In this document: positions 1 to 64,000 of the stretch, piece after piece | Layout: each line of letters starts with the position of its first letter | Numbering within the stretch: the stretch's first letter is position 1 | NCBI GenBank assembly: GCA_963996245.1 | Contig: CAXEIY010000203.1 | Location: forward strand, 174 to 64,173 | DNA: 64,000 nucleotides | Direction: 5' to 3' | From: an uncultured Planctomycetia bacterium | GTDB taxonomy: Bacteria; Planctomycetota; Planctomycetia; CAXEIY01 | The notes under the pieces: model-generated | Seen by the model: the letters and a program-made list of their open reading frames with translations, nothing else | Database searches by the model: none | What the model was told of the DNA's origin: nothing | Made by a program: the position numbers and the translations under genes

Positions 1-636
1 GAAGTAGATCCATCCGTAAGTGACAACCACATTTCAGAAAACAATGCTTTAGTTGAAACTCTCCCAGAGAACCCCCAAGACACTGCTACAGAGACCTCTG
101 CCACTGAAAAGCAACCCGAACCACCATCAACTGGTTCACCAATCGGACTACCTTCTTTTTCGTTGGACTCATTCCTTGGAAAAACAGTCCCTGACACGCC
201 AAACAATCCCATAGCTGCCCCGCCAGTAACCTCGAATTCCGCTGCGAACATCCCAGACAACTCCCCGGTTACCGTCAACCAGAATGTCAACTCTACACAA
301 CTAACCCTTCCTGTGACCAAATTTGAATACATTGATTTTCCACTGGATTTGCTGATTGAAGAAGTCTCGCAGCTTGCAAAGATGGATATCGAATTTGATT
401 ACCCCGCCCTTTCGAGAATGCGCATTCCCTTCGACACACCCGTTACCTTACGCTTGGAAAATACCCGTCTCCAGGAAATCCTGAATGCCATTACTCATCC
501 CCTAAAACTGACTTATAAGATTACCGGAAGGAAGATTCTGATAACCGAAAACACGCAGGTCAAAGCCGCACCCACAGACGAAGCTTCTTCCCGTTCATCT
601 GAAAATATGGATTGCAACAGATCTCAAACGGAATAA
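1..636 (+). CDS. 3' portion of a larger gene entering from upstream of the window. It has a Pro/Thr/Glu/Ser-rich linker, then a ~90-aa C-terminal globular domain with a weak STN / secretin-N0-like pattern. Function unknown.
   Basis: Frame 1 is open from nt 1 to the TAA at 634-636 and has no ATG/GTG/TTG before nt 163. The track ORF 163..636 is therefore only the tail of a longer CDS. The C-terminal segment reads FEYIDFPLDLLIEEVSQLAKMDIEFDY...LRLENTRLQEILNAI. Confidence 0.6.
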   Translation, partial: EVDPSVSDNHISENNALVETLPENPQDTATETSATEKQPEPPSTGSPIGLPSFSLDSFLGKTVPDTPNNPIAAPPVTSNSAANIPDNSPVTVNQNVNSTQLTLPVTKFEYIDFPLDLLIEEVSQLAKMDIEFDYPALSRMRIPFDTPVTLRLENTRLQEILNAITHPLKLTYKITGRKILITENTQVKAAPTDEASSRSSENMDCNRSQTE

Positions 637-703
637 CATGCAATCGTAGTACTGGATGTACATCGGTGATTCCGGATTCTGTTGTGCCAAAAAGGAGCAT
701 TTG

Positions 704-1612
704 ATGCGGAGGCTAACTCGTACACTCATCTGGGTATTGTGCTTCGGCGCCCTCATTGTATCTACCCAGCTCAGCAGTTTTCTGAGTGCTGATTCCGGTG
801 ATGTCACCGAGCTTGCGCCGGGAGTCTTCTTCCGTGAACAGACGGAGGGATGTAACAACGGATGGATTGTTTTCAAGGATTATGTTCTGGTTGTCGATGC
901 CAATTTTCCCGAGCATGCGGCAAAGGTGGTGGAGGCCATCAAAAAGACCACAGACAAGCCCATCAAGTTCGTCTTTGATACCCATTATCATGGGGATCAT
1001 GCTTTCGGTAACGCGATCTATACCAATGATGGAGCGGTTGCCGTCGCCACAGAAACCTGCCTGCTTCAAATTCTGGAAAAAGGGCACCCTGCGTTTGAAG
1101 AAGGAAAAGCAACTCGAGAGGACTATCGCAAAACATATCTGGCTAATCCAACGGTTCTGTTCGACACCAAGATTGTTTTTGACGACGGCGACAAAAGGGT
1201 CGAATTGCTCTACAACGGTCATGCTCATACGGCCGGTGATGCCGTTGCTTACTTACCTAAGGAAAAAATCCTTTTCACCGGAGACTCGGTCGTTGACGGG
1301 CCGTTTAATTACACCGGAGACAGCAACACAGAAAGTTGGATCAAGGTCATCGACCGCTTGAAAAAGCTTGATGTTAATACTGTGGCACCCGGACATGGTG
1401 CGCTTTCCGGACCCGAGCTTCTTGATTTGCAGCAACGGTACTTCATCGAGCTGCGTGGGACGATTCAGAAATATATTGATAATGGAAAATCACTGGACGA
1501 GATTAAAGCCTCCATTGATCTTCCTTTTTATGAAAAATGGACAGGAGTCCCAGTCCGTGATCGAGTCGAAAACATCGAACACGTTTTTTCAGAACTGGGC
1601 GGTAGTGGATAA
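704..1612 (+). CDS. Secreted MBL-fold metallo-hydrolase (metallo-beta-lactamase superfamily)
   Basis: HxHxDH motif (THYHGDHAFGN), with later HAHTAGD and APGHG metal-ligand motifs. The ATG at 704 is preceded by aaaaggagc. The N-terminus MRRLTRTLIWVLCFGALIVS looks like a signal peptide. Confidence 0.85.
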   Translation: MRRLTRTLIWVLCFGALIVSTQLSSFLSADSGDVTELAPGVFFREQTEGCNNGWIVFKDYVLVVDANFPEHAAKVVEAIKKTTDKPIKFVFDTHYHGDHAFGNAIYTNDGAVAVATETCLLQILEKGHPAFEEGKATREDYRKTYLANPTVLFDTKIVFDDGDKRVELLYNGHAHTAGDAVAYLPKEKILFTGDSVVDGPFNYTGDSNTESWIKVIDRLKKLDVNTVAPGHGALSGPELLDLQQRYFIELRGTIQKYIDNGKSLDEIKASIDLPFYEKWTGVPVRDRVENIEHVFSELGGSG

Positions 1613-1810
1613 ACGGATGGACTATACATCTTCTAAGAAACATTTCCACAAAGGAGCCTCGCTGCACTAACTATCTGTCATGCAGGGACATACCAATCCT
1701 TTCGTGTACAGTCCCGTGCCAGCAACGTACCCCTGGCCTGACTGTACTTCTTCCAAAACCCGCGAAGTGCTTTCGATCTGGTAACGATTATTCAATTCAG
1801 GAGACTTCTC

Positions 1811-1909
1811 GGGAGTGTTTGCTGGTCTGGTGACCGCCGCGGGCTTCAAACCCGTTGCGGGATTCGAAAACGAGTTCCGGGTGGGTTCGATTCCCATACA
1901 CTCCCGCCA
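1811..1909 (+). tRNA. selC: tRNA-Sec (selenocysteine), anticodon UCA
   Basis: Hand-folded structure:
- 8-bp acceptor stem, GGGAGTGT (1811-1818) paired with ACACTCCC (1898-1905).
- Discriminator G and encoded CCA (1906-1909).
- Anticodon loop CTTCAAA (1844-1850), giving anticodon TCA.
- 9-bp variable stem (1858-1866 / 1871-1879) closed by an AAAA loop.
- 5-bp T stem with loop TTCGATT (1881-1897).
The 8/5 acceptor/T geometry and long variable arm are the bacterial tRNA-Sec hallmarks. Confidence 0.9.
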
Positions 1910-1917
1910 TTACTTTA
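1896..1917 (+). repeat. Proximal copy of the putative att core (3' end of tRNA-Sec plus 8 nt)
   Basis: ATACACTCCCGCCATTACTTTA aligns with 10155-10176 (ATACACACCCCCTTTTACCTAA). I counted 16 of 22 identical positions, in the same orientation. Confidence 0.5.
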
Positions 1918-2009
1918 CGCGGCTCTTCGCATCGGGCCGCAAGTACCGGCTTTTCACGTCCCCTGACCGGAACCCGAGGGGGTCTCTGTGGTCCAAAAGG
2001 TAACTGGAT

Positions 2010-2472
2010 GCGACTCCCAGCGTGCACCTGCTGCGCCTCATTTTGCGCCACTTGTGCGCCGCATTTTGCGCCACCTGCAATGGCTCGTTTGAAGTGATCT
2101 TCGGTCACTTGAAGATAATGCTTCCTTGCCACCGGCGGACTGTTGCCAATCCACTTGCACACGACATGAGGCGCGAACTGTTCGGATAATTCCGTCTGGC
2201 GGCTTGACCGTAAATTTTGAAATATGCGTGGCCATGGATTGAGTCCAGCACGTTTCACAATCCGAACACATTGTGTACGTAAGTTTCCTCCAGGTTTGCG
2301 ATGACGGGTGATCACGTGTGGCGTACCCGATTCCGCTTCTTCGAAAACAGTCTCTAAGAAGGGTCGCACCGAACCCGTTGACAATTCCGTGCGTATAGAC
2401 AATAATCCTGCTTCTGGAATTGGTCGGGCCGGAAAGTTTCAGCATCAACTCGCCATGCGTTTTACCCGACAT
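2010..2472 (-). pseudogene. Tyrosine recombinase (phage-integrase family) remnant. Only the C-terminal catalytic part survives, and it is frameshifted.
   Basis: - ORF 1797..2402(-) carries ...NLRTQCVRIVKRAGLNPWPRIFQNLRSSRQTELSEQFAPHVVCKWIGNSPPVARKHYLQVTEDHF. This is a catalytic R...HxxxW/GN...Y box with the Tyr in KHY.
- The preceding segment (SGKTHGE..SRSRIIV) sits in a different frame, in ORF 2038..2472(-).
- The ~200 N-terminal residues of a full integrase, including the first catalytic Arg box, are absent.
- The open frame has no stop until it has run antisense through the tRNA. Coordinates are approximate. Confidence 0.7.
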
Positions 2473-3249
2473 CTATGCACCGTCGCCATCCTGGCACTCT
2501 ATGTCGCCCAAATCGTGGGTGGACGGTCAATGCATCTGTGGCAGTGCTCTGCGGGTAGTCGTTCATGCTGCTGCGACCACAGTCATCATCACCACTCAGA
2601 AAACGCGGGTGGCGAACAGCATGAGCGGGATTCAGATGGCGGTAATAGGAAGCACGACCCATCCACATGCCGCGTTGATCAAGCTGAAATCAGTCGGAAA
2701 GCAGAAGCCAACGCCATGAACGTCGCTAGTTGGGGCAAGGCTTCAGCTTGCCTGTCAACACTGTCACTGTTGCTCCTCGCTGGTTGTTCCGCTGAAGATC
2801 CACGGATTGTAGCGCTGCGGAACCGGTTGTTGTTGTTGGCGGAGCCCGCTGCCGCGACGACGATCGCGGAAGCCAAAGCCGCCGTGATCGAGAAGCCGGA
2901 CGTGTTGTTTGTCGCGCGCGTCGCCGCGGACGAGCACGAGGCGTTCGTTCCAGGGCAGACTTCCTTTCTGGTAACCGAGATTTTGCCTGACGAGCATGGA
3001 CATGGCGGCAAAGACCACACAGACAACTGTCCTTTCTGCAAACGCAAGGCCGCGGAAGGCCCGCGGGCGGCCGTTCAGTTTCTCGATGCGGCAGGCGAAA
3101 CGCTCGACATCGACGGCCGCAAGTTGTTCTGCATCAACCCCGGCGACACAGTCGTGATTCGCGGCACTGGCGAGCTGATGCCCGACTTAGACCTGTTCGT
3201 CGTCACAGCCGACGGCATCTATGTGCGGCAGTCCGAAGTTGGGCATTGA
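2455..3249 (+). CDS. His/Cys-rich membrane-anchored segment in frame with a lipoprotein-like domain. This is either one fusion protein or two products using ATG 2455 and ATG 2716.
   Basis: - ATG at 2455: MRFTRHLCTVAILALYVAQIVGG (hydrophobic helix), then HLWQCSAGSRSCCCDHSHHHHSENAGGEQHERD.
- No stop codon occurs before the second ATG at 2716.
- The ORF upstream of 2455 overlaps the integrase remnant and is probably not coding. Confidence 0.5.
   Translation: MRFTRHLCTVAILALYVAQIVGGRSMHLWQCSAGSRSCCCDHSHHHHSENAGGEQHERDSDGGNRKHDPSTCRVDQAEISRKAEANAMNVASWGKASACLSTLSLLLLAGCSAEDPRIVALRNRLLLLAEPAAATTIAEAKAAVIEKPDVLFVARVAADEHEAFVPGQTSFLVTEILPDEHGHGGKDHTDNCPFCKRKAAEGPRAAVQFLDAAGETLDIDGRKLFCINPGDTVVIRGTGELMPDLDLFVVTADGIYVRQSEVGH
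2716..3249 (+). CDS. Lipoprotein with a His-rich/CxxC putative metal site (alternative internal start of the ORF above)
   Basis: MNVASWGKASACLSTLSLLLLAGC carries a lipobox (LLAGC). The sequence DEHGHGGKDHTDNCPFCKRK combines a His cluster with CxxC. Stop TGA at 3247-3249. Confidence 0.55.
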   Translation: MNVASWGKASACLSTLSLLLLAGCSAEDPRIVALRNRLLLLAEPAAATTIAEAKAAVIEKPDVLFVARVAADEHEAFVPGQTSFLVTEILPDEHGHGGKDHTDNCPFCKRKAAEGPRAAVQFLDAAGETLDIDGRKLFCINPGDTVVIRGTGELMPDLDLFVVTADGIYVRQSEVGH

Positions 3250-3270
3250 GGACGAGGAGGAGACTATGAA

Positions 3271-4566
3271 ATGAGTAGGAAACGAGCCGAATTCATAGCG
3301 CGTTCTTTTCGACGCTTGGCGGCGATCGGCAACCACGATTTCTGTCCATGGGCGAATCGTTACGTGTATTGGCTGAAGCAGCCGATTGGCTGGTTGGTTG
3401 TGGCAGCAGCGGCCGCGGCGTTGACCGCGTTGTTCCTCGAGCCTCAGGCATGGATCATCGTGGGGTCGCTGGTTGCCGTGATGCTTATGGGCGTCGTGTG
3501 GCCATGGGTGGCGATGCGAGGCGCGTCGGCGGAAATCAAGTTCGATTGCCGCCGCTGCCGCGAGGGAGATCGAGTGCAAGTGCGACTGGTGATCCACAAC
3601 CGCTGGCCGTGGCCTTTGTGGGGATTGGCGGTCGAGAACGGTTTCTTCTTGGAAGCAGCGGAAGTGGGAAACCGCCCCGTGGTGGCGCTGGCTCGAGTTC
3701 CCGGTTGGAGCCATTCCGAGTTTCGATTCGAATTCCAGCCTGATGTGCGTGGCGTCTACCCGCATGTGGTGCCCGAATTGGCAACTGGGTTCCCGTTCGG
3801 CATTTGGCGTGCCGCGCGGAAGATTTTGGTAGGGCGCGAGCTACTGGTCTGGCCCCGGACTACGCCGCTCACCTCGATCCCTTCGCTCGGCGGCGACATC
3901 GCCGACGTCATTGGAATGCTGTTTGACCGTCCGGGGAACGAGGGAGACGTAATCGGTGTCCGCCCGTTTCGGCACGGCGATCGGCTGCGCAGCATCCACT
4001 GGGCTCAAACGGCACGGCGCGAGATGCTGATCGTGACTGAAAGACAAGCGGCTGCACGGCGGTTGGTTGTCGTCGCGGTCGATGTAGCGGCCTTTGCGAA
4101 TAGCGAATCGCCACGCGGCGGCTCGCGCGGACAACTTGAAATGGCAATCCGCGTGGCGGCCAGCATTGCGCAGGAGTTCCACGCTCACCACGCCGAGGTG
4201 CGGTTCGTCATCGGCGACGTTGATTTGTGTTTGTCGCCCGACTCCGCTGGCCTTCGTTGCTTACTAGACTCGCTGGCCCGATTTCAATTCGAGCAGGGAG
4301 CGGTACGACCGCCACGCAGCTTCGGCCGCAAGGACTTGGCGGTGGTGTTGACGACCAGCCAACACCAGTCGGAGTGGGAGAACGGGGCGGGAACAGGGCG
4401 ATTTCTTCGACTAGTGCTGATCGAGACACCCGCTTCGAGCAACGGGAATACAGCTTCACAACTAAGTAGGCGAAACGTCTGGATCGCGCTCGACGCCGAC
4501 TCGGACTGCTCGCTGCAGCTTCGACACCAATGGGAGCGAGTCTGCCATGACGACTCCGTGGCGTAA
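3271..4566 (+). CDS. DUF58 domain protein (MoxR-associated, vWA-like), with two N-terminal TM helices
   Basis: DUF58 signature RPFRHGDRLRSIHWAQTARREMLIVTERQ. The ATG at 3271 is preceded by gaggaggag. The 3' end overlaps the next gene by 20 nt. Confidence 0.85.
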   Translation: MSRKRAEFIARSFRRLAAIGNHDFCPWANRYVYWLKQPIGWLVVAAAAAALTALFLEPQAWIIVGSLVAVMLMGVVWPWVAMRGASAEIKFDCRRCREGDRVQVRLVIHNRWPWPLWGLAVENGFFLEAAEVGNRPVVALARVPGWSHSEFRFEFQPDVRGVYPHVVPELATGFPFGIWRAARKILVGRELLVWPRTTPLTSIPSLGGDIADVIGMLFDRPGNEGDVIGVRPFRHGDRLRSIHWAQTARREMLIVTERQAAARRLVVVAVDVAAFANSESPRGGSRGQLEMAIRVAASIAQEFHAHHAEVRFVIGDVDLCLSPDSAGLRCLLDSLARFQFEQGAVRPPRSFGRKDLAVVLTTSQHQSEWENGAGTGRFLRLVLIETPASSNGNTASQLSRRNVWIALDADSDCSLQLRHQWERVCHDDSVA

Positions 4567-7084
4567 GCTTCCAGCTTGCGAAACAAACGTAGACGGAACA
4601 GCCGGCAAGCAGGATGCTCGCCCCACCTCGAGGCCGAATGGCTCTCCGCGATTCGATACATTGCTGCTGGCTCTGCTGGCAGGAGCCACTTTGACGGTCG
4701 CCCGGGCAAACGCGGCTTGGAATCCGACCCCCATGGCGATTCGCGCGGTTTGCGAGTTGCTGGTGACCGTGGCGGGTTCGCTGATCTTGCGTCGACTGGG
4801 CCATACGCTTCCGCAGGTGAAATGCTTCGTGGCGATTGCTGTCAGTGCGGTCGTCGTGTTTCCGTTCGCGATTGAGTTGGCAATGCGGCAGTTCGCCGGT
4901 GGCAGCGAGCCGTTCGAGATGTTGCAGTTGACAGCTCTGCAGTTGTCGGCCGTTGTGCTGGCCGTGTTCTCCCATGTGCCGCGACTGTCCGGCACGGCGG
5001 TGTTGCTGAGCAGCTTCTCGTTGCTGTTCGCAACGACGATAGCAAGCACTCCCACGCCCCTAACGCGTATGTTGGCAGGCGTCTATGGGGCGTTGGGGCT
5101 ATGGTGGCTGATGGGAGCCTACTGGGATCGGCTGGCGGGAACGTTCGTGGCTTCAAGGGTCGAGCGGCGGATTCCGGTGCGGGTTTCGGTAATCTGCGGG
5201 ACGGCGATGGTGTTGCTGCTGCTGGCGGCCCTGATCGGCACGACCGGCGGCGCGGCGATCGCCTTACCGGGCTTCATGCCGACATCCGGCGGCACGCGGT
5301 GGCACGATCCGCACGCCCGCTCCGGCGTGGACGACGGCGACGCGATGGTTGCCGCGAAGGAAGAGGCGATGAGTTTCGGGCCAGTCGAGAGCGATCTGTT
5401 TCTGGATTCTGACATGCCATCGCTGTACGACACGTTCAATGGCATGTACGGCGAACCGCCTAAGCCAAATAAGAAACAAGAACGCGCCATCGCGCTGGCG
5501 CCCAACGACGTGCAGGAAAACGAGCAGCAGATCGCCACGACCGAACGGAGCGGCCGCGAGTTTTCAGCCGTGCGGCGGAAAGTCGAACGCAAGCGTCAGA
5601 CGATCGACGATCGCAAAGCGGCGGCGATGCTGTACGTAGTGGGCCCCGTCCCGCTGCACTTGGCGCTCGAACGGTTCGATACTTTCGATGGTCGCGTATG
5701 GACGCACTCCGGCGAGCGCGAAGAAGAACAATCTATCCGTTTGGAGAGACAGAACGGTAAACCGTGGGCGTACTTGCTAGGCACCGATTCGTCGTCGATC
5801 CATCGCGGCATTGAGTCGCACGCGGTGAAGATCATCAACCTGAAGACGAATCGCTACCCTTCACCGCCGCAGTTGACGGCCGTTCATATCGATAAGTTGG
5901 ACCAGCCTGACTTTTTCGGCTGGACCAACGACGGCGTCGCCTGCATGCCCGTCCGCGATCACATTCCGCAGTTGACCGTCCTGCATCTCCGATCCCAGGG
6001 CGTCAATCTGCAATCACTTCGCGAAGCTGACTTCACGGCACGATTTCCTGCGGTCTCGAGCGAGCGTCAGGGCCACGAGCGCACCGCGGTTGATATACAG
6101 GCGGAATTGGTCGCGCGACACCTGCGCGTGCCGGCCACGAGCGGAGCAGTCTCGCAGATTGCTGCCGCATGGACGTGCGACATACCGCGTGGCTGGCGGC
6201 AAGTGGAATCAGTTGTTGAGCGGTTGCGATCCGATTTCACCCTCGATTCGCGGGCCGAGACGCCCGAAGATTGCCGGGACGTTGTGTCGCATTTTCTGCA
6301 AGCCCGGCGAGGTCCCGACTACTTGTTTGCCACGACCGCCGCGATTCTCCTGCGCGATTTGGGGTATCCGACACGTCTTGTCACCGGGTTCTATGCGGAC
6401 AGGAACCGTTATGACCATCGCGCCGGCCAGACCACTGTCCTGGCTGAAGATGTCCACGTCTGGGTGGAAGTCAAGATTGATGGTCGCACGTGGGTCCCCG
6501 TCGAACCGTCGCCTGGATACGAGCCGCCGCGCGAATCGCTCACTTGGCGGCAACACGTAGCTCAAGTGTGGGATTCGGTCTGTCAGTGGTTTGGGAGTCA
6601 TCTTGCGGTGCTAGCGCTAGCCCTGGCGGTCGCCGTGACAGGTTGGTTCACACGCATCCATTGGCTCGATGGCACGTTAACATTGGCCTTCCGGATTGCT
6701 GGAAGAATTGACTCACGGCGGCGGGTTTTATGGACCATGCGACTGCTGGAGTATCGAGCTTGGCTGGCGGGACACCGGCGGCCAAAGTGCAAAACCCTCT
6801 CGCACTGGCACGGAGCATTGGCGGACAGCCTGCCCGAGGCGACCGCGATGTGTTTGCAGTCCGCTTTGCGATCAGCTGAATCACTCCTCTACTACTCCTG
6901 CAACTCGCCGGCAAGCGCTACGCCGGCCCACGAAGTTCTGGCGGCTTGCGACGTCGTCGAAAAACGGGTCGGAACGCGATGCTTTCGACACGCCTTCGAC
7001 GATGGCAATTGCAGAGGAGCCCCAAGGTATACCGCTCCGTTGCTCGGCCTGGCGTCAGGACAGAAAGACACTCACTGTGAATAA
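4547..7084 (+). CDS. Multi-TM transglutaminase-like protein (DUF3488/Transglut_core architecture) with a non-canonical catalytic triad
   Basis: - The N-terminal ~250 aa are strongly hydrophobic.
- The core reads RRGPDYLFATTAAILLRDLGYPTRLVTGFY...DVHVWVEVKIDGRTWVPVEPSPGY. This matches the G-x-C-x-x-FA...R..G.P.R.V.G...H.W.E....W...DP pattern, but with Asp and Glu at the Cys and Asp positions.
- Two further TM helices follow. Confidence 0.8.
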   Translation: MTTPWRKLPACETNVDGTAGKQDARPTSRPNGSPRFDTLLLALLAGATLTVARANAAWNPTPMAIRAVCELLVTVAGSLILRRLGHTLPQVKCFVAIAVSAVVVFPFAIELAMRQFAGGSEPFEMLQLTALQLSAVVLAVFSHVPRLSGTAVLLSSFSLLFATTIASTPTPLTRMLAGVYGALGLWWLMGAYWDRLAGTFVASRVERRIPVRVSVICGTAMVLLLLAALIGTTGGAAIALPGFMPTSGGTRWHDPHARSGVDDGDAMVAAKEEAMSFGPVESDLFLDSDMPSLYDTFNGMYGEPPKPNKKQERAIALAPNDVQENEQQIATTERSGREFSAVRRKVERKRQTIDDRKAAAMLYVVGPVPLHLALERFDTFDGRVWTHSGEREEEQSIRLERQNGKPWAYLLGTDSSSIHRGIESHAVKIINLKTNRYPSPPQLTAVHIDKLDQPDFFGWTNDGVACMPVRDHIPQLTVLHLRSQGVNLQSLREADFTARFPAVSSERQGHERTAVDIQAELVARHLRVPATSGAVSQIAAAWTCDIPRGWRQVESVVERLRSDFTLDSRAETPEDCRDVVSHFLQARRGPDYLFATTAAILLRDLGYPTRLVTGFYADRNRYDHRAGQTTVLAEDVHVWVEVKIDGRTWVPVEPSPGYEPPRESLTWRQHVAQVWDSVCQWFGSHLAVLALALAVAVTGWFTRIHWLDGTLTLAFRIAGRIDSRRRVLWTMRLLEYRAWLAGHRRPKCKTLSHWHGALADSLPEATAMCLQSALRSAESLLYYSCNSPASATPAHEVLAACDVVEKRVGTRCFRHAFDDGNCRGAPRYTAPLLGLASGQKDTHCE

Positions 7085-7094
7085 CATCAACGAC

Positions 7095-8048
7095 ATGATT
7101 GAAACTTCCTCTGAGACTCAGTGCCGCCACCAATCGACCATCGATGGTCTACGGTCGGCGCTAAGCCAAGCGCTCATCGGCAAGGACGACATTGTCGAAA
7201 GCGTCCTGGCCTGCTTGCTGGCTCGCGGGCACTTGTTGTTCGACGACTTGCCGGGACTGGGAAAGACGACGTTGGCCAAGGCTGTCGCCCACGCGGTCGG
7301 GGGCCATTTCGCGCGCGTCCAATGCACACCCGACTTGCTGCCGACAGACATCACCGGCTTCAACATGTTCGACCAGAAGACACACGAGTTCGAATTTCGT
7401 CGTGGTCCGGTGTTTTCGGATGTGCTGTTGGCGGACGAGATCAATCGCGCCACGCCGCGGACCCAAAGTGCTTTGTTCGAAGCGATGGCCGAACGACAGG
7501 TGACCATCGACAACCAAACGTATCCACTCAACCAGACTTTCTTTGTGATCGCGACACAGAACCCTGTCGAAAGCCACGGCGCTTACCCCCTGCCGGAAGC
7601 GCAGCTTGACCGGTTCGCCACGAAGTTGCGGATCGGCTACCCGGATCGCCGCAGCGAGGTCGATATGCTGGCAGCGAACATCGGGTCGGCCGATGGCGTG
7701 CGGACGAAGACGGAACCCGTGATCTGCCCGAGCCAATTGTGCCAGCTTCAGGAACACGTTGCCAAGGTCACGTTTACGGAACAAGTGCTCGAGTATCTGG
7801 TCGACTTGGGCCAAGCGACGCGGGAGCACAAAGAGGTCACGCTGGGACTCAGTCCGCGCGGGTTGATTACCTGGCAGCGGATTGCGCAAGCCCGCGCTCA
7901 CTTGCGAGGCCGTGACTTTGTCACGCCCGATGACATCCAGGACGTCGCTGGCCCGGTACTTGACGTTCGATTGGCCGGCGACTTCGACGCCGTGCCGCGG
8001 ATTGTCGAAGAAATCCTGGCCGCCGTCGAGGTACCCACGTTTCGCTGA
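7095..8048 (+). CDS. MoxR-family AAA+ ATPase
   Basis: IGKDDIVESVLACLLARGHLLFDDLPGLGKTTLAKAV (Walker A), VLLADEINRATPRTQSALFEAMAE (Walker B/sensor) and FVIATQNP. The ATG at 7095 lies 10 nt after the previous stop. The long upstream part of track ORF 6696..8048 overlaps the TGase gene and is not used. Confidence 0.9.
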   Translation: MIETSSETQCRHQSTIDGLRSALSQALIGKDDIVESVLACLLARGHLLFDDLPGLGKTTLAKAVAHAVGGHFARVQCTPDLLPTDITGFNMFDQKTHEFEFRRGPVFSDVLLADEINRATPRTQSALFEAMAERQVTIDNQTYPLNQTFFVIATQNPVESHGAYPLPEAQLDRFATKLRIGYPDRRSEVDMLAANIGSADGVRTKTEPVICPSQLCQLQEHVAKVTFTEQVLEYLVDLGQATREHKEVTLGLSPRGLITWQRIAQARAHLRGRDFVTPDDIQDVAGPVLDVRLAGDFDAVPRIVEEILAAVEVPTFR

Positions 8049-8094
8049 GTGAGTGCTTACACCGCGAGAGTTTACCTTTAGCAAAGATTTCAAT

Positions 8095-8583
8095 ATGAAC
8101 CGACAGCAACCAAAGATTGCGACCGTTGCAACGCGGCTTCTGCTGACGTGGCTCCTGATGGTGTTTGCCGGATGTCACGACGTCCAGACAGAAGAGACCG
8201 AGTATCATACGCCCGAACACATGCCAGCCGACTATCCAGCGGCCGTGGAGCAGTTGTTGGCGTTGCACGTCGAGATTGCCAACGGCGGTTCACGCGCGGG
8301 GGACGCCATCGACGTGTTTGCCGAAACCTATGACGTTGTGCGTTGGCTGCCAATGTTGGCCGCCGACAGCGATCTAGACGAAGAACCGTGGAATCGCGTC
8401 GACCGCGCCTCGCGCCGGCTGGAGGAAATCCTGAACGAAGTCCTTGCACGCAACGGCAGCGACCGGCGCGAGACGTATTTGCGATACGAGACGGAACTCG
8501 ACCAGCACCAGCGCGTGTTGGTCGAAATCAAACAGCAATTCCCAGCCGCCGCCAGCGCCATGCCAGCGGAGGAACCGAAATGA
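8095..8583 (+). CDS. Small helical lipoprotein, function unknown
   Basis: MNRQQPKIATVATRLLLTWLLMVFAGC carries a lipobox (VFAGC). A His/Glu-rich segment (TEYHTPEHMP) and predicted helical repeats follow. Tightly linked to its neighbours. Confidence 0.65.
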   Translation: MNRQQPKIATVATRLLLTWLLMVFAGCHDVQTEETEYHTPEHMPADYPAAVEQLLALHVEIANGGSRAGDAIDVFAETYDVVRWLPMLAADSDLDEEPWNRVDRASRRLEEILNEVLARNGSDRRETYLRYETELDQHQRVLVEIKQQFPAAASAMPAEEPK

Positions 8584-8593
8584 GGAGTCACCT

Positions 8594-10123
8594 ATGGACA
8601 GTCTGTTGTGGGGAGCTGTGCTCCGTTTTGCGCAGGCCCTTGTACAAGCAACGCCGACGATCCTGATTGGGTTAATCGTCGCGGGTGTCTTTCGTCAATT
8701 GTTGGGACATTCGGGAACGCGACGGTTGTTCGGCGACAACACATGGCGCTCACTGCCGCAGGCATGGGCGGTCGGTATGTTGCTGCCCGTCTGTTCGCTG
8801 GGAGTGATTCCCGTGTTGCGCGAAATGCGGCGCGCCGGGGTTTCCGGCGGCGCGATTCTGGCCTTCGGTTTGACGGCGCCGTTGTTCAACCCGATCTCGG
8901 TCCTGTACGGGCTGACGCTCGCCGACCCGATTGTGATAATCACGTTTTCGTTTTGTTCGCTGGTGATCGTGACGGTCGTGGGGATTGGCTGGGACATGCT
9001 GTTTCCGGGAACGGCGAACGCCGAGCCGGAACCGCCCGTGGTCGGATTCGGCGCAAAGCGGATGTTGTCAGTCACAGTGTTCAGTGCGCGGGAGTTGGCC
9101 GGGCCGAGCAGCCTGTACATCATCGCCGGCCTGCTGGGCGTGGCCATGCTTAGTCTGTTGCTACCCGCCGGCTACCTGGAATCGGCGGCAGAGCACAACG
9201 ACCCATTTGCCCCGTTGTTTATGTCCGCTGTGGCGATTCCGGCCTATGCCACGCCGATGACGGCGATCGTCCAATTGGCTTCGATGTTCCAGCACGGCAA
9301 CTCGGTGGGCGCAGCGTTTGCGCTGTTGGCTCTGGGTGCTGGCGCAAACCTGGGACTAGTCGTCTGGATGGCTCACAACTATGGTGCAAAACGAGCCGGT
9401 GTGTGGTTCGCGCTGTTGATCGTGGTCGTCGTGGGACTGTCCTACGGCGTGGATAAGCCGCTCTATCCGCACGGCGTGGAACCGGTGGGCCACACTCATG
9501 CTTTCGACATCTATTGTGCGCCCTTTCAGCCCGGGACGAGCAACGCGATGTTGACGGCTTGGCGCACCCTTTGGGAGAAAATCGCGCCGCACGAGATCTT
9601 TGCCTTGTTCGTATTAGGGCTGCTTATGGCCGCTGGCCTCGTGCTGTCTCGCTGGGATCGAGACGGTCGAGTCGAAAAATGGCTCCAGCAGCAACCGACC
9701 GCCAAACCTCGGTTTGATGTGGTTCTGCCCGGCCCCGTGCTCGGCGTTGTAGCCCTGATGGGTCTGATCGCTTTGAGCGTGTTCGGCTGCTACGTTTATT
9801 ACCCGGCTCCAGCCGAGATTTTCGAGGAGATGCGGATCGTCAACACGGAGGTGGTGGCCTCCGCTTCATCCCAGGACTGGGATACCGCCCTGTACTGGAT
9901 TCCCATCTACGACGACTGGACTCGCAAGCTGCAAGTCAGCATGTTCTTGCGCGGGGAAGAGCTGACTCCCTACCGCCGCGCCAAAGCGACAATCCTGCGT
10001 GACAAGTTGGAACTGCTCGAACACGAAGTCGAGGATCAGGAAGTCAAAGAATCTCGAGAACTCGGAATGGCCGTCACCCGAGCCTACAGTCGCATGCGAG
10101 CCGCCTATACGATGGAAAACTGA
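8594..10123 (+). CDS. ArsP/DUF318-type predicted permease with an additional C-terminal TM helix and a ~130-aa helical domain
   Basis: - N-terminal motif FAQALVQATPTILIGLIVAGVF...LLPVCSLGVIPVLREM is typical of the 'predicted permease' family (P-x-CS-x-G-x-x-P).
- Multiple TM segments.
- The ATG at 8594 is preceded by gaggag.
- The C-terminal part (VLPGPVLGVVALMGLIALSVFGCYVYY plus the EIFEEMRIVN...LELLEHEVEDQ helical region) lies beyond the usual permease length. Confidence 0.8.
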   Translation: MDSLLWGAVLRFAQALVQATPTILIGLIVAGVFRQLLGHSGTRRLFGDNTWRSLPQAWAVGMLLPVCSLGVIPVLREMRRAGVSGGAILAFGLTAPLFNPISVLYGLTLADPIVIITFSFCSLVIVTVVGIGWDMLFPGTANAEPEPPVVGFGAKRMLSVTVFSARELAGPSSLYIIAGLLGVAMLSLLLPAGYLESAAEHNDPFAPLFMSAVAIPAYATPMTAIVQLASMFQHGNSVGAAFALLALGAGANLGLVVWMAHNYGAKRAGVWFALLIVVVVGLSYGVDKPLYPHGVEPVGHTHAFDIYCAPFQPGTSNAMLTAWRTLWEKIAPHEIFALFVLGLLMAAGLVLSRWDRDGRVEKWLQQQPTAKPRFDVVLPGPVLGVVALMGLIALSVFGCYVYYPAPAEIFEEMRIVNTEVVASASSQDWDTALYWIPIYDDWTRKLQVSMFLRGEELTPYRRAKATILRDKLELLEHEVEDQEVKESRELGMAVTRAYSRMRAAYTMEN

Positions 10124-10154
10124 TCAGATATGGCTACTCTAACTCAGAAGGTGG

Positions 10155-10176
10155 ATACACACCCCCTTTTACCTAA
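10155..10176 (+). repeat. Distal degenerate copy of the tRNA-Sec 3' end (putative displaced att remnant)
   Basis: It lies in the short non-coding gap between the last GC-rich gene (stop at 10123) and the first normal-composition gene (stop at 10183). 16 of 22 positions match 1896-1917. Confidence 0.5.
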
Positions 10177-10182
10177 TAACCG

Positions 10183-10989
10183 CTACGACGCACCTTGCAG
10201 GTGCGCCTGAATCGCCTGCTGGAGAAGTCGAATCGTTGGAGAACCACGAAAGGGAACGTCCAACCAAAGAATATCACCCTTTGAGCTGACCAGATACAGC
10301 CTCGGTACCGTTTCCGTTGCAAACTGAGAAAAATAAGAACCCTCTTCGTCCAGAAGTACCGGAAAATCCAGTTCCAGGCCACTAATGATCTCCCGCACCT
10401 TCTCAATCGGCTGTCCCCGGTTGATGGCCACGACCTGTACCTTTTCCCATTCCGAATGGACGACCTGTTGTTGCAGTGACTTAATCGCAAAAGATCCGTA
10501 CGGCGTACCTGAATCCCAGAAGAGAATAACCATCGCTGAGGAAGCAGCGCGTAAGGCATCAATGCTCTGATGCATTCCATCAAGATCCAACAACTCGGCA
10601 GACGGAATCATATCACCCGTCGTCAGTAACGTGCTCTTGGCATAGTTTCCACTTCCCAAGTCGACGACCGGCATGCTGACCGATTCTCCGGCTTCCTGAT
10701 CGGACACTTCTTCCGTAGTTTCCGATCCCGAAACCACTTCGTCAACCGGCGTTTGCTGCTCTGGTTCCACAGACTGTGGCAGGACTGGTTCTTGCGGTAT
10801 GTCCGGACTGCTGAGCTCCTCTGAGACAACAGGTTGATCCGGTACCACCTCGATTGACGGCGATGGTAATAATGGTTCGGAAACCACTTTCTCTTCGGGA
10901 ACCGGGGAAGGATCGCTACCGGCCTCTTGATCACTGCAACCAGAACTCCACACGATACCGAAGACTGAAAGACACCAGATCCATCTCAT
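10183..10989 (-). CDS. Lipoprotein with a Pro/Glu/Val-rich linker and a thioredoxin-fold (TlpA/ResA-like) domain lacking the CXXC cysteines
   Basis: MRWIWCLSVFGIVWSSGC carries a lipobox. The fold match is AMVILFWDSGTPYGSFAIKSL...VQVVAINRGQPIEKVREI...DFPVLLDEEG...VPRLYLVSSKGDILW. At the position of FW-x-x-WCxxC it reads FWDSGTPYG. The ATG at 10989 has a ggagg RBS. Confidence 0.75.
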   Translation of the reverse strand: MRWIWCLSVFGIVWSSGCSDQEAGSDPSPVPEEKVVSEPLLPSPSIEVVPDQPVVSEELSSPDIPQEPVLPQSVEPEQQTPVDEVVSGSETTEEVSDQEAGESVSMPVVDLGSGNYAKSTLLTTGDMIPSAELLDLDGMHQSIDALRAASSAMVILFWDSGTPYGSFAIKSLQQQVVHSEWEKVQVVAINRGQPIEKVREIISGLELDFPVLLDEEGSYFSQFATETVPRLYLVSSKGDILWLDVPFRGSPTIRLLQQAIQAHLQGAS

Positions 10990-11129
10990 CACTTTCCTCC
11001 TGAAACTACCAAAGGTCCCCGACAATTTTATCTCGACAGGGAAGCTGCCACAGATCTTTTCCTCCACATAAAACCAACGCTGGTACTGTGACTTTCGCAC
11101 CGGAGACTGTCAACGGTAAAACAAGTCGT

Positions 11130-12890
11130 TCATCGTAAAGCAATGCCGAGGTCACGTAGATGAGTGTCATCCACCGGTGAGGGTGCACCGTTCATCAGAT
11201 CTGCTGCGCGCTGCGTCTTGGGGAAAGCGATCACATCTCGAATATTATCCGAACCTGCAAACAACATCACCCAGCGATCCAGGCCGAGGGCAATGCCTCC
11301 ATGAGGCGGCGCTCCGTACTGCAACGCATCCAGTAAGAATCCGAACCGCGCTTGTGCGGTCTCGTGATCCATTGAAAGCAACTCAAAAACACGCTGCTGT
11401 ACCTGAGAGTCGTGAATTCTAATGCTTCCGCTTCCTGCCTCGTAACCGTTTACGACAAGATCATAAGCCTGAGCACGAACAGATCCGGGATCGGCATCCA
11501 GTTTTCCAAGATCTTCTTTTATCGGCATCGTGAAAGGATGATGCTCCGATACCCAGCGATTACCTTCCTTGTCCCACGCGAACATGGGAAAATCGGTTAC
11601 CCATAGCGGATGTATCGTATGAGGATCATACAACTCCAACTCCCGACCAAATCGATTTCGCAATTCTGCCAGAGACTGGGAGGTCACGTCGAAGGAATCT
11701 GCTACAAAAACGAGAAAGTCACCGGCAACCGCCTCCATTCGTTCCATAATCGCCTGTTGTTGATCGGATTCGAAAAATTTTGCGGTTGGCGAATCGAACT
11801 GTCCTTCCGGATTAATCCTGAACCAGACCAGTCCACGTGCTTTCCATTGACCTACCCATGCAATTAATTCATCCATTTCCTTACGGGAATAACGATCTGC
11901 GGCTCCTTTGAGACATAATCCGCAAACGTGGCCGTCCGACTGAACGGTCTTTGAAAACACACCAAAAGCGCTGTCTGCAACAAGATCACTGATTTCAACT
12001 ATTTCGAGTCCAAAACGGCAATCCGGTTTGTCCGTACCGTACCTGCGAATGGCCTCGTCATGACTCATCCGAGGCAAAGGAAGTGTGATCTCCTCATCAC
12101 GCAGGTCTTTCATCAACCGGGCTACCATTCCGTCAATCAATCCAAGGATATCGTCCTGTTCGACGAATGACATCTCGACATCGATTTGAGTGAACTCTGG
12201 TTGCCGGTCTGCACGAAGATCTTCATCCCGAAAACATCGCGCAATCTGAATATATCGATCCATCCCCCCAACCATTAATAGTTGTTTGAAAATCTGAGGG
12301 GACTGGGGAAGTGCAAAAAAGTGCCCTTTGTTGACCCGACTGGGCACCAGATAATCTCTGGCACCTTCTGGTGTACTGCGACCCAGGATCGGCGTTTCAA
12401 TGTCCAGAAAACCTTCCTCATCAAAATAATTTCGTACACTTTTTGTTAATTGATGACGCAGAACAAGGAGTTCTTGCATCTCGGTACGTCTCAGATCGAG
12501 ATACCGATAGCGCAGACGAAGGTCTTCACCTGGTAACTCTTTTGCACCAGGTTCGAAAGGAGGTGTCTTGCTAGAGGCAAGAATCTCCATATTTCGGACA
12601 TGTATTTCAATTTCCCCCGTCGCCAGCTTTGGATTAACTGTGCCCTCTGGTCGACTGGCTACCACGCCCTCAATCTGAATAACCCATTCACTGCGTAAAT
12701 GGCGAGAGGCTTCCTGAAGTTTTTCTCCACCCGAAGTATCGAATTTGACCTGGGTTACTCCATAACGATCACGGAGATCAATAAACACTAGAGATCGATG
12801 ATCCCGCCAGTGTTCCACCCATCCGCAAAGCGTTACGGTCTGGCCTATCTGTTCCTGGCGTAATTCACCACAGGTATGTGAACGGTACAA
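11130..12890 (-). CDS. aspS: Aspartate--tRNA ligase
   Basis: 586 aa. It begins [11 protein letters not shown]...[26 protein letters not shown] (OB anticodon-binding domain) and carries class II motifs [18 protein letters not shown] and [12 protein letters not shown] start with an aggag RBS. Confidence 0.95.
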
Positions 12891-12999
12891 AGATCTTTTC
12901 TCCTGAAGGACTACCGATTTCGAACTTTGGTCTTACTTAAGTATAACATGTCCGCGATTTTTTCTTAGACTGGCTTATGGATCTGCACGTCCCACCCCA

Positions 13000-13971
13000 T
13001 CATCCACTTCCTGTTATAGGTCGATTGCGCGCTGTCAGAATTACCTGTTCTGCTACTTCAGAGGGCATTTCTTCACCGGTGAGGTGGACCCTCTGGCATT
13101 CCTCAAGGCTTCGAAACCAGGTGCGCTGATGTTTGGCAAGCCGACGAGTCCGTTGTTTCAGTAACTGAACCATTTCCTCCAATTCGGCTTTTCCATCGAG
13201 AAAATCAAGGACTTCCTTGCATCCCAATGATTGTCGGGCGCCACGACTCAGAGGCCTTTCCAAACCACGCAGCCCTTCCACCTCGCGTATTAAGCCGTCA
13301 ACCAACATTTTATCGACACGTTGATTGATACGTTCACTGAGCAGCTCACGGGGTAGTGTTAGGCAAAACACCTTATTGTGTTTGGCTTTACCGGCCGTAA
13401 ACCTACTGAATTGTGTTTGATGTGCGCTGATGGGAATACCTGTTTTTTCGAATACCTCCAGTGCACGAATAATCCGTCTGATATCATTCGGGTGTAAGCG
13501 ACTAGCCGATACTGGGTCTACTTTCCGCAACGCCTCATGAACAAAATCAACCCCTTTTACTTCAGCATCCTGCTGCCATTTGGCACGAATTTCCATATCA
13601 GCAGATGGCCCTTTAAAAATGCCTCTCAAAATCGCTTTCAGATAAAGCACCGTGCCTCCCACAAAGAGGATCTTCTTTCCCCGACTAAGTATCCGATCAC
13701 AAGTATTTGCAGCAAGTGTCCGGTACTTGGCAAGACTGCATTCTTCCCATGGATCCAGCACATCAATCAGATGGTGACGAACACGACGCTGCTGTTCTGC
13801 TGATGGTTTTGCCGTACCAATGTTGAGATGCCGGTATAGCATCATGGAGTCCATCGAAACAATCTCGGCCTCCAGCCGTTCCGCCAGTTCGATACCCACT
13901 TCGGATTTACCGACTGCGGTTGGCCCGGTAAGGAACCATGCCTCGCCAAATGCCTCTGCTGTTACATGCAT
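13000..13971 (-). CDS. miaA: tRNA dimethylallyltransferase
   Basis: P-loop LTGPTAVGKSEVGIELA, DSMMLYRHLNIGTAKP and HHLIDVLDP are typical MiaA motifs. Confidence 0.95.
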   Translation of the reverse strand: MHVTAEAFGEAWFLTGPTAVGKSEVGIELAERLEAEIVSMDSMMLYRHLNIGTAKPSAEQQRRVRHHLIDVLDPWEECSLAKYRTLAANTCDRILSRGKKILFVGGTVLYLKAILRGIFKGPSADMEIRAKWQQDAEVKGVDFVHEALRKVDPVSASRLHPNDIRRIIRALEVFEKTGIPISAHQTQFSRFTAGKAKHNKVFCLTLPRELLSERINQRVDKMLVDGLIREVEGLRGLERPLSRGARQSLGCKEVLDFLDGKAELEEMVQLLKQRTRRLAKHQRTWFRSLEECQRVHLTGEEMPSEVAEQVILTARNRPITGSG

Positions 13972-14191
13972 GACCTCACCACAACTGTTCTAATCGCAAC
14001 CCACTCCTCATTATCCCCGAGTTCAAATGCTTGAAAAGATTTATTTCATTCATGACAGGCGGTCCCGTTGCTTAATCCTAAAAGAACGGATTGATTCCAC
14101 TTGAAAACGGACTGGCTGTTCCCCAATTGAACCGGCGTTCGCAGATGACCGGTCATGGCCCCCTATTCAAAATACCCTGTCGTGTCTACCT

Positions 14192-16012
14192 TTGCCAACC
14201 AAAGAGCGCATCGATACACTGGCACATAGACTACATTGTAAAAGGACTCCACTCACAGCCCACAGCATCCATTTACCTTTGGCATTGGACTTTCAATTCC
14301 AGGCTCTGGCACGCTCTTCCTCAAGCTCTCAAACCCTGAACACCTTTATGAACTCTGGTCCGGTATATCCCGCTCGTATGATTGCCCCACGTGAAAACCG
14401 GTCACTCGTGGTACAACCCAAGGTATCCAAACTCGAATCCGTCTGTGACGCCAATCAGTCCATACTGACATCCACGGATTATAGTTTTCAGGGAAAAACC
14501 TTGAATGAGTTACGTCTGCTCGCCCATTCCTACATTCTCCGCGCCGGGACCGACTGGGCAGAATCGGTTGAAATCAGGACACCAACCAGCTCTCATTTGC
14601 ACTATTCTATCGAACCGGAAAAGACCAACTCTGAGATACCCAAACCGGTCTTGATTGTCGGTCATCAGCCAGAGTTCTTTCACCCGGGAGTATGGGTAAA
14701 GAATATTGTTGTTTCCGCTTTAGCGCAACGTCTGGGCATGATTCCACTCAACCTGATCGTCGACAACGACTTGGTAAAAAACAAATCACTACGTGTACCT
14801 TCCGGATCTCCCGAAAAACCCTCGTACCTGGATATCCCTTTTGATAAATGGACCCAGGCGCTGCCATTCGAACAAACACACGTCCATGATTTTCCTCTGT
14901 TTGAAAGTTTTGCCGATCGCACACGAGAAGCCATCAGGAATTTTTCTTCCAATCCTCTACTTTCCTCCATATGGCCGAGGGTTATCGACGGAGTGAAAAA
15001 GCAATTTCCACTGGGAGTTTGTTTTGCCAGACCCAGAATTGAAACGGAACGAGAATGGGGTTACGGTTGTCTTGAGCTACCCATCAGCCGAATCGCTGAA
15101 CATGATAGTTTCCTTTGGTTTTTCTGCCATTTAATAGCACAACTTCCCCGCTTTCACACCGAATACAATACCGCACTACACCTCTATCGCAAACGGCATC
15201 GGATTCGCAATTCTGGACAACCCGTTTCTGCACTCCAAAAAGAGGACCAGTGGTACGAAGCACCGTTCTGGGTAGTAAGCCCCAAAGGAACACAACGAGA
15301 CCGTCTTTTTGTGCGACACACTGCGCAGGAAGTGATACTGCGCGGACAGCACCAAGAACTGGGTCGTCTCCCACTCGGACCCGAACAGGATGCCCGATAC
15401 GCTGTTGAAATTCTCCAATCACTACAAAACGAGGGACTCTCCTTTCGCCCACGAGCCCTTACAACTACCCTGTTTGCAAGAACGATTCTAGGAGATCTGT
15501 TTTTCCATGGTATTGGCGGCGCAAAGTACGATGAACTCACAGACCATCTGATCGAACAATTTTTCGGCATGAGCCCACCTCACTTCGTCACGCTGACAGC
15601 AACTCTCCACTTATCAGACGGACCCCGGTTCCCCGAGGCAGCCAACCAAGTCCGCCAGTGTGAACACCAACTACGTGACCTCCATTGGAACCCTGACCGA
15701 CATCTTGACCAACAGGATCGTTCCAACCCTGAACTAACACCGATCATCGCCAGAAAACAAGCACTTTCACGCACCAACCCAGAATCCAGTGACCAACAGC
15801 GCAAACAGTTCACAGAAATCAGAAAAATTAATGCCCAAATACGTAAAACGGTCCACACCCGTCGTGAAGAAACGCGTCGTCGTCTTCAGACTTTACGACT
15901 TCAGGAAACAGCACATCGTTTTCTGATTTACCGAGAATTTCCCTTCTGCCTCTACTCCATGGAAAAATTGCGCTCTTTTTTTGATGAAATATGTCAATTC
16001 CGAACACCCTAA
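14192..16012 (+). CDS. Conserved-looking hypothetical protein with a weak, three-motif resemblance to BshC-type putative cysteine ligases. The start is uncertain (TTG 14192 or ATG 14348).
   Basis: A long uninterrupted ORF of normal composition. Motifs are LIVGHQPEFFHPGVWVKNIVVSALAQ, FRPRALTTTLFARTILGDLFFHGIGGAKYDELTD and a basic coiled-coil-like C-terminus ending YREFPFCLYSMEKLRSFF. Confidence 0.7.
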   Translation: MPTKERIDTLAHRLHCKRTPLTAHSIHLPLALDFQFQALARSSSSSQTLNTFMNSGPVYPARMIAPRENRSLVVQPKVSKLESVCDANQSILTSTDYSFQGKTLNELRLLAHSYILRAGTDWAESVEIRTPTSSHLHYSIEPEKTNSEIPKPVLIVGHQPEFFHPGVWVKNIVVSALAQRLGMIPLNLIVDNDLVKNKSLRVPSGSPEKPSYLDIPFDKWTQALPFEQTHVHDFPLFESFADRTREAIRNFSSNPLLSSIWPRVIDGVKKQFPLGVCFARPRIETEREWGYGCLELPISRIAEHDSFLWFFCHLIAQLPRFHTEYNTALHLYRKRHRIRNSGQPVSALQKEDQWYEAPFWVVSPKGTQRDRLFVRHTAQEVILRGQHQELGRLPLGPEQDARYAVEILQSLQNEGLSFRPRALTTTLFARTILGDLFFHGIGGAKYDELTDHLIEQFFGMSPPHFVTLTATLHLSDGPRFPEAANQVRQCEHQLRDLHWNPDRHLDQQDRSNPELTPIIARKQALSRTNPESSDQQRKQFTEIRKINAQIRKTVHTRREETRRRLQTLRLQETAHRFLIYREFPFCLYSMEKLRSFFDEICQFRTP

Positions 16013-16195
16013 AAACAAAATAGCTGTCTTTTTAACGTGCCTCTGTTGCAAGTCTACTGCGTTGACACCCCTGATAAAGCAACCTAGAATCTCCGCTGCA
16101 TGTGGGACATTTCTTCGAGCATCAGACACACTCGTCGGTACCACAACAAACTCACTTTTTCCAGTACTACACCGGACTTCTACCCCATTCAACTC

Positions 16196-17131
16196 ATGGC
16201 ACAAAAACTGATTATTGATACCGATCCAGGAATAGATGATGCCTTTGCCCTGACACTTGCCATGCTTGAGCCCAAACTGGATGTTCAGGTCATCACTGCC
16301 ACATCAGGAAATGTGAACTCCCGTCAGTCAACTCGAAATGTACAGACTATCATTGAACAACTGGACCCGCTGCCCTGGCCACGATTTGGTGCGGCATCGA
16401 CAGAGCGAGAAGAAACGAACATTCACGCAACTCATATCCACGGAAAAGACGGTCTGGGAGAGTCCACTTTCAACGTAGCTGAACTACACCACCTACACCG
16501 TTCGGACAAGTTGCTTTGTGACACCATTCGTCATTCTCCAGATACGTTTCGAATCTTGGCAATAGGACCACTCACGAACCTGGCGAGTGCCTTTCGACGT
16601 GACCCCACTCTCCCCAAACTGATCCAGAATCTTGTGATTATGGGTGGTTCCCTGTCCGTTGGTGGTAACGTTACCGCTATGGCTGAATTTAACATTTACG
16701 CCGATCCACTTGCAGCTCGGGAAGTTTTTCACAGCCCGGTACCCAAACTGCTCGTCCCGCTTGATGTGACGCAAAAGTTCCTATTCTCCTTTAATCACTT
16801 TGATCTATTACCCTCAGAAAAAACACGCGCTGGAAAACTACTGAGACAGATCATCCCCTTTGCCTTTCGGTCACATCATCACCTTCTGGGTCTGGAAGGA
16901 ATCTATTTACATGATGTCCTCGCGCTTATCGCATTGGTAAAACCAGATCTTTTTCAGACAAAAAATATTGCCTGCGATATCGAAACCACCGGAGAATTGA
17001 CCAGAGGGACCACTATTGTTGATCGTCGGATAGGTATGTATCAGCCACCCAACCTTGAAGTGGTCGTCGACGTCGACCTTGATGGTGTTACCGATTACCT
17101 GTGGGCCACGTTGGCTCGTGCTGTTCCCTAA
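16196..17131 (+). CDS. Nucleoside hydrolase (inosine/uridine-preferring family)
   Basis: N-terminal signature LIIDTDPGIDDAFAL (DxDxxxDD), and later DPLAAREVF and HDVLAL. Confidence 0.9.
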   Translation: MAQKLIIDTDPGIDDAFALTLAMLEPKLDVQVITATSGNVNSRQSTRNVQTIIEQLDPLPWPRFGAASTEREETNIHATHIHGKDGLGESTFNVAELHHLHRSDKLLCDTIRHSPDTFRILAIGPLTNLASAFRRDPTLPKLIQNLVIMGGSLSVGGNVTAMAEFNIYADPLAAREVFHSPVPKLLVPLDVTQKFLFSFNHFDLLPSEKTRAGKLLRQIIPFAFRSHHHLLGLEGIYLHDVLALIALVKPDLFQTKNIACDIETTGELTRGTTIVDRRIGMYQPPNLEVVVDVDLDGVTDYLWATLARAVP

Positions 17132-17263
17132 CGACGGTACAACAGACCTACTTATTGAAGCCATACTCTTTTACTAAACTATTGTAACTGTCCTACCTTT
17201 TTGTTTTCTTATCCTTCACGGCGTTTTTTCCTCTCTGTCTACGGATCGATCTGTCAGAATTCC

Positions 17264-19009
17264 ATGGTCACACGACGACTCCTTCAACAACTTGACGGAA
17301 ACCGTTTACTGATTGCCACTTCGGTTTTTTTCGGTCTTCTGTTTTCAGCTTCCGGTTTAATTCCACCCCTGGTGATTCGACGTGTCATCCAAGGAATCCA
17401 GGATCCCGATCGTACCACTCCTTTTGTGATGCTCGGTGCCATTTTGCTCGCGGTTTACCTGCTACGCAGCACGTGTCGGTATTTTTACGGTGTCTTTTCA
17501 CACATCGCCGCATACCGCACTCTGGACCGATTAATCACCCGGGCTTTCCAACACTTGCAGCGCATGTCACCTGAGTTTTTCACACGGAAACGAAGTGGTG
17601 AACTGGTGAGTCGCACGATCGGTGATGTTGAAAGTATTGAGGATTTTGTTGCCCATGGAATTCCTGAAACGCTGCTTGCGATCGTGATTCCAATTACCAT
17701 GATGGTAATCCTTATCACCATCAATCCAATGCTTACCCTGCTGTGTTCCTTACCACTGGCTTTTGTCGTGCTGTTCGTTTACCTGCTAGTTCGTCACACA
17801 CGTTCTATATGGAAATCCGTTCGAGGCAATATTGCTGAACTGGTAGCCCAGGTCCAAGACTATATTTCAGGCATGACAGTTATTCAGTCTTTTGTCCACG
17901 AAAAGCATACGGAACATGACATCCAAGAACATAGTGCTCGTTATCGCGACGCCATTATTCATGCCAACAAATGGTCTCTGCTTCCTCCTGCCGCCATCGA
18001 ACTGGCCAATGGTGCAGGAATTATTCTCGTCGTAGCTATGGGAGGACTGGCCGCGAGTAATCAAAAAATGCCCGTAGCAGATCTTGTCGTTTTTCTTATG
18101 TACATCGGCCAAATGATTCAACCGCTTCTACGTATTGCAAACCTGACAGAAAACCTCCAAAAGGCTACTGCAAGTGCCGAACGGGTATTTGAACTTCTGG
18201 ATACAAAGCCCTCTATCAGACAACCACATAATCCCGTTACTCCGAATCCATTCAACAGCCGAATCATTTTTGATAATGTCAGTTTTGCCTATGCAAACGG
18301 GGAAGATGTACTCAAGCAGATCTCTTTCGTTGTGGAACCTGGAGAAGTGGTAGCGCTCGTTGGACCAACTGGAGTTGGAAAAACCACCGCCACTCACTTG
18401 GTGCCACGTTTTTATGATGTCACGGAAGGCTCCGTCTCGATCGGAGATTGTGATGTACGAGCAATGTCTCTTGATTTTCTGCGCCGGCAGGTAGCCATCG
18501 TACTTCAGGACGTCTTCCTGTTTCATGGGTCCATTCGACAGAACCTGCTTTTTGGAAACCCTGAAGCTACCGATGAACAATTGTTTGAAGCGATTCGTGC
18601 GTCCAATGCGGAACCTTTCGTACAAATGCTTCCAAACGGTCTGGACACGATCGTAGGAGAACGCGGTTTAAGACTCTCTGGAGGTGAAAAACAGCGCCTC
18701 TCGATCGCACGCGCATTGCTGAAAGATGCTCCGATTCTTATTCTCGATGAAGCGACCAGCGCCGTAGATGCAGAAACTGAATCTCTTATCCAGAATGCTG
18801 TCAATCGACTGAGCAGTGGCCGAACGGTACTTGTGATTGCACACCGTCTCTCGACCATCCAAGGTGCTGATCGAGTCATCGTACTGGAATCAGGCGAAAT
18901 CAGCCAAATGGGTACACACCATCAATTAATGTCCGTTGACGGTTTTTATGCACGCATTATGAAAATGCAACACGCATCCCGAGACTGGCAGATTGGCAGT
19001 ACCCGATAA
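17264..19009 (+). CDS. ABC exporter, fused permease and ATPase (MsbA/ABCB type)
   Basis: Six-helix TM domain followed by Walker A GPTGVGKTT, signature LSGGEKQRLSIARAL, Walker B ILILDEATSAVD and the H-loop IAHRLST. Confidence 0.9.
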   Translation: MVTRRLLQQLDGNRLLIATSVFFGLLFSASGLIPPLVIRRVIQGIQDPDRTTPFVMLGAILLAVYLLRSTCRYFYGVFSHIAAYRTLDRLITRAFQHLQRMSPEFFTRKRSGELVSRTIGDVESIEDFVAHGIPETLLAIVIPITMMVILITINPMLTLLCSLPLAFVVLFVYLLVRHTRSIWKSVRGNIAELVAQVQDYISGMTVIQSFVHEKHTEHDIQEHSARYRDAIIHANKWSLLPPAAIELANGAGIILVVAMGGLAASNQKMPVADLVVFLMYIGQMIQPLLRIANLTENLQKATASAERVFELLDTKPSIRQPHNPVTPNPFNSRIIFDNVSFAYANGEDVLKQISFVVEPGEVVALVGPTGVGKTTATHLVPRFYDVTEGSVSIGDCDVRAMSLDFLRRQVAIVLQDVFLFHGSIRQNLLFGNPEATDEQLFEAIRASNAEPFVQMLPNGLDTIVGERGLRLSGGEKQRLSIARALLKDAPILILDEATSAVDAETESLIQNAVNRLSSGRTVLVIAHRLSTIQGADRVIVLESGEISQMGTHHQLMSVDGFYARIMKMQHASRDWQIGSTR

Positions 19010-19075
19010 CCGGTTTCCACTTGGCACGTATGACAGGTTCAATGACATTGATCTGTACTGCAACGTTGGCTTCGC

Positions 19076-20116
19076 TTACCGACTCAAACCGGGATCATCC
19101 TGAAGGCCATCCTGGTACGTTTTCAGGGACTGGCGACCTTGTTGAATATGATGTTGGTTACCAGCGACACTAGGTGGCTTTTGGTTTGCCGTTGCAGGAG
19201 GATAAATAGAATGCGAATTACCTGGATACACTTCCTGTCGCAAGTGGGCCAACATCTGATGTCCCTGTCGTCTTTCACGTTCCGCCTGCAAAGCCGATAA
19301 ATCGATAGGGCCCACAACAATTTTTTCACCCGATCCGGCTTCCGCCTGCGCCAGAATACGTCCATCAAAATCCACAATCATACTGCCCCCGGGCCAACTG
19401 AAAGGTGCATAATTAGTGAGCGAACAGGCTTGATTGGACGCCACTACATAAGCCATATTTTCCAGTGCGCGAGTACGATTCACGAGCGTCCACCAATCCA
19501 TTGGACTAGCTGTTCCCCAAGGATCCATATAAGCAGAAACACGTATCAGGACCTCTGCCCCCTGCAATGCCAACTGTCGTATTGCCTCAGGAAAAAGCCA
19601 GTCATAGCAAATCGCGCACCCTATTTTTCCGATGGCAGTTTCAACTACAGGAAACACCGGGTCGTCGTAATCACTCAGATCATGTGGACTGGTGTGAACT
19701 TCCCAAGGAATCCATGTGTTAACCTTACGATAGCGGTACAGCATCCCCTCGGGACCGATAAGGCAAGTGGTGTTAAAGACATGACCTGGCCATTTGTCGT
19801 CGGATTCCAAAAAGGAACCGGTTTGAATATAAATACCCAGATCTTTCGCTTTCTTATGATACCGGTCTGTGAATTCATTGGGGACAGGTATGGCAAGACG
19901 ATCGATCAGCTTCTCGGCCGTGTCGTAGATCGGTGCCGCATGTGCGAACTCAGGAAACACAACTAGTTTAACGTCATGAAACGGTTGATAACCTATTACC
20001 GCATAGTCAATCATCTCCAGCATTTTAGTTACGCGCGGCTCGATTTCGTCTCTCGACACCGGGTTGGGCATATCCAGCTGACATGCCGCTGCATAGAAAC
20101 GCTCCTTGTTTGACAT
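19076..20116 (-). CDS. Carbon-nitrogen hydrolase family protein (amidase/nitrilase-like)
   Basis: VVFPEFAHAAP (catalytic Glu region) and KIGCAICYDWLFPE (catalytic Cys region). ATG at 20116; an alternative TTG start lies at 20128. Confidence 0.85.
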   Translation of the reverse strand: MSNKERFYAAACQLDMPNPVSRDEIEPRVTKMLEMIDYAVIGYQPFHDVKLVVFPEFAHAAPIYDTAEKLIDRLAIPVPNEFTDRYHKKAKDLGIYIQTGSFLESDDKWPGHVFNTTCLIGPEGMLYRYRKVNTWIPWEVHTSPHDLSDYDDPVFPVVETAIGKIGCAICYDWLFPEAIRQLALQGAEVLIRVSAYMDPWGTASPMDWWTLVNRTRALENMAYVVASNQACSLTNYAPFSWPGGSMIVDFDGRILAQAEAGSGEKIVVGPIDLSALQAERERRQGHQMLAHLRQEVYPGNSHSIYPPATANQKPPSVAGNQHHIQQGRQSLKTYQDGLQDDPGLSR

Positions 20117-20171
20117 GACGTGAAGCAAACACTCCCTTCTTCAATCAGAAACAATACTTTTTGGCGCTCAT

Positions 20172-21323
20172 TTACGGTTTCACGGTAACCTGAACCGACG
20201 CGATATCCGCATAACCTGACTGCCGATTTGGACGTGGTTGAGGCTGTGCGTTACCATTCGCATCAACAGCACGCACGTAGAATTCATACGTACCGGGCTC
20301 CTGATCAGGCAGTATCAAATTCCAGAGAACCCAGCTGTAGGGAATCGGCCAGATGACAGGTCCGCCACTACCGTCACGGATTTGTTCAATACCGTCCGGC
20401 AACTTGCCACCGGGCAAATCACTGCCCCAGTTGTTTTTCGGTGGACTGTCATAACTCAGCTCTGTCCAAGACGCCTTTTCCCATGCCGGATCGTCGGGTT
20501 CCAAATGTCCATGAGTACCCTGATCGGGACGCAGCCAGTATTCGATTTTCTTCAGTCCAGACATACCTACCATTGCAATACCATTAAGGCGAATGGAGGA
20601 ACCTTTCTCAAATTCGCGCGGACCATGCACATTGATTCGCGCCACGGTCTTCATATAGGAATCTGGATCGTTGTTGCGAAGAGCATAGCTGTCATTAGCC
20701 TGATAATTGTTGGTCAAAACCATCTGTTGAAGCCACTTTATGGATTTGAATCCATAGGCTTCCGGAACAATCATTCGGACCGGTCCTCCTCGTTCAACCG
20801 GTATTGTCCGGCCATTCATCTTGTACGCAAGAAAAACAGGCAACTGGCCTGGAGGAGTGTCCAGAACACGATTAATCGGCAATGAACTTGCAAAATAATG
20901 TTTTTCCTCTTTATGAAACCCCCAGTAGAAGACGCGTCTGACATCTGCCAGGGAACCGACAAAGCGTTCCAGAACTGCCTTCAATGGTACGCCTTCCCAA
21001 AGTGCATTGGAACAACTGCCCCCGGTCGGCCGATCATTGTTACACTGCATCGCTTTAAAATAGCGAACTGCTTTTTCATCTCCCAGCTCTAAAAGCATTT
21101 CGTAACTAATTGCTGTACCGCTTTCCCGCAATCGGGACTGTCCAATTTCAGAAATCCATGGGTCGACATCCGGGGTGATTTCAAGAAACCACGTTTCCGG
21201 ATCCAGACCAACCTGCTTCTGTTCTTCCAGGGGTAACAAATAAGGCTGGCCACGGGAAACTTCAAAAAAAAGATCCATGGGAGTAAGAAACTGATCTTGA
21301 TACCCAGGTTTACCTGGAGGCAT
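20172..21323 (-). CDS. Molybdopterin-dependent oxidoreductase (sulfite-oxidase/YedY fold), with no recognisable signal peptide
   Basis: FKAMQCNNDRPTGGSCSNALWEGVPLKAVLE matches the Mo-ligand Cys region of SUOX-type enzymes. ERGGPVRMIVPEAYGFKSIKWLQQMVL matches the conserved G-x-P-x-R-x-x-x-P motif. An Ig-like dimerisation-type C-terminal half follows. The ATG has an aggag RBS. Confidence 0.85.
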   Translation of the reverse strand: MPPGKPGYQDQFLTPMDLFFEVSRGQPYLLPLEEQKQVGLDPETWFLEITPDVDPWISEIGQSRLRESGTAISYEMLLELGDEKAVRYFKAMQCNNDRPTGGSCSNALWEGVPLKAVLERFVGSLADVRRVFYWGFHKEEKHYFASSLPINRVLDTPPGQLPVFLAYKMNGRTIPVERGGPVRMIVPEAYGFKSIKWLQQMVLTNNYQANDSYALRNNDPDSYMKTVARINVHGPREFEKGSSIRLNGIAMVGMSGLKKIEYWLRPDQGTHGHLEPDDPAWEKASWTELSYDSPPKNNWGSDLPGGKLPDGIEQIRDGSGGPVIWPIPYSWVLWNLILPDQEPGTYEFYVRAVDANGNAQPQPRPNRQSGYADIASVQVTVKP

Positions 21324-21454
21324 GACGGGGTGCTCCTCTTACAAGAGACTCGCTGCAAACTATCACCATATTCTACTATAGACGCGCCCCCAATGTCTCA
21401 TCCAAGATAAGAATCCTCAAAGTCATGACTCGTGCTAAGTGACTCCTGCGCATC

Positions 21455-21485
21455 AAAAAAGCCCGCCCAGTTAGTGAGCGGGCTT
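21455..21485 (-). terminator. Rho-independent terminator downstream of tRNA-Glu
   Basis: On the minus strand: AAGCCCGC-TCACTAACTGG-GCGGGCTT followed by a T run (A6 at 21455-21460 on the plus strand). It lies about 25 nt after the tRNA 3' end. Confidence 0.65.
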
Positions 21486-21509
21486 CGACACATGGCCCTT
21501 CATAAAATG

Positions 21510-21582
21510 ACCCCGAGGGGATTTGAACCCCTGTTACCGGCGTGAAAGGCCGGTGTCCTGAACCTAGCTAGACGACGGGGCC
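21510..21582 (-). tRNA. tRNA-Glu (anticodon UUC)
   Basis: The reverse complement is GGCCCCGTCGTCTAGCTAGGTTCAGGACACCGGCCTTTCACGCCGGTAACAGGGGTTCAAATCCCCTCGGGGTCA. It forms a cloverleaf with anticodon loop CTTTCAC. CCA is not encoded. Confidence 0.9.
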
Positions 21583-21962
21583 AACCTCTTCTTAACGCAG
21601 GCGAATATAAGAGGTTTTTCACAGATCCGTCAAGATCGGAACACACCATACACCCAGCACCCCGTTTTTCAAAACAACAAACAGGTTACTGAAAGTTGTC
21701 CAAGAAAACGAAAATTGCTTTCGACAAAGACCAACATAACTCGTTCTTGGCCGCATAAAACACTCCGTCCTGTCAACCAGTTCATTGTGCCCAGATTGTG
21801 TTGGTCTGCGATTCTCATCTTGTACGTTGTTAAAGAGGATAGATAAAATATCTTTACAAAACCTGGAAACAGCATTCGGGTCCAGTAAATGCTGGTACGG
21901 CTGCTGCACATGAATGGAAGTGTTATCAGAAACTTTTTAAAAGAGTGGACACGGCAGAGAAC

Positions 21963-23282
21963 ATGCCCACAACGAATGAACCACGTGTCGTCATCACCGG
22001 AATGGGAATTGTTAGTCCTCTGGGAATCGGACGTGAACCCTTCTGGGAATCACTCTTGGAAGGTAGAAGTGGAATAGGACCGTTTTATCAATTCGGACAC
22101 GAACCTCTTCCAACTACAGTCTCTGGAGAAGTGCGCGATTTCGAAGCTCGGAAGCTGGTTTCACAACAGATCGACCAGAAGACCAAGCGCGCCTATCTAA
22201 AAAGTCTCAAAGTCATGTGCCGTGAGATTCAGCTCGGTGTTGCCGCTGCGCACCTGGCACTGGACGATTCCAGGGTGGAAATGAGCGAAGTGAATCCTGA
22301 CCGGCTGGGTGTCGATTTTGGTGCCAACCTCATGTTAACGCACCCCGAAGAACTCAGCCGCCCGGTTAGCGCCTGTCTCGACGATTCCAAAAAATTTGAT
22401 TTTGGCAAATGGGGTGAACATGGTCTGGTTAAGATGTTCCCGCTTTGGTTACTGAAATATTTACCAAACATGCCTGCCTGCCATATCGGAATAACATTCG
22501 ACGCGCGCGGCCCGAATAACACCATTACCTTGGGCGAAGCTTCCGCTAATCTAGCTATCAGCGAAGCCTATCGTATCATTTCGCGTGGTTCTGCTGACGT
22601 AATGATCGCTGGAGCGACTGGCACATGTGTCCATCCTATGAAATCTGCTCAAACTGCACTTCAGGAAGAACTTTCCAAACAAGATGGAGCCCATGCCAGT
22701 CGGCCCTTTGATGCAAACCGTGACGGCATGGTACTTGGGGAAGGCTCGGCGGTATTTCTGATGGAAACGCTACAACACGCCCAGGATCGCGATGCCACCA
22801 TCTATGCAGAAATCGCCGGTTCGGGATCCAGTTGCAGCGCCACACCAGATGGAAAACCAAAGATTACCCGAGCGCTGCTTAATGCCATGAAACAGGCTGT
22901 CGAGAACGCCGACTACTGTCCTGATGACATCGGCCATGTGAATGCCCATGGTGTCAGCACACGTCAGGGTGATCAGGATGAAGCCATGGCCATTCACCAG
23001 TTCTTCGAAAATCGCAAGACACCTGTACCGGTAACCGCTCCTAAAAGCTATTTTGGCAATCTCGGATCTGGAACAGGAGCTGTTGAATTGGCAGTAAGCA
23101 GCCTGGAACTCCACCACCAAACCATGATTCCCGCCCTTAACTACGAAACCCCGGACCCTGACTGCCCAATCCATGTAACATCCGGAGCTCCCCGAGCATT
23201 GGCTGGACCGAGTGTTATGAACCTTAACTTCACTCGTATGGGCCAAGCGAGTTGTCTGATTTTGAAACAATTCCAGTCCTGA
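21963..23282 (+). CDS. Beta-ketoacyl synthase (FabF/KAS II-like) homolog with substituted catalytic residues
   Basis: - N-terminus PRVVITGMGIVSPLGIGREPFWESLLEGRSGIG.
- The KS core is GPNNTITLGEASANLAISEAYRIISRGSADVMIAGA, where FabF has ..ATACTSG...
- HVNAHGVSTRQGD retains the first His.
- KSYFGNLGSGTGAVE has Asn where FabF has the second His.
- An alternative GTG start lies at 21945. Confidence 0.85.
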   Translation: MPTTNEPRVVITGMGIVSPLGIGREPFWESLLEGRSGIGPFYQFGHEPLPTTVSGEVRDFEARKLVSQQIDQKTKRAYLKSLKVMCREIQLGVAAAHLALDDSRVEMSEVNPDRLGVDFGANLMLTHPEELSRPVSACLDDSKKFDFGKWGEHGLVKMFPLWLLKYLPNMPACHIGITFDARGPNNTITLGEASANLAISEAYRIISRGSADVMIAGATGTCVHPMKSAQTALQEELSKQDGAHASRPFDANRDGMVLGEGSAVFLMETLQHAQDRDATIYAEIAGSGSSCSATPDGKPKITRALLNAMKQAVENADYCPDDIGHVNAHGVSTRQGDQDEAMAIHQFFENRKTPVPVTAPKSYFGNLGSGTGAVELAVSSLELHHQTMIPALNYETPDPDCPIHVTSGAPRALAGPSVMNLNFTRMGQASCLILKQFQS

Positions 23283-23403
23283 ACCTGCTTAAGGCCGTTA
23301 AGTTACGTTGGCGCGAGGTTGCCAGGGTGGTAGGATGGCCAGATTGGCTGGAATAGTTTGCCGGTCTACCCAGTAAAACCCGATAGCGCACTGAGATGAT
23401 GTC

Positions 23404-23769
23404 ATGACGAATGCACTGCTTGAAACCGTTGAAAAAACCAGCCTCAAAGACTCCATACCTGATTTTGAAATCGGTGATACAGTAGATGTCAGTGTCCGGA
23501 TTCTCGAAGGCGAAAAAGAGCGCATTCAGATTTTCAGTGGAACTGTCATAGCCAGAAACGGAAGCGGAACACGTGACATGTTCACTGTAAGGCGCCTTGT
23601 TCAGGGGGAAGGTGTCGAAAGGAAGTTTCCTATCCACTCACCCAATGTGTTGGATGTTGAAGTTAAACGAAGCGGTCGCGTACGTAGAGCAAAACTTTAC
23701 TACCTTCGGGACCGTATCGGCAAAGCAACACGTTTACGTGAACGGCGCACAAAGACTCCCGGTGCATAA
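23404..23769 (+). CDS. rplS: 50S ribosomal protein L19
   Basis: PDFEIGDTVDVSVRILEGEKERIQIFSGTVIARNGSGTRDMFTVRR...GVERKFPIHSPNVLDVEV is a typical L19 sequence. Confidence 0.95.
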   Translation: MTNALLETVEKTSLKDSIPDFEIGDTVDVSVRILEGEKERIQIFSGTVIARNGSGTRDMFTVRRLVQGEGVERKFPIHSPNVLDVEVKRSGRVRRAKLYYLRDRIGKATRLRERRTKTPGA

Positions 23770-23898
23770 GCACATCATATCGATTCGGCAAGACTCCAAT
23801 CGAAAGCACCCTCAGGACAGTCCTCCTGCCTAGGCTTATCTGTTCGGAAGGGAACCCCCTTTGCAGGTCACCTCATTGTACAACAGAGGTCGTTTCCC

Positions 23899-24294
23899 GT
23901 GAAAAAATGGCTTGCTCAAATTCTCGGGAAAAAAGGCGAACGCGTTGCGGTCAACTATCTGAAAAACGCCGGATATCAGATTCTTGCACAGGACTGGCGG
24001 TGTGAACTCGGGCAACTGGATATCGTTGCGCTAGACACTCCATATGTTGTTATTGTCGAAGTCAAAACGCGTCGCAACAAAAGCTATGGAGCAGCACGAG
24101 AAATGGTGATAGTTGACAAACAAAAACGTCTGACACGACTTGCTTTACAGTTTCTGAAAAATCACCAACTACTGAATCACCCGGTGCGCTTTGACGTTAT
24201 TGCTATTCAATGGTCATCCGAGAAATCAAATCCACATGTGGAACACATCTTACATGCTTTCACCGCCAAGACGCACCACGGAATGTTTTCCTGA
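23899..24294 (+). CDS. YraN-family (UPF0102) putative endonuclease
   Basis: GERVAVNYLKNAGYQILAQDWRCELGQLDIVALD...VVIVEVKTRR is the family signature. GTG start. Confidence 0.85.
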   Translation: MKKWLAQILGKKGERVAVNYLKNAGYQILAQDWRCELGQLDIVALDTPYVVIVEVKTRRNKSYGAAREMVIVDKQKRLTRLALQFLKNHQLLNHPVRFDVIAIQWSSEKSNPHVEHILHAFTAKTHHGMFS

Positions 24295-24474
24295 ATCTTT
24301 CCTTACAATCCAATAGCAATCAAACGGGGCTTTGAATCTTCGACCAAACACTCACCTTACAGATGAACCCGAGATCTCCATTCTTGTCATACTTTTCAAC
24401 CAACACACTAGAAACTACACAGACATTTGCATGTGAAACACCGGACCCTGTTTGAATAGGCTCAGCAACTGTTG

Positions 24475-25650
24475 TTATTCCTGCTGGCCTCGTTTAGCCC
24501 AATTGGCGTTTTGAAACATATTGAGTCCCGGATCTGCAATGACTCCAGAACGACTGTACTCCGGCGGATTAGCTTTGATAAATTCTTCATTTAACTCAAT
24601 TCCCCATCCTGGCTGATCTGGGACAGGGAAATAGCCGTCCACTACTTCTGGGTATCCGGAGCCTGCTTTTTTCACATGCGGATCAGCAAAATCATTAAAG
24701 TGCTCCAGGATTTTTGCATTGCGCAGAGTCAAACAAAGATGCAGTGCCGCCATCGTTGAAATAATTCCTCCCACATTATGCGGTGCAACCATTATGGAAT
24801 AGGTTTCCGCCGTCGAAGCCACCTTCTTCGTCTCAAATATTCCTCCGGACTGCGTTATATCGGGTTGCAACACGTCAATACACTGACCTCCCCAAATTTC
24901 TCTGAATTCTGGAGCTCCATAGAGTCGCTCACCCGTTGCTATTGGCAAAGACGTGTGCTGCCTTACCGACTGTAGCGCCGGAACATCACCTGGACGAACC
25001 GGTTCTTCTATCCAACCAATATTGTACTTTTCTATATGGCGTGCAATCTCTCGAGCCTGCACTGGTGCAAATCGGCCGTGCATTTCAATCATTATCTGAG
25101 CGTGTGTCCCAGCAACTGAAGCCACGGCTTCAATCAAATCAAGAGACCTGTAAAATTCCTCTCGCTCCAGCTCCATATCTCCGTTTCCAAAGGGATCAAA
25201 TTTCATTCCGCGGTAACCGCGGTCAATGACCTTGCCAGCCGCCTTTGCAAAACTTTCCGCATTACGTTCAACCGTATACCATCCGTTGGCATACGCTGGA
25301 ATACGATCCTTGACCTGACCTCCAAGAAGTTTATAAACCGGCTGTCCACACGATTTCCCAATAATGTCCCAGAAAGCCAGTTCAACCAGTGCCAGCCCCG
25401 TGTATACGACTTCACCAGGTTTACCGAAGTCGAGCAATGTCATCCGTCGATAGAGTGCTTCGATGTCGAAAGGGTCATGACCGATGAAATGACGTTCCGC
25501 ATCTTTTAAGTATTCCGTAACGGTATGTGTTTTTCCAAGGACCCGTGCCTCACCAATCCCAACAATTCCCTGATCTGTTTCAATAATACAATAAGTCAGA
25601 TTTCGCCATGGTGTACCCAGAACCAACGTTCGGAATCCCGTTGTTTTCAT
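24475..25650 (-). CDS. Enolase-superfamily enzyme (mandelate racemase / sugar-acid dehydratase-like)
   Basis: MKTTGFRTLVLGTPWRNLTYCIIETDQGIVGIGEA (capping domain), KFDPFG, IMIEMHGRF, GWIEEP and ATGERLY (metal-ligand and barrel motifs). The start is trimmed to ATG 25650; the longer track ORF overlaps crcB. Confidence 0.85.
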   Translation of the reverse strand: MKTTGFRTLVLGTPWRNLTYCIIETDQGIVGIGEARVLGKTHTVTEYLKDAERHFIGHDPFDIEALYRRMTLLDFGKPGEVVYTGLALVELAFWDIIGKSCGQPVYKLLGGQVKDRIPAYANGWYTVERNAESFAKAAGKVIDRGYRGMKFDPFGNGDMELEREEFYRSLDLIEAVASVAGTHAQIMIEMHGRFAPVQAREIARHIEKYNIGWIEEPVRPGDVPALQSVRQHTSLPIATGERLYGAPEFREIWGGQCIDVLQPDITQSGGIFETKKVASTAETYSIMVAPHNVGGIISTMAALHLCLTLRNAKILEHFNDFADPHVKKAGSGYPEVVDGYFPVPDQPGWGIELNEEFIKANPPEYSRSGVIADPGLNMFQNANWAKRGQQE

Positions 25651-25706
25651 GAATCGTAATCTCCAGCTTATCCCACTGAACGACCTGTTTTGTAAACTAC
25701 CAGCAG

Positions 25707-26090
25707 CTAACCCATTAACATTTGGACCAGGGAACGACCTGACCAGACTGCCAGGATACCCAATACAACATTGGTACAAATATTGGCTGTTGATCCCAAA
25801 TAGTTTTCGGCTTCGAGACTATGCAACGTCTCATAACCGAAGGTAGAAAAAGTAGTGAATGCCCCCAAAAAACCCACCACCAGCAAGGGGCGGATCTCCG
25901 CATTGACCAAAGGACGTACATCCATTACAGCCGTCAGGATCCCCATAAGCAGACATCCCAGCACATTCACCACTAGTGTACCATACGGAAAATCAGACTG
26001 GGGAAACAGGTAGATAACATAGCGTGATATCGCATAACGGCCTATCGCTCCCACACAACCTCCAGCACCGATTGCGAAAATTTTCATCAT
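25707..26090 (-). CDS. crcB: Fluoride channel CrcB/FluC
   Basis: 127 aa with four hydrophobic helices: GAGGCVGAIGRYAIS and GFLGAFTTFSTFGYE. Confidence 0.9.
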   Translation of the reverse strand: MMKIFAIGAGGCVGAIGRYAISRYVIYLFPQSDFPYGTLVVNVLGCLLMGILTAVMDVRPLVNAEIRPLLVVGFLGAFTTFSTFGYETLHSLEAENYLGSTANICTNVVLGILAVWSGRSLVQMLMG

Positions 26091-26322
26091 CCGCGTCTAC
26101 TTCTCTAGAACGAAGGCTGCTCTTTTCATAAAAACACCTGTCGAGTCCCGCAGCCGTACGGCAGGCGAGTTATTGTCATGCGACCTTTAACTGATTGCAA
26201 GGATTAACCGATTAAGAGAGTCCGCGCGAATAGGCTTCTTTCTCGATAAGGAGAAAAAACACCAAACACTCATGGTCACAAAACTTAGGGAATATACTGA
26301 TGCTGAATAGCTTTTGCTGAAT

Positions 26323-26350
26323 TTGACTATCTGCAGGACTGACCTATAAT
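26323..26350 (+). promoter_or_regulatory. Sigma70-like promoter candidate for the beta-oxidation operon
   Basis: TTGACT (26323-26328), a 16-nt spacer, then TATAAT (26345-26350). It lies about 185 nt upstream of the acyl-CoA ligase ATG, in a 440-nt divergent intergenic region. Confidence 0.45.
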
Positions 26351-26534
26351 TTTTTGGAACCAACTTTCTTTGAGCATTTCTGCTTAAGCCTTTCTGTAAT
26401 GATTCCGCAATCTTGCGTGTTTTGTGGGGTGCTGCGCGCATGATGAGCGTTAATGGTAAACCCCTGCTATTGAATTCTCGTTTCTCAATATCATTTAAAA
26501 GAATCGCCTCCAAAAACAGCAGGGGAACATCTTG

Positions 26535-28259
26535 ATGAGTACAGAATTCCATGACAGACCTGAACCACTTCGGAACCCTTGGATTTCCAGTTATCCAAAA
26601 GGTGTCTCTGCACATATCGACATACCCAGAATCCCTGCCTGGAAACCGCTTACGCAATCAGCAACTGATTTTCCAGACCGTATCGCCTGTCATTTTTTTG
26701 ACCAACAACTGACCTACAAAGAACTATTACTACAATCGCGTAAATTTGCCGAATCACTGGTTCAACGTGGTATTCAGCCTGGAGACCGTGTAGGCATTCT
26801 GCTGCCTAATATGCCCGAATATCTGGTTGCTCTTAACGGCATCTGGCTAGCCGGCGCAGTAGCGGTGCCGATTAGCCCTCTACTGGTGGCCAGAGAGGTG
26901 TCTGAACTGCTAGAAACCACTCAATGTAAAGTTATTGTTGCATTGGACATGTTTGAATCACTTATTGAACAATCTCGTTTTCTTCCAAAACATCTTCTAC
27001 TGGTGACCCTGCGAGACCGTCTTTCTTTCTGGAAGCAACTGGTCTACCCTCTTGCACGCTGGCGCCGTAACGGTCATTTTACTCCCGGCCGCCTTTCCAA
27101 CTGGGGTTGGTGGGAGGAAGTGCTTTCCAACACGGAACCTCTCACAAAACCCGTACCTCCAACACAGACACCTGCTCCGGCCGTACTGTTGTCAACCGGT
27201 GGAACAACAGGGCATTCCAAGACTGTTATGCTCAGCCACCGCAACCTTATAGCGAATACCACGCAAATGAGACATTGGGTAAATGTTGAACGTGGAACAG
27301 AAAAACTACTGGCTGTGCTGCCTTTTTTCCATAGCTTCGGACTAACCGTATGTGGCATGACCGCCATAGACTTGGCCACCACACTTATCCTGTTTCCAAG
27401 ATTTCATGCGCGATCCATTCTACAGCTGATAGACAAACACCAGCCAACTGTCTTTCCAGCAGTTCCTACGATGATTGCAGCTCTGAACCGGCAGTTAAAA
27501 CGTAGCGACACCGATCTATCATCGATCCAGTACTGCATTTCCGGGGGTGCGCCCCTGGATGCAGAACTCGCCCGGGACTTTCACCAACGATCCGGATGCG
27601 CCATCGCCGAAGGATATGGTCTCAGTGAAGCTGGTCCTGTGACACACGTCGGACCACTGGATGGAACCGCACGCACGGGAACCATCGGACTACCTTTGCC
27701 AAACACAGACGCTCGAATTGTCGATACCGAATCAGGAACGCGCGAACTCGAACTTGGAGAGGTGGGTGAACTCGTGGTACGGGGCCCACAGGTAATGAAC
27801 GGTTACTGGAACGATCCGGGTGAAACCCGTCGTGTCATTCGGGATCAGTGGTTACACACCGGTGATTTGGCTATTTGTGATTCGGACGGATTTTTCCGCA
27901 TCGTTGACCGTAAAAAAGATCTGATCATCAATAGCGGATTCAATGTCTTTCCGACGGAAGTCGAAGACATCTTACGACAGTTTCCAGGGATTTCTGACGT
28001 CGCAGTGATAGGTATTCCAGACCCGAAACGCGGTCAGCTCGTGAAAGCCCTGATCGTGCTGGAACCGGGAAATCAGCTTCGCCTCAAAGAACTCGACCGT
28101 TATTGCGCTGACCATCTGGCAAAATATAAACGCCCTCATCTTTATGAACAATTCAAAGGAACACTCCCACGGAATTTTCTAGGAAAACTCCTGCGTCGCG
28201 AACTTCGTGACTCCGGGTCCAATCCCGACCCAATGTCATTTGAATCCAGTGACAATTAA
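26535..28259 (+). CDS. Long-chain fatty acid--CoA ligase (AMP-dependent synthetase, FadD-like)
   Basis: AMP-binding motif LLSTGGTTGHSKTVMLSHRNL, GYGLSEAG, TGDLAICDSDGFFRIVDRKKD and a C-terminal KYKRP. Confidence 0.9.
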   Translation: MSTEFHDRPEPLRNPWISSYPKGVSAHIDIPRIPAWKPLTQSATDFPDRIACHFFDQQLTYKELLLQSRKFAESLVQRGIQPGDRVGILLPNMPEYLVALNGIWLAGAVAVPISPLLVAREVSELLETTQCKVIVALDMFESLIEQSRFLPKHLLLVTLRDRLSFWKQLVYPLARWRRNGHFTPGRLSNWGWWEEVLSNTEPLTKPVPPTQTPAPAVLLSTGGTTGHSKTVMLSHRNLIANTTQMRHWVNVERGTEKLLAVLPFFHSFGLTVCGMTAIDLATTLILFPRFHARSILQLIDKHQPTVFPAVPTMIAALNRQLKRSDTDLSSIQYCISGGAPLDAELARDFHQRSGCAIAEGYGLSEAGPVTHVGPLDGTARTGTIGLPLPNTDARIVDTESGTRELELGEVGELVVRGPQVMNGYWNDPGETRRVIRDQWLHTGDLAICDSDGFFRIVDRKKDLIINSGFNVFPTEVEDILRQFPGISDVAVIGIPDPKRGQLVKALIVLEPGNQLRLKELDRYCADHLAKYKRPHLYEQFKGTLPRNFLGKLLRRELRDSGSNPDPMSFESSDN

Positions 28260-28280
28260 TCACCAGAAAGCAAACTTGCA

Positions 28281-29597
28281 ATGAATACTCAAGTCTCACC
28301 TCTGGCAGTGGTAACAGGTGTTCGTACACCGTTCGCAAAAGCATTCGGAAAGTTGAACAGCTACTCTGCTGTGCAACTTGGATCCTTAAGTATTCAAGGT
28401 TTGATGAACAAAACTCGATTCCCCTGCTCTAAGGTCGATGAAGTCATATTCGGTAACGTTGCAAGCCCAGCCGATGCCTCCAATGTTGCACGTGTCATTG
28501 CACTACAGTCTGGCATTCCCGATACATCCATTGCTCAGACCGTTAACCGCAACTGCGGCTCGGGCATGGAGTCGATAATCGCCGCATGGCACGCTATTCG
28601 AGAACAGCGATCTGAGGTCATCGTTGCAGGTGGCACGGAATCCATGTCCAATATTCCTTTGCTTTTTCATAGAAATATGACGGAATGGCTTCTCACCATG
28701 AGAAGTCAACGTTCCTGGTTTGGATCGCTCAGAACGCTACTTCGTTTTCGGCCACGATTCCTAAAACCCATCATTGCTCTTGAATTAGGACTTACCGATC
28801 CCGTATCTGGTTTGAACATGGGACAGACGGCTGAAACTCTGGCAATGGACTTTTCTATTTCCCGAGAAGAACAGGATGCTTTCGCATTATCAAGTCACCA
28901 AAAGGCTCATGCGGCTCAACAGCGTTGTTTCCTGTCCGGAGAAATACTCTCTTCCGAGGATTCGGCGTCAGGTCTTTCCGGATTTGAAAAAGATGACGGT
29001 ATTCGCTCTGATACCAACCTCACAGCTTTGACACGCCTGAAACCCCGGTTTCAAAAACAAGATGGCACCGTCACTGTGGGCAACAGCTGCCAAATTACGG
29101 ATGGCGCTGCATCGTTACTCTTAGCACACCCACATCGTGCTGCTGACATGGATCTGGAACCTCTGGGTTATATTCTCGACTACGCTGTCGCTGGCTGTGA
29201 TCCGCGACGAATGGGCCTAGGACCTGTTTATGCAATCACGAAATTACTGAAAAAAACAGGCCTTACCCTAAAAGATATTGACCTGTTTGAAATCAATGAA
29301 GCCTTTGCTGCCCAAGTTCTGGCATGTCTAAAAGCTCTGAATTCAAAAACGTTTGCCCAAGAACAATTAGGCTTAACTCAAGCGCCGGGACAAATTGATA
29401 CCGATAAAGTTAATGTGCATGGCGGGTCAATCGCACTGGGACACCCAGTTGGTGTAACCGGAACAAGACTGGTGCTTACACTACTCAGAGCACTTCGGGA
29501 ACGCAGGATGCAAAGAGGCATTGCAACGCTCTGTATTGGAGGAGGCCAAGGAATCGCAATGCTGATCGAAACGGATTTACGATCGACAGAACATTAG
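28281..29597 (+). CDS. Acetyl-CoA C-acyltransferase (thiolase, FadA-like)
   Basis: Active-site Cys in VNRNCGSGMESI, then NEAFAAQVLA, GGSIALGHPVGVTG and CIGGGQG. Confidence 0.9.
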   Translation: MNTQVSPLAVVTGVRTPFAKAFGKLNSYSAVQLGSLSIQGLMNKTRFPCSKVDEVIFGNVASPADASNVARVIALQSGIPDTSIAQTVNRNCGSGMESIIAAWHAIREQRSEVIVAGGTESMSNIPLLFHRNMTEWLLTMRSQRSWFGSLRTLLRFRPRFLKPIIALELGLTDPVSGLNMGQTAETLAMDFSISREEQDAFALSSHQKAHAAQQRCFLSGEILSSEDSASGLSGFEKDDGIRSDTNLTALTRLKPRFQKQDGTVTVGNSCQITDGAASLLLAHPHRAADMDLEPLGYILDYAVAGCDPRRMGLGPVYAITKLLKKTGLTLKDIDLFEINEAFAAQVLACLKALNSKTFAQEQLGLTQAPGQIDTDKVNVHGGSIALGHPVGVTGTRLVLTLLRALRERRMQRGIATLCIGGGQGIAMLIETDLRSTEH

Positions 29598-29611
29598 AAG
29601 TTTGTGTTTTC

Positions 29612-31897
29612 ATGCCATTCATTCACTTTTGCAGGTTACCCATGGAATTACACTCAGGAATCAACTGGAAAACCAATCACGATCATCGAGGCGTTCTCAC
29701 CGTATCACTGAATATTCCCGATCATTCCGTAAACACTTTTAACCGTGAAGTTATGGAAGAGCTCCGTGAGTTGATCGATTCTCTTGAACCCCTGTGTAAA
29801 AGCACAGATCACGATACGACAACGACAGAACGCGTGATCGAAGCCATCGTTTTCAAAAGCGGCAAACCTTCTGGTTTTATTGCTGGAGCTGATATTAATC
29901 AGGTTGAGTCCATTACGTCACCCACAGAGGCTGAGGCCATTTCCCAAGCTGGACAAGTTCTCTTTCATCGCATATCACAATTGCCGGTTCCAACGATTGC
30001 AGTTATTCGCGGAGCCTGCCTTGGCGGTGGTCTTGAATTCGCGCTGGCGTGTGATTTCCGTCTTGTTTTTGACGATTCCAGTACGCGCCTTGGGCTACCT
30101 GAAGTACAACTCGGAATTTTACCAGCCTGGGGAGGAACGCAACGTCTGCCAAAACAAGTCGGTCTTCAAACCGCACTCGAAATGATGCTTAAAGGAAAAG
30201 ACCTCTCAGCGCGACAGGCAAAACAAGCTGGTTTGGTTGATCACTGCTGGTCAGATAAAGAATTTTCAGAAAAAGAGACACACTTTATCGACACGCTTCT
30301 GAAAGATTCCAGTTCACTGAAATCTCGATCGACCAGTGGAAAATCTCTGAAAAATTGGTTTCTTGACTCCACCGGATTCGGACGCCAATTGATCTTCAAT
30401 AGAGCGCAATCTGGGATTCAAAAACGCGACGCACAATATCCGGCTCTCGGAAAAATTCTTGAAGCAACCCGACAAGGTATCGTTTCCGGTTTTGAGCAGG
30501 GATTGACCTGTGAAAGAAAAGCACTGGGTAAACTATTGTTCGATTCCAGGAGCCGTAACCTCATTCGACTCTTCCTGCTAAGAAATCGTGCTCGACAATC
30601 AATCCAAATGGTTTCTGATTCCTCAAAAATAAAGCATGTCGGAGTCATCGGTGCTGGTCCAATGGGAACAGGAATTGCGCAATGGGCCGCCTTCAACGGT
30701 TTTAACGTAGTGCTGTGCGATATTGACCCCAACAAGCTTTCCGCAGCCTCTGTCACCATTGACCATCTGTTCAACAAAGCAGTACAACACCACTTCCTTA
30801 CTGCCCAAGAGGCGGACCGGAGGAAATCCCTGATTCAAACTGGGGTAAGTAGTGCCGATTTTCAGCCATGTGAGCTAGTCATCGAAGCGGTTTCTGAAAA
30901 ATGGGAAATCAAACAAACCGTACTCCAGCAACTCAACAGGCAACTTAAACCCGACACTCTTATTGCATCGAATACTTCTTCTCTTTCTATTAACCAACTA
31001 GCAGAAACCATTGCTCAACCCGAACGCTTTGCTGGGCTACATTTCTTTAATCCACCTCACCTGATGAAATTGATCGAAGTGGTCCAGGGTTCCGAAACGT
31101 CCGCTGAAACGATCGATCGCCTACGGTGTTTTTCCCGGGATCTCGGCAAGATACCCATTCTTGTTCAGGATAGCCCCGGCTTTCTGGTCAACCGAGTTCT
31201 TTTTCCCTATCTTGCGGAATCCATCAGACTGGTGGTGGAAGGGGTAAATGTCAAAACAATCGATACGCAAATGCGGCGATTTGGTATGCCGATGGGCCCC
31301 CTGGAGTTACTCGACTCAATTGGACTAGACGTGGCTGCAGACATCTCTCAGACGCTCTCCTCTTTTTCCACCGAAGCCACATCAACAATCGAACTGCTCC
31401 AAAAAATGGTGCAAAAAGGATGGGTCGGAAAAAAACAGAAGCGAGGTTTCTATTCTCACGAAACCAAAAAGCCCACAGTTAATCCAGCTGTTTCGACTCT
31501 GGCAGACTCCATTTCCGAAGTCCAGGGAGCATTCTCGAAACATCCTGTAGATGAGAATAACATTGAATCTCGACTGGTCTATCTGATGATCAACGAAGCA
31601 GCACGATGCCTGGGAGAAGAGATCGTCGAGGAAGCAGATATGATCGATCTTGCACTCGTGTACGGTACAGGATTTGCGCCCTTCACTGGAGGGCCACTCC
31701 GGTTAGCCGCCGACCTCGGTTTTCATACTGTTGTTTCCACACTGGACGCACTGCAGGACAGGCATGGAGAACGTTTTCAGGCCTGTTCGGTACTCCGAAG
31801 CCTTGCCGATCCCAGTATCCGGGTAACCGACCAGGACCAGGACTACCCTTTTGATCTGATGCAGTCCGTTCAGCCCTCAGAATCAAGGAGTTTTTAA
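29612..31897 (+). CDS. Fused enoyl-CoA hydratase / 3-hydroxyacyl-CoA dehydrogenase (FadB-like)
   Basis: Crotonase part FIAGADINQ...GACLGGGLEFALACD and an NAD-binding part VGVIGAGPMGTGIA...FFNPPHLMKLIEV. Its stop overlaps the next start (TAATG). An alternative ATG lies at 29642. Confidence 0.9.
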   Translation: MPFIHFCRLPMELHSGINWKTNHDHRGVLTVSLNIPDHSVNTFNREVMEELRELIDSLEPLCKSTDHDTTTTERVIEAIVFKSGKPSGFIAGADINQVESITSPTEAEAISQAGQVLFHRISQLPVPTIAVIRGACLGGGLEFALACDFRLVFDDSSTRLGLPEVQLGILPAWGGTQRLPKQVGLQTALEMMLKGKDLSARQAKQAGLVDHCWSDKEFSEKETHFIDTLLKDSSSLKSRSTSGKSLKNWFLDSTGFGRQLIFNRAQSGIQKRDAQYPALGKILEATRQGIVSGFEQGLTCERKALGKLLFDSRSRNLIRLFLLRNRARQSIQMVSDSSKIKHVGVIGAGPMGTGIAQWAAFNGFNVVLCDIDPNKLSAASVTIDHLFNKAVQHHFLTAQEADRRKSLIQTGVSSADFQPCELVIEAVSEKWEIKQTVLQQLNRQLKPDTLIASNTSSLSINQLAETIAQPERFAGLHFFNPPHLMKLIEVVQGSETSAETIDRLRCFSRDLGKIPILVQDSPGFLVNRVLFPYLAESIRLVVEGVNVKTIDTQMRRFGMPMGPLELLDSIGLDVAADISQTLSSFSTEATSTIELLQKMVQKGWVGKKQKRGFYSHETKKPTVNPAVSTLADSISEVQGAFSKHPVDENNIESRLVYLMINEAARCLGEEIVEEADMIDLALVYGTGFAPFTGGPLRLAADLGFHTVVSTLDALQDRHGERFQACSVLRSLADPSIRVTDQDQDYPFDLMQSVQPSESRSF

Positions 31898-33861
31898 TGC
31901 CGTCATCAACAACCCATACCAATGATCCACAAATGACACCATCGGAAGTATCCCTTGTGAGCGAAGAAGCCTCCTTTGCGGAAACCGCGCTGAAACTGAG
32001 TGGGAAAAGCGATGAAGAAGCGCGACGTACCGGTGCCGTTGACAAAGCAGATGAACAGGTAGAATCGCTTTTCGCTCCACGATATCAAACCATTAACAGT
32101 CCGATCCACCGGGCAGTCTGGGATCAGCAACTTTCAGCTGAACTATTTTCTGGACAAGATTCCTCACCGGAAGATCATCTTCAGGTTGTAATGGAACAAT
32201 CACTGGAAGTCGTTCGCAGACATCGCAAAGAAGAAACGCTTCTGGACGACAAGAACAAGATTCACCCTTCCGTTCTCCGTGAACTCGGTGAAGCCGGCTA
32301 CTGGGGAGTACTCGTGGATCGACACCACGGCGGTAGTGGAGCGCCCTTTGTTCACTTTGCGCAATTTGTAACTCAAATGGCCATGTGTGACCCTACAATC
32401 GCTGGTCTGGCATCTGTACATGGATGTATCGGTGCCGTTGACCCATTAAGATCTTTCGGAAATTCAGAGCAACAGCAGCGCTTCCTGCCTTCATTGGCTT
32501 CTGGAGAACGTTTGTCAGGATTTGCGTTAACGGAACCTTGCGCTGGGTCCGATCTTACGGCGTTGCGAACAACCGCTAAACTGGATGGCGACGACTACAT
32601 TCTGGATGGCGAAAAGCTTTTCATTACGAATGCCGTTCCTGGTAACACCGTTGCAGTGGTATGTCAAATTGAAGACAAACCGAGTGTCTTAATCGTTGAC
32701 CTTCCTGATGAAGAAAACGACCACTTTCAGGTAAAGCCATACGGGCTCTATCCACTCCATCATTTGTATAATCAGGGACTGATATTCCGTGGACTTCGGG
32801 TACCCGCATCAAATTTGATCGAACCCTCTCAAGGGGATGGTTTAACCGTTGCCTATCACGGACTAAACCGGGGGCGAATTGCGCTTTGCGCTGTTGCAGC
32901 CGGAACGATGCGCGTCATGATGGCCAACATGATTCCTTGGGCCAAGTTTCGCCGGACTTACGGCGCCCCCATCGCCCAATACGAATTGGTTCGTCGACGA
33001 TTAGGACACCTCGCAGGCTTGATCGTAGGTAGCGATGCGCTCGTAAACTGGTGCTCTTCTCTTCTGGACAACGGATATCGAGGTGAAATGGAATGTATTG
33101 TTGCCAAGATCTTTGGCAGTGAAGCACAAAAAGAGGCTGCCATTGACCTTTTCATGAAAACGCACGGCGGACGATCTTTCTTACATGGTCATCTCTTCGG
33201 TGATTACCTTTTTGACTTCCTCGCGCCCTGCATTTATGAAGGGGAAGGGGAGATGCTCGGCATGGCATTCTTCAAGTCACTGATTAAGCAGCATGCAAAA
33301 AAATATTTTGAACCTGTTGGAAAAACCTTACACCGTTCCGGAATCAAACAGATGAGCCTGTTAAACCCGCGACATATGTGGCAATTAAAAGGTCCTCTCG
33401 GACAATATGCCAAATGGTACATGTCGAACAAACTGAACCAAAAGTTAACCGGTCGTAAACGCATTCAACAACAACCAGCAATGTCCCCTGTCTTCAAACA
33501 ACATGTAGACTTCGCGACGGACTTCCTCGAACAATCCAAGTTCGACCTTTCAGCAATTATGGAAAAACACCAGCTCAAACTGGCTGATCGTCAATGCCTG
33601 ATTTCTGAAATCTCACAGCGTATTCAACAGGCTACTATTATTCTGTCCACCAGCCTGTATGCGACACATCGTGATGAAATAATCCAGTCCGCTGCGGATG
33701 TCCTTTGCCAGCAATTAACCCAGCAACTCAAGGGGCAGCGACCGTCTCACCGGTATTACCGTAAAGTTTGCGAACTTGGGGCCGAAATTGCCGATGGTGG
33801 CTTTCAATCGATTGCACATCTCGATCCACAAGAAATGCTTATGCCGTACAACAACCGTTAG
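31897..33861 (+). CDS. Acyl-CoA dehydrogenase with N- and C-terminal extensions (FadE-like)
   Basis: GFALTEPCAGSDL and GEKLFITNA motifs, with a C-terminal helical extension. An aaggag RBS lies 6 nt upstream. Confidence 0.85.
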   Translation: MPSSTTHTNDPQMTPSEVSLVSEEASFAETALKLSGKSDEEARRTGAVDKADEQVESLFAPRYQTINSPIHRAVWDQQLSAELFSGQDSSPEDHLQVVMEQSLEVVRRHRKEETLLDDKNKIHPSVLRELGEAGYWGVLVDRHHGGSGAPFVHFAQFVTQMAMCDPTIAGLASVHGCIGAVDPLRSFGNSEQQQRFLPSLASGERLSGFALTEPCAGSDLTALRTTAKLDGDDYILDGEKLFITNAVPGNTVAVVCQIEDKPSVLIVDLPDEENDHFQVKPYGLYPLHHLYNQGLIFRGLRVPASNLIEPSQGDGLTVAYHGLNRGRIALCAVAAGTMRVMMANMIPWAKFRRTYGAPIAQYELVRRRLGHLAGLIVGSDALVNWCSSLLDNGYRGEMECIVAKIFGSEAQKEAAIDLFMKTHGGRSFLHGHLFGDYLFDFLAPCIYEGEGEMLGMAFFKSLIKQHAKKYFEPVGKTLHRSGIKQMSLLNPRHMWQLKGPLGQYAKWYMSNKLNQKLTGRKRIQQQPAMSPVFKQHVDFATDFLEQSKFDLSAIMEKHQLKLADRQCLISEISQRIQQATIILSTSLYATHRDEIIQSAADVLCQQLTQQLKGQRPSHRYYRKVCELGAEIADGGFQSIAHLDPQEMLMPYNNR

Positions 33862-33955
33862 AAACGCTGTACGTCGATTTTACCGAGATTCGACAGCCCA
33901 AGATCATAGACGAAACCGAAAGTTGAGCTCCGCGTCGCACAAAACAATTGCAGAT

Positions 33956-35137
33956 CTAAGGCAAAATGGAAATTATTTCCTTTTGTGTTTCGCCGGTTGG
34001 CTGCGCACTCTGATGATCGACGTAACAGTTAATTTCACTGCGAACACCAAAAGAGGGGAAATAGAGCCCCGGCTCAATCGAAAACGCCACACCAGGGACA
34101 ATAGGACGATTGTCGTGTGATTCAAAACAGTCCAGATTCACACCATTTCCGTGCACTTCCTCGCCAATGGAATGACCGGTTCGGTGCAACATGGCGTCGG
34201 CATATCCCTGTTCAGAAAGATAATCACGTGTAGCCTGATCTACTTCCCAGCCAGCCAAGTTCTGACCCTCACGTATCTTTTTGTCAACCAGCGCTACGGC
34301 ACGATCCCGAGCGGCCTTTACAACCGAAAAGACGTTCTGGATTTCAGGAGGTACTGAGGAGCCACAAAATCCCACCCACGTGATGTCATAGTAAACCGAC
34401 CCGGGTTGATCGAGTTTCGCCCACATATCCATAAGAACAAAATCTCCTCTCGTGATTACCATGCTCGATTTCTGATCCGGACAATAGTGTGGGTCACTTG
34501 CATGTGCATTGACAGCAACCACGGGCCCTTCTGTCGACAGCAAACCTTCTTCGCGAAAACGGGAGCGAATAAAGTCTGCAATCTCCATCTCGTGAACACT
34601 CCCTGCCGTCTGAATGCGACGTCCTGTTTCTCGGAATGCCGCAGCGCGAATGGCATCCATTCGACGCCCCGCCTCTAGATGCAAAGCATACTGATGCTCT
34701 GTCCATCGCGCCTCAAAAAACTGGATAAGACTGGCTGAGCTGACCACTTCTATACCCATGCTTCGAATCAGATCAATGGTCCCTCCGTCTACAAGCGATA
34801 TATAGGGAATCATACCGTTCGGAGAATATTGCATTGCCACGCGTTTGGCATCACCCAGAATTGTGACTAACTGATGTTGCTGCTGGTCCCAGCTTGCATA
34901 CTCTTGATCCTCACCGGGCAGCGATTTCAGGACGTGGGGCTCAATCACATGACTTAACTTGCAAGGTTCACCTTGCGCGGGAATCCAGTAGTACCAGCGA
35001 CGTGTAACATGACTGGCAGCATCCAGAGAAAGGATCCGGTAAGCAATCGGATCCCGGTGATGATGGTCCATAAACAACCATCCATCGTACCCCTCGCGAT
35101 TTAACTGTTTCTGAATTTCCTTTATGTCCACTGACAT
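33956..35137 (-). CDS. M24-family metallopeptidase (Xaa-Pro aminopeptidase/creatinase-like)
   Basis: Pita-bread metal-ligand motifs DMWAK...DITW, HRTGHSIGEEVHGNG and SIEPGLY. The ATG at 35137 has an aaggag RBS; the track ORF starts earlier, at a TTG. Confidence 0.85.
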   Translation of the reverse strand: MSVDIKEIQKQLNREGYDGWLFMDHHHRDPIAYRILSLDAASHVTRRWYYWIPAQGEPCKLSHVIEPHVLKSLPGEDQEYASWDQQQHQLVTILGDAKRVAMQYSPNGMIPYISLVDGGTIDLIRSMGIEVVSSASLIQFFEARWTEHQYALHLEAGRRMDAIRAAAFRETGRRIQTAGSVHEMEIADFIRSRFREEGLLSTEGPVVAVNAHASDPHYCPDQKSSMVITRGDFVLMDMWAKLDQPGSVYYDITWVGFCGSSVPPEIQNVFSVVKAARDRAVALVDKKIREGQNLAGWEVDQATRDYLSEQGYADAMLHRTGHSIGEEVHGNGVNLDCFESHDNRPIVPGVAFSIEPGLYFPSFGVRSEINCYVDHQSAQPTGETQKEIISILP

Positions 35138-35458
35138 GACTCCTTCGTTCCACCTGTCACTTAACCACCAAACCTTGCCCTGCGTAAAACCCTTCATATA
35201 CCAGAACAAGGTGCTGGATGGCTACTGCACGCCATCCACTGGTAACTTAATCAAGCATCATAAGCAATCTGCATGCTGCAGAACCAACCAAACCACGGGA
35301 TCCGTAATGTTTAGGAAAGAACATACTTTCTTCGATTCCAGAAAAGCAAAAGAGCAGTCGACCTCTGTTACAGTCGATCCCGAATTACCGGTTACGCTTT
35401 TTTCCGTGACACATGTTCCAAGATCACTGGATGTGGATATCAGACCTGATATTTCACC

Positions 35459-35836
35459 CTAGCGAGCATCCGAACGAGGAAACAGCTGTGAAAAAACCAC
35501 AGCACGATCGCCGATCGAAAGAACACAAATCTCATTTATACTTGTAACGTAACCCACCTTCTCTCTGACTTTTCCATCTACCATGACCTGGATGGCCCCT
35601 TCTCCGGTTTCGGTCATCACAAAGGTGTGTGACCCCAGTGAGGGGAGGCCAAATGAATAGGACTGACCCGAAGGAAAAGATATCTCTATATCGTAATCTT
35701 CCGATGCGGTACTGGTTATATGAAAGTGACCCTCGTACATAAAGATTCGGTCGTAGAAACCACGTAAAATCCATGAGGATCCGGTGACCGCAATGATCAC
35801 AAACAGAACCACTGCTATCCAGGTAAGGCGTTTCAT
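35459..35836 (-). CDS. Small membrane-anchored hypothetical protein
   Basis: MKRLTWIAVVLFVIIAVTGSS is a signal-anchor, followed by a ~100-aa beta-rich region. No recognisable family. Confidence 0.5.
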   Translation of the reverse strand: MKRLTWIAVVLFVIIAVTGSSWILRGFYDRIFMYEGHFHITSTASEDYDIEISFPSGQSYSFGLPSLGSHTFVMTETGEGAIQVMVDGKVREKVGYVTSINEICVLSIGDRAVVFSQLFPRSDAR

Positions 35837-36087
35837 AATGTTACTCCCAAAAGCCTCGGCACTCACTTCAGCCGTCAAATTGGATGTTTGCTGATAGTCT
35901 AAAAAACGCTGGGTTCCGAGGTCGATATAAAATTGGGTCAGGAAGGACACCTCGAATTCCGTCACATGATCTGCCCGAATATAGACTGCCTTCTTGATCC
36001 ATATATCCTGTTCTTCCTATAATTGTTGTTAGTTAATCGATAATTCATGCGTGCCGTAATCGGTCTGAAAGAAACTAAGGATTTCTA

Positions 36088-37512
36088 GTGAAACATTACC
36101 AGGATGTTGAACATTGCCCGGGACCTCTCAACCGACGAAGTTGGATAAAACTCGGTGGGTTGAGTCTTGGTTCACTGATAACCGGCAGCAATCCCGGACT
36201 TGCACAAATACTGGCCCTGGAAAACCAGATCGGTCATCGGTCTAACAATTTCTCCGTTATCCTTTTCTGGGCCAACGGAGGTCCAAGTCACTTGGATCTC
36301 TTTGACCTGAAACCGGAAGCACCCACAGAATACAGAGGGCCTTTCAAGCCCATTTCCACCACGGTCCCCGGTATGGAAATTACCGAGATGCTTCCAAGAA
36401 TCGCTGCATTGGGTGAACAATTCACTCTGGTACGGAGCTTCCATCATGAACGGGTTGAACATTCCGGTGGAACCCATCGATTCTTAACCGGCTACGCATC
36501 CCGTCAGGCCAATCTCAAACATAGTGAATTTCCTGACCTTGGATCCATTGTTTCCAGAAATCTTGAACACCTTCAGAAAGACCTGCCTCTCTACATCGCC
36601 AATACCAAAGCCTATGGCAGCGGACCTGCTTATCTGGGAACCGCACATGCCCCATACATGCCGAACCCGAATCCTTTAACTTCAACCGGAAACAACTCCT
36701 ATGACCCGGTTCCTCTATACTCTGTTCCTGGTCAATCAGACAATTTGTCCATCACACTCAGCGAATCACACAAATTGCTTACTCGACGCGGGTTAATGCG
36801 TGCACTGGATACATTACCACGCCAGATGGAACGCAATCTAAACCTTCAATCACTGGACATTTTGCAGCAACGGGCATTAAACATGCTCACCAGCAGTCGA
36901 ACACGTGAGGCCTTTGATCTTTCTCGGGAAAACACCAAGACACGCAATCGTTATGGCAACACTCACTGGGGTAAAAGTCTGCTAACCTGTCGAAGACTGG
37001 TTGAAGCAGGGGTCCGGTTTGTACAGTGCCAAGCAACCTTTCGGTTACGCAAGGAAACCGGACGTACCAGCAACTGGGACGATCACTCCGTCAATTCCAA
37101 CATTTTCTCGGCTTACAGAGAAAAACTTCCATTTTTTGACGAAGCCGTGTCCGCCCTGATTTCTGACCTGTATGACCGGGGAATGGATCAGAACGTACTT
37201 TTTGTCTTTTGCGGTGAATTTGGACGCACCCCTATGATACGCAACCAAGATGTCAGTGGTCGACCCGGTCGCGACCATTGGTCCCGATCCATGTGTGTTT
37301 TTCTTAGCGGCGGTGGACTGAAGATGGGACAGGTAATAGGAGCCACGAACCGTCGCGCTGAGGAACCCGTTGATCGCATCATGGACAGTAATGATTTCCT
37401 GGCCACCATTTATAATCGATTTGGCATTGATAGCGCACAATCCTACGACGATCACGCCGGTCGCCCCATTCCCATTCTTACTAATGGCGCTCCGATTCCG
37501 GAACTACTTTAG
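36088..37512 (+). CDS. DUF1501 protein (sulfatase-fold, Tat signal), with no adjacent DUF1549/DUF1553 partner
   Basis: Twin-arginine N-terminus LNRRSWIKLGGLSLGSL, and CGEFGRTPMI...GRDHW, which is shared with the two other DUF1501 genes in the window. Confidence 0.85.
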   Translation: MKHYQDVEHCPGPLNRRSWIKLGGLSLGSLITGSNPGLAQILALENQIGHRSNNFSVILFWANGGPSHLDLFDLKPEAPTEYRGPFKPISTTVPGMEITEMLPRIAALGEQFTLVRSFHHERVEHSGGTHRFLTGYASRQANLKHSEFPDLGSIVSRNLEHLQKDLPLYIANTKAYGSGPAYLGTAHAPYMPNPNPLTSTGNNSYDPVPLYSVPGQSDNLSITLSESHKLLTRRGLMRALDTLPRQMERNLNLQSLDILQQRALNMLTSSRTREAFDLSRENTKTRNRYGNTHWGKSLLTCRRLVEAGVRFVQCQATFRLRKETGRTSNWDDHSVNSNIFSAYREKLPFFDEAVSALISDLYDRGMDQNVLFVFCGEFGRTPMIRNQDVSGRPGRDHWSRSMCVFLSGGGLKMGQVIGATNRRAEEPVDRIMDSNDFLATIYNRFGIDSAQSYDDHAGRPIPILTNGAPIPELL

Positions 37513-37788
37513 TCCGATGCCCAGCCAAATGGGTTTGCTTTGTCAACTTTCAAATCAGAGCGAACCGCCGCCAAAACACAAACCCAGGGGTTACCCTAGA
37601 TGTGTCATGCAAAGCAAACGTGAAGGCCTGAAATTAAACAGTTTTTCAGAATGGCTGGTGAGATCTAAGTGCCGGTTTTACCCGACATATCCTCTGGTGT
37701 GACTGCCCGCAACACACATGCGGTTTCACAATATTGTGTTCGGGCCCAAAGACACCGTGTAACCGGTGTAAAAGAACTTAATTAAGAG

Positions 37789-37860
37789 AGCGGGTGATGG
37801 GGATCGAACCCACGACAACAACGTTGGCAACGTTGTGCTCTACCACTGAGCTACACCCGC
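37789..37860 (-). tRNA. tRNA-Gly (anticodon GCC)
   Basis: The reverse complement is GCGGGTGTAGCTCAGTGGTAGAGCACAACGTTGCCAACGTTGTTGTCGTGGGTTCGATCCCCATCACCCGCT, with anticodon loop TTGCCAA. Confidence 0.9.
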
Positions 37861-38178
37861 AAGCTGGACCGCCGCAGCGGGCCTGCGGCACAGGCGGGCC
37901 ATTCCTAGTGAAAGTATATCTCTATATGATCGCTGTTCAAGGAAAAATTTTCCTCGAAAAACACCTTATTCCTAAGCAAAAACCGTATTTCCAGTTCAAT
38001 CGATATAACCATATCCCGCTATCAGAAAATATCCGTTCTATTGGACATAACTATAAATTTCCGCTCTTAAAGGACTCGACCCGAGTATCGACCTTGCATC
38101 CGGGACATTGGTATCTGAAAATAGATTGTCACAATTCTGCCGGATCTATCGTCATTCACTATTGTGAGGCAATTAACC

Positions 38179-40398
38179 ATGCCTGAACGTGCTCTTTTCG
38201 GCGTTCTTTTACTTACATCTGTCAGCTACTGCGTACTAGCCAAAGCAGAAGCAACGGATGGTTCTGAACCTCTGGGCCCCGATGATCTGATTCAGATATC
38301 CGATCGGAATCACTGGGCATTTCAACCCTTGTCAAGACCTGAATTACCTCCCGTTGAACGTACCTCTTGGATACGAACACCCATTGACCAGTTCATACTC
38401 GCACGACTGGAATCCCGTAGATGGTCACCCGCAATCCCGGCTGATACAAATTCTCTTTTAAGACGTATTTATCTTGATCTGATCGGATTACCTCCAACCC
38501 TGCAGGAACAGCGATCCTTCCTGGCAAATCCGTCTCCTGAGTCAGTCGACAAAGTGATCGCTTCGTTGCTAAACCGTCCGGGATACGGCGAACGATGGGG
38601 CCGACACTGGCTGGACCTGGTTCGTTTTGCAGAAACCAACGGTTATGAACGGGATGGAACCAAGCCCTCCGCATGGCGGTATCGGGATTATGTGATCCGT
38701 GCTTTCAACGAGGACAAACCTTTTGATCGTTTTGTGGTGGAACAACTTGCTGGAGATGAACTCGCCGACACGGATCGGGAAACCATGGTTGCAACAACCT
38801 ATTACCGGCTTGGGCCATGGGATGATGAACCCGCTGATCCACAACAAGATCGGTTTGACCAACTCGACGATATGGTACGTACCACTTCGCAGGTATTTCT
38901 CGGTTTAACGATGGGATGTGCCCGATGTCATAACCACAAATTTGAAGCAATCTCCATGCATGACTACTACCGTATGGTAGCTATTTTCAACACTCTTAAA
39001 CGACCACAAAGCGGACGAACAGAACTGGACGTTCCGGTTGGCACACAACAGGAAAGGGAGGAACTACAGTGGCGGGACCAATTGATTCAAAAGATAGAAA
39101 TGCAAAAACAACAACTCATTCGGAACCGACTGACAACCTGGATGGAACAACAACCCGATCCATCTGACCCAGACCTTCCTACCGCTTTACGTACTCAAAC
39201 TGGCAAACGGACCGCTGAACAGAAACAACTTATTACGAAGTATGCTGAGTCCGCCCTTTCAGACAAAGATAAAAAACGTTTGTCGGACTGGGACTCAGCC
39301 ATTGAGGCCCTTCGGAAAGCAACAGAAGATCTACCTCTGGCGTACGTAATGCAGGAATTGTCACCCATACCTCCAAAAACACATCTTCTAATGCGTGGTC
39401 GTGCCAGCACCCCTGGACCTGTAGTTCAGGCAGGCTTTCCAGCCGTACTGGTATCTCGACAACCGACTTTTGATACTGACACTGAACATACCAGCCTGCA
39501 ACGAAAAACTCTCGCTGACTGGATTGCCAGTCCTTCCAACCCGCTTACCGCCCGGGTGATGGTTAATCGTGTATGGCAATATCATTTTGGAGAAGGGCTG
39601 GTGCGAACACCCAGCGACTTCGGTCGGGCAGGACAGCCACCTACCCACCCCCATCTACTCAACTGGCTAGCCCACTGGTTTGTCCACGATGCAAACTGGT
39701 CTCTCAAGAAACTTCATACCCTCATTATGGCAAGTAATGCTTATCGAATGAACAAAACCGGTAATCCGGAATATCGTGCTGATGACGTTGAGAACCGACT
39801 ACTGTGGCGATTTCCTTATCGCCGACTCGACGCCGAAACATTACGTGATTCCATGCTCGCAATAAGTGGTAAACTAAATCGAAAAATGTATGGACCGAGC
39901 ATGTATCCGTTTGTTCCCAAAGATGCCAGGAGCGGACACAGCGATCCGGACAAGATATGGAAAGCTTTTGATGAAAAGGAAGCATCTCGAAGAACGATCT
40001 ATTCTTTTGTCAAACGATCGCTCATTGTCCCGTTACTGGAAGTACTCGATTTTTGTGATACCACTCAAAGTACAGAACAGCGACTGGTTACCAGTGTTAC
40101 CCCTCAGGCACTGATTCTTTTCAACGGCAATTTCGTTAATCGACAAGCACGACATCTGTCCGATCGATTAATCGATCAGGCAGGAGATGACGCCCCTAAC
40201 CAGATTCACCTTGCCTATCAACTGGCCTTGTGTCGCAAACCCACAGCATCCGAAACATCTGTTTTAAGTAAGTTTCTCCAGCGGGAAACGGAATCGCTGC
40301 TTCAGGAGTCGCTGGATATCAAAGAGGCCAAAAAACGGGCATTACAACAGATGTGCCGTGTTATCTTCAACCTCAACGAGTTTGCCTATCCCGACTGA
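38179..40398 (+). CDS. DUF1549/DUF1553 (PSCyt2/PSD1) protein, secreted
   Basis: LLRRIYLDLIGLPPT, GERWGRHWLDLVRFAETNGYE, CARCHNHKFE, NPLTARVMVNRVWQYHFG and a C-terminal FNLNEFAY. Confidence 0.9.
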   Translation: MPERALFGVLLLTSVSYCVLAKAEATDGSEPLGPDDLIQISDRNHWAFQPLSRPELPPVERTSWIRTPIDQFILARLESRRWSPAIPADTNSLLRRIYLDLIGLPPTLQEQRSFLANPSPESVDKVIASLLNRPGYGERWGRHWLDLVRFAETNGYERDGTKPSAWRYRDYVIRAFNEDKPFDRFVVEQLAGDELADTDRETMVATTYYRLGPWDDEPADPQQDRFDQLDDMVRTTSQVFLGLTMGCARCHNHKFEAISMHDYYRMVAIFNTLKRPQSGRTELDVPVGTQQEREELQWRDQLIQKIEMQKQQLIRNRLTTWMEQQPDPSDPDLPTALRTQTGKRTAEQKQLITKYAESALSDKDKKRLSDWDSAIEALRKATEDLPLAYVMQELSPIPPKTHLLMRGRASTPGPVVQAGFPAVLVSRQPTFDTDTEHTSLQRKTLADWIASPSNPLTARVMVNRVWQYHFGEGLVRTPSDFGRAGQPPTHPHLLNWLAHWFVHDANWSLKKLHTLIMASNAYRMNKTGNPEYRADDVENRLLWRFPYRRLDAETLRDSMLAISGKLNRKMYGPSMYPFVPKDARSGHSDPDKIWKAFDEKEASRRTIYSFVKRSLIVPLLEVLDFCDTTQSTEQRLVTSVTPQALILFNGNFVNRQARHLSDRLIDQAGDDAPNQIHLAYQLALCRKPTASETSVLSKFLQRETESLLQESLDIKEAKKRALQQMCRVIFNLNEFAYPD

Positions 40399-40414
40399 AA
40401 TCAGGAAACTATCC

Positions 40415-41899
40415 ATGTCAAATATGACTCAGCGGTTTATTCCAAACCACACACCCTGTGGTCAGACACGTCGGGAATTTCTCTGGGAAACCGGAGGTGG
40501 ATTCGCTGGACTTGCCTTACTGGATCTTCTTTCAGCTGATGGTTTTTTCCCTGAATCTAAAGAGCCTTCCAGCCAAAACAAAAACCAGAACAAGTATTTC
40601 CTCGCCTCTCGAATACCGCATTTTCCCACCCGGGCTAAACACGTTGTTTTCCTTTTCATGAACGGCGCCCCTAGCCAGATTGACACCTTCGATTACAAAC
40701 CGGCCCTGTCACGGTTTGACGGGACCGCCTATCAAGGCGATCTCACTGTCGGGTCGAATGATCGCCCTGTCGGATACCTAATGCAAACTCCCTTTAACTT
40801 CCGCTCTCAGGGTGAAAGTGGTCTGAAAATCAGCAGCCTATACCCACATCTTTCCCAGTATGCGGATGATCTTTGCATTCTTCGTTCCATGCACACCGAC
40901 ACGGCAGCCCATGCCTCTGGATGCCTGCAAATGAACACTGGAAGTGTCTTGTTGGGTAAACCCTGCCTGGGTTCCTGGTTAAGCTATGGATTGGGCACCA
41001 TGAATAACAACCTGCCCAGTTTCGTCGTAATGACAGACCCTCGGGGAGGCCCTATTAGTGGTGCCTCAAACTGGACAGCCGGCTACATGCCAGCACCCTA
41101 CCAGGGTACCTTGTTTCGCAGCCGAGGTACGCCTATCCTGGATCTGGCTACGCCTGCACCGTACAGTCCACGCAGCCAGCGACAGGCACTCGATCTCCTG
41201 AAGTCACTCAACGACCAACATCTCCGATCCCGACAGGACGAATCCGAATTAATCGCCCGGATTAATTCCTATGAACTTGCCTACCGGATGCAAACGTCAG
41301 CGTCGGAAGCGGTCAACCTCGGGCGTGAAAACAAAAGTACGCTCGACATGTATGGTTTAAACAATGAGCTTACCGTTGACTTCGGACGTAAGTGCCTAAT
41401 TACCCGACGGCTTCTGGAACGTGGAGTTCGTTTTGTACAACTCTATTCCGGTGGAGGCCATATCGAAGACACCTGGGATGGTCACACGGATTGTATTAGC
41501 AATCATCGTTTGCACGCAGGGGAAACCGATCAACCGATTGCTGCTTTAATAGCTGATCTGAAGCGGACCGGATTATGGGATGAAACACTGCTGATCTGGG
41601 GTGGAGAATTTGGACGTACTCCAACCAGTGAAGGACGTGGTAAACCAGGGCGCGATCACAACTGGTATGGATTCACCATGTGGCTTGCCGGTGCCGGAGT
41701 AAAGGGTGGACAGGCACTTGGAGCGACCGATGAACTCGGTTTCAAAGCTGTGGAAGATCCTTTTCACGTCTCAGACCTCCACGCTACCATTCTGCACTTG
41801 ATGGGCCTTGATCACACAAAACTAACCTATTTTTACCAAGGACTGGAACAGAAATTAACCGGCACACGCGGTCGAGTGATTACCCAGGCTCTGGCCTGA
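40415..41899 (+). CDS. DUF1501 protein (Tat signal), paired with the upstream DUF1549/DUF1553 gene
   Basis: TRREFLWETGGGFAGLAL and GGEFGRTPTSEGRGKPGRDHN. It starts 16 nt after the upstream stop. Confidence 0.9.
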   Translation: MSNMTQRFIPNHTPCGQTRREFLWETGGGFAGLALLDLLSADGFFPESKEPSSQNKNQNKYFLASRIPHFPTRAKHVVFLFMNGAPSQIDTFDYKPALSRFDGTAYQGDLTVGSNDRPVGYLMQTPFNFRSQGESGLKISSLYPHLSQYADDLCILRSMHTDTAAHASGCLQMNTGSVLLGKPCLGSWLSYGLGTMNNNLPSFVVMTDPRGGPISGASNWTAGYMPAPYQGTLFRSRGTPILDLATPAPYSPRSQRQALDLLKSLNDQHLRSRQDESELIARINSYELAYRMQTSASEAVNLGRENKSTLDMYGLNNELTVDFGRKCLITRRLLERGVRFVQLYSGGGHIEDTWDGHTDCISNHRLHAGETDQPIAALIADLKRTGLWDETLLIWGGEFGRTPTSEGRGKPGRDHNWYGFTMWLAGAGVKGGQALGATDELGFKAVEDPFHVSDLHATILHLMGLDHTKLTYFYQGLEQKLTGTRGRVITQALA

Positions 41900-42029
41900 A
41901 CCACAACGTATTTTGATAACCTGATTGTGGCGACACAGCGCCCTCATTCTGGATAAGCGTCTGAATACATTCACTAATCGTGTAACACAGCTCGATCATC
42001 ATACTCTCAATAAGGCGGTCCCAACCCCT

Positions 42030-43355
42030 ATGGCGCATCGCCATATGCCATTCATTTCTGTTCTTACCGGATTGTTGATGACCGCGGGATTACCACTCGC
42101 ACTGCTCGTCGATACGAGCCTTGCATATGCAGACGGATGGCGAACAACTTCGCGCCTCGATCTTTGCCTGGTGATCGTCATGATCGGTCTGGTATCCATT
42201 ACTTTCGTACTGTTTCAGGTTGCATCACTGCAACACTGGTTTGCAGAAAACAGGCGTGAGCACATGATGCTCCTGATTTCCATTTGCGTTTGTTGGTTAA
42301 TTGTAGAAATCGTCCTGGAATACAGCATTCAGCCACGTTCCCCTGAAACATCGCTGTTGCATCGTCGCTGGCCTCACTTAACCCGCATTTTTACTCCTGA
42401 TCCCGCCATTATGCCAGGTATCGAAGGCAGATCAGAATTCACTACCAATTCCATGGGGATTCGGGGAACGGAACTACCACCCGCAAAGCAGGCCTATCGT
42501 ATTTTGTGTGTGGGAGGAAGTACGACCGAATGCCTTTACTTAGACAATCATGAGACCTGGTCTGCACAGCTTGAAAACATGCTGAACAATTCTTTTGAAA
42601 ATCGGAACTTCTGGGTGGGCAATACAGGTATTGCCGGTTACTCAACCACTCAACATCTGAGTTTCGTACAACGTTCTGAGATCATTACAAAGTTTGATTG
42701 TTTACTCTTCATGATCGGAATTAACGATCTCACTGCGTTTCTTATGTCCCGGGATCGTACCCTCCTCGTACAGCCAAAGCGAGCTCCTGATTTCAGGATA
42801 CCATTCTGGAAACACTCCCGAATCCTCGACTTTTTACGTACTCAGTGGCATCTTTGGAAACACAGTTATGACGTAGAAGATCCAGGCGGAGCCAACTATC
42901 AATTGAGACGGCATATCCGACGAACTTCTCCCAGAACCAACCATCTCCCAGCACACTTCGACATTGCCCTCAGAAATTATCGTACCTCCATCCATCAAAT
43001 CGTAAAGACCTGCATGAACAAGGGCGTGACACCCTTGTTCGCAACGCAACCGGTCCTATGGTCCTCGGAGATGTCTGACGCATCAAAGGATCTTCTCTGG
43101 ATGGGCGCGCTCGAAGAAGGTCGATTTCTGACTGAAACCCGCTTACGTGAGGCGATCGAACTATACAACCGGACGTTACGGGAGTATTGTCAGCAGCATC
43201 AGATCGGATGTATCGATCTTGCTGCCATGGACGGCCAAGAAACGTTCTTCTACGACGACTGTCATTTCAACGAAGCTGGATCACAAATGGTCTCCAGGAT
43301 CATGACAGACTGGTTTAACACGCAATCCTATCCCTATATCCTGTCCGAAGACTAA
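42030..43355 (+). CDS. Membrane-anchored SGNH/GDSL-type hydrolase
   Basis: N-terminal TM helices, then the SGNH blocks ILCVGGSTTEC (block I Ser), LLFMIGINDL (block III) and YDDCHFNEAG (block V DxxH). An alternative upstream start lies at 41925. Confidence 0.75.
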   Translation: MAHRHMPFISVLTGLLMTAGLPLALLVDTSLAYADGWRTTSRLDLCLVIVMIGLVSITFVLFQVASLQHWFAENRREHMMLLISICVCWLIVEIVLEYSIQPRSPETSLLHRRWPHLTRIFTPDPAIMPGIEGRSEFTTNSMGIRGTELPPAKQAYRILCVGGSTTECLYLDNHETWSAQLENMLNNSFENRNFWVGNTGIAGYSTTQHLSFVQRSEIITKFDCLLFMIGINDLTAFLMSRDRTLLVQPKRAPDFRIPFWKHSRILDFLRTQWHLWKHSYDVEDPGGANYQLRRHIRRTSPRTNHLPAHFDIALRNYRTSIHQIVKTCMNKGVTPLFATQPVLWSSEMSDASKDLLWMGALEEGRFLTETRLREAIELYNRTLREYCQQHQIGCIDLAAMDGQETFFYDDCHFNEAGSQMVSRIMTDWFNTQSYPYILSED

Positions 43356-43410
43356 CCACTAATAATCTGTCTCATTACGTTTGTTTTTATAATTCTCCAA
43401 AGGTCATTCA

Positions 43411-44619
43411 ATGAACCACTCTCTGATTCGTCTGACACTTTTGCTCGGATGGTTTTTTTTCTCCTCAGTAAATGGAGAAAACTGGCCTCAGTGGAGAGGT
43501 CCAAACGGTCTAGGGGTTTCAGCCGAGACCAATTTGCCAACTACCTGGGACTCCGGGACAAACGTTCTATGGAATGTTTCTCTTTCGATGCGCAGTCATT
43601 CCTCAGCCGTCACCTGGAAAGAAAAAATATTTGTCACAGGATCCAGTGAAAACGGGAGCAAGCGAATCCTCTTGTGTCTCAATAAAAACGATGGATCGGA
43701 ACTCTGGAAACGCGAGGTCGTTTATGGTGGTGAAGAACCCACCGAAAAGGACAATGGCTATTGCACCGCAACCCCTGTAACCGATGGGAAGCATGTCCTT
43801 GCCTATTATGGTTCAGCCGGCGCTTATTGTTACGATATGAAGGGAACGCTTGTCTGGTCTCATGATTTTGGTGAGTTTTTTCACATCTGGGGTAGCGCGA
43901 CGAGTCCCATAATCGATCAAGGAATCGCTTACCTATACTGTGGGCCGGCATTTGAAGACAGACTCGTTGCCGTCGAAGTGAAAAGCGGGAAGATACTCTG
44001 GGAAAAAAACTATGTAAACGCCGGCTGGAGTACCCCTTTGATGATTTCTGTCGCTCAACACCGTGAACTGGTACTCTGCTCCGCTGGTCGTGTAAAAGCG
44101 TTTAATCCCTTATCCGGTGATTTGCTCTGGTATATACGTGGTCAGAAAAGTATCTCTGTCGCATCACCACTTTGGAACCAAAAGCTTCTTTTTACTCAGA
44201 CGGGTAACCCCAACAAACTGATTGCCATTCGACCAGGAGGAACAAAAAATGTCACCAGCAGTCATATTGAATGGCAAGCATCGGGAGCCCCACACATTCC
44301 ATCCGGTGTGATTTACAACCATTACATTTTCATGGTTAACGGTGACGGAATTGCAGTATGCCTGAATGCCAAAAATGGAGATACGTTGTCACGTCGCAGA
44401 CTTCAAGGTCGATTCCGCTGCTCTCTTGTTGCTGGTGACAACAAACTGTACATCACGAATCGTTCCGGTGAAACCTACGTCCTGAAAGCTACCCCGGAAA
44501 TGACCATTATTGGGATTAATCCCTTACCTGGAATAGATTTTCAGGCCACTCCTGCCCTTGTAGACGGGCGGCTTTACATTCGCGGAGAGGATCAGCTTTA
44601 CTGTGTAGGAAACCGTTGA
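43411..44619 (+). CDS. Secreted PQQ-like beta-propeller repeat protein
   Basis: Signal peptide, then NWPQWRGPNGLGVS. Repeated propeller blades follow, and the protein ends LYIRGEDQLYCVG. Confidence 0.85.
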   Translation: MNHSLIRLTLLLGWFFFSSVNGENWPQWRGPNGLGVSAETNLPTTWDSGTNVLWNVSLSMRSHSSAVTWKEKIFVTGSSENGSKRILLCLNKNDGSELWKREVVYGGEEPTEKDNGYCTATPVTDGKHVLAYYGSAGAYCYDMKGTLVWSHDFGEFFHIWGSATSPIIDQGIAYLYCGPAFEDRLVAVEVKSGKILWEKNYVNAGWSTPLMISVAQHRELVLCSAGRVKAFNPLSGDLLWYIRGQKSISVASPLWNQKLLFTQTGNPNKLIAIRPGGTKNVTSSHIEWQASGAPHIPSGVIYNHYIFMVNGDGIAVCLNAKNGDTLSRRRLQGRFRCSLVAGDNKLYITNRSGETYVLKATPEMTIIGINPLPGIDFQATPALVDGRLYIRGEDQLYCVGNR

Positions 44620-44636
44620 CTTCCTTTCCATGGAGC

Positions 44637-45761
44637 CTAGAAGGAATCCTCAAAACGATATTCGTCATGACAATTTTTACAGGAACGATCCAGTTTTGAA
44701 ATTGTCTCTGAAACCAGATCTTCCGAACGTGCTTTAACCGCACTTAACAGTGCTTCGGCCTGCACAATGAAATCAACGCAAAACTGCTGATAGCCAGCCT
44801 CTTCACTCCACTCGGACGAAATCGCAATCGCCTGACCGAATGCGCGTAATAGGGTTGCCTCATGTTGCAATGTTAACCGATTCTTCCGACTGGAACCGCC
44901 ATCGATTGCGGCCTCCTTAATTGTGATCTCAAAACTTCGGTCCAGTCGTCGCATTAACAATGACAAGTCTACGGTTTCCTGCCAGACCGTATCCCCTGCT
45001 GACTCCAGGCTCTCTTGCTCAAGCTGCACGGGCTTGTCACTCAGCAAACGAACCAGCTTTTTAAAGTGTTGGTTCGTTGTCGTGTAGTTACCCGGACCAA
45101 GGCTGCGGGCTGACTGCCTGACAAGCATTGCCCGATCCCGAACCGCTTTGGATTGTTTTTGCCATTTCAAATTGTATTCGCCTTCCGCTGCGATTGCGGC
45201 CAATATCGCCAGGGTGGCTGCATCTACACGAATGGTACGATAATTCTTGTTGTAGGATTCCAACTGTGCCATTGCACCGGACAATCGACCTTGCAATCTT
45301 CTTACTTCTTCCTCGAGCACATCCAAGGGCAGGTATATCCGCTCAACGGATGTCCGAACGGTCTCTTCAGAAGCTTTCTCTTTTTCTCCTCCTTCCGGAT
45401 CAATCGAATCTGAATTGTTGGAAGATGGTGCGGGCGAGGTTGTGACCTGGGTTGCTAAGCTGGCTGGATTGTCGAAGAAAACAACATCCAAAGGAAAGTC
45501 ATCCCAGACGGCTTTCGGACGGAATACTTCGTATGACGCTCGCTTTTTTGATTCTGTAATCCGCCCAACCTTTTCTGAATTCGGTTGTTCGATCTGATTA
45601 TTACCTTCGACCGGTAACGCCTCAACGGAAACCACTGACTCCTTCTTTTCCACCTTGTCGCAACCCAAAACTAAAACCAGAAACAACATACCGGTCCACC
45701 GAACCGCTTCCCTGACTCGCCCCCTTGGTAGCAGACTGTATCTGTGGTCTTCTCCACTCAT
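44637..45761 (-). CDS. Lipoprotein with a helical domain ending in a C-terminal CxxCH (class II cytochrome c / cytochrome c'-like)
   Basis: The start is chosen at ATG 45761 (MSGEDHRYSLLPRGRVREAVRWTGMLFLVLVLGC, lipobox). The extreme C-terminus reads LDRSCKNCHDEYRFEDSF. The track ORF extends to 45875. Confidence 0.65.
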   Translation of the reverse strand: MSGEDHRYSLLPRGRVREAVRWTGMLFLVLVLGCDKVEKKESVVSVEALPVEGNNQIEQPNSEKVGRITESKKRASYEVFRPKAVWDDFPLDVVFFDNPASLATQVTTSPAPSSNNSDSIDPEGGEKEKASEETVRTSVERIYLPLDVLEEEVRRLQGRLSGAMAQLESYNKNYRTIRVDAATLAILAAIAAEGEYNLKWQKQSKAVRDRAMLVRQSARSLGPGNYTTTNQHFKKLVRLLSDKPVQLEQESLESAGDTVWQETVDLSLLMRRLDRSFEITIKEAAIDGGSSRKNRLTLQHEATLLRAFGQAIAISSEWSEEAGYQQFCVDFIVQAEALLSAVKARSEDLVSETISKLDRSCKNCHDEYRFEDSF

Positions 45762-45904
45762 TGTTTGAAGCCCGATCCATAGCTGGTGACAGGTTTTCAG
45801 AATCATCGGGGTTAAGAAGCCCTTCGTCAGCAACGCTTCTGCCAAACCTATGCCGCTACCCTGAGATGCAATCACGTAGCCGAAAACATTCGTTTCTTGC
45901 GTAG

Positions 45905-46666
45905 TTAATAGGTCGCACGGCCACCGGATATATCATAACACTGGCCTGTTGTAAAACTTGCTTCACGCGAGAGAAGGAAATGTACTAGAGAAGCAATTTC
46001 TTCTATCTTACCTGTCCGACCGACTGGAATTTTGGAAACCATATACTGGACGGTTTCCTCTGCGATGCCATCGAGAATCGGTGTTTGAACCACAGCTGGT
46101 GAAATCGCATTGACTGTAATGTCACCTTTGCCCGCCACCTCCTTAGCCAGCGATTTGGTTAAGGCAATTAATCCTGCCTTCGATGCACTGTATGGCATTA
46201 ACGTGGGATTTCCTTCCTTGCCAGCAATTGAGGCAACATTTACGACTCTGCCATAGCCTCGCTCCAGCATCGCTGGAACCACAGCTTTACACATCAGAAA
46301 AGGGCCTACCAGATTCACCGCCAGAACCTGGTGCATTTCGTCCACCGTTAACTCCCAACTACGCGCCGTTGGACCTGTGATGCCCGCGTTGTTAACCAAC
46401 AAGTCAATGGGACCCAGTTCTTGTTCAACTTGACTGGTAATCCGTTCCACATCTTCCGGTGCTGTTACATCTCCAGAAGTTGCCAAGCCATTAAATTCCT
46501 TGACGGCTTCATCGGCCAAGGAAGCGTTGACGTCGAAAATCGAAACGCGGGCCCCTGCATGGTTCAAACGCCGGGCAATACCCAGTCCAATACCTTGAGC
46601 CGCTCCGGTAACAAGTGCTACTTTATCCTTCAGACAAAAAAACGTTTCCTGATTGTCAGCCAGCAT
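45905..46666 (-). CDS. Short-chain dehydrogenase/reductase (FabG-like)
   Basis: VALVTGAAQGIGLGIARRL, NNAG and YSASKAGL (YxxxK). The ATG at 46666 has a gagga RBS. Confidence 0.9.
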   Translation of the reverse strand: MLADNQETFFCLKDKVALVTGAAQGIGLGIARRLNHAGARVSIFDVNASLADEAVKEFNGLATSGDVTAPEDVERITSQVEQELGPIDLLVNNAGITGPTARSWELTVDEMHQVLAVNLVGPFLMCKAVVPAMLERGYGRVVNVASIAGKEGNPTLMPYSASKAGLIALTKSLAKEVAGKGDITVNAISPAVVQTPILDGIAEETVQYMVSKIPVGRTGKIEEIASLVHFLLSREASFTTGQCYDISGGRATY

Positions 46667-46976
46667 ACAATTATCCTCAACTTCTAGAAGATTGACACCG
46701 TTAGAAGTGTATCGCAACTTGTCTCTGCAGCGTAGATACTTTTCAAGTATTGATACTCAAAATACCTTTCATCACGGGAAGGGGATTAACCCCCTGTAAA
46801 TATTCCCAAACCGATTGATATTCCATTATTAGGTAATTATAAAAACAGCGAAACGAACAGGGTCCATGCAACGGTTCATGACTTTCACATCGGCCAGGAA
46901 AGCCATTCCGCCGTTTTCCGATTTGTCGGTTAAATCTGAATGATCCATTTTCAGATCATCAAAGAAACCTGAAACT

Positions 46977-48026
46977 CTACTCTGGTACAACGGAAATACC
47001 GTGTCTTCGATTGGATAATCCAGCATCCGGTTCCACCACGTTTCCAACCAATGGAATTCTTATTTTTGCCAGGTAAATGCTTGCTCTGCCTTCGTGGGAG
47101 GAATAATAACTCATCCACAACAGTTCTTTGTGCCATACCAATCCCGGGTAACTGCAGTCACCACCACTTGGCAAAGTGATTACCGGTTGGTAGGTGTTAC
47201 GTGTCATGTGGGCAAGCACCTGTGTAGGGTGTTCCCCGTATCGACGCCCCGCAGCCCAGAGCGTACCATCAGGAAGCTGAATGAAATTTGGACCCCCGAT
47301 CTGAATTCCAGAATCTTCCCATTGCCAGTCTATGTAGGGCGGTTGGCTGCTGCCAATCCATGCAGTCTTATTTCTGCGCAAAAGTACGATCATCTCATCT
47401 TTAATAAAACGAATCGTCGCTTCGTTAGGCCAGGCGGGAATAGCTCGAAACTCCGTTATCCAATCCCATTTTCGACCGTCGGTGGTGCGATAGAGCATGA
47501 CTCGCCGGGGATCGCGTCCATTTCCCATCTTTGAGATACTATATCCGTAACCCTTGTGCCAGGTCACGCGCCATAACCAGTGATCTTCCGCTAGCAACTT
47601 TTCGGGATGGGTCCAGATTAGGCCACTGTCTGAAAACGACACATACGGCGTGCGACTTCGATAAATGTTATTGGCATCATAAAAACTGCCTCCCATGATC
47701 AGCATCAGTCTGCCGTTCGGCATAATGGAAAGTTTCGGATCACGTAAATCGATCTTGTCCCGTGTGATCAGTGAGGCCGATTCCCATTTCTTTGCATCCT
47801 TAGAAACCAGTACCCGTACCTTACCAATATCTCCAGCATGCCCCTTACCTTCACGAAAGACACACCACCAGATATTGCGAAACCGGATCAGATCTGTAAA
47901 GGCGTTGTGGGGAGCGTGATCCCAAATTCTTTTAACCGAAACTATCTCTGGACCTGAGGGTAGATCTGAAAAACACGGGTCTAATGTAAAAGCTGACAAA
48001 AACACAGCTAGGAATAGGCGTTTCAT
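46977..48026 (-). CDS. Secreted BNR/Asp-box beta-propeller (sialidase-like fold), function unknown
   Basis: Signal peptide MKRLFLAVFLSAFTL, and Asp-box-like motifs VSKDAKKWE and TTDGRKWDW. Confidence 0.7.
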   Translation of the reverse strand: MKRLFLAVFLSAFTLDPCFSDLPSGPEIVSVKRIWDHAPHNAFTDLIRFRNIWWCVFREGKGHAGDIGKVRVLVSKDAKKWESASLITRDKIDLRDPKLSIMPNGRLMLIMGGSFYDANNIYRSRTPYVSFSDSGLIWTHPEKLLAEDHWLWRVTWHKGYGYSISKMGNGRDPRRVMLYRTTDGRKWDWITEFRAIPAWPNEATIRFIKDEMIVLLRRNKTAWIGSSQPPYIDWQWEDSGIQIGGPNFIQLPDGTLWAAGRRYGEHPTQVLAHMTRNTYQPVITLPSGGDCSYPGLVWHKELLWMSYYSSHEGRASIYLAKIRIPLVGNVVEPDAGLSNRRHGISVVPE

Positions 48027-48344
48027 AGCAACTTCCCCATAATGGCACAGTTAGCCGACCAATCCAGAGAAATGAAAATGCGTAATCAGCATAACAGCAT
48101 ACAGAGATGGAAACCAGCGTCACACAAAGGGTTTAACACCGTGTGCGTATTGAACCGAATAAACAAGCTGGTTAGGATTTTGACGGTTAGGAGTAGTCCC
48201 TTACAAAGCCGATTTGAGTCATCGAACATTACCTGAAAAAGATCTCTTCTCAGTCCCACTATTGACACTCATAACGCCCGACAGCGAGAATGAATTAGCC
48301 GGAAGAAACGTTTTGCTGAAACTCTTTGTATTCGGATTCTGCCT

Positions 48345-49145
48345 GTGAACTACCTTCGACCCCACACCTATCTGTTGCTGCTGTCTCTGACATTTCATAT
48401 CGGTTGTGATTACGCTCAGTATAACGCACGCCTTGACCGTGCAACCAAAGTACTCGAGTACGACGAGCGAAAACGTCAGGCATTGGGAGAACTATGGACG
48501 GACGAAGATCTCATCGACGATGAAGGGACATTGGTACGTGCAGGAAGCCAGGTTCGTTATCAGATACCCAAACCGCTGGACACACGGTTAACCGATCAAT
48601 GGGGGATCCTCCCCTCGTATTTACCCGCTGAAGCCATTCGCGCGGTTTACGGTAGTCAACCGATAGGAGAATCAGAAACAAGGGAGATCCTCTGTTTCAT
48701 CGCCGTAACCAAGAGTTCTTCGCAGGATGATCCAATTACCCAAAAGATGACAGAGGACAACACGGAAACCGAAACCCATTCGCTCCACCAACAAGCCAGA
48801 GAACTCTGGCAGGAACACTTTCCAGAAACAGAAGCGCTTGAACTGACCCGACCTCAGGACCTTGATTTTGGACCTCAGCGAAAATTTGAAGTTCTGGTGC
48901 GAGAGGCCTCGTTACCGGATGGGTCTACAGGAATGGAAGATCCCATGATTCGGTGCTATCTTTATCCAGCTGCCGATGGACCATCTGAAAGCAATCAAAT
49001 TGCGGTCTATTTCGAAATACGGGATTCCATTGACCCCGAAACGGTGATCGAAACCGTACTGGATAACATTGAATTCAGTCTTGAAACTATCGCCGAAGGT
49101 CCTATCCTCACCACCCCATCCGAAGGCGGAGTGCAGACCTTTTGA
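48345..49145 (+). CDS. Hypothetical lipoprotein
   Basis: GTG start. MNYLRPHTYLLLLSLTFHIGC is lipobox-like. No family recognised. Confidence 0.55.
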   Translation: MNYLRPHTYLLLLSLTFHIGCDYAQYNARLDRATKVLEYDERKRQALGELWTDEDLIDDEGTLVRAGSQVRYQIPKPLDTRLTDQWGILPSYLPAEAIRAVYGSQPIGESETREILCFIAVTKSSSQDDPITQKMTEDNTETETHSLHQQARELWQEHFPETEALELTRPQDLDFGPQRKFEVLVREASLPDGSTGMEDPMIRCYLYPAADGPSESNQIAVYFEIRDSIDPETVIETVLDNIEFSLETIAEGPILTTPSEGGVQTF

Positions 49146-49190
49146 CAGCAAAGACCTACCGGTGTCTGAAAGTTACTTAGGCAAGTCCCG

Positions 49191-49547
49191 TTACTCCCAG
49201 AATTTCTCTCCATAGAGGTTGGCACCGGGAGATGTTTCCACTTCGATGTCACCATTGACTGATATTTGACAAGACAGACGCAACTGCTCCTCATCCGCAG
49301 GATACATCATCTTGATCATCGGGGAACTCAGACGTATTTTTTCGTACCAAGACATCGGGGTGACATTTTCCATACCCTTGGTAACACGAACGCGGCAACT
49401 CGCGCACAACCCGAATCCCTGACAATTGAGAAGTTTATGTACACCCTCATAAACAGAAACCCCTTGTTCCCGTGCTGCTTCGCGAAGGTTCTTTCCTTCG
49501 GGAACCTCCATTTCCTTTTTTTCTTTAATAAAACGGATCTTCGGCAT
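49191..49547 (-). CDS. 2Fe-2S ferredoxin-like protein
   Basis: IRFIKEKKEMEVPEGKNLREAA...NCQGFGLCASCRVRV...LSCQ shows the cysteine pattern of a [2Fe-2S] ferredoxin-fold domain. Confidence 0.7.
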   Translation of the reverse strand: MPKIRFIKEKKEMEVPEGKNLREAAREQGVSVYEGVHKLLNCQGFGLCASCRVRVTKGMENVTPMSWYEKIRLSSPMIKMMYPADEEQLRLSCQISVNGDIEVETSPGANLYGEKFWE

Positions 49548-49706
49548 AATTTCAATTACTCACTACCCGGAACGCTTTGGACGGAGTCACGCAACTTGCT
49601 TGAAGTATACCCCGATTTTGAAACACCCACAATGTTCGGCTGGTGTTTCACTCTTTGTGATTATCCATATTCTTGATTACAAAACCGTAAAGAAAGGAAT
49701 CCTTCT

Positions 49707-51233
49707 ATGAAGATTGAGGTCGATTCACGGGCGCTCTCCGAAATGAGCGGGGACTGGCTTGTCATAGGACTGGATGAACGAACCATACTCGGAGAACCAG
49801 TCACATTGCTAGATCGTGAACTTCAGGGACTGTTACAGAGGTTAATTGATAACCAGGACTTTACAGGCAAAACCGGTGAACTGGTCACAATTCCCGGAAT
49901 TACGGGACTGGACATTTCTAGAATTGCACTGCTCGGGTTAGGTGATCCCGAAAAAATCAGCCCTCAGAACCTGCTGCGATGCCTCGTGCATTCCCTACGG
50001 AAGATTACAGACAAAGCTGTGCAACGCCTGGTTTTTCACCCTTGGGACATGGTGGCCAATAGCTCACTTAATCCGCGTCGTGCAGCACAGATCATAAGTC
50101 AGGGAGCCGTTATGAGCGGCATCGGACAAGGGCTCTACCAAACAACTCAAAAACGTTTTGAAATCGGTGAACTCGTACTGACAATTTCACCAGATTCTGA
50201 CAGTCAGGATCTCAAAAAAGCTTTGCTGGAAGGTGAAATTATCGGTCGAGGAATCAATATCGCCCGTACTCTCATTAATGAGCCCGCTTCCCGTATTTTT
50301 CCCGAAAGTTTTGCTGAAATTGCTACTTCTATCGCACAGGAACACAACCTGCACTGTCATGTTCTCGATGAATCTGAACTGCGCAAGGAGAAAATGGAGG
50401 CCGTGCTAGCTGTAGGATGCAGTTCTGATCAACCACCCCGTATGGTGCTCCTGGAACATAATCCTAACCGTGACCAGAGTCCACCTCTGGTTCTTGTCGG
50501 AAAAGGAGTCACTTTTGATAGTGGTGGTTTGTCCTTAAAAACAGCCGAAGGTATGCAAACCATGAAGTGCGATATGTCAGGTGCCGCAACGGTACTCGGA
50601 GCTATGCAGGCGATTGCCGAATTGAATCTGCCGGTTCGTGTAATTGGTCTCATGGGACTGGCAGAGAATATGCCCAGTTCTAAAGCTATGAAAGTAGGTG
50701 ATGTAATCCGTGCCCGTAACGGTGTTACCATTGAGGTACTCAATACCGACGCCGAAGGACGGCTGATACTGGCGGATGCACTCAGTTACGCTGTTGATCT
50801 GGGCGCTTCTCATATTGTTGATCTAGCGACGCTTACTGGCGCTTGTGTCGTCGCTCTTGGAAACGACGTTACGGGAGTTATGTCAAACAACCAGTCCTGG
50901 GCGGATCAGGTGATTCGCGCAGCTGGAGAATCTGGTGAACCGGTCTGGCAGCTTCCACTTTTTGAGGAATATTATGAATTGATACGCAGTCAGGTAGCCG
51001 ATATCAAGAATATAGGTGGCCGTGCAGGAGGCGCCATCACTGCAGGCAAGTTTCTGGAACAGTTTGTCGGAACGACCCCTTGGGTGCATCTCGACATAGC
51101 CGGACCCGCATTTGCTGAAAATAGTACTGTCTGGGGAGAAAGCGGAGCAACCGGATGCATGGTGGCAACTCTTGTTTCCCTTTCGTCTCATTTTACCCAT
51201 ATTAACAAGGAAGTTGCTCCCAGCATGGAATAA
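49707..51233 (+). CDS. pepA: Leucyl aminopeptidase (M17)
   Basis: VGKGVTFDSGGLSLK, MKCDMSGAA and NTDAEGRLILADAL are the M17 signature. Confidence 0.95.
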   Translation: MKIEVDSRALSEMSGDWLVIGLDERTILGEPVTLLDRELQGLLQRLIDNQDFTGKTGELVTIPGITGLDISRIALLGLGDPEKISPQNLLRCLVHSLRKITDKAVQRLVFHPWDMVANSSLNPRRAAQIISQGAVMSGIGQGLYQTTQKRFEIGELVLTISPDSDSQDLKKALLEGEIIGRGINIARTLINEPASRIFPESFAEIATSIAQEHNLHCHVLDESELRKEKMEAVLAVGCSSDQPPRMVLLEHNPNRDQSPPLVLVGKGVTFDSGGLSLKTAEGMQTMKCDMSGAATVLGAMQAIAELNLPVRVIGLMGLAENMPSSKAMKVGDVIRARNGVTIEVLNTDAEGRLILADALSYAVDLGASHIVDLATLTGACVVALGNDVTGVMSNNQSWADQVIRAAGESGEPVWQLPLFEEYYELIRSQVADIKNIGGRAGGAITAGKFLEQFVGTTPWVHLDIAGPAFAENSTVWGESGATGCMVATLVSLSSHFTHINKEVAPSME

Positions 51234-51398
51234 ACTTGACACAAAAACCAGCTACTTTACGATAGCACATTGGTCAATTACGTTGCGGAGATAATCCATC
51301 CAAGGAACCCTCCTTGACGATTGCGAGGGTTATCTCAGTTAAGGTTAACCAGGTGAAGTAAACTCCCATCTGTATTGGTGTTTCGACGAGGTAGAGAA

Positions 51399-51755
51399 AT
51401 GTCCACAGCAAGTCAATTTGTTGAAGTCGCCCAAAAAGGCGATGTGACCATCGTACGATTTTTAGAGAGTAAGATTCTAGACGAATCGAACATTGCTCAG
51501 ATCGGTGATCGACTCTTTCGCCTGGTCGATAACGATGGATGCCGCAAGCTGGTACTTAACTTCGATAAAGTGGAATATCTTTCCAGTGCAGCTCTAGGTA
51601 AGTTGATCACCCTTGATAAAAAGGTCAAAGCGCAAGCCGGCCGCATGAAATTATGCCATATTAAAGAAGGCATTTATGAGGTCTTTAAAATCACTCGATT
51701 GAACAAGGTGTTTGACATTCAGGATGACGAACAAGGTTCTGTTGATGGATTCTAG
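51399..51755 (+). CDS. STAS-domain anti-sigma-factor antagonist (SpoIIAA/RsbV-like)
   Basis: VTIVRFLESKILDESNIAQIGDRL...LVLNFDKVEYLSSAALGKLITL carries a phosphorylatable Ser in a DxxxxxSS context. Confidence 0.85.
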   Translation: MSTASQFVEVAQKGDVTIVRFLESKILDESNIAQIGDRLFRLVDNDGCRKLVLNFDKVEYLSSAALGKLITLDKKVKAQAGRMKLCHIKEGIYEVFKITRLNKVFDIQDDEQGSVDGF

Positions 51756-51822
51756 GTCCTTCTGAAATCGCCACATCTTTTGGCTTAATTTTTCTATCTA
51801 CCTGACCGTGGGTCTAACCTAG

Positions 51823-51849
51823 TTGACTGTTGGTTCTGCATGGTATAAT
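51823..51849 (+). promoter_or_regulatory. Promoter-like element between the STAS and kinase genes
   Basis: TTGACT (51823-51828), a 15-nt spacer, then TGgTATAAT (extended -10, TATAAT at 51844-51849). The spacer is one nt shorter than usual. Confidence 0.35.
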
Positions 51850-51961
51850 GACACTATTAGGAGATGGTGTTGATCCTCCCACGGGAAGCTGTTGCCGCGT
51901 GATGTATCCCAAAATGCCAGCAGAAAATTTGTATTAGCCTTTTTCCAAAGTGAATCGTTCT

Positions 51962-52384
51962 ATGTCAGAATTGAGTAAGGAAGCTGTAATCCCTAGCGAC
52001 ACCTCCGAAGGACAGCGTGTTCAACAGGAAATTCTCGATTCGCTGGAATCTGCTAATTCAGACCAAAGCGTTGTTTTCGGGATTCATTTGGCACTCGAGG
52101 AAGCTCTTGTCAACGCCATTAAACACGGAAACCGGTTGGATCGATCCAAAACAGTTCGTGTTGAGTGGCACATCAACAATGATGAATTTCGAGTTGAGAT
52201 TGAAGATCAGGGAGATGGTTTTCAAATGGAAGAGGTACCCGATCCAACGGCTGAAGAAAACCTCGACCGCCCATGCGGACGTGGACTTATGTTAATGCGT
52301 TCTTTTATGACCTCGGTCGACTACAACGAAAAGGGAAATCGGGTAATCATGACCAAGGAATTTGCCGCTGCTGAGGCAGAGTAA
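51962..52384 (+). CDS. Anti-sigma regulatory factor, serine protein kinase (RsbW/SpoIIAB-like HATPase_c)
   Basis: N-box LEEALVNAIKHGN, G1 box IEDQGDGF and G2 box GRGLMLMRSFM. Confidence 0.85.
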   Translation: MSELSKEAVIPSDTSEGQRVQQEILDSLESANSDQSVVFGIHLALEEALVNAIKHGNRLDRSKTVRVEWHINNDEFRVEIEDQGDGFQMEEVPDPTAEENLDRPCGRGLMLMRSFMTSVDYNEKGNRVIMTKEFAAAEAE

Positions 52385-52559
52385 GACCGCCCGGTTGAAT
52401 CACGTCAGTCCATCGTGTGCAAGAGAAGTTCGTTTCCGATGACGACGCTGGCTAAGCGAATCGGTGACAAACGGGGATGTCGGCAGGGCCCCTTTGTAAA
52501 GTCCACAACACTAACTAAGTGATTCAATCCGTATGGTGTGCCGCCCCGAAATCGCACGA

Positions 52560-52594
52560 TTGGCCGACAACCCTGTCGCCGGCCAATGCTTTTT
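52560..52594 (+). terminator. Candidate Rho-independent terminator about 180 nt downstream of the kinase gene
   Basis: TTGGCCGAC-AACCCT-GTCG(CC)GGCCAA, a stem with a small bulge, followed by TGCTTTTT. Confidence 0.4.
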
Positions 52595-52670
52595 GGTATA
52601 GAGACACTCTCTTTACCATAAAATTCTACTTCCCTGACCATTGATCCGCTGTTCTGGAGTGATGTATTCC

Positions 52671-53708
52671 ATGGCACGTATTTTAGTAACTGGTGCAACA
52701 GGACTTGTAGGGCGTCATGTTGTTCAACGGGGGCTCAGTCTCGGACACGATATTCGCGCACTCGTACGCACAACAAGTGATCTTTCTGCCGTCGATGTTG
52801 ACCAGCTGGAGATTGTTCAAGGAGACCTTACCGACCGCTCCTCATTGCAGTCGAGTTTGGATAATGTCAACTGGGTCGTACATTGTGCTGCCAAGGTAGG
52901 AGACTGGGGTCCACTTGAAGCATATCGCACGATCAATGTCGATGCGTTACAAACCCTTCTTCACATTGCTCATTCGAGCAATATACAACGATTCGTACAC
53001 ATCAGTTCACTTGGTGTTTACGAAATGCGCGACCACCACGGGACAGATGAGACCGTAGCGCCTAACGTCTCAGGCATGGATGCCTACACGCAAACCAAAG
53101 GCGAAGGGGAACAGCTTGTTATGGAACAGTCTCGCAAAACGGGACTTCCCATTGTTGTTCTGCGTCCGGGATTCATCTATGGTCCAGGAGATCGAACGGT
53201 TCTTCCGCGTGTGCTTGAAAAGCTCCAAACCAAACAGCTTACCCTCTTTGGTTCCGGTGAACAGCTCATGAATAACACCTATGTGGGTAATCTTGTTGAT
53301 GCTATATTTCTGTCTCTTGAACATCCGAATGCAATCGGAGAGGTATTCAACGTAACGGACAACACACTGGTATCAAAACGAGTTTTTTTCAACACGATCG
53401 CTGATATGGCCGGCCTTCCAAGAGTAACCAAGCATCTACCTTTACCTGTCGCTCGAATATTAGCTGGTTTAATGGAGTCGTTATTTAAGCTCTTAAAGAA
53501 AGAAGAAGCGCCCATTCTTTCGAAGGCACGATTTAAATTTCTCGGACTCAATCTGGCGTTTTCCATAGAAAAAATTAGAAACACTTTAGGCTATCAGCCT
53601 TCCTGGAGTTTCGAAGAAGGGATGCGACAATCCATCGACTCTTTTCAGAATTATGGCAATGATACCTCTGCCTCCCAAAAGGACGGTACAACAGCACATA
53701 GTGCTTAG
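52671..53708 (+). CDS. NAD-dependent epimerase/dehydratase family protein (extended SDR)
   Basis: MARILVTGATGLVGRHVV and YTQTKGEGE (YxxxK). Confidence 0.9.
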   Translation: MARILVTGATGLVGRHVVQRGLSLGHDIRALVRTTSDLSAVDVDQLEIVQGDLTDRSSLQSSLDNVNWVVHCAAKVGDWGPLEAYRTINVDALQTLLHIAHSSNIQRFVHISSLGVYEMRDHHGTDETVAPNVSGMDAYTQTKGEGEQLVMEQSRKTGLPIVVLRPGFIYGPGDRTVLPRVLEKLQTKQLTLFGSGEQLMNNTYVGNLVDAIFLSLEHPNAIGEVFNVTDNTLVSKRVFFNTIADMAGLPRVTKHLPLPVARILAGLMESLFKLLKKEEAPILSKARFKFLGLNLAFSIEKIRNTLGYQPSWSFEEGMRQSIDSFQNYGNDTSASQKDGTTAHSA

Positions 53709-53839
53709 CAGGCCATGACGGCGTTAGAGACCGCTCTCTAAGTTAAGGGTCCGACAGAATCTCACATGGTTCACTTCGCTGCCAATCGATAAACCTTGAA
53801 AAAACCTCCCTCGACAACCCTCTGCTCAACGGTTGCACA

Positions 53840-54679
53840 TCAAAATCCTTTTAACACACGGGCGTTGAAAACTGGCCCTTCAGTACAAACACGACGATAA
53901 TCCCAGCCACCCTGTTCATCCAAGACGGCTGTCACACAACTGAAACAGGCACCGAAACCGCAGGCCATAGGAGTCTCGAGTGAAAGTAAGCACGTAATCT
54001 GATGTTCCCGCGTTATACCCGCCAAGGCAGCCATCATAGGTTCCGGACCACATCCGATTACGAGATCCGGAGTATTCTTTTTCTGACTAATGATCTTCTC
54101 TGCAAGATTAGTGACACGTCCCTGATAACCCTCACTTCCATCCTCTGTTGCCAGTTGAATATTAACGCCAATCGATTCAAAGTCGTTGAGCCCTGCAAAT
54201 TGTTCTTTATTTCGCACACCATAACACAAGGTGCATGTTTCCGTCGGGATGCTCTCACGAATCGGATTTCCGTATTTTCCAATACCCAGATACTCTTTTG
54301 CCAATGCGAGAAAAGGAGTCTGTCCAATTCCACCTGCAACCATCATCAGGTGACTTGTTTTCCGAACTGGAAATCCATTACCCAAGGGCCCCCAAACATC
54401 AACAAACTGATCCTTCTGCAATGAAGCCATCAAGGAGGTCATTTTTCCAATAACCTGGTAAACGAGGTCGACAGCAATCGGATCGTCGTTCTCATCGTAA
54501 ACCACGTCATAAAGGGCAAATGCTCGACCCAGCAATGGGTCTGTCTGATGACCCGCACGCACCATGACAAACTGCCCAGGAACAATCGTCCTCGCCAGCT
54601 CACAGCCTGACAAACGAATCTGATAGATTTGGTCAGCGATTTGAAAATTGTCCAGAACACATGATCGAAATTGCTGCAT
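53840..54679 (-). CDS. PyrK-like FAD/NAD(P)-binding electron-transfer subunit with a C-terminal 2Fe-2S motif
   Basis: PGQFVMVR, RAFALYD, MVAGGIGQTPF and CGFGACFSC. ATG at 54679; an alternative TTG start lies at 54685. Confidence 0.8.
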   Translation of the reverse strand: MQQFRSCVLDNFQIADQIYQIRLSGCELARTIVPGQFVMVRAGHQTDPLLGRAFALYDVVYDENDDPIAVDLVYQVIGKMTSLMASLQKDQFVDVWGPLGNGFPVRKTSHLMMVAGGIGQTPFLALAKEYLGIGKYGNPIRESIPTETCTLCYGVRNKEQFAGLNDFESIGVNIQLATEDGSEGYQGRVTNLAEKIISQKKNTPDLVIGCGPEPMMAALAGITREHQITCLLSLETPMACGFGACFSCVTAVLDEQGGWDYRRVCTEGPVFNARVLKGF

Positions 54680-54756
54680 TGCCAAAACACCTCTCGTGCC
54701 ATGCTAATGATAGCCCCTGCCCTATCATGGTTTCACAACCGGTCCGTCGGAGCACC

Positions 54757-55503
54757 CTACGATTGCTTCCGATACGCAATCCGATGAATTCTTTTTATTT
54801 CCTCCTGTGTCAATTTCCGAGATTTTCCACTGGCAAGACCGGAAAGTTTCAGACCTGCAAAAGCGGTCCGTCGCAGATTCACAACCTGGTAATCGACACT
54901 GGCAAACATACGTCTGATTTCTCGATTCTTCCCTTCTGTCAAAACAATTTCCAACTCCGTAATGGAACCTCGAAAACGTTTAATCCGCATCCGATGAGGA
55001 TGCATTTTTCCATCACTTAACCAGACTCCTTTTCGGAGCTTATTGAGCATGGGTATTTCTATTCTGCCCCGTATCTGAACAAGATAGCTTTTCTCAACCA
55101 TGAATCTGGGATGAGTAAGTCGATGCGCAATAGCTCCATCATTCGTCAGAAGCATCAGTCCTTCACTGGTCTTATCCAGCCTGCCGATGGTATAAATTCT
55201 CTGTGGAACACGCGACAACAGGTCTATCACACGACGCCCTCTGTCCTCAACGCCATTAGTGCAAACGTACCCTTTCGGCTTGTTGAGCAGATAATAGACC
55301 TTTCGTTCGGACCGAATTTTTTGTCCATCAACACATATTGACTGACGATCCGGATCCACCCGGACTGCAAGATTCTGTACACACTCTCCATCAACCGTAA
55401 CTCGTCCCTGTAAGATCAATTCTTCCACACGCCGCCGTGAATCGATCCCGGAGTCAGCGAGGAATTTATTGAGTCTCGGTAAAGCGGGTTGCTGAACACT
55501 CAT
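54757..55503 (-). CDS. Pseudouridine synthase, RsuA/RluB family
   Basis: S4 domain RLNKFLADSGIDSRRRVEELILQGRVTVDG, and the catalytic motif GRLDKTSEGLMLLTNDG. Confidence 0.9.
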   Translation of the reverse strand: MSVQQPALPRLNKFLADSGIDSRRRVEELILQGRVTVDGECVQNLAVRVDPDRQSICVDGQKIRSERKVYYLLNKPKGYVCTNGVEDRGRRVIDLLSRVPQRIYTIGRLDKTSEGLMLLTNDGAIAHRLTHPRFMVEKSYLVQIRGRIEIPMLNKLRKGVWLSDGKMHPHRMRIKRFRGSITELEIVLTEGKNREIRRMFASVDYQVVNLRRTAFAGLKLSGLASGKSRKLTQEEIKRIHRIAYRKQS

Positions 55504-55512
55504 GACAATCGA

Positions 55513-55839
55513 TTACTGTAAGGGAGAATACGGTGTTGGCGTCAATAATTTGTTTTCCACCTGCGCCACTAATGGACCTTGTTTTTCACTCTCAGCACGT
55601 GCTTTTTGCCATTCGGGATCACTCTGAAAGGAAGCCCATTTTTCCATACGATCGTTGGCATCATCGTATGCCAGAAGGTACACGAGTTCAAAATTCTGTT
55701 TTCCGACAACCGTCTGCCAAAACCCGACGACCTCGATTCCGTGTTTTGCAAATAAGGCCATGGTGTGATTGGCAAAACGATCATTAATGTCTTTCAGGCG
55801 TCCTGGCATGATTGTGTAAATGCGTTCTTCATAAATCAT
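55513..55839 (-). CDS. NIPSNAP-family protein
   Basis: MIYEERIYTIMPGRLKDINDRFANHTMALFAKHGIEVVGFW...LLAYDDANDRMEKWASFQSDPEW. ggagg RBS. Confidence 0.8.
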   Translation of the reverse strand: MIYEERIYTIMPGRLKDINDRFANHTMALFAKHGIEVVGFWQTVVGKQNFELVYLLAYDDANDRMEKWASFQSDPEWQKARAESEKQGPLVAQVENKLLTPTPYSPLQ

Positions 55840-56030
55840 TTTTCCCCTCCATATATCTTGGGAGATTCCCGTCTTGCTACTGGATTTCCAGGCTATCACT
55901 CCGACATGGTTCATACCGCCCGTTTTACGGAACCCTGTCTTGCAGGCCAGGCGTCAAGAATCTATGCTCACATTTCAGAAGCCTTTCACGAGAGACTCCC
56001 CATTCCAAGAGAACGGCCAGGAACCACACG

Positions 56031-57329
56031 ATGTCAGTAAACTCTCGATCACGCGCTCTGGTGCGAGCCATAATAACAACCATCCTCTGTATTGGTTACC
56101 TTTGTTCTCCATACCAGAATAGCTTTGCTGAATCACGCATTGCCGAAAACATGACATCCAGCTTCTGGCCTCAATGGAGAGGCCCACAGCGCACCGGGAT
56201 TTCAACAGAAACCGGGTTGCTGCAACAGTGGCCCGAATCCGGTCCTCCATTACACTGGCAGATACCGGGAATTGGTGAAGGTTATTCGTCCGTTTCGATT
56301 GCAGACGGTCGTATCTTTACCATGGGAAACATCGGCTCTGATGAATATGTTTTTGCAATCGATCTCGTCACTGGCCAAATGCTTTGGCGTGCTCGAAACG
56401 GAAACGGATATACCAATGGCGCAGGAGACGGTCCCCGTAGTACACCCACGATCGACAAGGAGCGTGTTTACGTATTAGGAGCCAGAGGTGATCTTTCCTG
56501 TCTGCGTGTTCAGGATGGTTCGATGATTTGGACACGTAACATACTTAACGATTTCCAAGGAAGAAACATCTCCTGGGGAATCAGCGAATCCGTGTTAATT
56601 GACCATCATCGTCTTATTGTGACACCTGGCGGGAAGAATGCATCCATCGTAGCTGTGGATAAACAGACGGGTGAAACTCTGTGGCAAACAGCTGCTTTGA
56701 GTGACCGCCCTGGCTATGCCTCTCCGATTTCAGTTCAAGTCGATTCCGTCAGACAGTATGTCACATTCACCAGCCAGGGACTTGTTGGTGTAGCTGCCCA
56801 AGATGGTCGTTTCCTCTGGAGATACGATCGAGCTGCAAATGGAACAGCCAATGTTTCGACACCGATTTTTCATAACGGAAACGTATTTTCTTCTTCCGGA
56901 TACGGAACAGGTTGTGGACTCGTAAATCTTTCGGTTTCCGGAACCCGTATCAAAGCGGAAGAAATATATTTCAACCGCAACATGCAAAATCATCATGGTG
57001 ACGTCATCCTTTTCGAAGGGCACATCTACGGATTTTCCGGTTCCGTTTTGACTTGCCTGGAATTTCAAACCGGTTCGATTGCATGGCAACATCGCAGCGT
57101 AGGGAAAGGATCCCTTGTTTATGCCGATAGTCGCCTCTATTGCTTGAGTGAAAACGGAGTGATAGGCCTGGTGAATGCCACTCCGGATGGCTATCGAGAA
57201 ACAGGACGTTTCAGACTTCCCGAACGCAGTACATGGAATACGTGGGCGCATCCGGTTGTTGCTGGAGGTAAACTCTACATACGAGATAAGGACACGCTCT
57301 GGTGTTATGATGTCACCGACCATCCCTAA
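56031..57329 (+). CDS. Secreted PQQ-like beta-propeller repeat protein (second copy of this family)
   Basis: Signal-like N-terminus, FWPQWRGPQRTGIS, and propeller repeats ending LYIRDKDTLWCYD. Confidence 0.85.
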   Translation: MSVNSRSRALVRAIITTILCIGYLCSPYQNSFAESRIAENMTSSFWPQWRGPQRTGISTETGLLQQWPESGPPLHWQIPGIGEGYSSVSIADGRIFTMGNIGSDEYVFAIDLVTGQMLWRARNGNGYTNGAGDGPRSTPTIDKERVYVLGARGDLSCLRVQDGSMIWTRNILNDFQGRNISWGISESVLIDHHRLIVTPGGKNASIVAVDKQTGETLWQTAALSDRPGYASPISVQVDSVRQYVTFTSQGLVGVAAQDGRFLWRYDRAANGTANVSTPIFHNGNVFSSSGYGTGCGLVNLSVSGTRIKAEEIYFNRNMQNHHGDVILFEGHIYGFSGSVLTCLEFQTGSIAWQHRSVGKGSLVYADSRLYCLSENGVIGLVNATPDGYRETGRFRLPERSTWNTWAHPVVAGGKLYIRDKDTLWCYDVTDHP

Positions 57330-57428
57330 GTCGATTCCAATAATATCGAATCCTTCCAACCCTCACGCTGTTGATCGACAGCATTGACATTTATCAACTC
57401 CGCGCCCTATGATGCGCAAACGGCGTTC

Positions 57429-57518
57429 GGAGAGGTGGCTGAGTGGTCGAAAGCACCGGTTTGCTAAACCGGCGAAGGGGGATAACCCCTTCCGCGGGTT
57501 CAAATCCCGCCCTCTCCG
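57429..57518 (+). tRNA. tRNA-Ser (anticodon GCU)
   Basis: GGAGAGGTGGCTGAGTGGTCGAAAGCACCGGTTTGCTAAACCGGCGAAGGGGGATAACCCCTTCCGCGGGTTCAAATCCCGCCCTCTCCG. It has a long variable arm and anticodon loop TTGCTAA. CCA is not encoded. Confidence 0.9.
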
Positions 57519-57695
57519 CTTTGCGTATGGCACTTTGATGGAATCGAACAAGCGGCAAAACCATCACTCGGGGTCAAGAATGAATCAGGCGCCGGCACCA
57601 GCATATAAAGCGGAATCGGAGCACCATAACCCTCAGGCTCCATTGCAGCCTACACGACTGCTTTCTTTTGTCATTTCATAGATTCAGTGATGAAA

Positions 57696-58457
57696 TTATT
57701 CTCCTTCATCTACCTGTAATCCCATGGATTGATGCTGCTGGCGAACCCGTTGTGTTATCTGTTCCTGTGCCGAGGAAACTGTGCGGCAACTTTCGCCACG
57801 AAATACAATGGCAAAAGCACGGCGGTGTCGATCCGTTGAACGATTCGGTTCTGCCCGATGGATCATATTTCCATGGTGGGCCACGAGATCTCCGGCCTGC
57901 AGTGATACGACCTGTTCTCGATTTCGATCCTCATCACAGTAGTCTGAAATTCCTTGTGAAAAACCGAGTACTTTCGTGACTGTGTGGTCCCGTATTCCTT
58001 CCAAGTGAGAACCTAGAACATAACGCAAACAGCCGTTTTGTTCATCGACTGCATCCAGTGCAACCCAGAACGTTGTCACATTGGCAGGATGAAGACAAAA
58101 ATAAAAATTATCCTGGTGAGGTGGTGTGGGATGGTCTACCCCTGGCGGCTTGTTAAACCATTCCGGCGGCAATCCCTCCGCCGGTTCACCTATCAGCGCT
58201 TCGGCAAGCGATTTCCACTTGGGATGTGCACGATAGGCATTTAATTCCTCGTCCTGAATGTGCTGCATTTGCTTGAGTGTTTCAGGACGTTGCTTATCCT
58301 GAAAAAATGCATCGGAATCGGGTAATTCAGGTACTACAACTTGGATATAGCGACCGAGTTGTGCCCTCAGTATTTGCAGTTCTTCGGTAGACAAGAATCC
58401 GGGCACTACCACGATTCCATCACGTCGGTAGGAATCAATATTTTTCTGGTGGTTCAA
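57696..58457 (-). CDS. Phytanoyl-CoA dioxygenase (PhyH) family Fe(II)/2-oxoglutarate oxygenase
   Basis: YRRDGIVVVPGFL, HPTPPHQDNFYF (HxD) and a distal HHGNMIHRAEPN. TTG start. Confidence 0.8.
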   Translation of the reverse strand: MNHQKNIDSYRRDGIVVVPGFLSTEELQILRAQLGRYIQVVVPELPDSDAFFQDKQRPETLKQMQHIQDEELNAYRAHPKWKSLAEALIGEPAEGLPPEWFNKPPGVDHPTPPHQDNFYFCLHPANVTTFWVALDAVDEQNGCLRYVLGSHLEGIRDHTVTKVLGFSQGISDYCDEDRNREQVVSLQAGDLVAHHGNMIHRAEPNRSTDRHRRAFAIVFRGESCRTVSSAQEQITQRVRQQHQSMGLQVDEGE

Positions 58458-58568
58458 ACGGTTCTTTCCTTCCCTTTGACTGGATCGGTGAACAATCTTT
58501 GTGATAAGAGGATTAACGGTTTAAAACCGGTTAACAAACACCACCGATTCCATGGACCGCCCTGCCGT

Positions 58569-60026
58569 TCATGCCAGTATTTCGCGTATGGGTTTTCCAT
58601 GGTCGATATCAAGACGTTTCCGGCCAGGAACTTCCAGTTTTCGATTATCCAACCCCAATAAGTGCAATACCGTCGCATGAAGATCGGTTACATAATGACC
58701 ATCACCCAGTGCATGGTATCCAAGCTCATCTGTCGCCCCATGGATATAGCCCCGTTTTAACCCGGCCCCAGCCATCCAGATCGTGAACCCATTGGGATGA
58801 TGATCTCTTCCTGTAGCTCCTCCTCCACGCTCTTCCAGCCCCGGCGTCCGACCGAACTCCGTACAAAAAACCACTACCGTTTCTTCCAGTAAACCTCTTC
58901 TTTTAAGATCGGATAACAACCCTGAAATGGGTTTGTCTACTGTTTGACACAAACGTGTATGGTTTTTTTTCAGATCGCGGTGAGAATCCCAAGTCCCATA
59001 AGCTGAAGGAAAAACCTGTACAAATCGAACACCCCTTTCAACAAGACGTCTAGCGACCAGAAATCGCTGCCCAGCGGTCCGCGTTCCCTCTTCGTCTATC
59101 CCGTATAGAGATCGTGTTTCGGCCGTTTCCCCGTTAAGCTGCACCGCCTCAGGAACAGACGACTGCATGCGAAAAGCCAATTCGTAGGACTTGATCCGAG
59201 CGTTTAATGCCTGATCTCTCGGATTTTCTCTGGCTGTTATTTGATTCAAAGCTGCAATGAGTTCGAACTCCCGTCTTTGTTCGCGCGCTGTCTGGGAGCC
59301 ATTACGAGTTCCAAAAGATAAAGGATTGGCAGGGTCGTTTTTCAGCGGTACACCTGAGTGGGCAGGACCGAGATAGTCAGCGGCAATACTCTCACGCGTG
59401 TCACTACGCGTCGGACCACCAAGAACAATGAATTTAGGCAGATTTTCATTGATAGCACCCAGTCCGTAATGGGCCCACGAACCTATACTCGGCTGGACCT
59501 CATCCAGACGATGACGACCTGTATGAATCTGGTTTTCTGCCGCATGATCATTGTCCGTCGTCCACATGTTACGTATGAAGCATACATCATCGACACATTT
59601 GGAAAAATGAGGCCACCAGTCCGTAATCCCAATTCCGCATTCTCCGTATTGTCTGAATCCTACCTGCATAGGATAGATCTTAGGATAAACATCCCGCACA
59701 TTGACCTCTTCTGAAGGCACGCTACGAAATCTTTTCTTGTGGAGAGGAGACTCCAGAGGATTGGGAAAAGGGGTTTCTGCATAGGTCTTGCCGGCATATT
59801 TGTTCAGGGCAGGTTTGGGATCAAAAGTCTCGAGATGACTGTAACCTCCGGACAGAAAAACCCAGATGACCGATCGAGCGCGTGGTGAATGATGTGGAAA
59901 TTTGTCTTGCTCTTGATTGGCACCTTTCACAATGCCATCGCCCGCCAGCAATGCTCCCATCGCCACACTGCCGAAGCTCATTCCAGTACTCGCCATAAAC
60001 TCACGACGATTGTTTAATTGTGACAT
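58569..60026 (-). CDS. DUF1501 protein (Tat signal), paired with the upstream PSCyt/DUF1549/DUF1553 gene
   Basis: NNRREFMASTGMSFGSVAMG and CTEFGRTPGLEERGGGATGRDHH. It starts 41 nt after the upstream gene's stop. Confidence 0.9.
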   Translation of the reverse strand: MSQLNNRREFMASTGMSFGSVAMGALLAGDGIVKGANQEQDKFPHHSPRARSVIWVFLSGGYSHLETFDPKPALNKYAGKTYAETPFPNPLESPLHKKRFRSVPSEEVNVRDVYPKIYPMQVGFRQYGECGIGITDWWPHFSKCVDDVCFIRNMWTTDNDHAAENQIHTGRHRLDEVQPSIGSWAHYGLGAINENLPKFIVLGGPTRSDTRESIAADYLGPAHSGVPLKNDPANPLSFGTRNGSQTAREQRREFELIAALNQITARENPRDQALNARIKSYELAFRMQSSVPEAVQLNGETAETRSLYGIDEEGTRTAGQRFLVARRLVERGVRFVQVFPSAYGTWDSHRDLKKNHTRLCQTVDKPISGLLSDLKRRGLLEETVVVFCTEFGRTPGLEERGGGATGRDHHPNGFTIWMAGAGLKRGYIHGATDELGYHALGDGHYVTDLHATVLHLLGLDNRKLEVPGRKRLDIDHGKPIREILA

Positions 60027-60067
60027 TCCATTACCCTCACTGACGCTTTCGCGTATTGCACACGTAT

Positions 60068-63000
60068 CTAACGAATCGTTACAAAATCATTATGATTAAA
60101 CAAAACACGAATCAGTCCCTGACGAGCTTTTTGGGCATTCTCGGTCTGCTTCATGAACTCCAAGCAAGCCGTCTTTTCCTGTTCATGAGGCGGACGAGAC
60201 AAAATCGTACGAAACGCCAAGTGGACAAACGCTGCGCCACTTAACGCGGGCTGATTCAAAAGTATGCGTTCTTCCAGTTTCATAGTCACTTGATGTACAA
60301 AATCGCTGTTGATCAAAGCCAATGCCTGCTGAGGAACAATGGTCATGCTTCGACGATAGCATTCAGCTGGATTTGGGGCATCGAACAATTCTCCAATGGC
60401 GTTTGTTCCCCCTGCTTCGGGAAACAATTCATAATAAAGAGTGCGCCGCGTTCCCGTCATCGCATGGGTATTTGAAATCGATGTTCCACCCAATGACTGG
60501 TCCAGCGTTCCCGATACGTAGAGTATGCTGTCCCGTACTAATTCTGCTTCCATGCGCCCTACGTTCGTTTTCCATAAAAATTGATTATCTTTGTCCAAAG
60601 CGGCACTTTCCGTCTTATTGTCACTGCTCATTGCGTAAGTATCACTGGTTACCATTAGTTTATGAAGATGTTTCATGCTCCATCCAGAATCGATCAATTC
60701 CACCGAAAGCCAATCCAGTAACTCCGGATTCAGTGGTTTCTTACCGTTTCTGCCAAAGTCGAAAACACTGGTTACCAGCGGTACACCAAAGTGTCGCATC
60801 CAAATATGATTCACGGCCACACGCGCCGTAAGGGGATTGCGCCGGTCGGTTATCCATAAGGCCAGTGCCGCACGACGTCCGGTACTGGACCGGGATGTTA
60901 CCACGCTAAGGGGGCGATAATCCTCTGGCATTTTATCGCGGAGAGCTGTGACGGCATCTCGTCTCTTTATTGCCTCGCGAACTTTTTCCGTTGAACTCTG
61001 AATTTTCTTCTTTTGCTGATCCTCATCGTCGATTGTGTTTGCTTTAGCGACGTCAGCCCTGGCTTTTATCAAGTCCGCTTCTGCGAGTTGGAAATCCGAT
61101 GCTAACTGAGAATGTACAGCCTGACGAATACGTTTGATTTTCTCTTCTTCAGGCATTCCCGAATAACGCCCTCGATCCGCCAGAATAATATCCTCTATCG
61201 ACTTAAGGCGGGACTGACGTGCATCTAGAGCAATCTGATTTGCTTGCAGGCTGAGAACCATGGACTTGAGCGATCTTCTCACACCCGCCATCTGATCCAT
61301 CAAAGCAAAAAGCTTCGGATTACCTGCTGCACGAGAGGTGAACGCCTGTGCTGGCTTTTCGGATTGGGTATGGAGTTCCCAGTGGTCAATCCCGACAATA
61401 TCCTGTCCATTACCATACCTTGGAGATTCGAAATCAAAATGAATCAGGACATCCGAGTCAGCGGCAATTTGGAGATCGTCAAACAAAACTCGGGTACCTG
61501 ATCGGCAATCGAGTACCAGTGGTTGATCCGGATTACCGATAGGACTCCAACCATTCAAGGCAACCTGCCCACTACCAAGTATTCTTTGACATTCCCCTTC
61601 TTCATTGAGTAACTCGACTGAAAGATCACAAAGATCCCTTTGAGGATAAATGGTAAGCGTTACCTTAAACCTGACTTCCCCTCTACTAAAGTCGTACTTT
61701 CCGACCTCAAACCGGGTATAGCCACCAGGACCGTAAGAAAAAATTCCTCCCTTTTCGAATGCAACATACCCGGCCGTCAGGAATTTCTGATTCGACTTCA
61801 CGAACTGAACGTTTACATGATTGTCCTTGAGAATCCTCAACTGATAACCAATTTGCGTTCCCTCAGAAATTGCTTTTAAGTCGGGGAGATGATTTTGGTA
61901 GATTCGCCGACCTTCGGTTGCGTCTATAAACAGCGATTGAGCACCCTCCAAAGAACCGGGTTGACCTTCCGCCAAGACGTCCGCTTCGGACTCTGCAAAC
62001 TCTTTTTGCAGCAACTTCAATTGTTCACGTAGTGAAGTTATCGGTTCTCGAGCAGACATGTTAGCTGCATCCAGTACCTGCTGAGCCTCATTTATATCTA
62101 CCCTCGCCATATCCTTTTGTGTTTGTTGAATCGATTCCCTGAATCCTGAATACCAACCCATCGTTGGTAACTCAACCGGCGATACTTCCGGAAAGAATGA
62201 CGACAGAAAAGAAGGCACTCCTGGTGGAATGGAACCCCGTTGCTTGTCACGATTGCGCTCATCCCCTCCGGTGTAAAACCAGGTGGTTGCATCGGGCTTT
62301 TCATCATAAATACGAGCTATTCCCTCCTTGACAGCTCTCCGGGAACCACCATAAGCATAAGGCTCAAATTCTGGTGGCTGTTTTTCACCTGCTACCTGGT
62401 CTTGCCGAATTCCAATGGGCTCGAAAAAGGCACGCATCCGAAAGTAATCCATATGCTCAATAGGATCATATTTGTGGTCATGGCAGTGGGCACAGTTAAA
62501 GGTCAATCCAAGAAAAGCTTTTCCCGTGTACTCCACATTGTCCCGCATCCATTCGTTGGCATTCAGAGAGTAGAAGTTTCGAATCAGATAACCGGTTGCC
62601 GGCCACGTCGAATCGTCTTCAGGAAACAGTTCGTCCGCAGCTAGCATTTCCTGAACCATGCGATCATAGCCTTTATCATGATTGAGTGAGTCCACAATCC
62701 AGTCACGCCACCTCCATATTTGTGACGCACTATTGCGCACATCGTCCTGTTCCCGTCGTCCATACCAGTCAGAATAACGCCAAATGTCCATCCAGTGCCG
62801 GCCCCAGCGTTCACCATATTGGTACTGAGATAACAGTTGGTCTACTATCTTCTCGTAGGATTCCTTAGTGGGGTTGTCCAGGAACTCCTGTTGTTGCTGA
62901 ACCGTCGGTGGCAATCCAATTAGATCGAGGTACACACGTCGTAACAGGATCGATGGATCGGCTGGAGGGTTCGGCTTCAGTCCTCTCTGGACATGGCCTC

Positions 63001-63532
63001 TGGCAATCAAAATATCAATGGGGTTTCTTAAATAATTCCCCTTCGATTCTGCTTTTGAAAACTCCACACGACGCGGCGATTGAAATGCCCAGTGTCGCTC
63101 AGGACCATCCTGCATCGCTTCTTTTTCCGGACCCTGTGCACCCTGGTTAATCCAACCGGTTAATATCTGTATTTCCTTGCTGGACAACGCTTCTTCGGCA
63201 AAAGGCATGCGCGGCAGAACATGTCCCCTCACCCGCTTCATAATCAAACTCATTGCTGCATTACCCGGAATCAAAGCTGGTCCTGATTGACCACCTTTCT
63301 TCGCTAAAACAGCGGTATCCAGACGCAGTGCGTGGCGTTGTCGCAGCGCACCATGACAGCTGACACACTTATGCATCAGAATCGGTTTGACATCGCGCAG
63401 GTAGTCAACCGTTCCCGATTCGGAATTGACCAACAATTGAATCGTGTTCAGCATCACCACTGCGAACATAACTTCATCCCAAAAATGGTTAAAACCGCTT
63501 TGTGCTGGGTAGCAACCAGATTCTTCCGACAA
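60068..63532 (-). CDS. Large PSCyt1/DUF1549/DUF1553 protein (planctomycete cytochrome-c-motif family)
   Basis: N-terminal heme-type motif HKCVSCHG, then LLRRVYLDLIGLPPT, GERWGRHWMD, CAHCHDHKYDP, NPLTARVAVNHIWMRHFG and a C-terminal FNHNDFV. The start is uncertain (TTG 63532 or ATG 63469). Confidence 0.9.
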   Translation of the reverse strand: MSEESGCYPAQSGFNHFWDEVMFAVVMLNTIQLLVNSESGTVDYLRDVKPILMHKCVSCHGALRQRHALRLDTAVLAKKGGQSGPALIPGNAAMSLIMKRVRGHVLPRMPFAEEALSSKEIQILTGWINQGAQGPEKEAMQDGPERHWAFQSPRRVEFSKAESKGNYLRNPIDILIARGHVQRGLKPNPPADPSILLRRVYLDLIGLPPTVQQQQEFLDNPTKESYEKIVDQLLSQYQYGERWGRHWMDIWRYSDWYGRREQDDVRNSASQIWRWRDWIVDSLNHDKGYDRMVQEMLAADELFPEDDSTWPATGYLIRNFYSLNANEWMRDNVEYTGKAFLGLTFNCAHCHDHKYDPIEHMDYFRMRAFFEPIGIRQDQVAGEKQPPEFEPYAYGGSRRAVKEGIARIYDEKPDATTWFYTGGDERNRDKQRGSIPPGVPSFLSSFFPEVSPVELPTMGWYSGFRESIQQTQKDMARVDINEAQQVLDAANMSAREPITSLREQLKLLQKEFAESEADVLAEGQPGSLEGAQSLFIDATEGRRIYQNHLPDLKAISEGTQIGYQLRILKDNHVNVQFVKSNQKFLTAGYVAFEKGGIFSYGPGGYTRFEVGKYDFSRGEVRFKVTLTIYPQRDLCDLSVELLNEEGECQRILGSGQVALNGWSPIGNPDQPLVLDCRSGTRVLFDDLQIAADSDVLIHFDFESPRYGNGQDIVGIDHWELHTQSEKPAQAFTSRAAGNPKLFALMDQMAGVRRSLKSMVLSLQANQIALDARQSRLKSIEDIILADRGRYSGMPEEEKIKRIRQAVHSQLASDFQLAEADLIKARADVAKANTIDDEDQQKKKIQSSTEKVREAIKRRDAVTALRDKMPEDYRPLSVVTSRSSTGRRAALALWITDRRNPLTARVAVNHIWMRHFGVPLVTSVFDFGRNGKKPLNPELLDWLSVELIDSGWSMKHLHKLMVTSDTYAMSSDNKTESAALDKDNQFLWKTNVGRMEAELVRDSILYVSGTLDQSLGGTSISNTHAMTGTRRTLYYELFPEAGGTNAIGELFDAPNPAECYRRSMTIVPQQALALINSDFVHQVTMKLEERILLNQPALSGAAFVHLAFRTILSRPPHEQEKTACLEFMKQTENAQKARQGLIRVLFNHNDFVTIR

Positions 63533-64000
63533 TACACCTTGTTATCATCCCAAATTAAGGACTGCTTGCAAAGCAAGACCTTCGGATCACTCTAGGTAAA
63601 TATTGTTAATCCGTCAGGAAACACGGACTTATTTGCCCGCAAAAATCATCTGTCCAGACGATTTCATCTATCACCTACTCTTCATCCATCAGTCAGTCAT
63701 GTTTACCCTGGTCCTTCTCAGATGCGCAACGCGTTAATCCGACTACCGGTCCTCTCTTATTAGGCTGAATCACCGCACGCTGGTCAAACCCGGACCGATT
63801 GCAATAAATCTCTATTTCCACCATACGGTGTTGCCAAAACACCTCCAGATGTTGCCTGGTTACGACATAACGAGTTCCACGACGACACTCCAAACTATGG
63901 CTTCCTTGCCCAGATCGGAAATTGATAACATCAAGAAACCTTTCAGAATAATCATAACTGATTGATATATCGTACTTTATGTATTTTATATCGTTTTTCT

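Follow-up and report, generated by a model that had tools for sequence, protein, structure and literature searches.

A decayed, GC-rich island next to tRNA-Sec of an uncultured oceanic planctomycete, carrying a gene cluster of Pirellulaceae affinity

Is the GC-rich stretch behind the tRNA-Sec gene of this uncultured oceanic member of the Planctomycetaceae foreign, and if so, from where and by what route did it come? The first-pass annotation read it as a foreign island and named three ways to check this, a GC, GC3 and k-mer profile, a search for an empty site in close relatives, and a search for a higher-GC planctomycete donor. In the window, meaning the whole 64,000-nt stretch of DNA analysed here, the compositionally foreign segment spans 1977-10122 (8,146 nt). 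This segment represents a genomic island in a decayed state, located where tRNA-Sec has its 3' end. The earlier reading is supported in its core, with two of its details found wrong.

The computed profile deviates strongly from the background. The GC content is 0.599 in 1910-10176 and 0.482 in the remaining window. All 8.3-kb windows outside the segment have GC of at most 0.490, and 1-kb windows reach at least 0.589 inside but at most 0.526 outside. The six cargo genes have GC3 values of 0.69-0.74, whereas 34 ORFs outside have 0.46 ± 0.03 (maximum 0.55). The tetranucleotide distance is 55-63 inside the segment and 15.1 ± 1.3 outside, that is, about four times the background, and the CpG observed/expected ratio is about 1.3 and 1.0, respectively. 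The raised GC and CpG content noted earlier is thus borne out, and the long antisense shadow ORFs are present as well, for example at 7161-8093(-) with 310 aa. Several public gene calls for the GC-rich insert choose an antisense shadow ORF over the MoxR gene. One of the two wrong details is the left edge. The composition was said to change directly after the CCA of tRNA-Sec, but 1910-1976 is common with an island-free sister lineage, the integrase remnant that follows has a host-like GC3 of 0.51 (cargo about 0.70), and the step to donor-derived GC-rich DNA lies at about 2369.

A near-empty site was found in this close relative. Two independent metagenomic contigs of the sister lineage, L225 and L226, align to window positions 1-1976 and from 10123 onward with 89-92.5% (about 91%) nucleotide identity, and contain nothing matching 1977-10122. 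Their gene order is MBL, tRNA-Sec, 887 nt, TlpA-like gene, and aspS. The 887 nt, compared with 8,146 nt in the window, hold one small membrane-protein gene. The reversal of composition had been placed in the 60-nt gap between 10123 and 10183, and sister-lineage homology does resume there: blastn homology of six contigs (L222, L224, L225, L226, L227, and L228) to the window begins exactly at 10123. The right junction (10123..10142, +), recognized by blastn against sister contigs, retains the last five to six codons and stop (QIWLL*) of a host gene. In the sister lineage, an intact membrane-protein ORF of 130-190 aa ends with ...YQMWLL*. The junction is an illegitimate deletion junction, or scar, truncating the host gene. 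The TlpA/AhpC-like thiol-disulfide oxidoreductase at 10183..10989(-) (PF00578) belongs to the host flank outside the island; its counterpart next to the empty site is 88% identical in aa sequence, and the donor loci have no homologue of it.

The integration target is the tRNA-Sec gene at 1811..1909(+), which is intact and has the anticodon TCA. Its earlier identification was confirmed by ARAGORN and by Rfam RF01852 (76.1 bits), and the sequence is identical in L225. The att core, attL here, is 44 nt long (1886..1929, +) and consists of the last 24 nt of tRNA-Sec and 20 nt downstream. It was defined independently from sister contig L228, which carries a different, low-GC element at the same core, with an exact 44/45-nt copy lacking the remaining tRNA at the distal end of that element (L228rc 3147-3191). 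The sister lineage thus has at least one further element that uses this core. In L233, a 27-nt version of it adjoins a related integrase fragment. The window has no second copy of the core, the best match elsewhere being 15/44, and an attR-type copy exists only for the different element in L228. The second wrong detail concerns the far edge, where a degenerate copy of the tRNA 3' end had been noted. This candidate (10146-10175) has a local alignment score of 8-10, at or below the 99th percentile of random window tiles, and lies in spacer DNA also present in the island-free sister lineage; it is not an attR and was rejected as chance-level host DNA.

Between the core and the segment lies a 47-nt spacer (1930..1976, +), possibly an arm remnant or a scar. 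It is about 80% homologous to the island-free sister contig and absent from the attR flank of L228. The blastn homology of L225rc and L226rc stops at 1976, and the spacer sequences were compared by eye. Because 1930-1976 is still common to both, the island-free sister site may not be a virgin attB but a scar that an earlier element left. Two tandem copies of the motif TGCGCC(G/T)CATTTTGCGCCAC, 23 nt apart (2032..2074, +), were found by motif scan inside the 3' tail of the integrase ORF, and are candidate arm-type integrase-binding sites. At up to three mismatches, three matches are present in the window against 0.00 expected, and the tandem pair has 0 and 1 mismatch. The third match, 8815-8834(-), has three mismatches and was treated as chance. 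The copy number differs among strains as a 23-nt indel. The motif also adjoins att cores in L228, L232, and L233, in the last on both sides of the core, and it is absent from every donor locus and empty-site locus checked.

The integrase remnant against the tRNA had been noticed earlier and is confirmed by homologues, alignment, and profile search. It occupies 1992..2369(-) and represents the final ~125 residues of a tyrosine-integrase catalytic domain, within an ORF (1797-2402) that reads antisense through tRNA-Sec. The xNLR, W-I-G-N, and KHY(Tyr) motifs are retained. The box I Arg is missing, as is the whole N-terminal part of about 310 residues with its domains, so the remnant is not functional. 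It has 110 homologues, many with PF00589 or named integrase, and the profile search of the family gave 9,612 hits. Full-length relatives have about 430-450 aa (around 435), of which the remnant region matches residues ~235-430 in the profile search. The closest homologues likewise adjoin tRNA-Sec or a tRNA-Sec 3' fragment. The upstream remainder of the gene was not found by tblastn. The fragment itself was not recognized in Pfam, NCBIfam, or PHROGs, the sole PHROGs match, to a family of unknown function, being insignificant, and it had no match in phage records.

The cargo begins with a sigma-70-like promoter, TTGACA-17-AATAAT (2378..2406, +), directed into it. This is a pattern match from a consensus scan (11/12), and since L173 and L176, two donor-like loci, keep the hexamers in their homologous upstream DNA, the promoter appears to have arrived together with the cargo. 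The first product (2455..3249, +; ORF list) consists of a small His/Cys-rich membrane segment, starting at 2455, in frame with a lipoprotein whose lipobox starts at 2716. It has no domain match in Pfam. A homologous small His/Cys-rich ORF is present in L173 at 3461-3904, and L174, L176, and L178 have counterparts of the lipoprotein part with 57-64% identity. A DUF58 protein of 431 aa (3271..4566, +; PF01882, E=1.7e-7) is 70-81% identical to those of L173, L175, L176, L179, and L180. It is followed by a TgpA-like membrane protein of 845 aa with a transglutaminase core (4547..7084, +; PF01841, E=9.5e-18), for which the top non-self match among 5.8 billion proteins is 76%. The MoxR-type AAA+ ATPase of 317 aa (7095..8048, +; PF07726 AAA_3, E=8e-61, and AAA_lid_2) is 84-90% identical in the same five loci as the DUF58 protein. 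PF07726, PF01882, and PF01841 are thus encoded in adjacent or overlapping genes as a MoxR-DUF58-transglutaminase module. A second lipoprotein of 162 aa with a lipobox and no known domain (8095..8583, +) has counterparts of 57-72% identity in the corresponding place of L173, L175, L176, and L179. The last gene encodes a 509-aa permease of the ArsP_1 family with a C-terminal extension of about 170 residues (8594..10123, +; PF03773, E=1.2e-24), 80-83% identical in L173, L176, and L179. Its relation to the SO_0444 Cu/Zn efflux and SaoE families is distant, and it scores well below the cut-offs of the NCBIfam equivalogs NF033936 and NF040736 (75.5 bits vs 300 and 66.7 vs 325); the predicted membership is supported at the level of the ArsP_1 superfamily only. 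Tentatively, the cargo may represent an envelope-maturation module coupled to a permease, possibly with a role in metal handling. No conjugation, virion/lysis, or excisionase genes are among the ORFs of 1977-10122, and plasmid and phage records show no similarity to the segment beyond a generic AAA domain.

The search for a higher-GC donor allows Pirellulales/Pirellulaceae to be named. The six-gene order (lipoprotein, DUF58, transglutaminase-like, MoxR, lipoprotein, and ArsP-type permease) is syntenic with clusters in GC-rich genomes of this group, to which the cargo proteins are 54-90% identical (transglutaminase 54-76%). The donor-like loci, titled Pirellulales or Pirellulaceae, have 72-85% nucleotide identity to the cargo and GC of 0.56-0.62. 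The flanking AspRS is at most 64% identical to that of any genome, with Planctomycetaceae MAGs as the best, and about 53% to Pirellulales. In a neighbour-joining (NJ) tree, the transglutaminase of the window nests within the Pirellulaceae clade, and orthologues from Symmachiella/Planctomycetaceae are separate. The cargo phylogeny is therefore incongruent with the host phylogeny, as seen from protein identities and from this tree; host and donor taxonomy is based on MAG record titles and single-gene comparisons. The donor itself is unsampled, because protein identity to the nearest relatives of the cargo is only 76-90%. The cluster is part of the chromosome in the donor-like genomes, where no integrase lies close to it, and a mobile version with an integrase was not found.

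Horizontal acquisition at the tRNA-Sec locus from a Pirellulales-type donor is probable, and its entry by an integrase-bearing element is favoured with modest confidence. The 7.75-kb cargo (~2369-10122) derives from a Pirellulaceae-like genome of about 56-62% GC, where the promoter-proximal small ORF and lipoprotein and the following genes up to the permease form a conserved chromosomal cluster. It would have come in within an integrative element whose tyrosine integrase of about 435 residues recombines the 44-nt core. Deletions, in an order that can be proposed only from the end state seen in the window, would have taken the 5' two-thirds of the integrase gene and any other element genes, as well as attR and most of the neighbouring small host membrane-protein gene. 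The outcome is a fixed, non-excisable island whose reading frames are intact and which retains a promoter of its own. That the integrase mediated the entry of the cargo is kept as a proposal, because the window has no attR and both cargo ends (~2369 and 10122/10123) are non-att junctions. These junctions also fit a different course, in which the cargo travelled without the integrase: a decayed element was already at tRNA-Sec, and a naked 7.75-kb Pirellulaceae fragment replaced its interior, attR, and part of the host gene in a single illegitimate, or homology-facilitated illegitimate, recombination event. The chromosomal setting of the donor-like cluster agrees with this, and so do closely related truncated integrase remnants located beside tRNA-Sec in unrelated contexts without the cargo. 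Remnant and cargo possibly have separate histories because of their difference in GC3 (0.51 vs 0.70), but this is not decisive, as mobile-element genes are commonly lower in GC than those of their host. Moreover, the island-free sister lineage is also without the integrase remnant, so that remnant and cargo are co-distributed in the available data. This separate arrival is considered rather unlikely, and joint entry within the element is preferred.

That the segment is ancestral and was lost in the sister lineage, with its high GC due to gene-specific constraints, is very improbable. Only one empty-site sister lineage was found, and the 47 nt that its site shares beyond the att core could be a deletion scar. 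On the other hand, the window state is derived, because only the 3' stub survives of a gene intact in the sister. The GC3 of the cargo genes exceeds that of every other gene set in the 64 kb by 0.23-0.28, the cargo proteins are far nearer to Pirellulaceae than the housekeeping protein of the flank is to any homologue, and Planctomycetaceae orthologues of the transglutaminase are merely 47-50% identical. Mis-assembly of a Pirellulaceae contig into a Planctomycetaceae scaffold is practically negligible: the source appears to be uncultured and known only from metagenomes, and several contigs break within or beside the island, but more than 20 contigs, which stem from different samples, assemblers, and archives, repeat the junctions that they cover with 98.5-99.96% identity, and breaks at 9591 are accounted for by a shared structural variant, not by random chimerism.

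More than 20 independent assemblies (ENA, JGI, Logan) span one or both junctions. Among strains, a tract of about 12 kb around the island shows 0.0-0.4% divergence per kb, while the same strains differ by 1-3% on either side. The acquired island and its immediate flanks probably spread between strains by homologous recombination. More speculatively, tRNA-Sec could be a live integration hot spot in open-ocean Planctomycetaceae with at least three states (near-empty, a low-GC element with an exact 44-nt att copy, and the decayed GC-rich island), together with a recent gene-specific sweep of the Pirellulaceae-derived module, the latter suggested because of the low divergence of the tract. If the sweep is true, it would mean that a transferable function in the envelope or in metal handling was under positive selection.

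Since both an empty site and the donor order could be named, the locus documents gene transfer between two orders of the open ocean, Pirellulales and Planctomycetales, with tRNA-Sec as the landing pad. It is a clear yet conventional case of horizontal gene transfer and belongs to a known kind; no description of such a tRNA-linked island in planctomycetes was found in the literature searched. For a large family of planctomycete integrases, the att core is now defined as 44 nt, and one motif is a candidate for the arm site. The MoxR-DUF58-transglutaminase-permease block is a self-contained unit that can be moved and retained in a foreign genome, and this gives a handle on a widespread module.

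The island resembles tRNA-associated islands with tyrosine integrases in its site at a tRNA 3' end, the att core overlapping the tRNA, the convergent recombinase gene, deviant composition, absence from a close relative, and alternative elements at the same site. The tRNA-adjacent location, composition, integrase (as a remnant), empty site, and phylogeny agree with this type; flanking direct repeats (attL and attR) are lacking. It differs in its heavy decay, with about 125 C-terminal integrase residues left, in a distal junction that is a deletion into a host gene, and in having no attR and no excisionase, conjugation, or phage genes left. By its gene content, the segment 1977-10122 does not qualify as an integrative conjugative element or prophage. 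In Enterobacteria, selC (tRNA-Sec) is the site of LEE, SHI-2, PAI-I536, SPI-3, and retronphage phiR73. The target tRNA and the use of its 3' end as a recurrent landing pad for several elements are alike, but the phylum is different, and the cargo here is a housekeeping-like envelope module and not virulence genes. Of the P4-like integrase, virulence cargo, and target tRNA of the selC pathogenicity islands, only the target is common, and the integrase fragment is not recognized by Pfam and PHROGs. Triads of MoxR, DUF58, and transglutaminase are known, for example, from the core of the bifidobacterial PFNA cluster (excerpts of PMC8430577 and PMC6803598) and the neighbourhood of mycobacterial MoxR1 (excerpt of PMC12067865). 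As far as these excerpts describe them, the genes for an AAA_3 MoxR, a DUF58 protein, and a membrane protein with Transglut_core likewise lie together there. Compared with the same excerpts, the order here is DUF58, transglutaminase, MoxR, there are no FN3 or kinase genes, and the neighbours of the module are two lipoproteins, a small His/Cys-rich ORF, and an ArsP_1 permease.

That the segment at 1977–10122 (8,146 nt) was acquired horizontally, at tRNA-Sec and from a Pirellulaceae-like donor, is well supported, and we hold it with good confidence. The tRNA-Sec gene is intact at 1811–1909(+), as ARAGORN and Rfam agree. In a sliding profile, GC content rises from about 0.48 to about 0.60 and returns to about 0.48. 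It is 0.599 in 1910–10176 and 0.482 in the remainder of the window, and none of the 456 windows of 8.3 kb outside the segment exceeds 0.490. In 1-kb windows, GC is always at least 0.589 inside and at most 0.526 outside. The strand-symmetrised tetranucleotide distance to the window background is 55–63 inside and 15.1±1.3 outside, and CpG observed/expected is about 1.3 and 1.0, respectively. GC3 of the six cargo genes is 0.69–0.74, against 0.46±0.03 (maximum 0.55) in 34 long ORFs elsewhere in the window, and long antisense ORFs are restricted to the GC-rich stretch. Together, these deviations amount to a compositional anomaly far beyond chance. The first-pass annotation had described a GC-rich, foreign composition next to tRNA-Sec and antisense shadow ORFs absent elsewhere in the window; the computed GC, GC3, and k-mer profiles, with their strong deviation, and the ORF list of the window bear this out.

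The host flanks are a metallo-beta-lactamase-fold (MBL) gene at 704–1612 on the left and, on the right, a TlpA/AhpC-like gene at 10183–10989(-) followed by aspS and miaA. Among species-representative genomes, no empty site, no nearby tRNA-Sec, and no flank synteny was found, and the nearest relatives there are too distant, with at most 56–59% identity for the MBL-fold protein and at most 64% for AspRS. For AspRS, the best matches carry the titles Planctomycetaceae, Schlesneria, or Fuerstiella, and identity to Pirellulales is about 53%. A sister lineage was reached by way of the TlpA-like protein, which evolves fast: scanning metagenomes with it gave an 88%-identical variant, from whose 90%-identity cluster longer contigs were obtained. 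Two of them, L225 (17 kb) and L226, align to window 1–1976 and from 10123 onward with 89–92.5% nucleotide identity and have an identical tRNA-Sec. The aligned blocks are separated by just 887 nt, host-like in GC, with the gene of a membrane protein of 130–190 aa, so that the empty site sought in close relatives is found with 887 nt in place of 8,146 nt. In three further contigs (L222, L224, and L227), homology to the window starts exactly at 10123, which independently supports the right junction. The window keeps only the last codons and stop of the sister membrane-protein gene (QIWLL and stop at 10125–10142, against YQMWLL and stop in the sister); the window state is therefore derived, and 8,146 nt replaced 887 nt. 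The TlpA-like gene, with GC3 of 0.54 the highest outside the island, was considered as an island member and rejected, as it is present beside the sister empty site and absent from the donor loci.

The cargo genes are all coded on the + strand: an ORF from 2455 that joins a small His/Cys-rich hydrophobic segment at its N-terminus, in one frame, to a lipoprotein (lipobox start 2716), a DUF58 protein (3271–4566), a TgpA-like transglutaminase-core membrane protein (TGase, 4547–7084), a MoxR AAA_3 ATPase (7095–8048; Pfam E=8e-61), a second lipoprotein (8095–8583), and an ArsP_1 permease with a C-terminal extension (8594–10123). No paralogues of them were found elsewhere in the 64-kb window. The MoxR-DUF58-transglutaminase triad is widespread. 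In most same-species ENA gene calls (L081–L085, L088–L090, L201–L204, L211–L215), MoxR is replaced by a 310-aa antisense ORF at 7161–8093(-) that has no Pfam hit, while the 317-aa MoxR is given by Logan calls (L205, L216, L218) and some ENA calls (L219, L220). The antisense call in public annotations is mistaken, a shadow ORF of GC-rich DNA.

With the transglutaminase-like protein as back-translated query, 28 loci were retrieved. Almost all of their titles read Pirellulales, Pirellulaceae, Pirellula, or Bythopirellula, and several of them have the full order of lipoprotein, DUF58, TGase, MoxR, lipoprotein, and permease. The higher-GC planctomycete donor suspected earlier is thus represented by syntenic Pirellulales/Pirellulaceae loci. 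The closest ones compared (L173, L175, L176, L179, and L180) have GC content of 0.56–0.62 and nucleotide identity to the window of 72–85%; at protein level, identity is 84–90% for MoxR, 80–83% for the permease, 70–81% for DUF58, and 54–76% for TGase. The best non-self TGase among 5.8 billion proteins is 76% identical, and that of named Planctomycetaceae (Symmachiella) 47%. In a neighbour-joining tree, the window TGase is nested inside Pirellulaceae. In L173 and L176, homology to the window starts near 2369 and covers a conserved sigma-70-like promoter (2378–2406) and the small His/Cys-rich ORF, so the left cargo junction abuts a truncated integrase. The composition change had been placed immediately after the CCA of the tRNA; donor homology starts only past the integrase remnant. 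The closest relatives have the cluster on the chromosome, and no integrase or tRNA was seen near it. A plasmid or phage origin found no support, as similarity to plasmids and phages is limited to the AAA domain. The surroundings of the cluster in L173 (1451–2422 and 4256–4471) include a BlaI/CopY-like repressor, a BlaR1-like partner to it, and a GTPase fragment, short and COG0523/CobW-like; these labels are our reading of the translations, not tool annotations. Judged from such sequence context, the His/Cys-rich ORF, the ArsP-type permease, and the BlaI/CopY-like and COG0523-like ORFs hint weakly at a link of the cargo to metal handling.

The ORF at 1797–2402(-) had no useful match in Pfam, NCBIfam, or PHROGs, and its integrase homology was established by sequence and profile searches. 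A sequence search gave 110 homologues, many with PF00589 or named integrase. An exhaustive profile search gave 9,612 relatives, whose full-length members have about 430–450 aa and match at residues of about 235–430; the window therefore keeps only about the last 125 residues (about 1992–2369). In alignment, the window copy begins midway through the catalytic domain; the xNLR, W-I-G-N, and KHY motifs are retained, and the box I Arg region is lacking. No upstream remainder was found in any frame. The integrase remnant against the tRNA, proposed in the first-pass annotation, is thereby confirmed. The tail of the ORF is an antisense read-through of tRNA-Sec, and translated tRNA T-arms ('GIEP', 'GFEP') occur in the tails of many homologues, as expected of integrase genes convergent with their target tRNA. 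An 'SSV-type' split integrase, i.e., a family existing only as fragments, was suggested by the 110 word-index hits, all of 221 aa or less and many running antisense into T-arms; it was rejected because the profile search contains many members of about 430–450 aa. Contig ends and decay account for the short hits.

The two closest integrase homologues lie beside tRNA-Sec in L232 and beside a 27-nt tRNA-Sec 3' fragment in L233. In planctomycete-like L232 (JGI Ga0114931_10010837, 628–7000), a similarly truncated fragment stands against tRNA-Sec, adjoined by selB, selA, and a selD fusion gene; integrase decay at tRNA-Sec is thus recurrent in the phylum. In L229 (ENA ERZ23492275 scaffold_188, 1743–6675), an island between tRNA-Ala and tRNA-Val has N-terminal integrase pieces at one end, a 213-aa C-terminal piece of the same family running into tRNA-Val at the other, and HTH_17/excisionase-like genes between them. 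This arrangement indicates that the family targets several tRNAs and often persists as fragments.

Repeat search and local-alignment scans found no attR in the window. The degenerate copy of the tRNA 3' end noted earlier at 10146–10175 scores at or below the 99th percentile of random tiles and is spacer DNA also present at the empty site; it is therefore no attR. The sister-lineage contig L228 is without the tRNA body, yet has an exact 44/45-nt copy of window 1885/6–1929, i.e., 24 nt of the tRNA 3' end and 20 nt downstream. It lies some 880 nt ahead of the spacer that adjoins TlpA and follows different, low-GC genes. We identify this copy as the attR of another element that occupies the site; it defines the core. 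In a comparison of window 1910–1976 with L225rc 3270–3337 and L228rc 3172–3200, a 47-nt stretch beyond the core is common to the window and L225, where the 20 nt right after the tRNA are more diverged; the stretch is absent from the L228 attR flank. The sister 'empty' site may accordingly be no virgin attB, but the scar that an earlier element left.

A 20-nt motif, TGCGCCGCATTTTGCGCCAC, is present in two tandem copies at 2032–2074 in the window and as a single copy in some strains. It also occurs in L228 at 3659 (62 nt from the core, on the opposite side), in L233 at 2261, 2284, and 2517, flanking the core fragment on both sides, in L232 at 943, and in L229 at 6481; its recurrent neighbours are the family's att cores and integrase 3' ends. 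Donor and empty-site loci have none. These copies are candidate arm-type sites, and only candidates, since a conserved C-terminal peptide, 'AQN.A', is encoded by the motif as well. A third copy in the permease (8815–8834, three mismatches) is not common to donors and was treated as chance.

In the most economical reading, which we consider somewhat probable, an integrase-bearing element would have brought the cargo in, and subsequent deletions would have trimmed it. A one-step illegitimate replacement inside an older remnant agrees with the non-att cargo junctions and with an integrase stub whose GC3 is host-like; it is a serious though less probable alternative. Differential loss from an ancestral state is effectively excluded, and so is mis-assembly: exact-protein look-ups gave more than 20 marine metagenome contigs (Tara and other), 98.5–99.96% identical to the window and all with the island, which rules out a chimeric assembly.

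From about 700 to about 13,000, two strains diverge by only 0.0–0.4% per kb, a 23-nt motif indel apart; on either side of this stretch, they diverge by 1–3% per kb. This tract of about 12 kb (L211 vs L213 and L082/L202) includes the island, the MBL gene, TlpA, and aspS, a pattern that would fit a recent import of the tract with the island, or its gene-specific sweep, through homologous recombination. Four contigs of separate sample origin (L207, L208, L209, and L221) follow the window as far as 9591, a position in the permease gene, and then all switch to the same unrelated sequence of about 0.52 GC, with the permease truncated to its last 201 codons. The tail of this variant has a 195-nt repeat (91% identity) in common with the L228 element; the variant probably arose by insertion or rearrangement through a short mobile repeat.

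In concept, the locus represents a textbook tRNA-linked island in an under-studied phylum.

Follow-up and report, generated by a model that had tools for sequence, protein, structure and literature searches.

The genes at 2455-10123 of the window, by which we mean the whole 64-kb stretch of DNA that was analysed, belong to a real, widely conserved planctomycete operon in which a MoxR/DUF58/transglutaminase (TGase)-like set and an extended permease form one conserved unit. The order DUF58, TGase-like, MoxR and permease is kept in 51 of the 55 related loci that have at least 6.5 kb of upstream sequence, MoxR lies immediately upstream of the permease in 69/70 loci, and the gene of a small lipoprotein, lipoB, is found by tblastn directly upstream of the permease in 71/77. 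This gene order is far above chance expectation and spans Pirellulales, Planctomycetales and Isosphaerales. The permease family has 1844 matches in Planctomycetota, a relative is encoded on 359 stretches of the species-level genome collection, and the module is present in the cultured planctomycetes Lignipirellula cremea and Maioricimonas rarisocia. The adjacency is thus shared well beyond one genome, and recurrence across Planctomycetota, which the initial annotation had put forward for checking, is borne out. The seven-gene unit proposed there is indeed a conserved operon, but its conserved part consists of five genes and a leader ORF. The association of DUF58, TGase-like, MoxR, lipoprotein, permease and leader is not described in the literature that we searched.

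All six genes in this region run in one direction on the forward strand. A chimeric ORF (2455-3249), within which a lipoprotein start lies at 2716, is followed by DUF58 (3271-4566) after 21 nt, by the TGase-like gene (4547-7084), which overlaps DUF58 by 20 nt, by MoxR (7095-8048) after 10 nt, by lipoB (8095-8583) after 46 nt and by the permease (8594-10123) after 10 nt. These ORFs and all the spacer lengths agree with the tiny spacers described before. As a clear Shine-Dalgarno sequence precedes only DUF58 (GGAGGAG) and the permease (GAGGAG), the several good ribosome-binding sites of the initial annotation come down to two of six genes, the other four having no clear one. A candidate sigma-70-like promoter for the operon is located at 2378..2406 on the forward strand (TTGACA-17-AATAAT, 11 of 12 positions matching), and its -35/-10 blocks (CCGAACCCRTTGAC ... 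ATAATC) are kept in two Pirellulaceae loci, L004 and L005, upstream of the leader ORFs there.

The module region is the sole GC-deviant stretch in the window (58-62% versus 47-51%). The GC shift and the homology to L004 and L005, which starts near 2360, delimit a GC-rich acquired island at 2360..10130. Its mean GC of 60% is similar to that of its Pirellulaceae relatives, compared with 48% for the host and the rest of the window, and its permease is 82-87% identical to those of the same relatives, whereas the host AspRS is closest to Planctomycetaceae (64% identity). On this compositional evidence, the module moved, as one unit as had been suggested, from a Pirellulaceae-like donor into a Planctomycetaceae-like host, beside tRNA-Sec. 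The tRNA-Sec gene is the left neighbour of the island (1811..1909, forward strand; ARAGORN, anticodon TCA; Rfam RF01852, 76.1 bits over 1811-1905). The reverse-strand ORF at 1910..2402 may be a decayed C-terminal fragment of a tyrosine recombinase; this unconfirmed identity comes from an R...GxS...KHY-like C-terminal pattern seen by eye, and stays tentative because no recombinase match was found in Pfam, NCBIfam or PHROGs. No direct repeats flanking the island were found. The same island is found in the same setting in at least three metagenome samples.

In its relatives, the operon opens with a leader ORF that resembles CruR (Bordetella pertussis Bp2923) and CutF (Rhodobacter capsulatus), which are copper-responsive upstream regulatory ORFs of the DUF2946 type. 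CruR is defined by CXXC and RAPP motifs spaced 45 aa apart, an export signal, its position as first gene and a long intergenic region (PMC9426467), and features of this kind also define CutF (PMC9973294). Like these, the leaders of the relatives have an N-terminal TM segment as export anchor, then a CxxC and, at the C-terminus, an R(A/G)PP arrest motif 1-8 aa ahead of the stop, and they stand first in the operon, followed by a gap of 100-600 bp. The distance from CxxC to R(A/G)PP is 43 aa in 34 of 49 leaders and 44-47 aa in another 12. The leader HMM family is co-directional with DUF58 and within about 3 kb upstream of it in about 38 loci, and 30 of the 49 complete leaders have DUF58 within 1.2 kb downstream. 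Pfam DUF2946 matches these leaders consistently, though weakly (E values of 2e-4 and above), with scores that, unlike those of CruR and CutF, stay below the gathering cut-off (best 22.6 versus 23.7). The leaders also differ from CruR and CutF in being much richer in His and Cys, with an unusually high His content and a His/Cys-rich middle that is very variable in length and sequence, and in heading the DUF58/TGase-like/MoxR/lipoprotein/permease genes rather than TonB receptor/PepSY or multicopper oxidase genes. The stretch that separates the leader from DUF58 showed no conserved RNA structure.

The window carries a truncated leader of this DUF2946 (CruR/CutF) type (2455..2715, forward strand), which the HMM of the relatives matches at E 1e-43. 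It retains the TM segment at its N-terminus, the stretch rich in His and Cys and, of the CxxC, the first cysteine. Unlike CruR and CutF, it has neither the second Cys nor the RAPP arrest motif, and it contains no CxxC/RAPP pair. Alignments to L004 and L005 place a deletion junction after HDPSTC-RV, where the leader joins the final ~10 codons of a gene for a His-rich lipoprotein, from which the reading frame continues into lipoA. These alignments show that a deletion took out the leader half with the second Cys and RAPP, the ZigA zinc-chaperone GTPase and the His-rich lipoprotein. Since the sensing half is gone, leader-based control is presumably lost in the window copy. The TM peptide reported earlier is indeed in frame with the lipoprotein, but as a deletion chimera and not as a designed fusion.

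The AAA+ set consists of familiar families with unusual details. MoxR has AAA_3 (E 4.8e-61) and AAA_lid_2 (E 1.7e-18) domains in Pfam, with Walker A (GLPGLGKTT) and Walker B (LLADEINR) intact. The DUF58 protein scores 31 bits (cut-off 23.4), and hydropathy suggests two TM helices at the N-terminus, with a large VWA-like domain in the cytoplasm. The TGase-like protein is TgpA-like and multi-TM, with seven hydrophobic segments and a Transglut_core domain (E 9.5e-18). When it is aligned with the TgpA structure 6g49, 'SGFCAHYA' falls on 'RGPDYLFA' and the catalytic Cys is missing; where TgpA has Cys-His-Asp, the window has Asp591-His637-Glu653, and among 59 homologues D is kept in 55, H in 59 and E in 56. 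The domain, being without the nucleophile Cys, is predicted to be catalytically inactive, so that the label of a transglutaminase-like multi-TM protein fits its fold and topology but not its active site. The same three families make up the Pseudomonas aeruginosa operon PA2875 (MoxR)-PA2874 (DUF58)-TgpA (PA2873), the genes of which are co-transcribed, and the Bifidobacterium PFNA cluster; in the former, the TGase-fold protein likewise crosses the inner membrane several times and has a large loop domain. Unlike both, the trio here is ordered DUF58, TGase-like, MoxR and always travels with a lipoprotein and a permease in strict linkage, often also with a putative metal-sensing leader, a linkage not reported for TgpA or PFNA in the papers that we consulted. 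MoxR/VWA pairs are involved in metal-centre maturation, such as CoxD/CoxE, NorQ/NorD and the AAA+/VWA subunits of Mg- and Co-chelatases. The module shares with these an AAA+ MoxR with a VWA-like partner in a metal-related setting, but its DUF58 partner lacks the DxSxS MIDAS motif (only D271 is conserved at that position), no client metalloenzyme is encoded, and the genes alongside encode a permease and lipoproteins.

The permease was rightly described as an extended ArsP/DUF318-type protein, as ArsP_1 covers only residues 11-283 of 509 (E 6.8e-25). It shares this core with ArsP, SO_0444 and SaoE (ArsP_1, DUF318, UPF0718), the characterised or named relatives, which are efflux systems, and it keeps the Cys of the conserved xPxCSxG helix, but with CSL in place of the CSC motif of the ArsP family. 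The best NCBIfam models are SO_0444 (E 4e-21) and SaoE (E 2e-18), with scores far below the equivalog cut-offs (75 versus 300 and 67 versus 325). Beyond these relatives, the permease, with about 10 TM helices, has two extra ones, a loop with an invariant GHTHAFDxYC and, at the C-terminus, a cytoplasmic helical domain of ~115 aa that is specific to this family and almost confined to permeases of ~505-545 aa (194 clusters among 1.84e9 representatives). Invariant in the family are the motifs LLPVCSLGVIP, HGNSVGAAF, GHTHAFDxYCxP and GCYxYYP and the residues C67, H234, H300, H302, D305, C308 and C399.

Neither lipoprotein belongs to a Pfam or NCBIfam family. LipoB, on the forward strand, is a lipid-anchored four-helix bundle (AF2 pLDDT 81) with an FAGC lipobox and a conserved EEAEHHTPxH(M/K)P tether, and has no significant fold match in the PDB. 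LipoA (2716..3249, forward strand; lipobox LLAGC) is predicted to have an OB-fold with a His-rich CPFC loop (AF2 pLDDT 86.6; Foldseek probability ~1.0, E 5e-4). In its 49 homologues, which are separate proteins 175-200 aa long, C105, P106, F107 and C108 are invariant. In the relatives, lipoA comes after MerC and a His-rich lipoprotein, and it adjoins the core in only a few loci; it is the CxxC lipoprotein that the initial annotation took it for, but an accessory rather than a regular member.

Recognisable metal genes flank about a quarter of the loci (20/82), and the commonest neighbour family is DUF1559. Recurrent neighbours include ZigA-type COG0523 GTPases. When seven neighbouring COG0523 genes were scanned against the ZigA equivalog cut-off of 600, three exceeded it (L001 610.8, L005 610.9 and L051 605.7) and three scored 564-597; ZigA lies within the operon in L001 and L005, and the clade nearest to the island has this zinc-chaperone equivalog inside the operon. 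Fur-family genes occur near the module in six loci, MerC in four, ZIP in two, His-rich lipoproteins in at least four, and ZnuA with ABC-3 (ZnuABC) beside it in L003. Csp1-like genes (TIGR04401, E 3e-12) are found in six loci, and in several of them these Tat-exported, Cys-rich four-helix proteins are directly upstream of DUF58. The flanks showed no genes for arsenic or metalloids, and what the recurrent neighbours back in the suggested metal or metalloid link is its metal part. The inventory resembles Zur-type zinc-starvation sets, whose ZigA-equivalog GTPases, ZnuA/ABC-3, ZIP and Fur-family genes accompany the module, within it or next to it, in several lineages. It differs from them in that no Zur box was identified for the module, its Fur-family neighbours are not assignable to Zur, most loci use a leader ORF and not a nearby regulator, and the window copy keeps none of these genes. 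The metal identity is ambiguous: ZigA, ZnuABC, ZIP and Fur point to zinc, and the characterised DUF2946 leaders and Csp1-like proteins point to copper.

We argue from gene context and motifs that the module probably serves leader-controlled transition-metal trafficking across or at the cytoplasmic membrane, with zinc the most likely metal and copper the main alternative. A system dedicated to copper, in which the leader senses Cu via its CxxC as CruR does and the other components (permease, lipoproteins and AAA+ set) serve Cu import or allocation, is possible but on the unlikely side. Both experimentally studied DUF2946 leaders respond to copper, fitness data tie DUF2946 to copper, Csp1-like proteins precede DUF58, MerC and the CPFC loop of lipoA favour a thiophilic metal, and a MoxR/VWA pair, CoxD/CoxE, helps to insert Cu into CO dehydrogenase. 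Against copper, however, stand the ZigA equivalog in the operon of the nearest clade, the zinc-type ZnuABC, ZIP and Fur-family neighbours and the His-richness of the leaders. DUF2946 proteins also head Zn/Cd efflux operons (CzcI; Caulobacter CC2720-czrCBA), and no CopA, CopZ, CueR, multicopper oxidase, PCuAC or Sco genes are among the recurrent neighbours. We consider it unlikely that the permease instead exports excess Cu, Zn or Cd as SO_0444 and ArsP do, with a CutF-like leader inducing it at high metal. Its nearest named families are efflux transporters, CutF-type leaders switch on detoxification genes, and DUF2946 proteins head czc/czr operons, but the equivalog scores are far too low, the CSC motif is not kept, the recurrent neighbours (ZigA, ZnuABC, ZIP, MerC, Fur family) are of scarcity or import types, and no P1B-ATPase, CDF or RND efflux genes recur. 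In its CXXC and RAPP motifs, their spacing of about 45 aa and the long intergenic region, the leader moreover fits CruR, a repressor of an uptake operon in the presence of metal (PMC9426467).

Two further readings fare less well. The leader could be an arrest peptide that monitors export or membrane insertion like SecM, with the MoxR/DUF58/TgpA-like set and the permease serving envelope biogenesis: RAGP/RAPP arrest motifs are classic secretion monitors, TgpA is essential in P. aeruginosa and proposed to act on the cell envelope, and in the majority of loci a recognisable metal gene is missing from the surroundings. What makes this improbable is that the leader has a strictly spaced CxxC and a His/Cys-rich segment, that the permease has invariant Cys/His motifs and the lipoproteins have His-rich tethers, and that metal genes are inserted within the operon in several lineages. 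That a Cys/His-rich small ORF adjoins a papain/TGase-fold protein and a transporter could also suggest a secreted peptide metallophore, processed by the TGase-fold protein and exported by the permease. This seems very improbable, as the TGase-fold domain lacks a nucleophile, the middle of the small protein is highly variable in length and sequence, and the TM anchor, the fixed CxxC-RAPP geometry and the long intergenic gap are typical of regulatory leaders.

For leader-controlled metal trafficking, we infer which metal is moved and in which direction, what the AAA+ trio does and how the operon is regulated, as follows. The ancestral operon would open with the DUF2946 (CruR/CutF-type) leader, which while nascent would present an export anchor, a His/Cys-rich CxxC sensor and, 43 residues downstream, the R(A/G)PP ribosome-arrest motif, and so link metal status to expression of the downstream genes. 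Optional inserts between leader and core would be ZigA, MerC, His-rich lipoproteins, lipoA, Csp1-like and DUF1559 proteins. The permease, with its invariant Cys/His/Asp motifs, is the presumed translocation path, and the periplasmic, lipid-anchored four-helix lipoB, with its His-rich tether, the presumed partner for metal hand-over. The membrane-anchored AAA+ set of MoxR, the DUF58 VWA-like protein and a presumably catalytically dead TgpA-like scaffold, tied to the permease by strict synteny, may assemble, metallate or gate the transporter or a client protein.

The initial annotation had described six co-directional ORFs in the window, and these were reproduced exactly, on the plus strand, together with their spacers: a chimeric ORF (2455-3249), DUF58 after 21 nt (3271-4566; Pfam), a transglutaminase-like (TGase-like) protein whose gene overlaps that of DUF58 by 20 nt (4547-7084; Pfam Transglut_core), a MoxR ATPase after 10 nt (7095-8048; Pfam AAA_3 with its lid), a small lipoprotein, lipoB, after 46 nt (8095-8583) and a permease after a further 10 nt (8594-10123; Pfam ArsP_1). 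A terminator scan found no convincing intrinsic terminator inside the operon. Of the several good ribosome-binding sites that had been noted, those of DUF58 and the permease have a clear Shine-Dalgarno sequence, and none is clear at the other genes.

That the last five genes belong together came from the comparison of planctomycete genomes. Taken at its full length of 509 aa, the permease has 1844 relatives in the database; the matches listed cover it from end to end, and the relatives bearing a taxon name are Planctomycetota without exception. In Lignipirellula cremea and Maioricimonas rarisocia, members of two different orders, DUF58, a Transglut_core protein, MoxR and an unannotated protein of ∼160-170 aa come before the permease. 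Blastopirellula marina DSM 3645 and Tautonia sociabilis are further carriers in culture. A scan of one genome per species gave 359 stretches with a permease relative, and 80 loci were fetched and searched by tblastn with the window proteins. DUF58, the TGase-like protein, MoxR and the permease were found in this order in 51 of the 55 loci with at least 6.5 kb upstream, MoxR lies directly upstream of the permease in 69/70 loci, and lipoB was found in 71/77. Since the order is kept across loci, the adjacency is not peculiar to this genome, and the proposed recurrence of the module core holds. No conserved flanks were found outside the module across the loci compared, and the five core genes are a self-contained unit.

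Two peculiarities of the fetched loci should be pointed out. In one 'complete' MAG chromosome (CP051247), every module gene was matched by tblastn near both ends (loci L036 and L037, 9304-30827 and 6047612-6069135 of 6090382), with the same identities and near-identical coordinates for each gene. The assembly probably repeats one stretch at its two termini, and a true duplication is less likely. Another contig, labelled Candidatus Kuenenia stuttgartiensis (locus L054), has as its downstream neighbour an amidohydrolase-family gene of the same ORF cluster as in four Planctomycetaceae/Planctomycetales loci (L052, L053, L055 and L080), and is probably mis-binned.

The permease was rightly described as an extended ArsP/DUF318-type protein. 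It matches Pfam ArsP_1 well above the cut-off (88.3 bits, cut-off 32.3), the match covers only residues 11-283 of 509, and the C-terminal part lies beyond it. There are about ten hydrophobic segments and four invariant motifs (LLPVCSLGVIP, HGNSVGAAF, GHTHAFDxYCxP and GCYxYYP), and the C-terminal helical domain is almost exclusive to permeases of this length (194 clusters among 1.84 billion representatives). To our knowledge, no member of this extended family has been characterised. The NCBIfam equivalogs for SO_0444 (score 75.5, cut-off 300) and SaoE (66.7, cut-off 325) were not reached. The vicinal-cysteine CSC motif of ArsP/SO_0444/SaoE-type permeases (bioRxiv 10.1101/2022.07.06.499078) is absent from the module permease; VCSLG is invariant in 12 diverse members.

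The TGase-like protein has the fold (Transglut_core, E 9.5e-18; phmmer match to the TgpA structure 6g49) and the multi-TM character ascribed to it, with seven hydrophobic segments around a 454-aa loop, but it lacks the catalytic cysteine. The TgpA nucleophile in 'SGFCAHYA' aligns with an aspartate in 'RGPDYLFA'. At this position, Asp591, 55 of 59 homologues have Asp and none has Cys; His637 is kept in all 59, and Glu653, at the position of the catalytic Asp, is Glu in 56/59. As a result, the Cys-His-Asp triad of TgpA is replaced by Asp-His-Glu, and a canonical transglutaminase is ruled out by the missing triad. The protein is either a membrane scaffold of the TgpA kind or an enzyme that works by other chemistry.

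Its two partners are a two-helix membrane hairpin with a cytoplasmic domain, DUF58 (31.1 bits against a Pfam cut-off of 23.4, over profile positions 2-82 of 216), and MoxR. A MIDAS DxSxS is absent from this DUF58: D271 alone is kept (51/55), and the next positions are variable and in no case Ser. The MoxR assignment stands firm on AAA_3 (E 4.8e-61), AAA_lid_2 (E 1.7e-18) and the DUF58 gene in the same operon, and the Walker A and B motifs are intact (GLPGLGKTT and LLADEINR).

Neither lipoprotein has a Pfam or NCBIfam family. The lipid-anchored lipoB forms a four-helix bundle in the AF2 model, and its tether, EEAEHHTPxH(M/K)P, is conserved; the bundle is generic and has no PDB match at E ≤ 0.001. 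In two other loci, the position of lipoB is filled by an unrelated, strongly His-rich and apparently beta-rich lipoprotein (L167, 14191-14841; L014, 2449-3066), so that the periplasmic partner seems exchangeable. The accessory lipoA, encoded 5' of DUF58 (2716-3249), is an OB-fold lipoprotein with an invariant CPFC on a flexible loop, and elsewhere it is found after MerC and a His-rich lipoprotein, behind a leader of its own.

What lies upstream of DUF58 in related loci suggests how the operon could be controlled. Many loci have an ORF of 110-220 aa here, with an N-terminal TM segment, a His/Cys-rich middle, HDxSxCxxC and a C-terminal SR(A/G)PP. With an HMM built from the relatives' ORFs, this leader family was found in about 38 loci, where it lies ahead of DUF58 in the same direction and is separated from it by a gap of mostly 100-600 bp; 30 of the 49 complete leaders are followed by DUF58 within 1.2 kb. 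The CxxC is present in 49 relatives as HDxSxCxxCxxL, an N-terminal TM or hydrophobic segment in every leader relative listed, and R(A/G)PP 1-8 residues before the stop codon in 49/49 complete leaders. The spacing between CxxC and R(A/G)PP is 43 aa in 34 of these and 44-47 aa in 12.

CruR of Bordetella pertussis has the same motifs, position and gap: an export signal, a CXXC and, 45 residues later and three from the end, RAPP, in the first ORF of an operon with a long intergenic region after it (PMC9426467). Its nascent chain senses copper, which relieves ribosome arrest and permits Rho termination (PMC9426467). The planctomycete leaders differ in their spacing, mostly 43 instead of 45 aa. CutF of Rhodobacter capsulatus is a further close counterpart (PMC9973294; bioRxiv 10.1101/2025.02.05.636593). 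Against Pfam PF11162 (DUF2946), the best leader reaches 22.6 bits, below the gathering cut-off of 23.7, and the others have E values of 1e-3 to 0.3, with all alignments ending at the last profile position. The match is weak but consistent, and with the motifs, spacing and position it makes the family a putative CruR/CutF-type regulatory ORF with a predicted arrest motif. RNAalifold found no conserved RNA structure between leader and DUF58 in six Pirellula loci. Within the leader ORF, an excess of C over G is greatest in the final ∼75 nt; the Ala/Pro-rich codons of this part could account for it, and a rut site was not deduced from it.

Similar leaders also head DUF1559 (N_methyl + SBP_bac_10) genes, in 7 of the 49 complete cases. 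In L167, for example, the leader (6426-6803, minus strand) is followed by a DUF1559 gene (5411-6292, minus strand), and the same is seen in L048, L056, L062, L029 and L025. Several loci have a DUF1559 gene between leader and DUF58, in some cases together with a small His-tailed lipoprotein. Among the flank ORFs scanned, DUF1559 is the most frequent neighbour (14/132 upstream, 14/130 downstream). These findings are a hint that metals regulate part of this huge planctomycete family.

In the window itself, the leader is decayed. The initial annotation had noted a His/Cys-rich TM peptide in frame with a lipoprotein; the in-frame ORF is real, but the peptide (2455-2715) is what is left of a leader joined to lipoA by a deletion. 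The closest complete arrangement, in locus L005, runs from a leader through a ZigA-type GTPase, a His-rich helical lipoprotein (with no detectable similarity to lipoB) and lipoA to DUF58 and so on. The window tracks the leader of L005 and of another related locus, L004, through HDPSTC-RV, then the last ∼10 codons of the gene for the His-rich lipoprotein, after which its reading frame continues into lipoA. This junction indicates a single deletion, which cost the leader its RAPP and the second Cys of its CxxC and also removed the GTPase and the larger part of the His-rich lipoprotein. Consistent with it, the remnant has a hydrophobic segment at residues 3-21, keeps only the first Cys of the CXXC in HDPSTCRVDQ and, owing to the deletion, has no RAPP. 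All 49 lipoA homologues in the database are stand-alone proteins of 175-200 aa, and the 264-aa fused form is restricted to this population. In L004, the ZigA-like gene just upstream of DUF58 is cut to its first ∼71 codons (4256-4471), so that the accessory region has decayed independently a second time.

The remnant still comes first behind a promoter-like site that is conserved. A sigma-70-like candidate, TTGACA-17-AATAAT, lies at 2378-2406 upstream of the chimeric ORF and is kept in L004 and L005. The block CCGAACCCRTTGAC...ATAATC around it, which may contain an operator besides the promoter, is kept in all three loci (window 2360-2410, L004 ∼3390-3440, L005 ∼1860-1905).

That the module was transferred into this genome, as proposed, is supported by composition, by the affinity of the permease and by the absence of the module from the corresponding site elsewhere. 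The module block has a GC content of 58-62% compared with 47-51% elsewhere, and is the sole compositionally deviant stretch in the window; the donor-like loci have 60-62%, as in the island. The host AspRS has at most 64% identity to any species-level genome, with its best matches in Planctomycetaceae. The island permease has 82-87% identity to Pirellulaceae-type MAGs and 48-56% to loci labelled Planctomycetaceae, Schlesneria or Fuerstiella. No module was found beside AspRS in 80 AspRS loci of other genomes, the closest relatives of the host included, and the rest of the window gave no further copy, native or otherwise, of a module gene. The island with the same surroundings is present in at least three independent metagenome samples, and carriers include ERZ17294090 and DRR683878. 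We regard as solid the conservation of the module, the motifs of its leader, the deletion and the transfer, and the window represents a natural experiment in which a transferred copy of the module has had its leader deleted.

The island start adjoins a tRNA-Sec gene (1811-1909), an unusual tRNA neighbour for an island, and no att-like direct repeat was found across 1700-10400. A minus-strand ORF at 1797-2402 (or 1910-2402) resembles a recombinase C-terminus by eye alone and has no recombinase match in Pfam, NCBIfam or PHROGs; that it is an integrase remnant is a guess. On the right, the module is followed by a minus-strand gene (10183-11100) whose AhpC/TSA-Redoxin-domain product has a long N-terminal region rich in Pro, Glu and Ser. 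AhpC_TSA genes are listed as partners of DUF2946 operons in Proteobacteria, but this one is host DNA and convergent, so its adjacency to the module is probably coincidental.

For the physiological function and mechanism of the module, the best reading that we infer is leader-controlled trafficking of a transition metal. In 20 of 82 loci, genes recognisably linked to metals were found at a distance of up to 10 kb, and often they are part of the operon. COG0523 GTPase genes are found in 8 loci; among seven of these GTPases scanned, three pass the cut-off of 600 for the zinc chaperone ZigA and three score 564-597. Fur-family regulator genes are found in 6 loci, and their assignment to Zur is not supported, as PDB matches are mixed and weak (PerR, Zur and Fur). 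In L003, a MAG locus whose permease is 82% identical to that of the window, ZnuA and an ABC-3 permease stand in place of DUF58 and the TGase-like gene (5769-8523), immediately ahead of the MoxR, lipoB and permease genes, with a COG0523 GTPase and a Fur-family gene close by. Other neighbours are a ZIP transporter (2 loci), MerC (4 loci), a Csp1-like, Tat-exported, Cys-rich four-helix protein (6 loci, in several directly upstream of DUF58) and at least two further types of His-rich lipoprotein (several loci). The metal part of the proposed 'metal or metalloid handling' is therefore backed by the neighbours of these loci; the metalloid part was rejected, as no ars genes are among the recurrent neighbour families. 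Genes for P-type, CDF or RND efflux are absent from the recurrent families as well.

Which metal is moved, and in which direction, calls for weighing. Since ZigA lies inside the operon of the Pirellulaceae donor clade, zinc is most likely the metal there. Copper, the metal sensed by CruR, is a serious alternative for the module; DUF2946 proteins do extend beyond copper, with CzcI and Caulobacter CC2720 heading Zn/Cd efflux operons. The named relatives of the permease (ArsP, SO_0444 and SaoE) are efflux systems, so that efflux is a possible direction of transport as well. The neighbours, being of import and scarcity types, favour acquisition or allocation.

Each part of the module is of a known kind, namely a DUF2946 leader, a MoxR/DUF58/TgpA-like trio and an ArsP_1 permease. 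MoxR/DUF58/transglutaminase-like trios are widespread, the one in Pseudomonas aeruginosa including the essential gene tgpA, and the trio with TgpA-like proteins was already known (PMC3507681), as was the PFNA cluster. The CruR study noted 'a few' Planctomycetes homologues and mentioned no MoxR, DUF58, transglutaminase or permease partners (PMC9426467). In the literature searched, we found no description of leader, trio and permease as a constant operon throughout Planctomycetota, of a TGase fold in its Asp variant, of the permease extension specific to this family or of an arrest-peptide leader ahead of the whole set. Planctomycetota have a distinct version of the trio, with Asp for the catalytic Cys, and a permease and a lipoprotein are firmly tied to it.

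It is conceivable that the MoxR/DUF58/TGase-like set assembles, metallates or gates the transporter, a role suggested by the strict synteny and by analogy with MoxR/VWA metal-centre chaperones. A bolder proposal, to which we give little credence at present, is that MoxR, DUF58 and a catalytically dead TgpA-like scaffold would work as one ATP-driven machine for loading or gating the ArsP-type permease and the lipoprotein under a metal-sensing arrest-peptide switch. If true, this would define a class of AAA+-assisted systems for metal transport or metallation that has so far gone unrecognised, and by extension MoxR/DUF58/TgpA trios elsewhere, including the essential one of P. aeruginosa, would be metal-trafficking devices.

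In most planctomycete lineages, the trio stands under a putative CruR/CutF-type leader, and zinc chaperone, zinc importer or copper-storage genes are inserted in the operon. Arrest-peptide metal sensing, so far studied mainly in Proteobacteria, may therefore extend to a large set of planctomycete genes, and metal trafficking becomes a concrete, testable hypothesis for the MoxR/DUF58/TGase-like trio.
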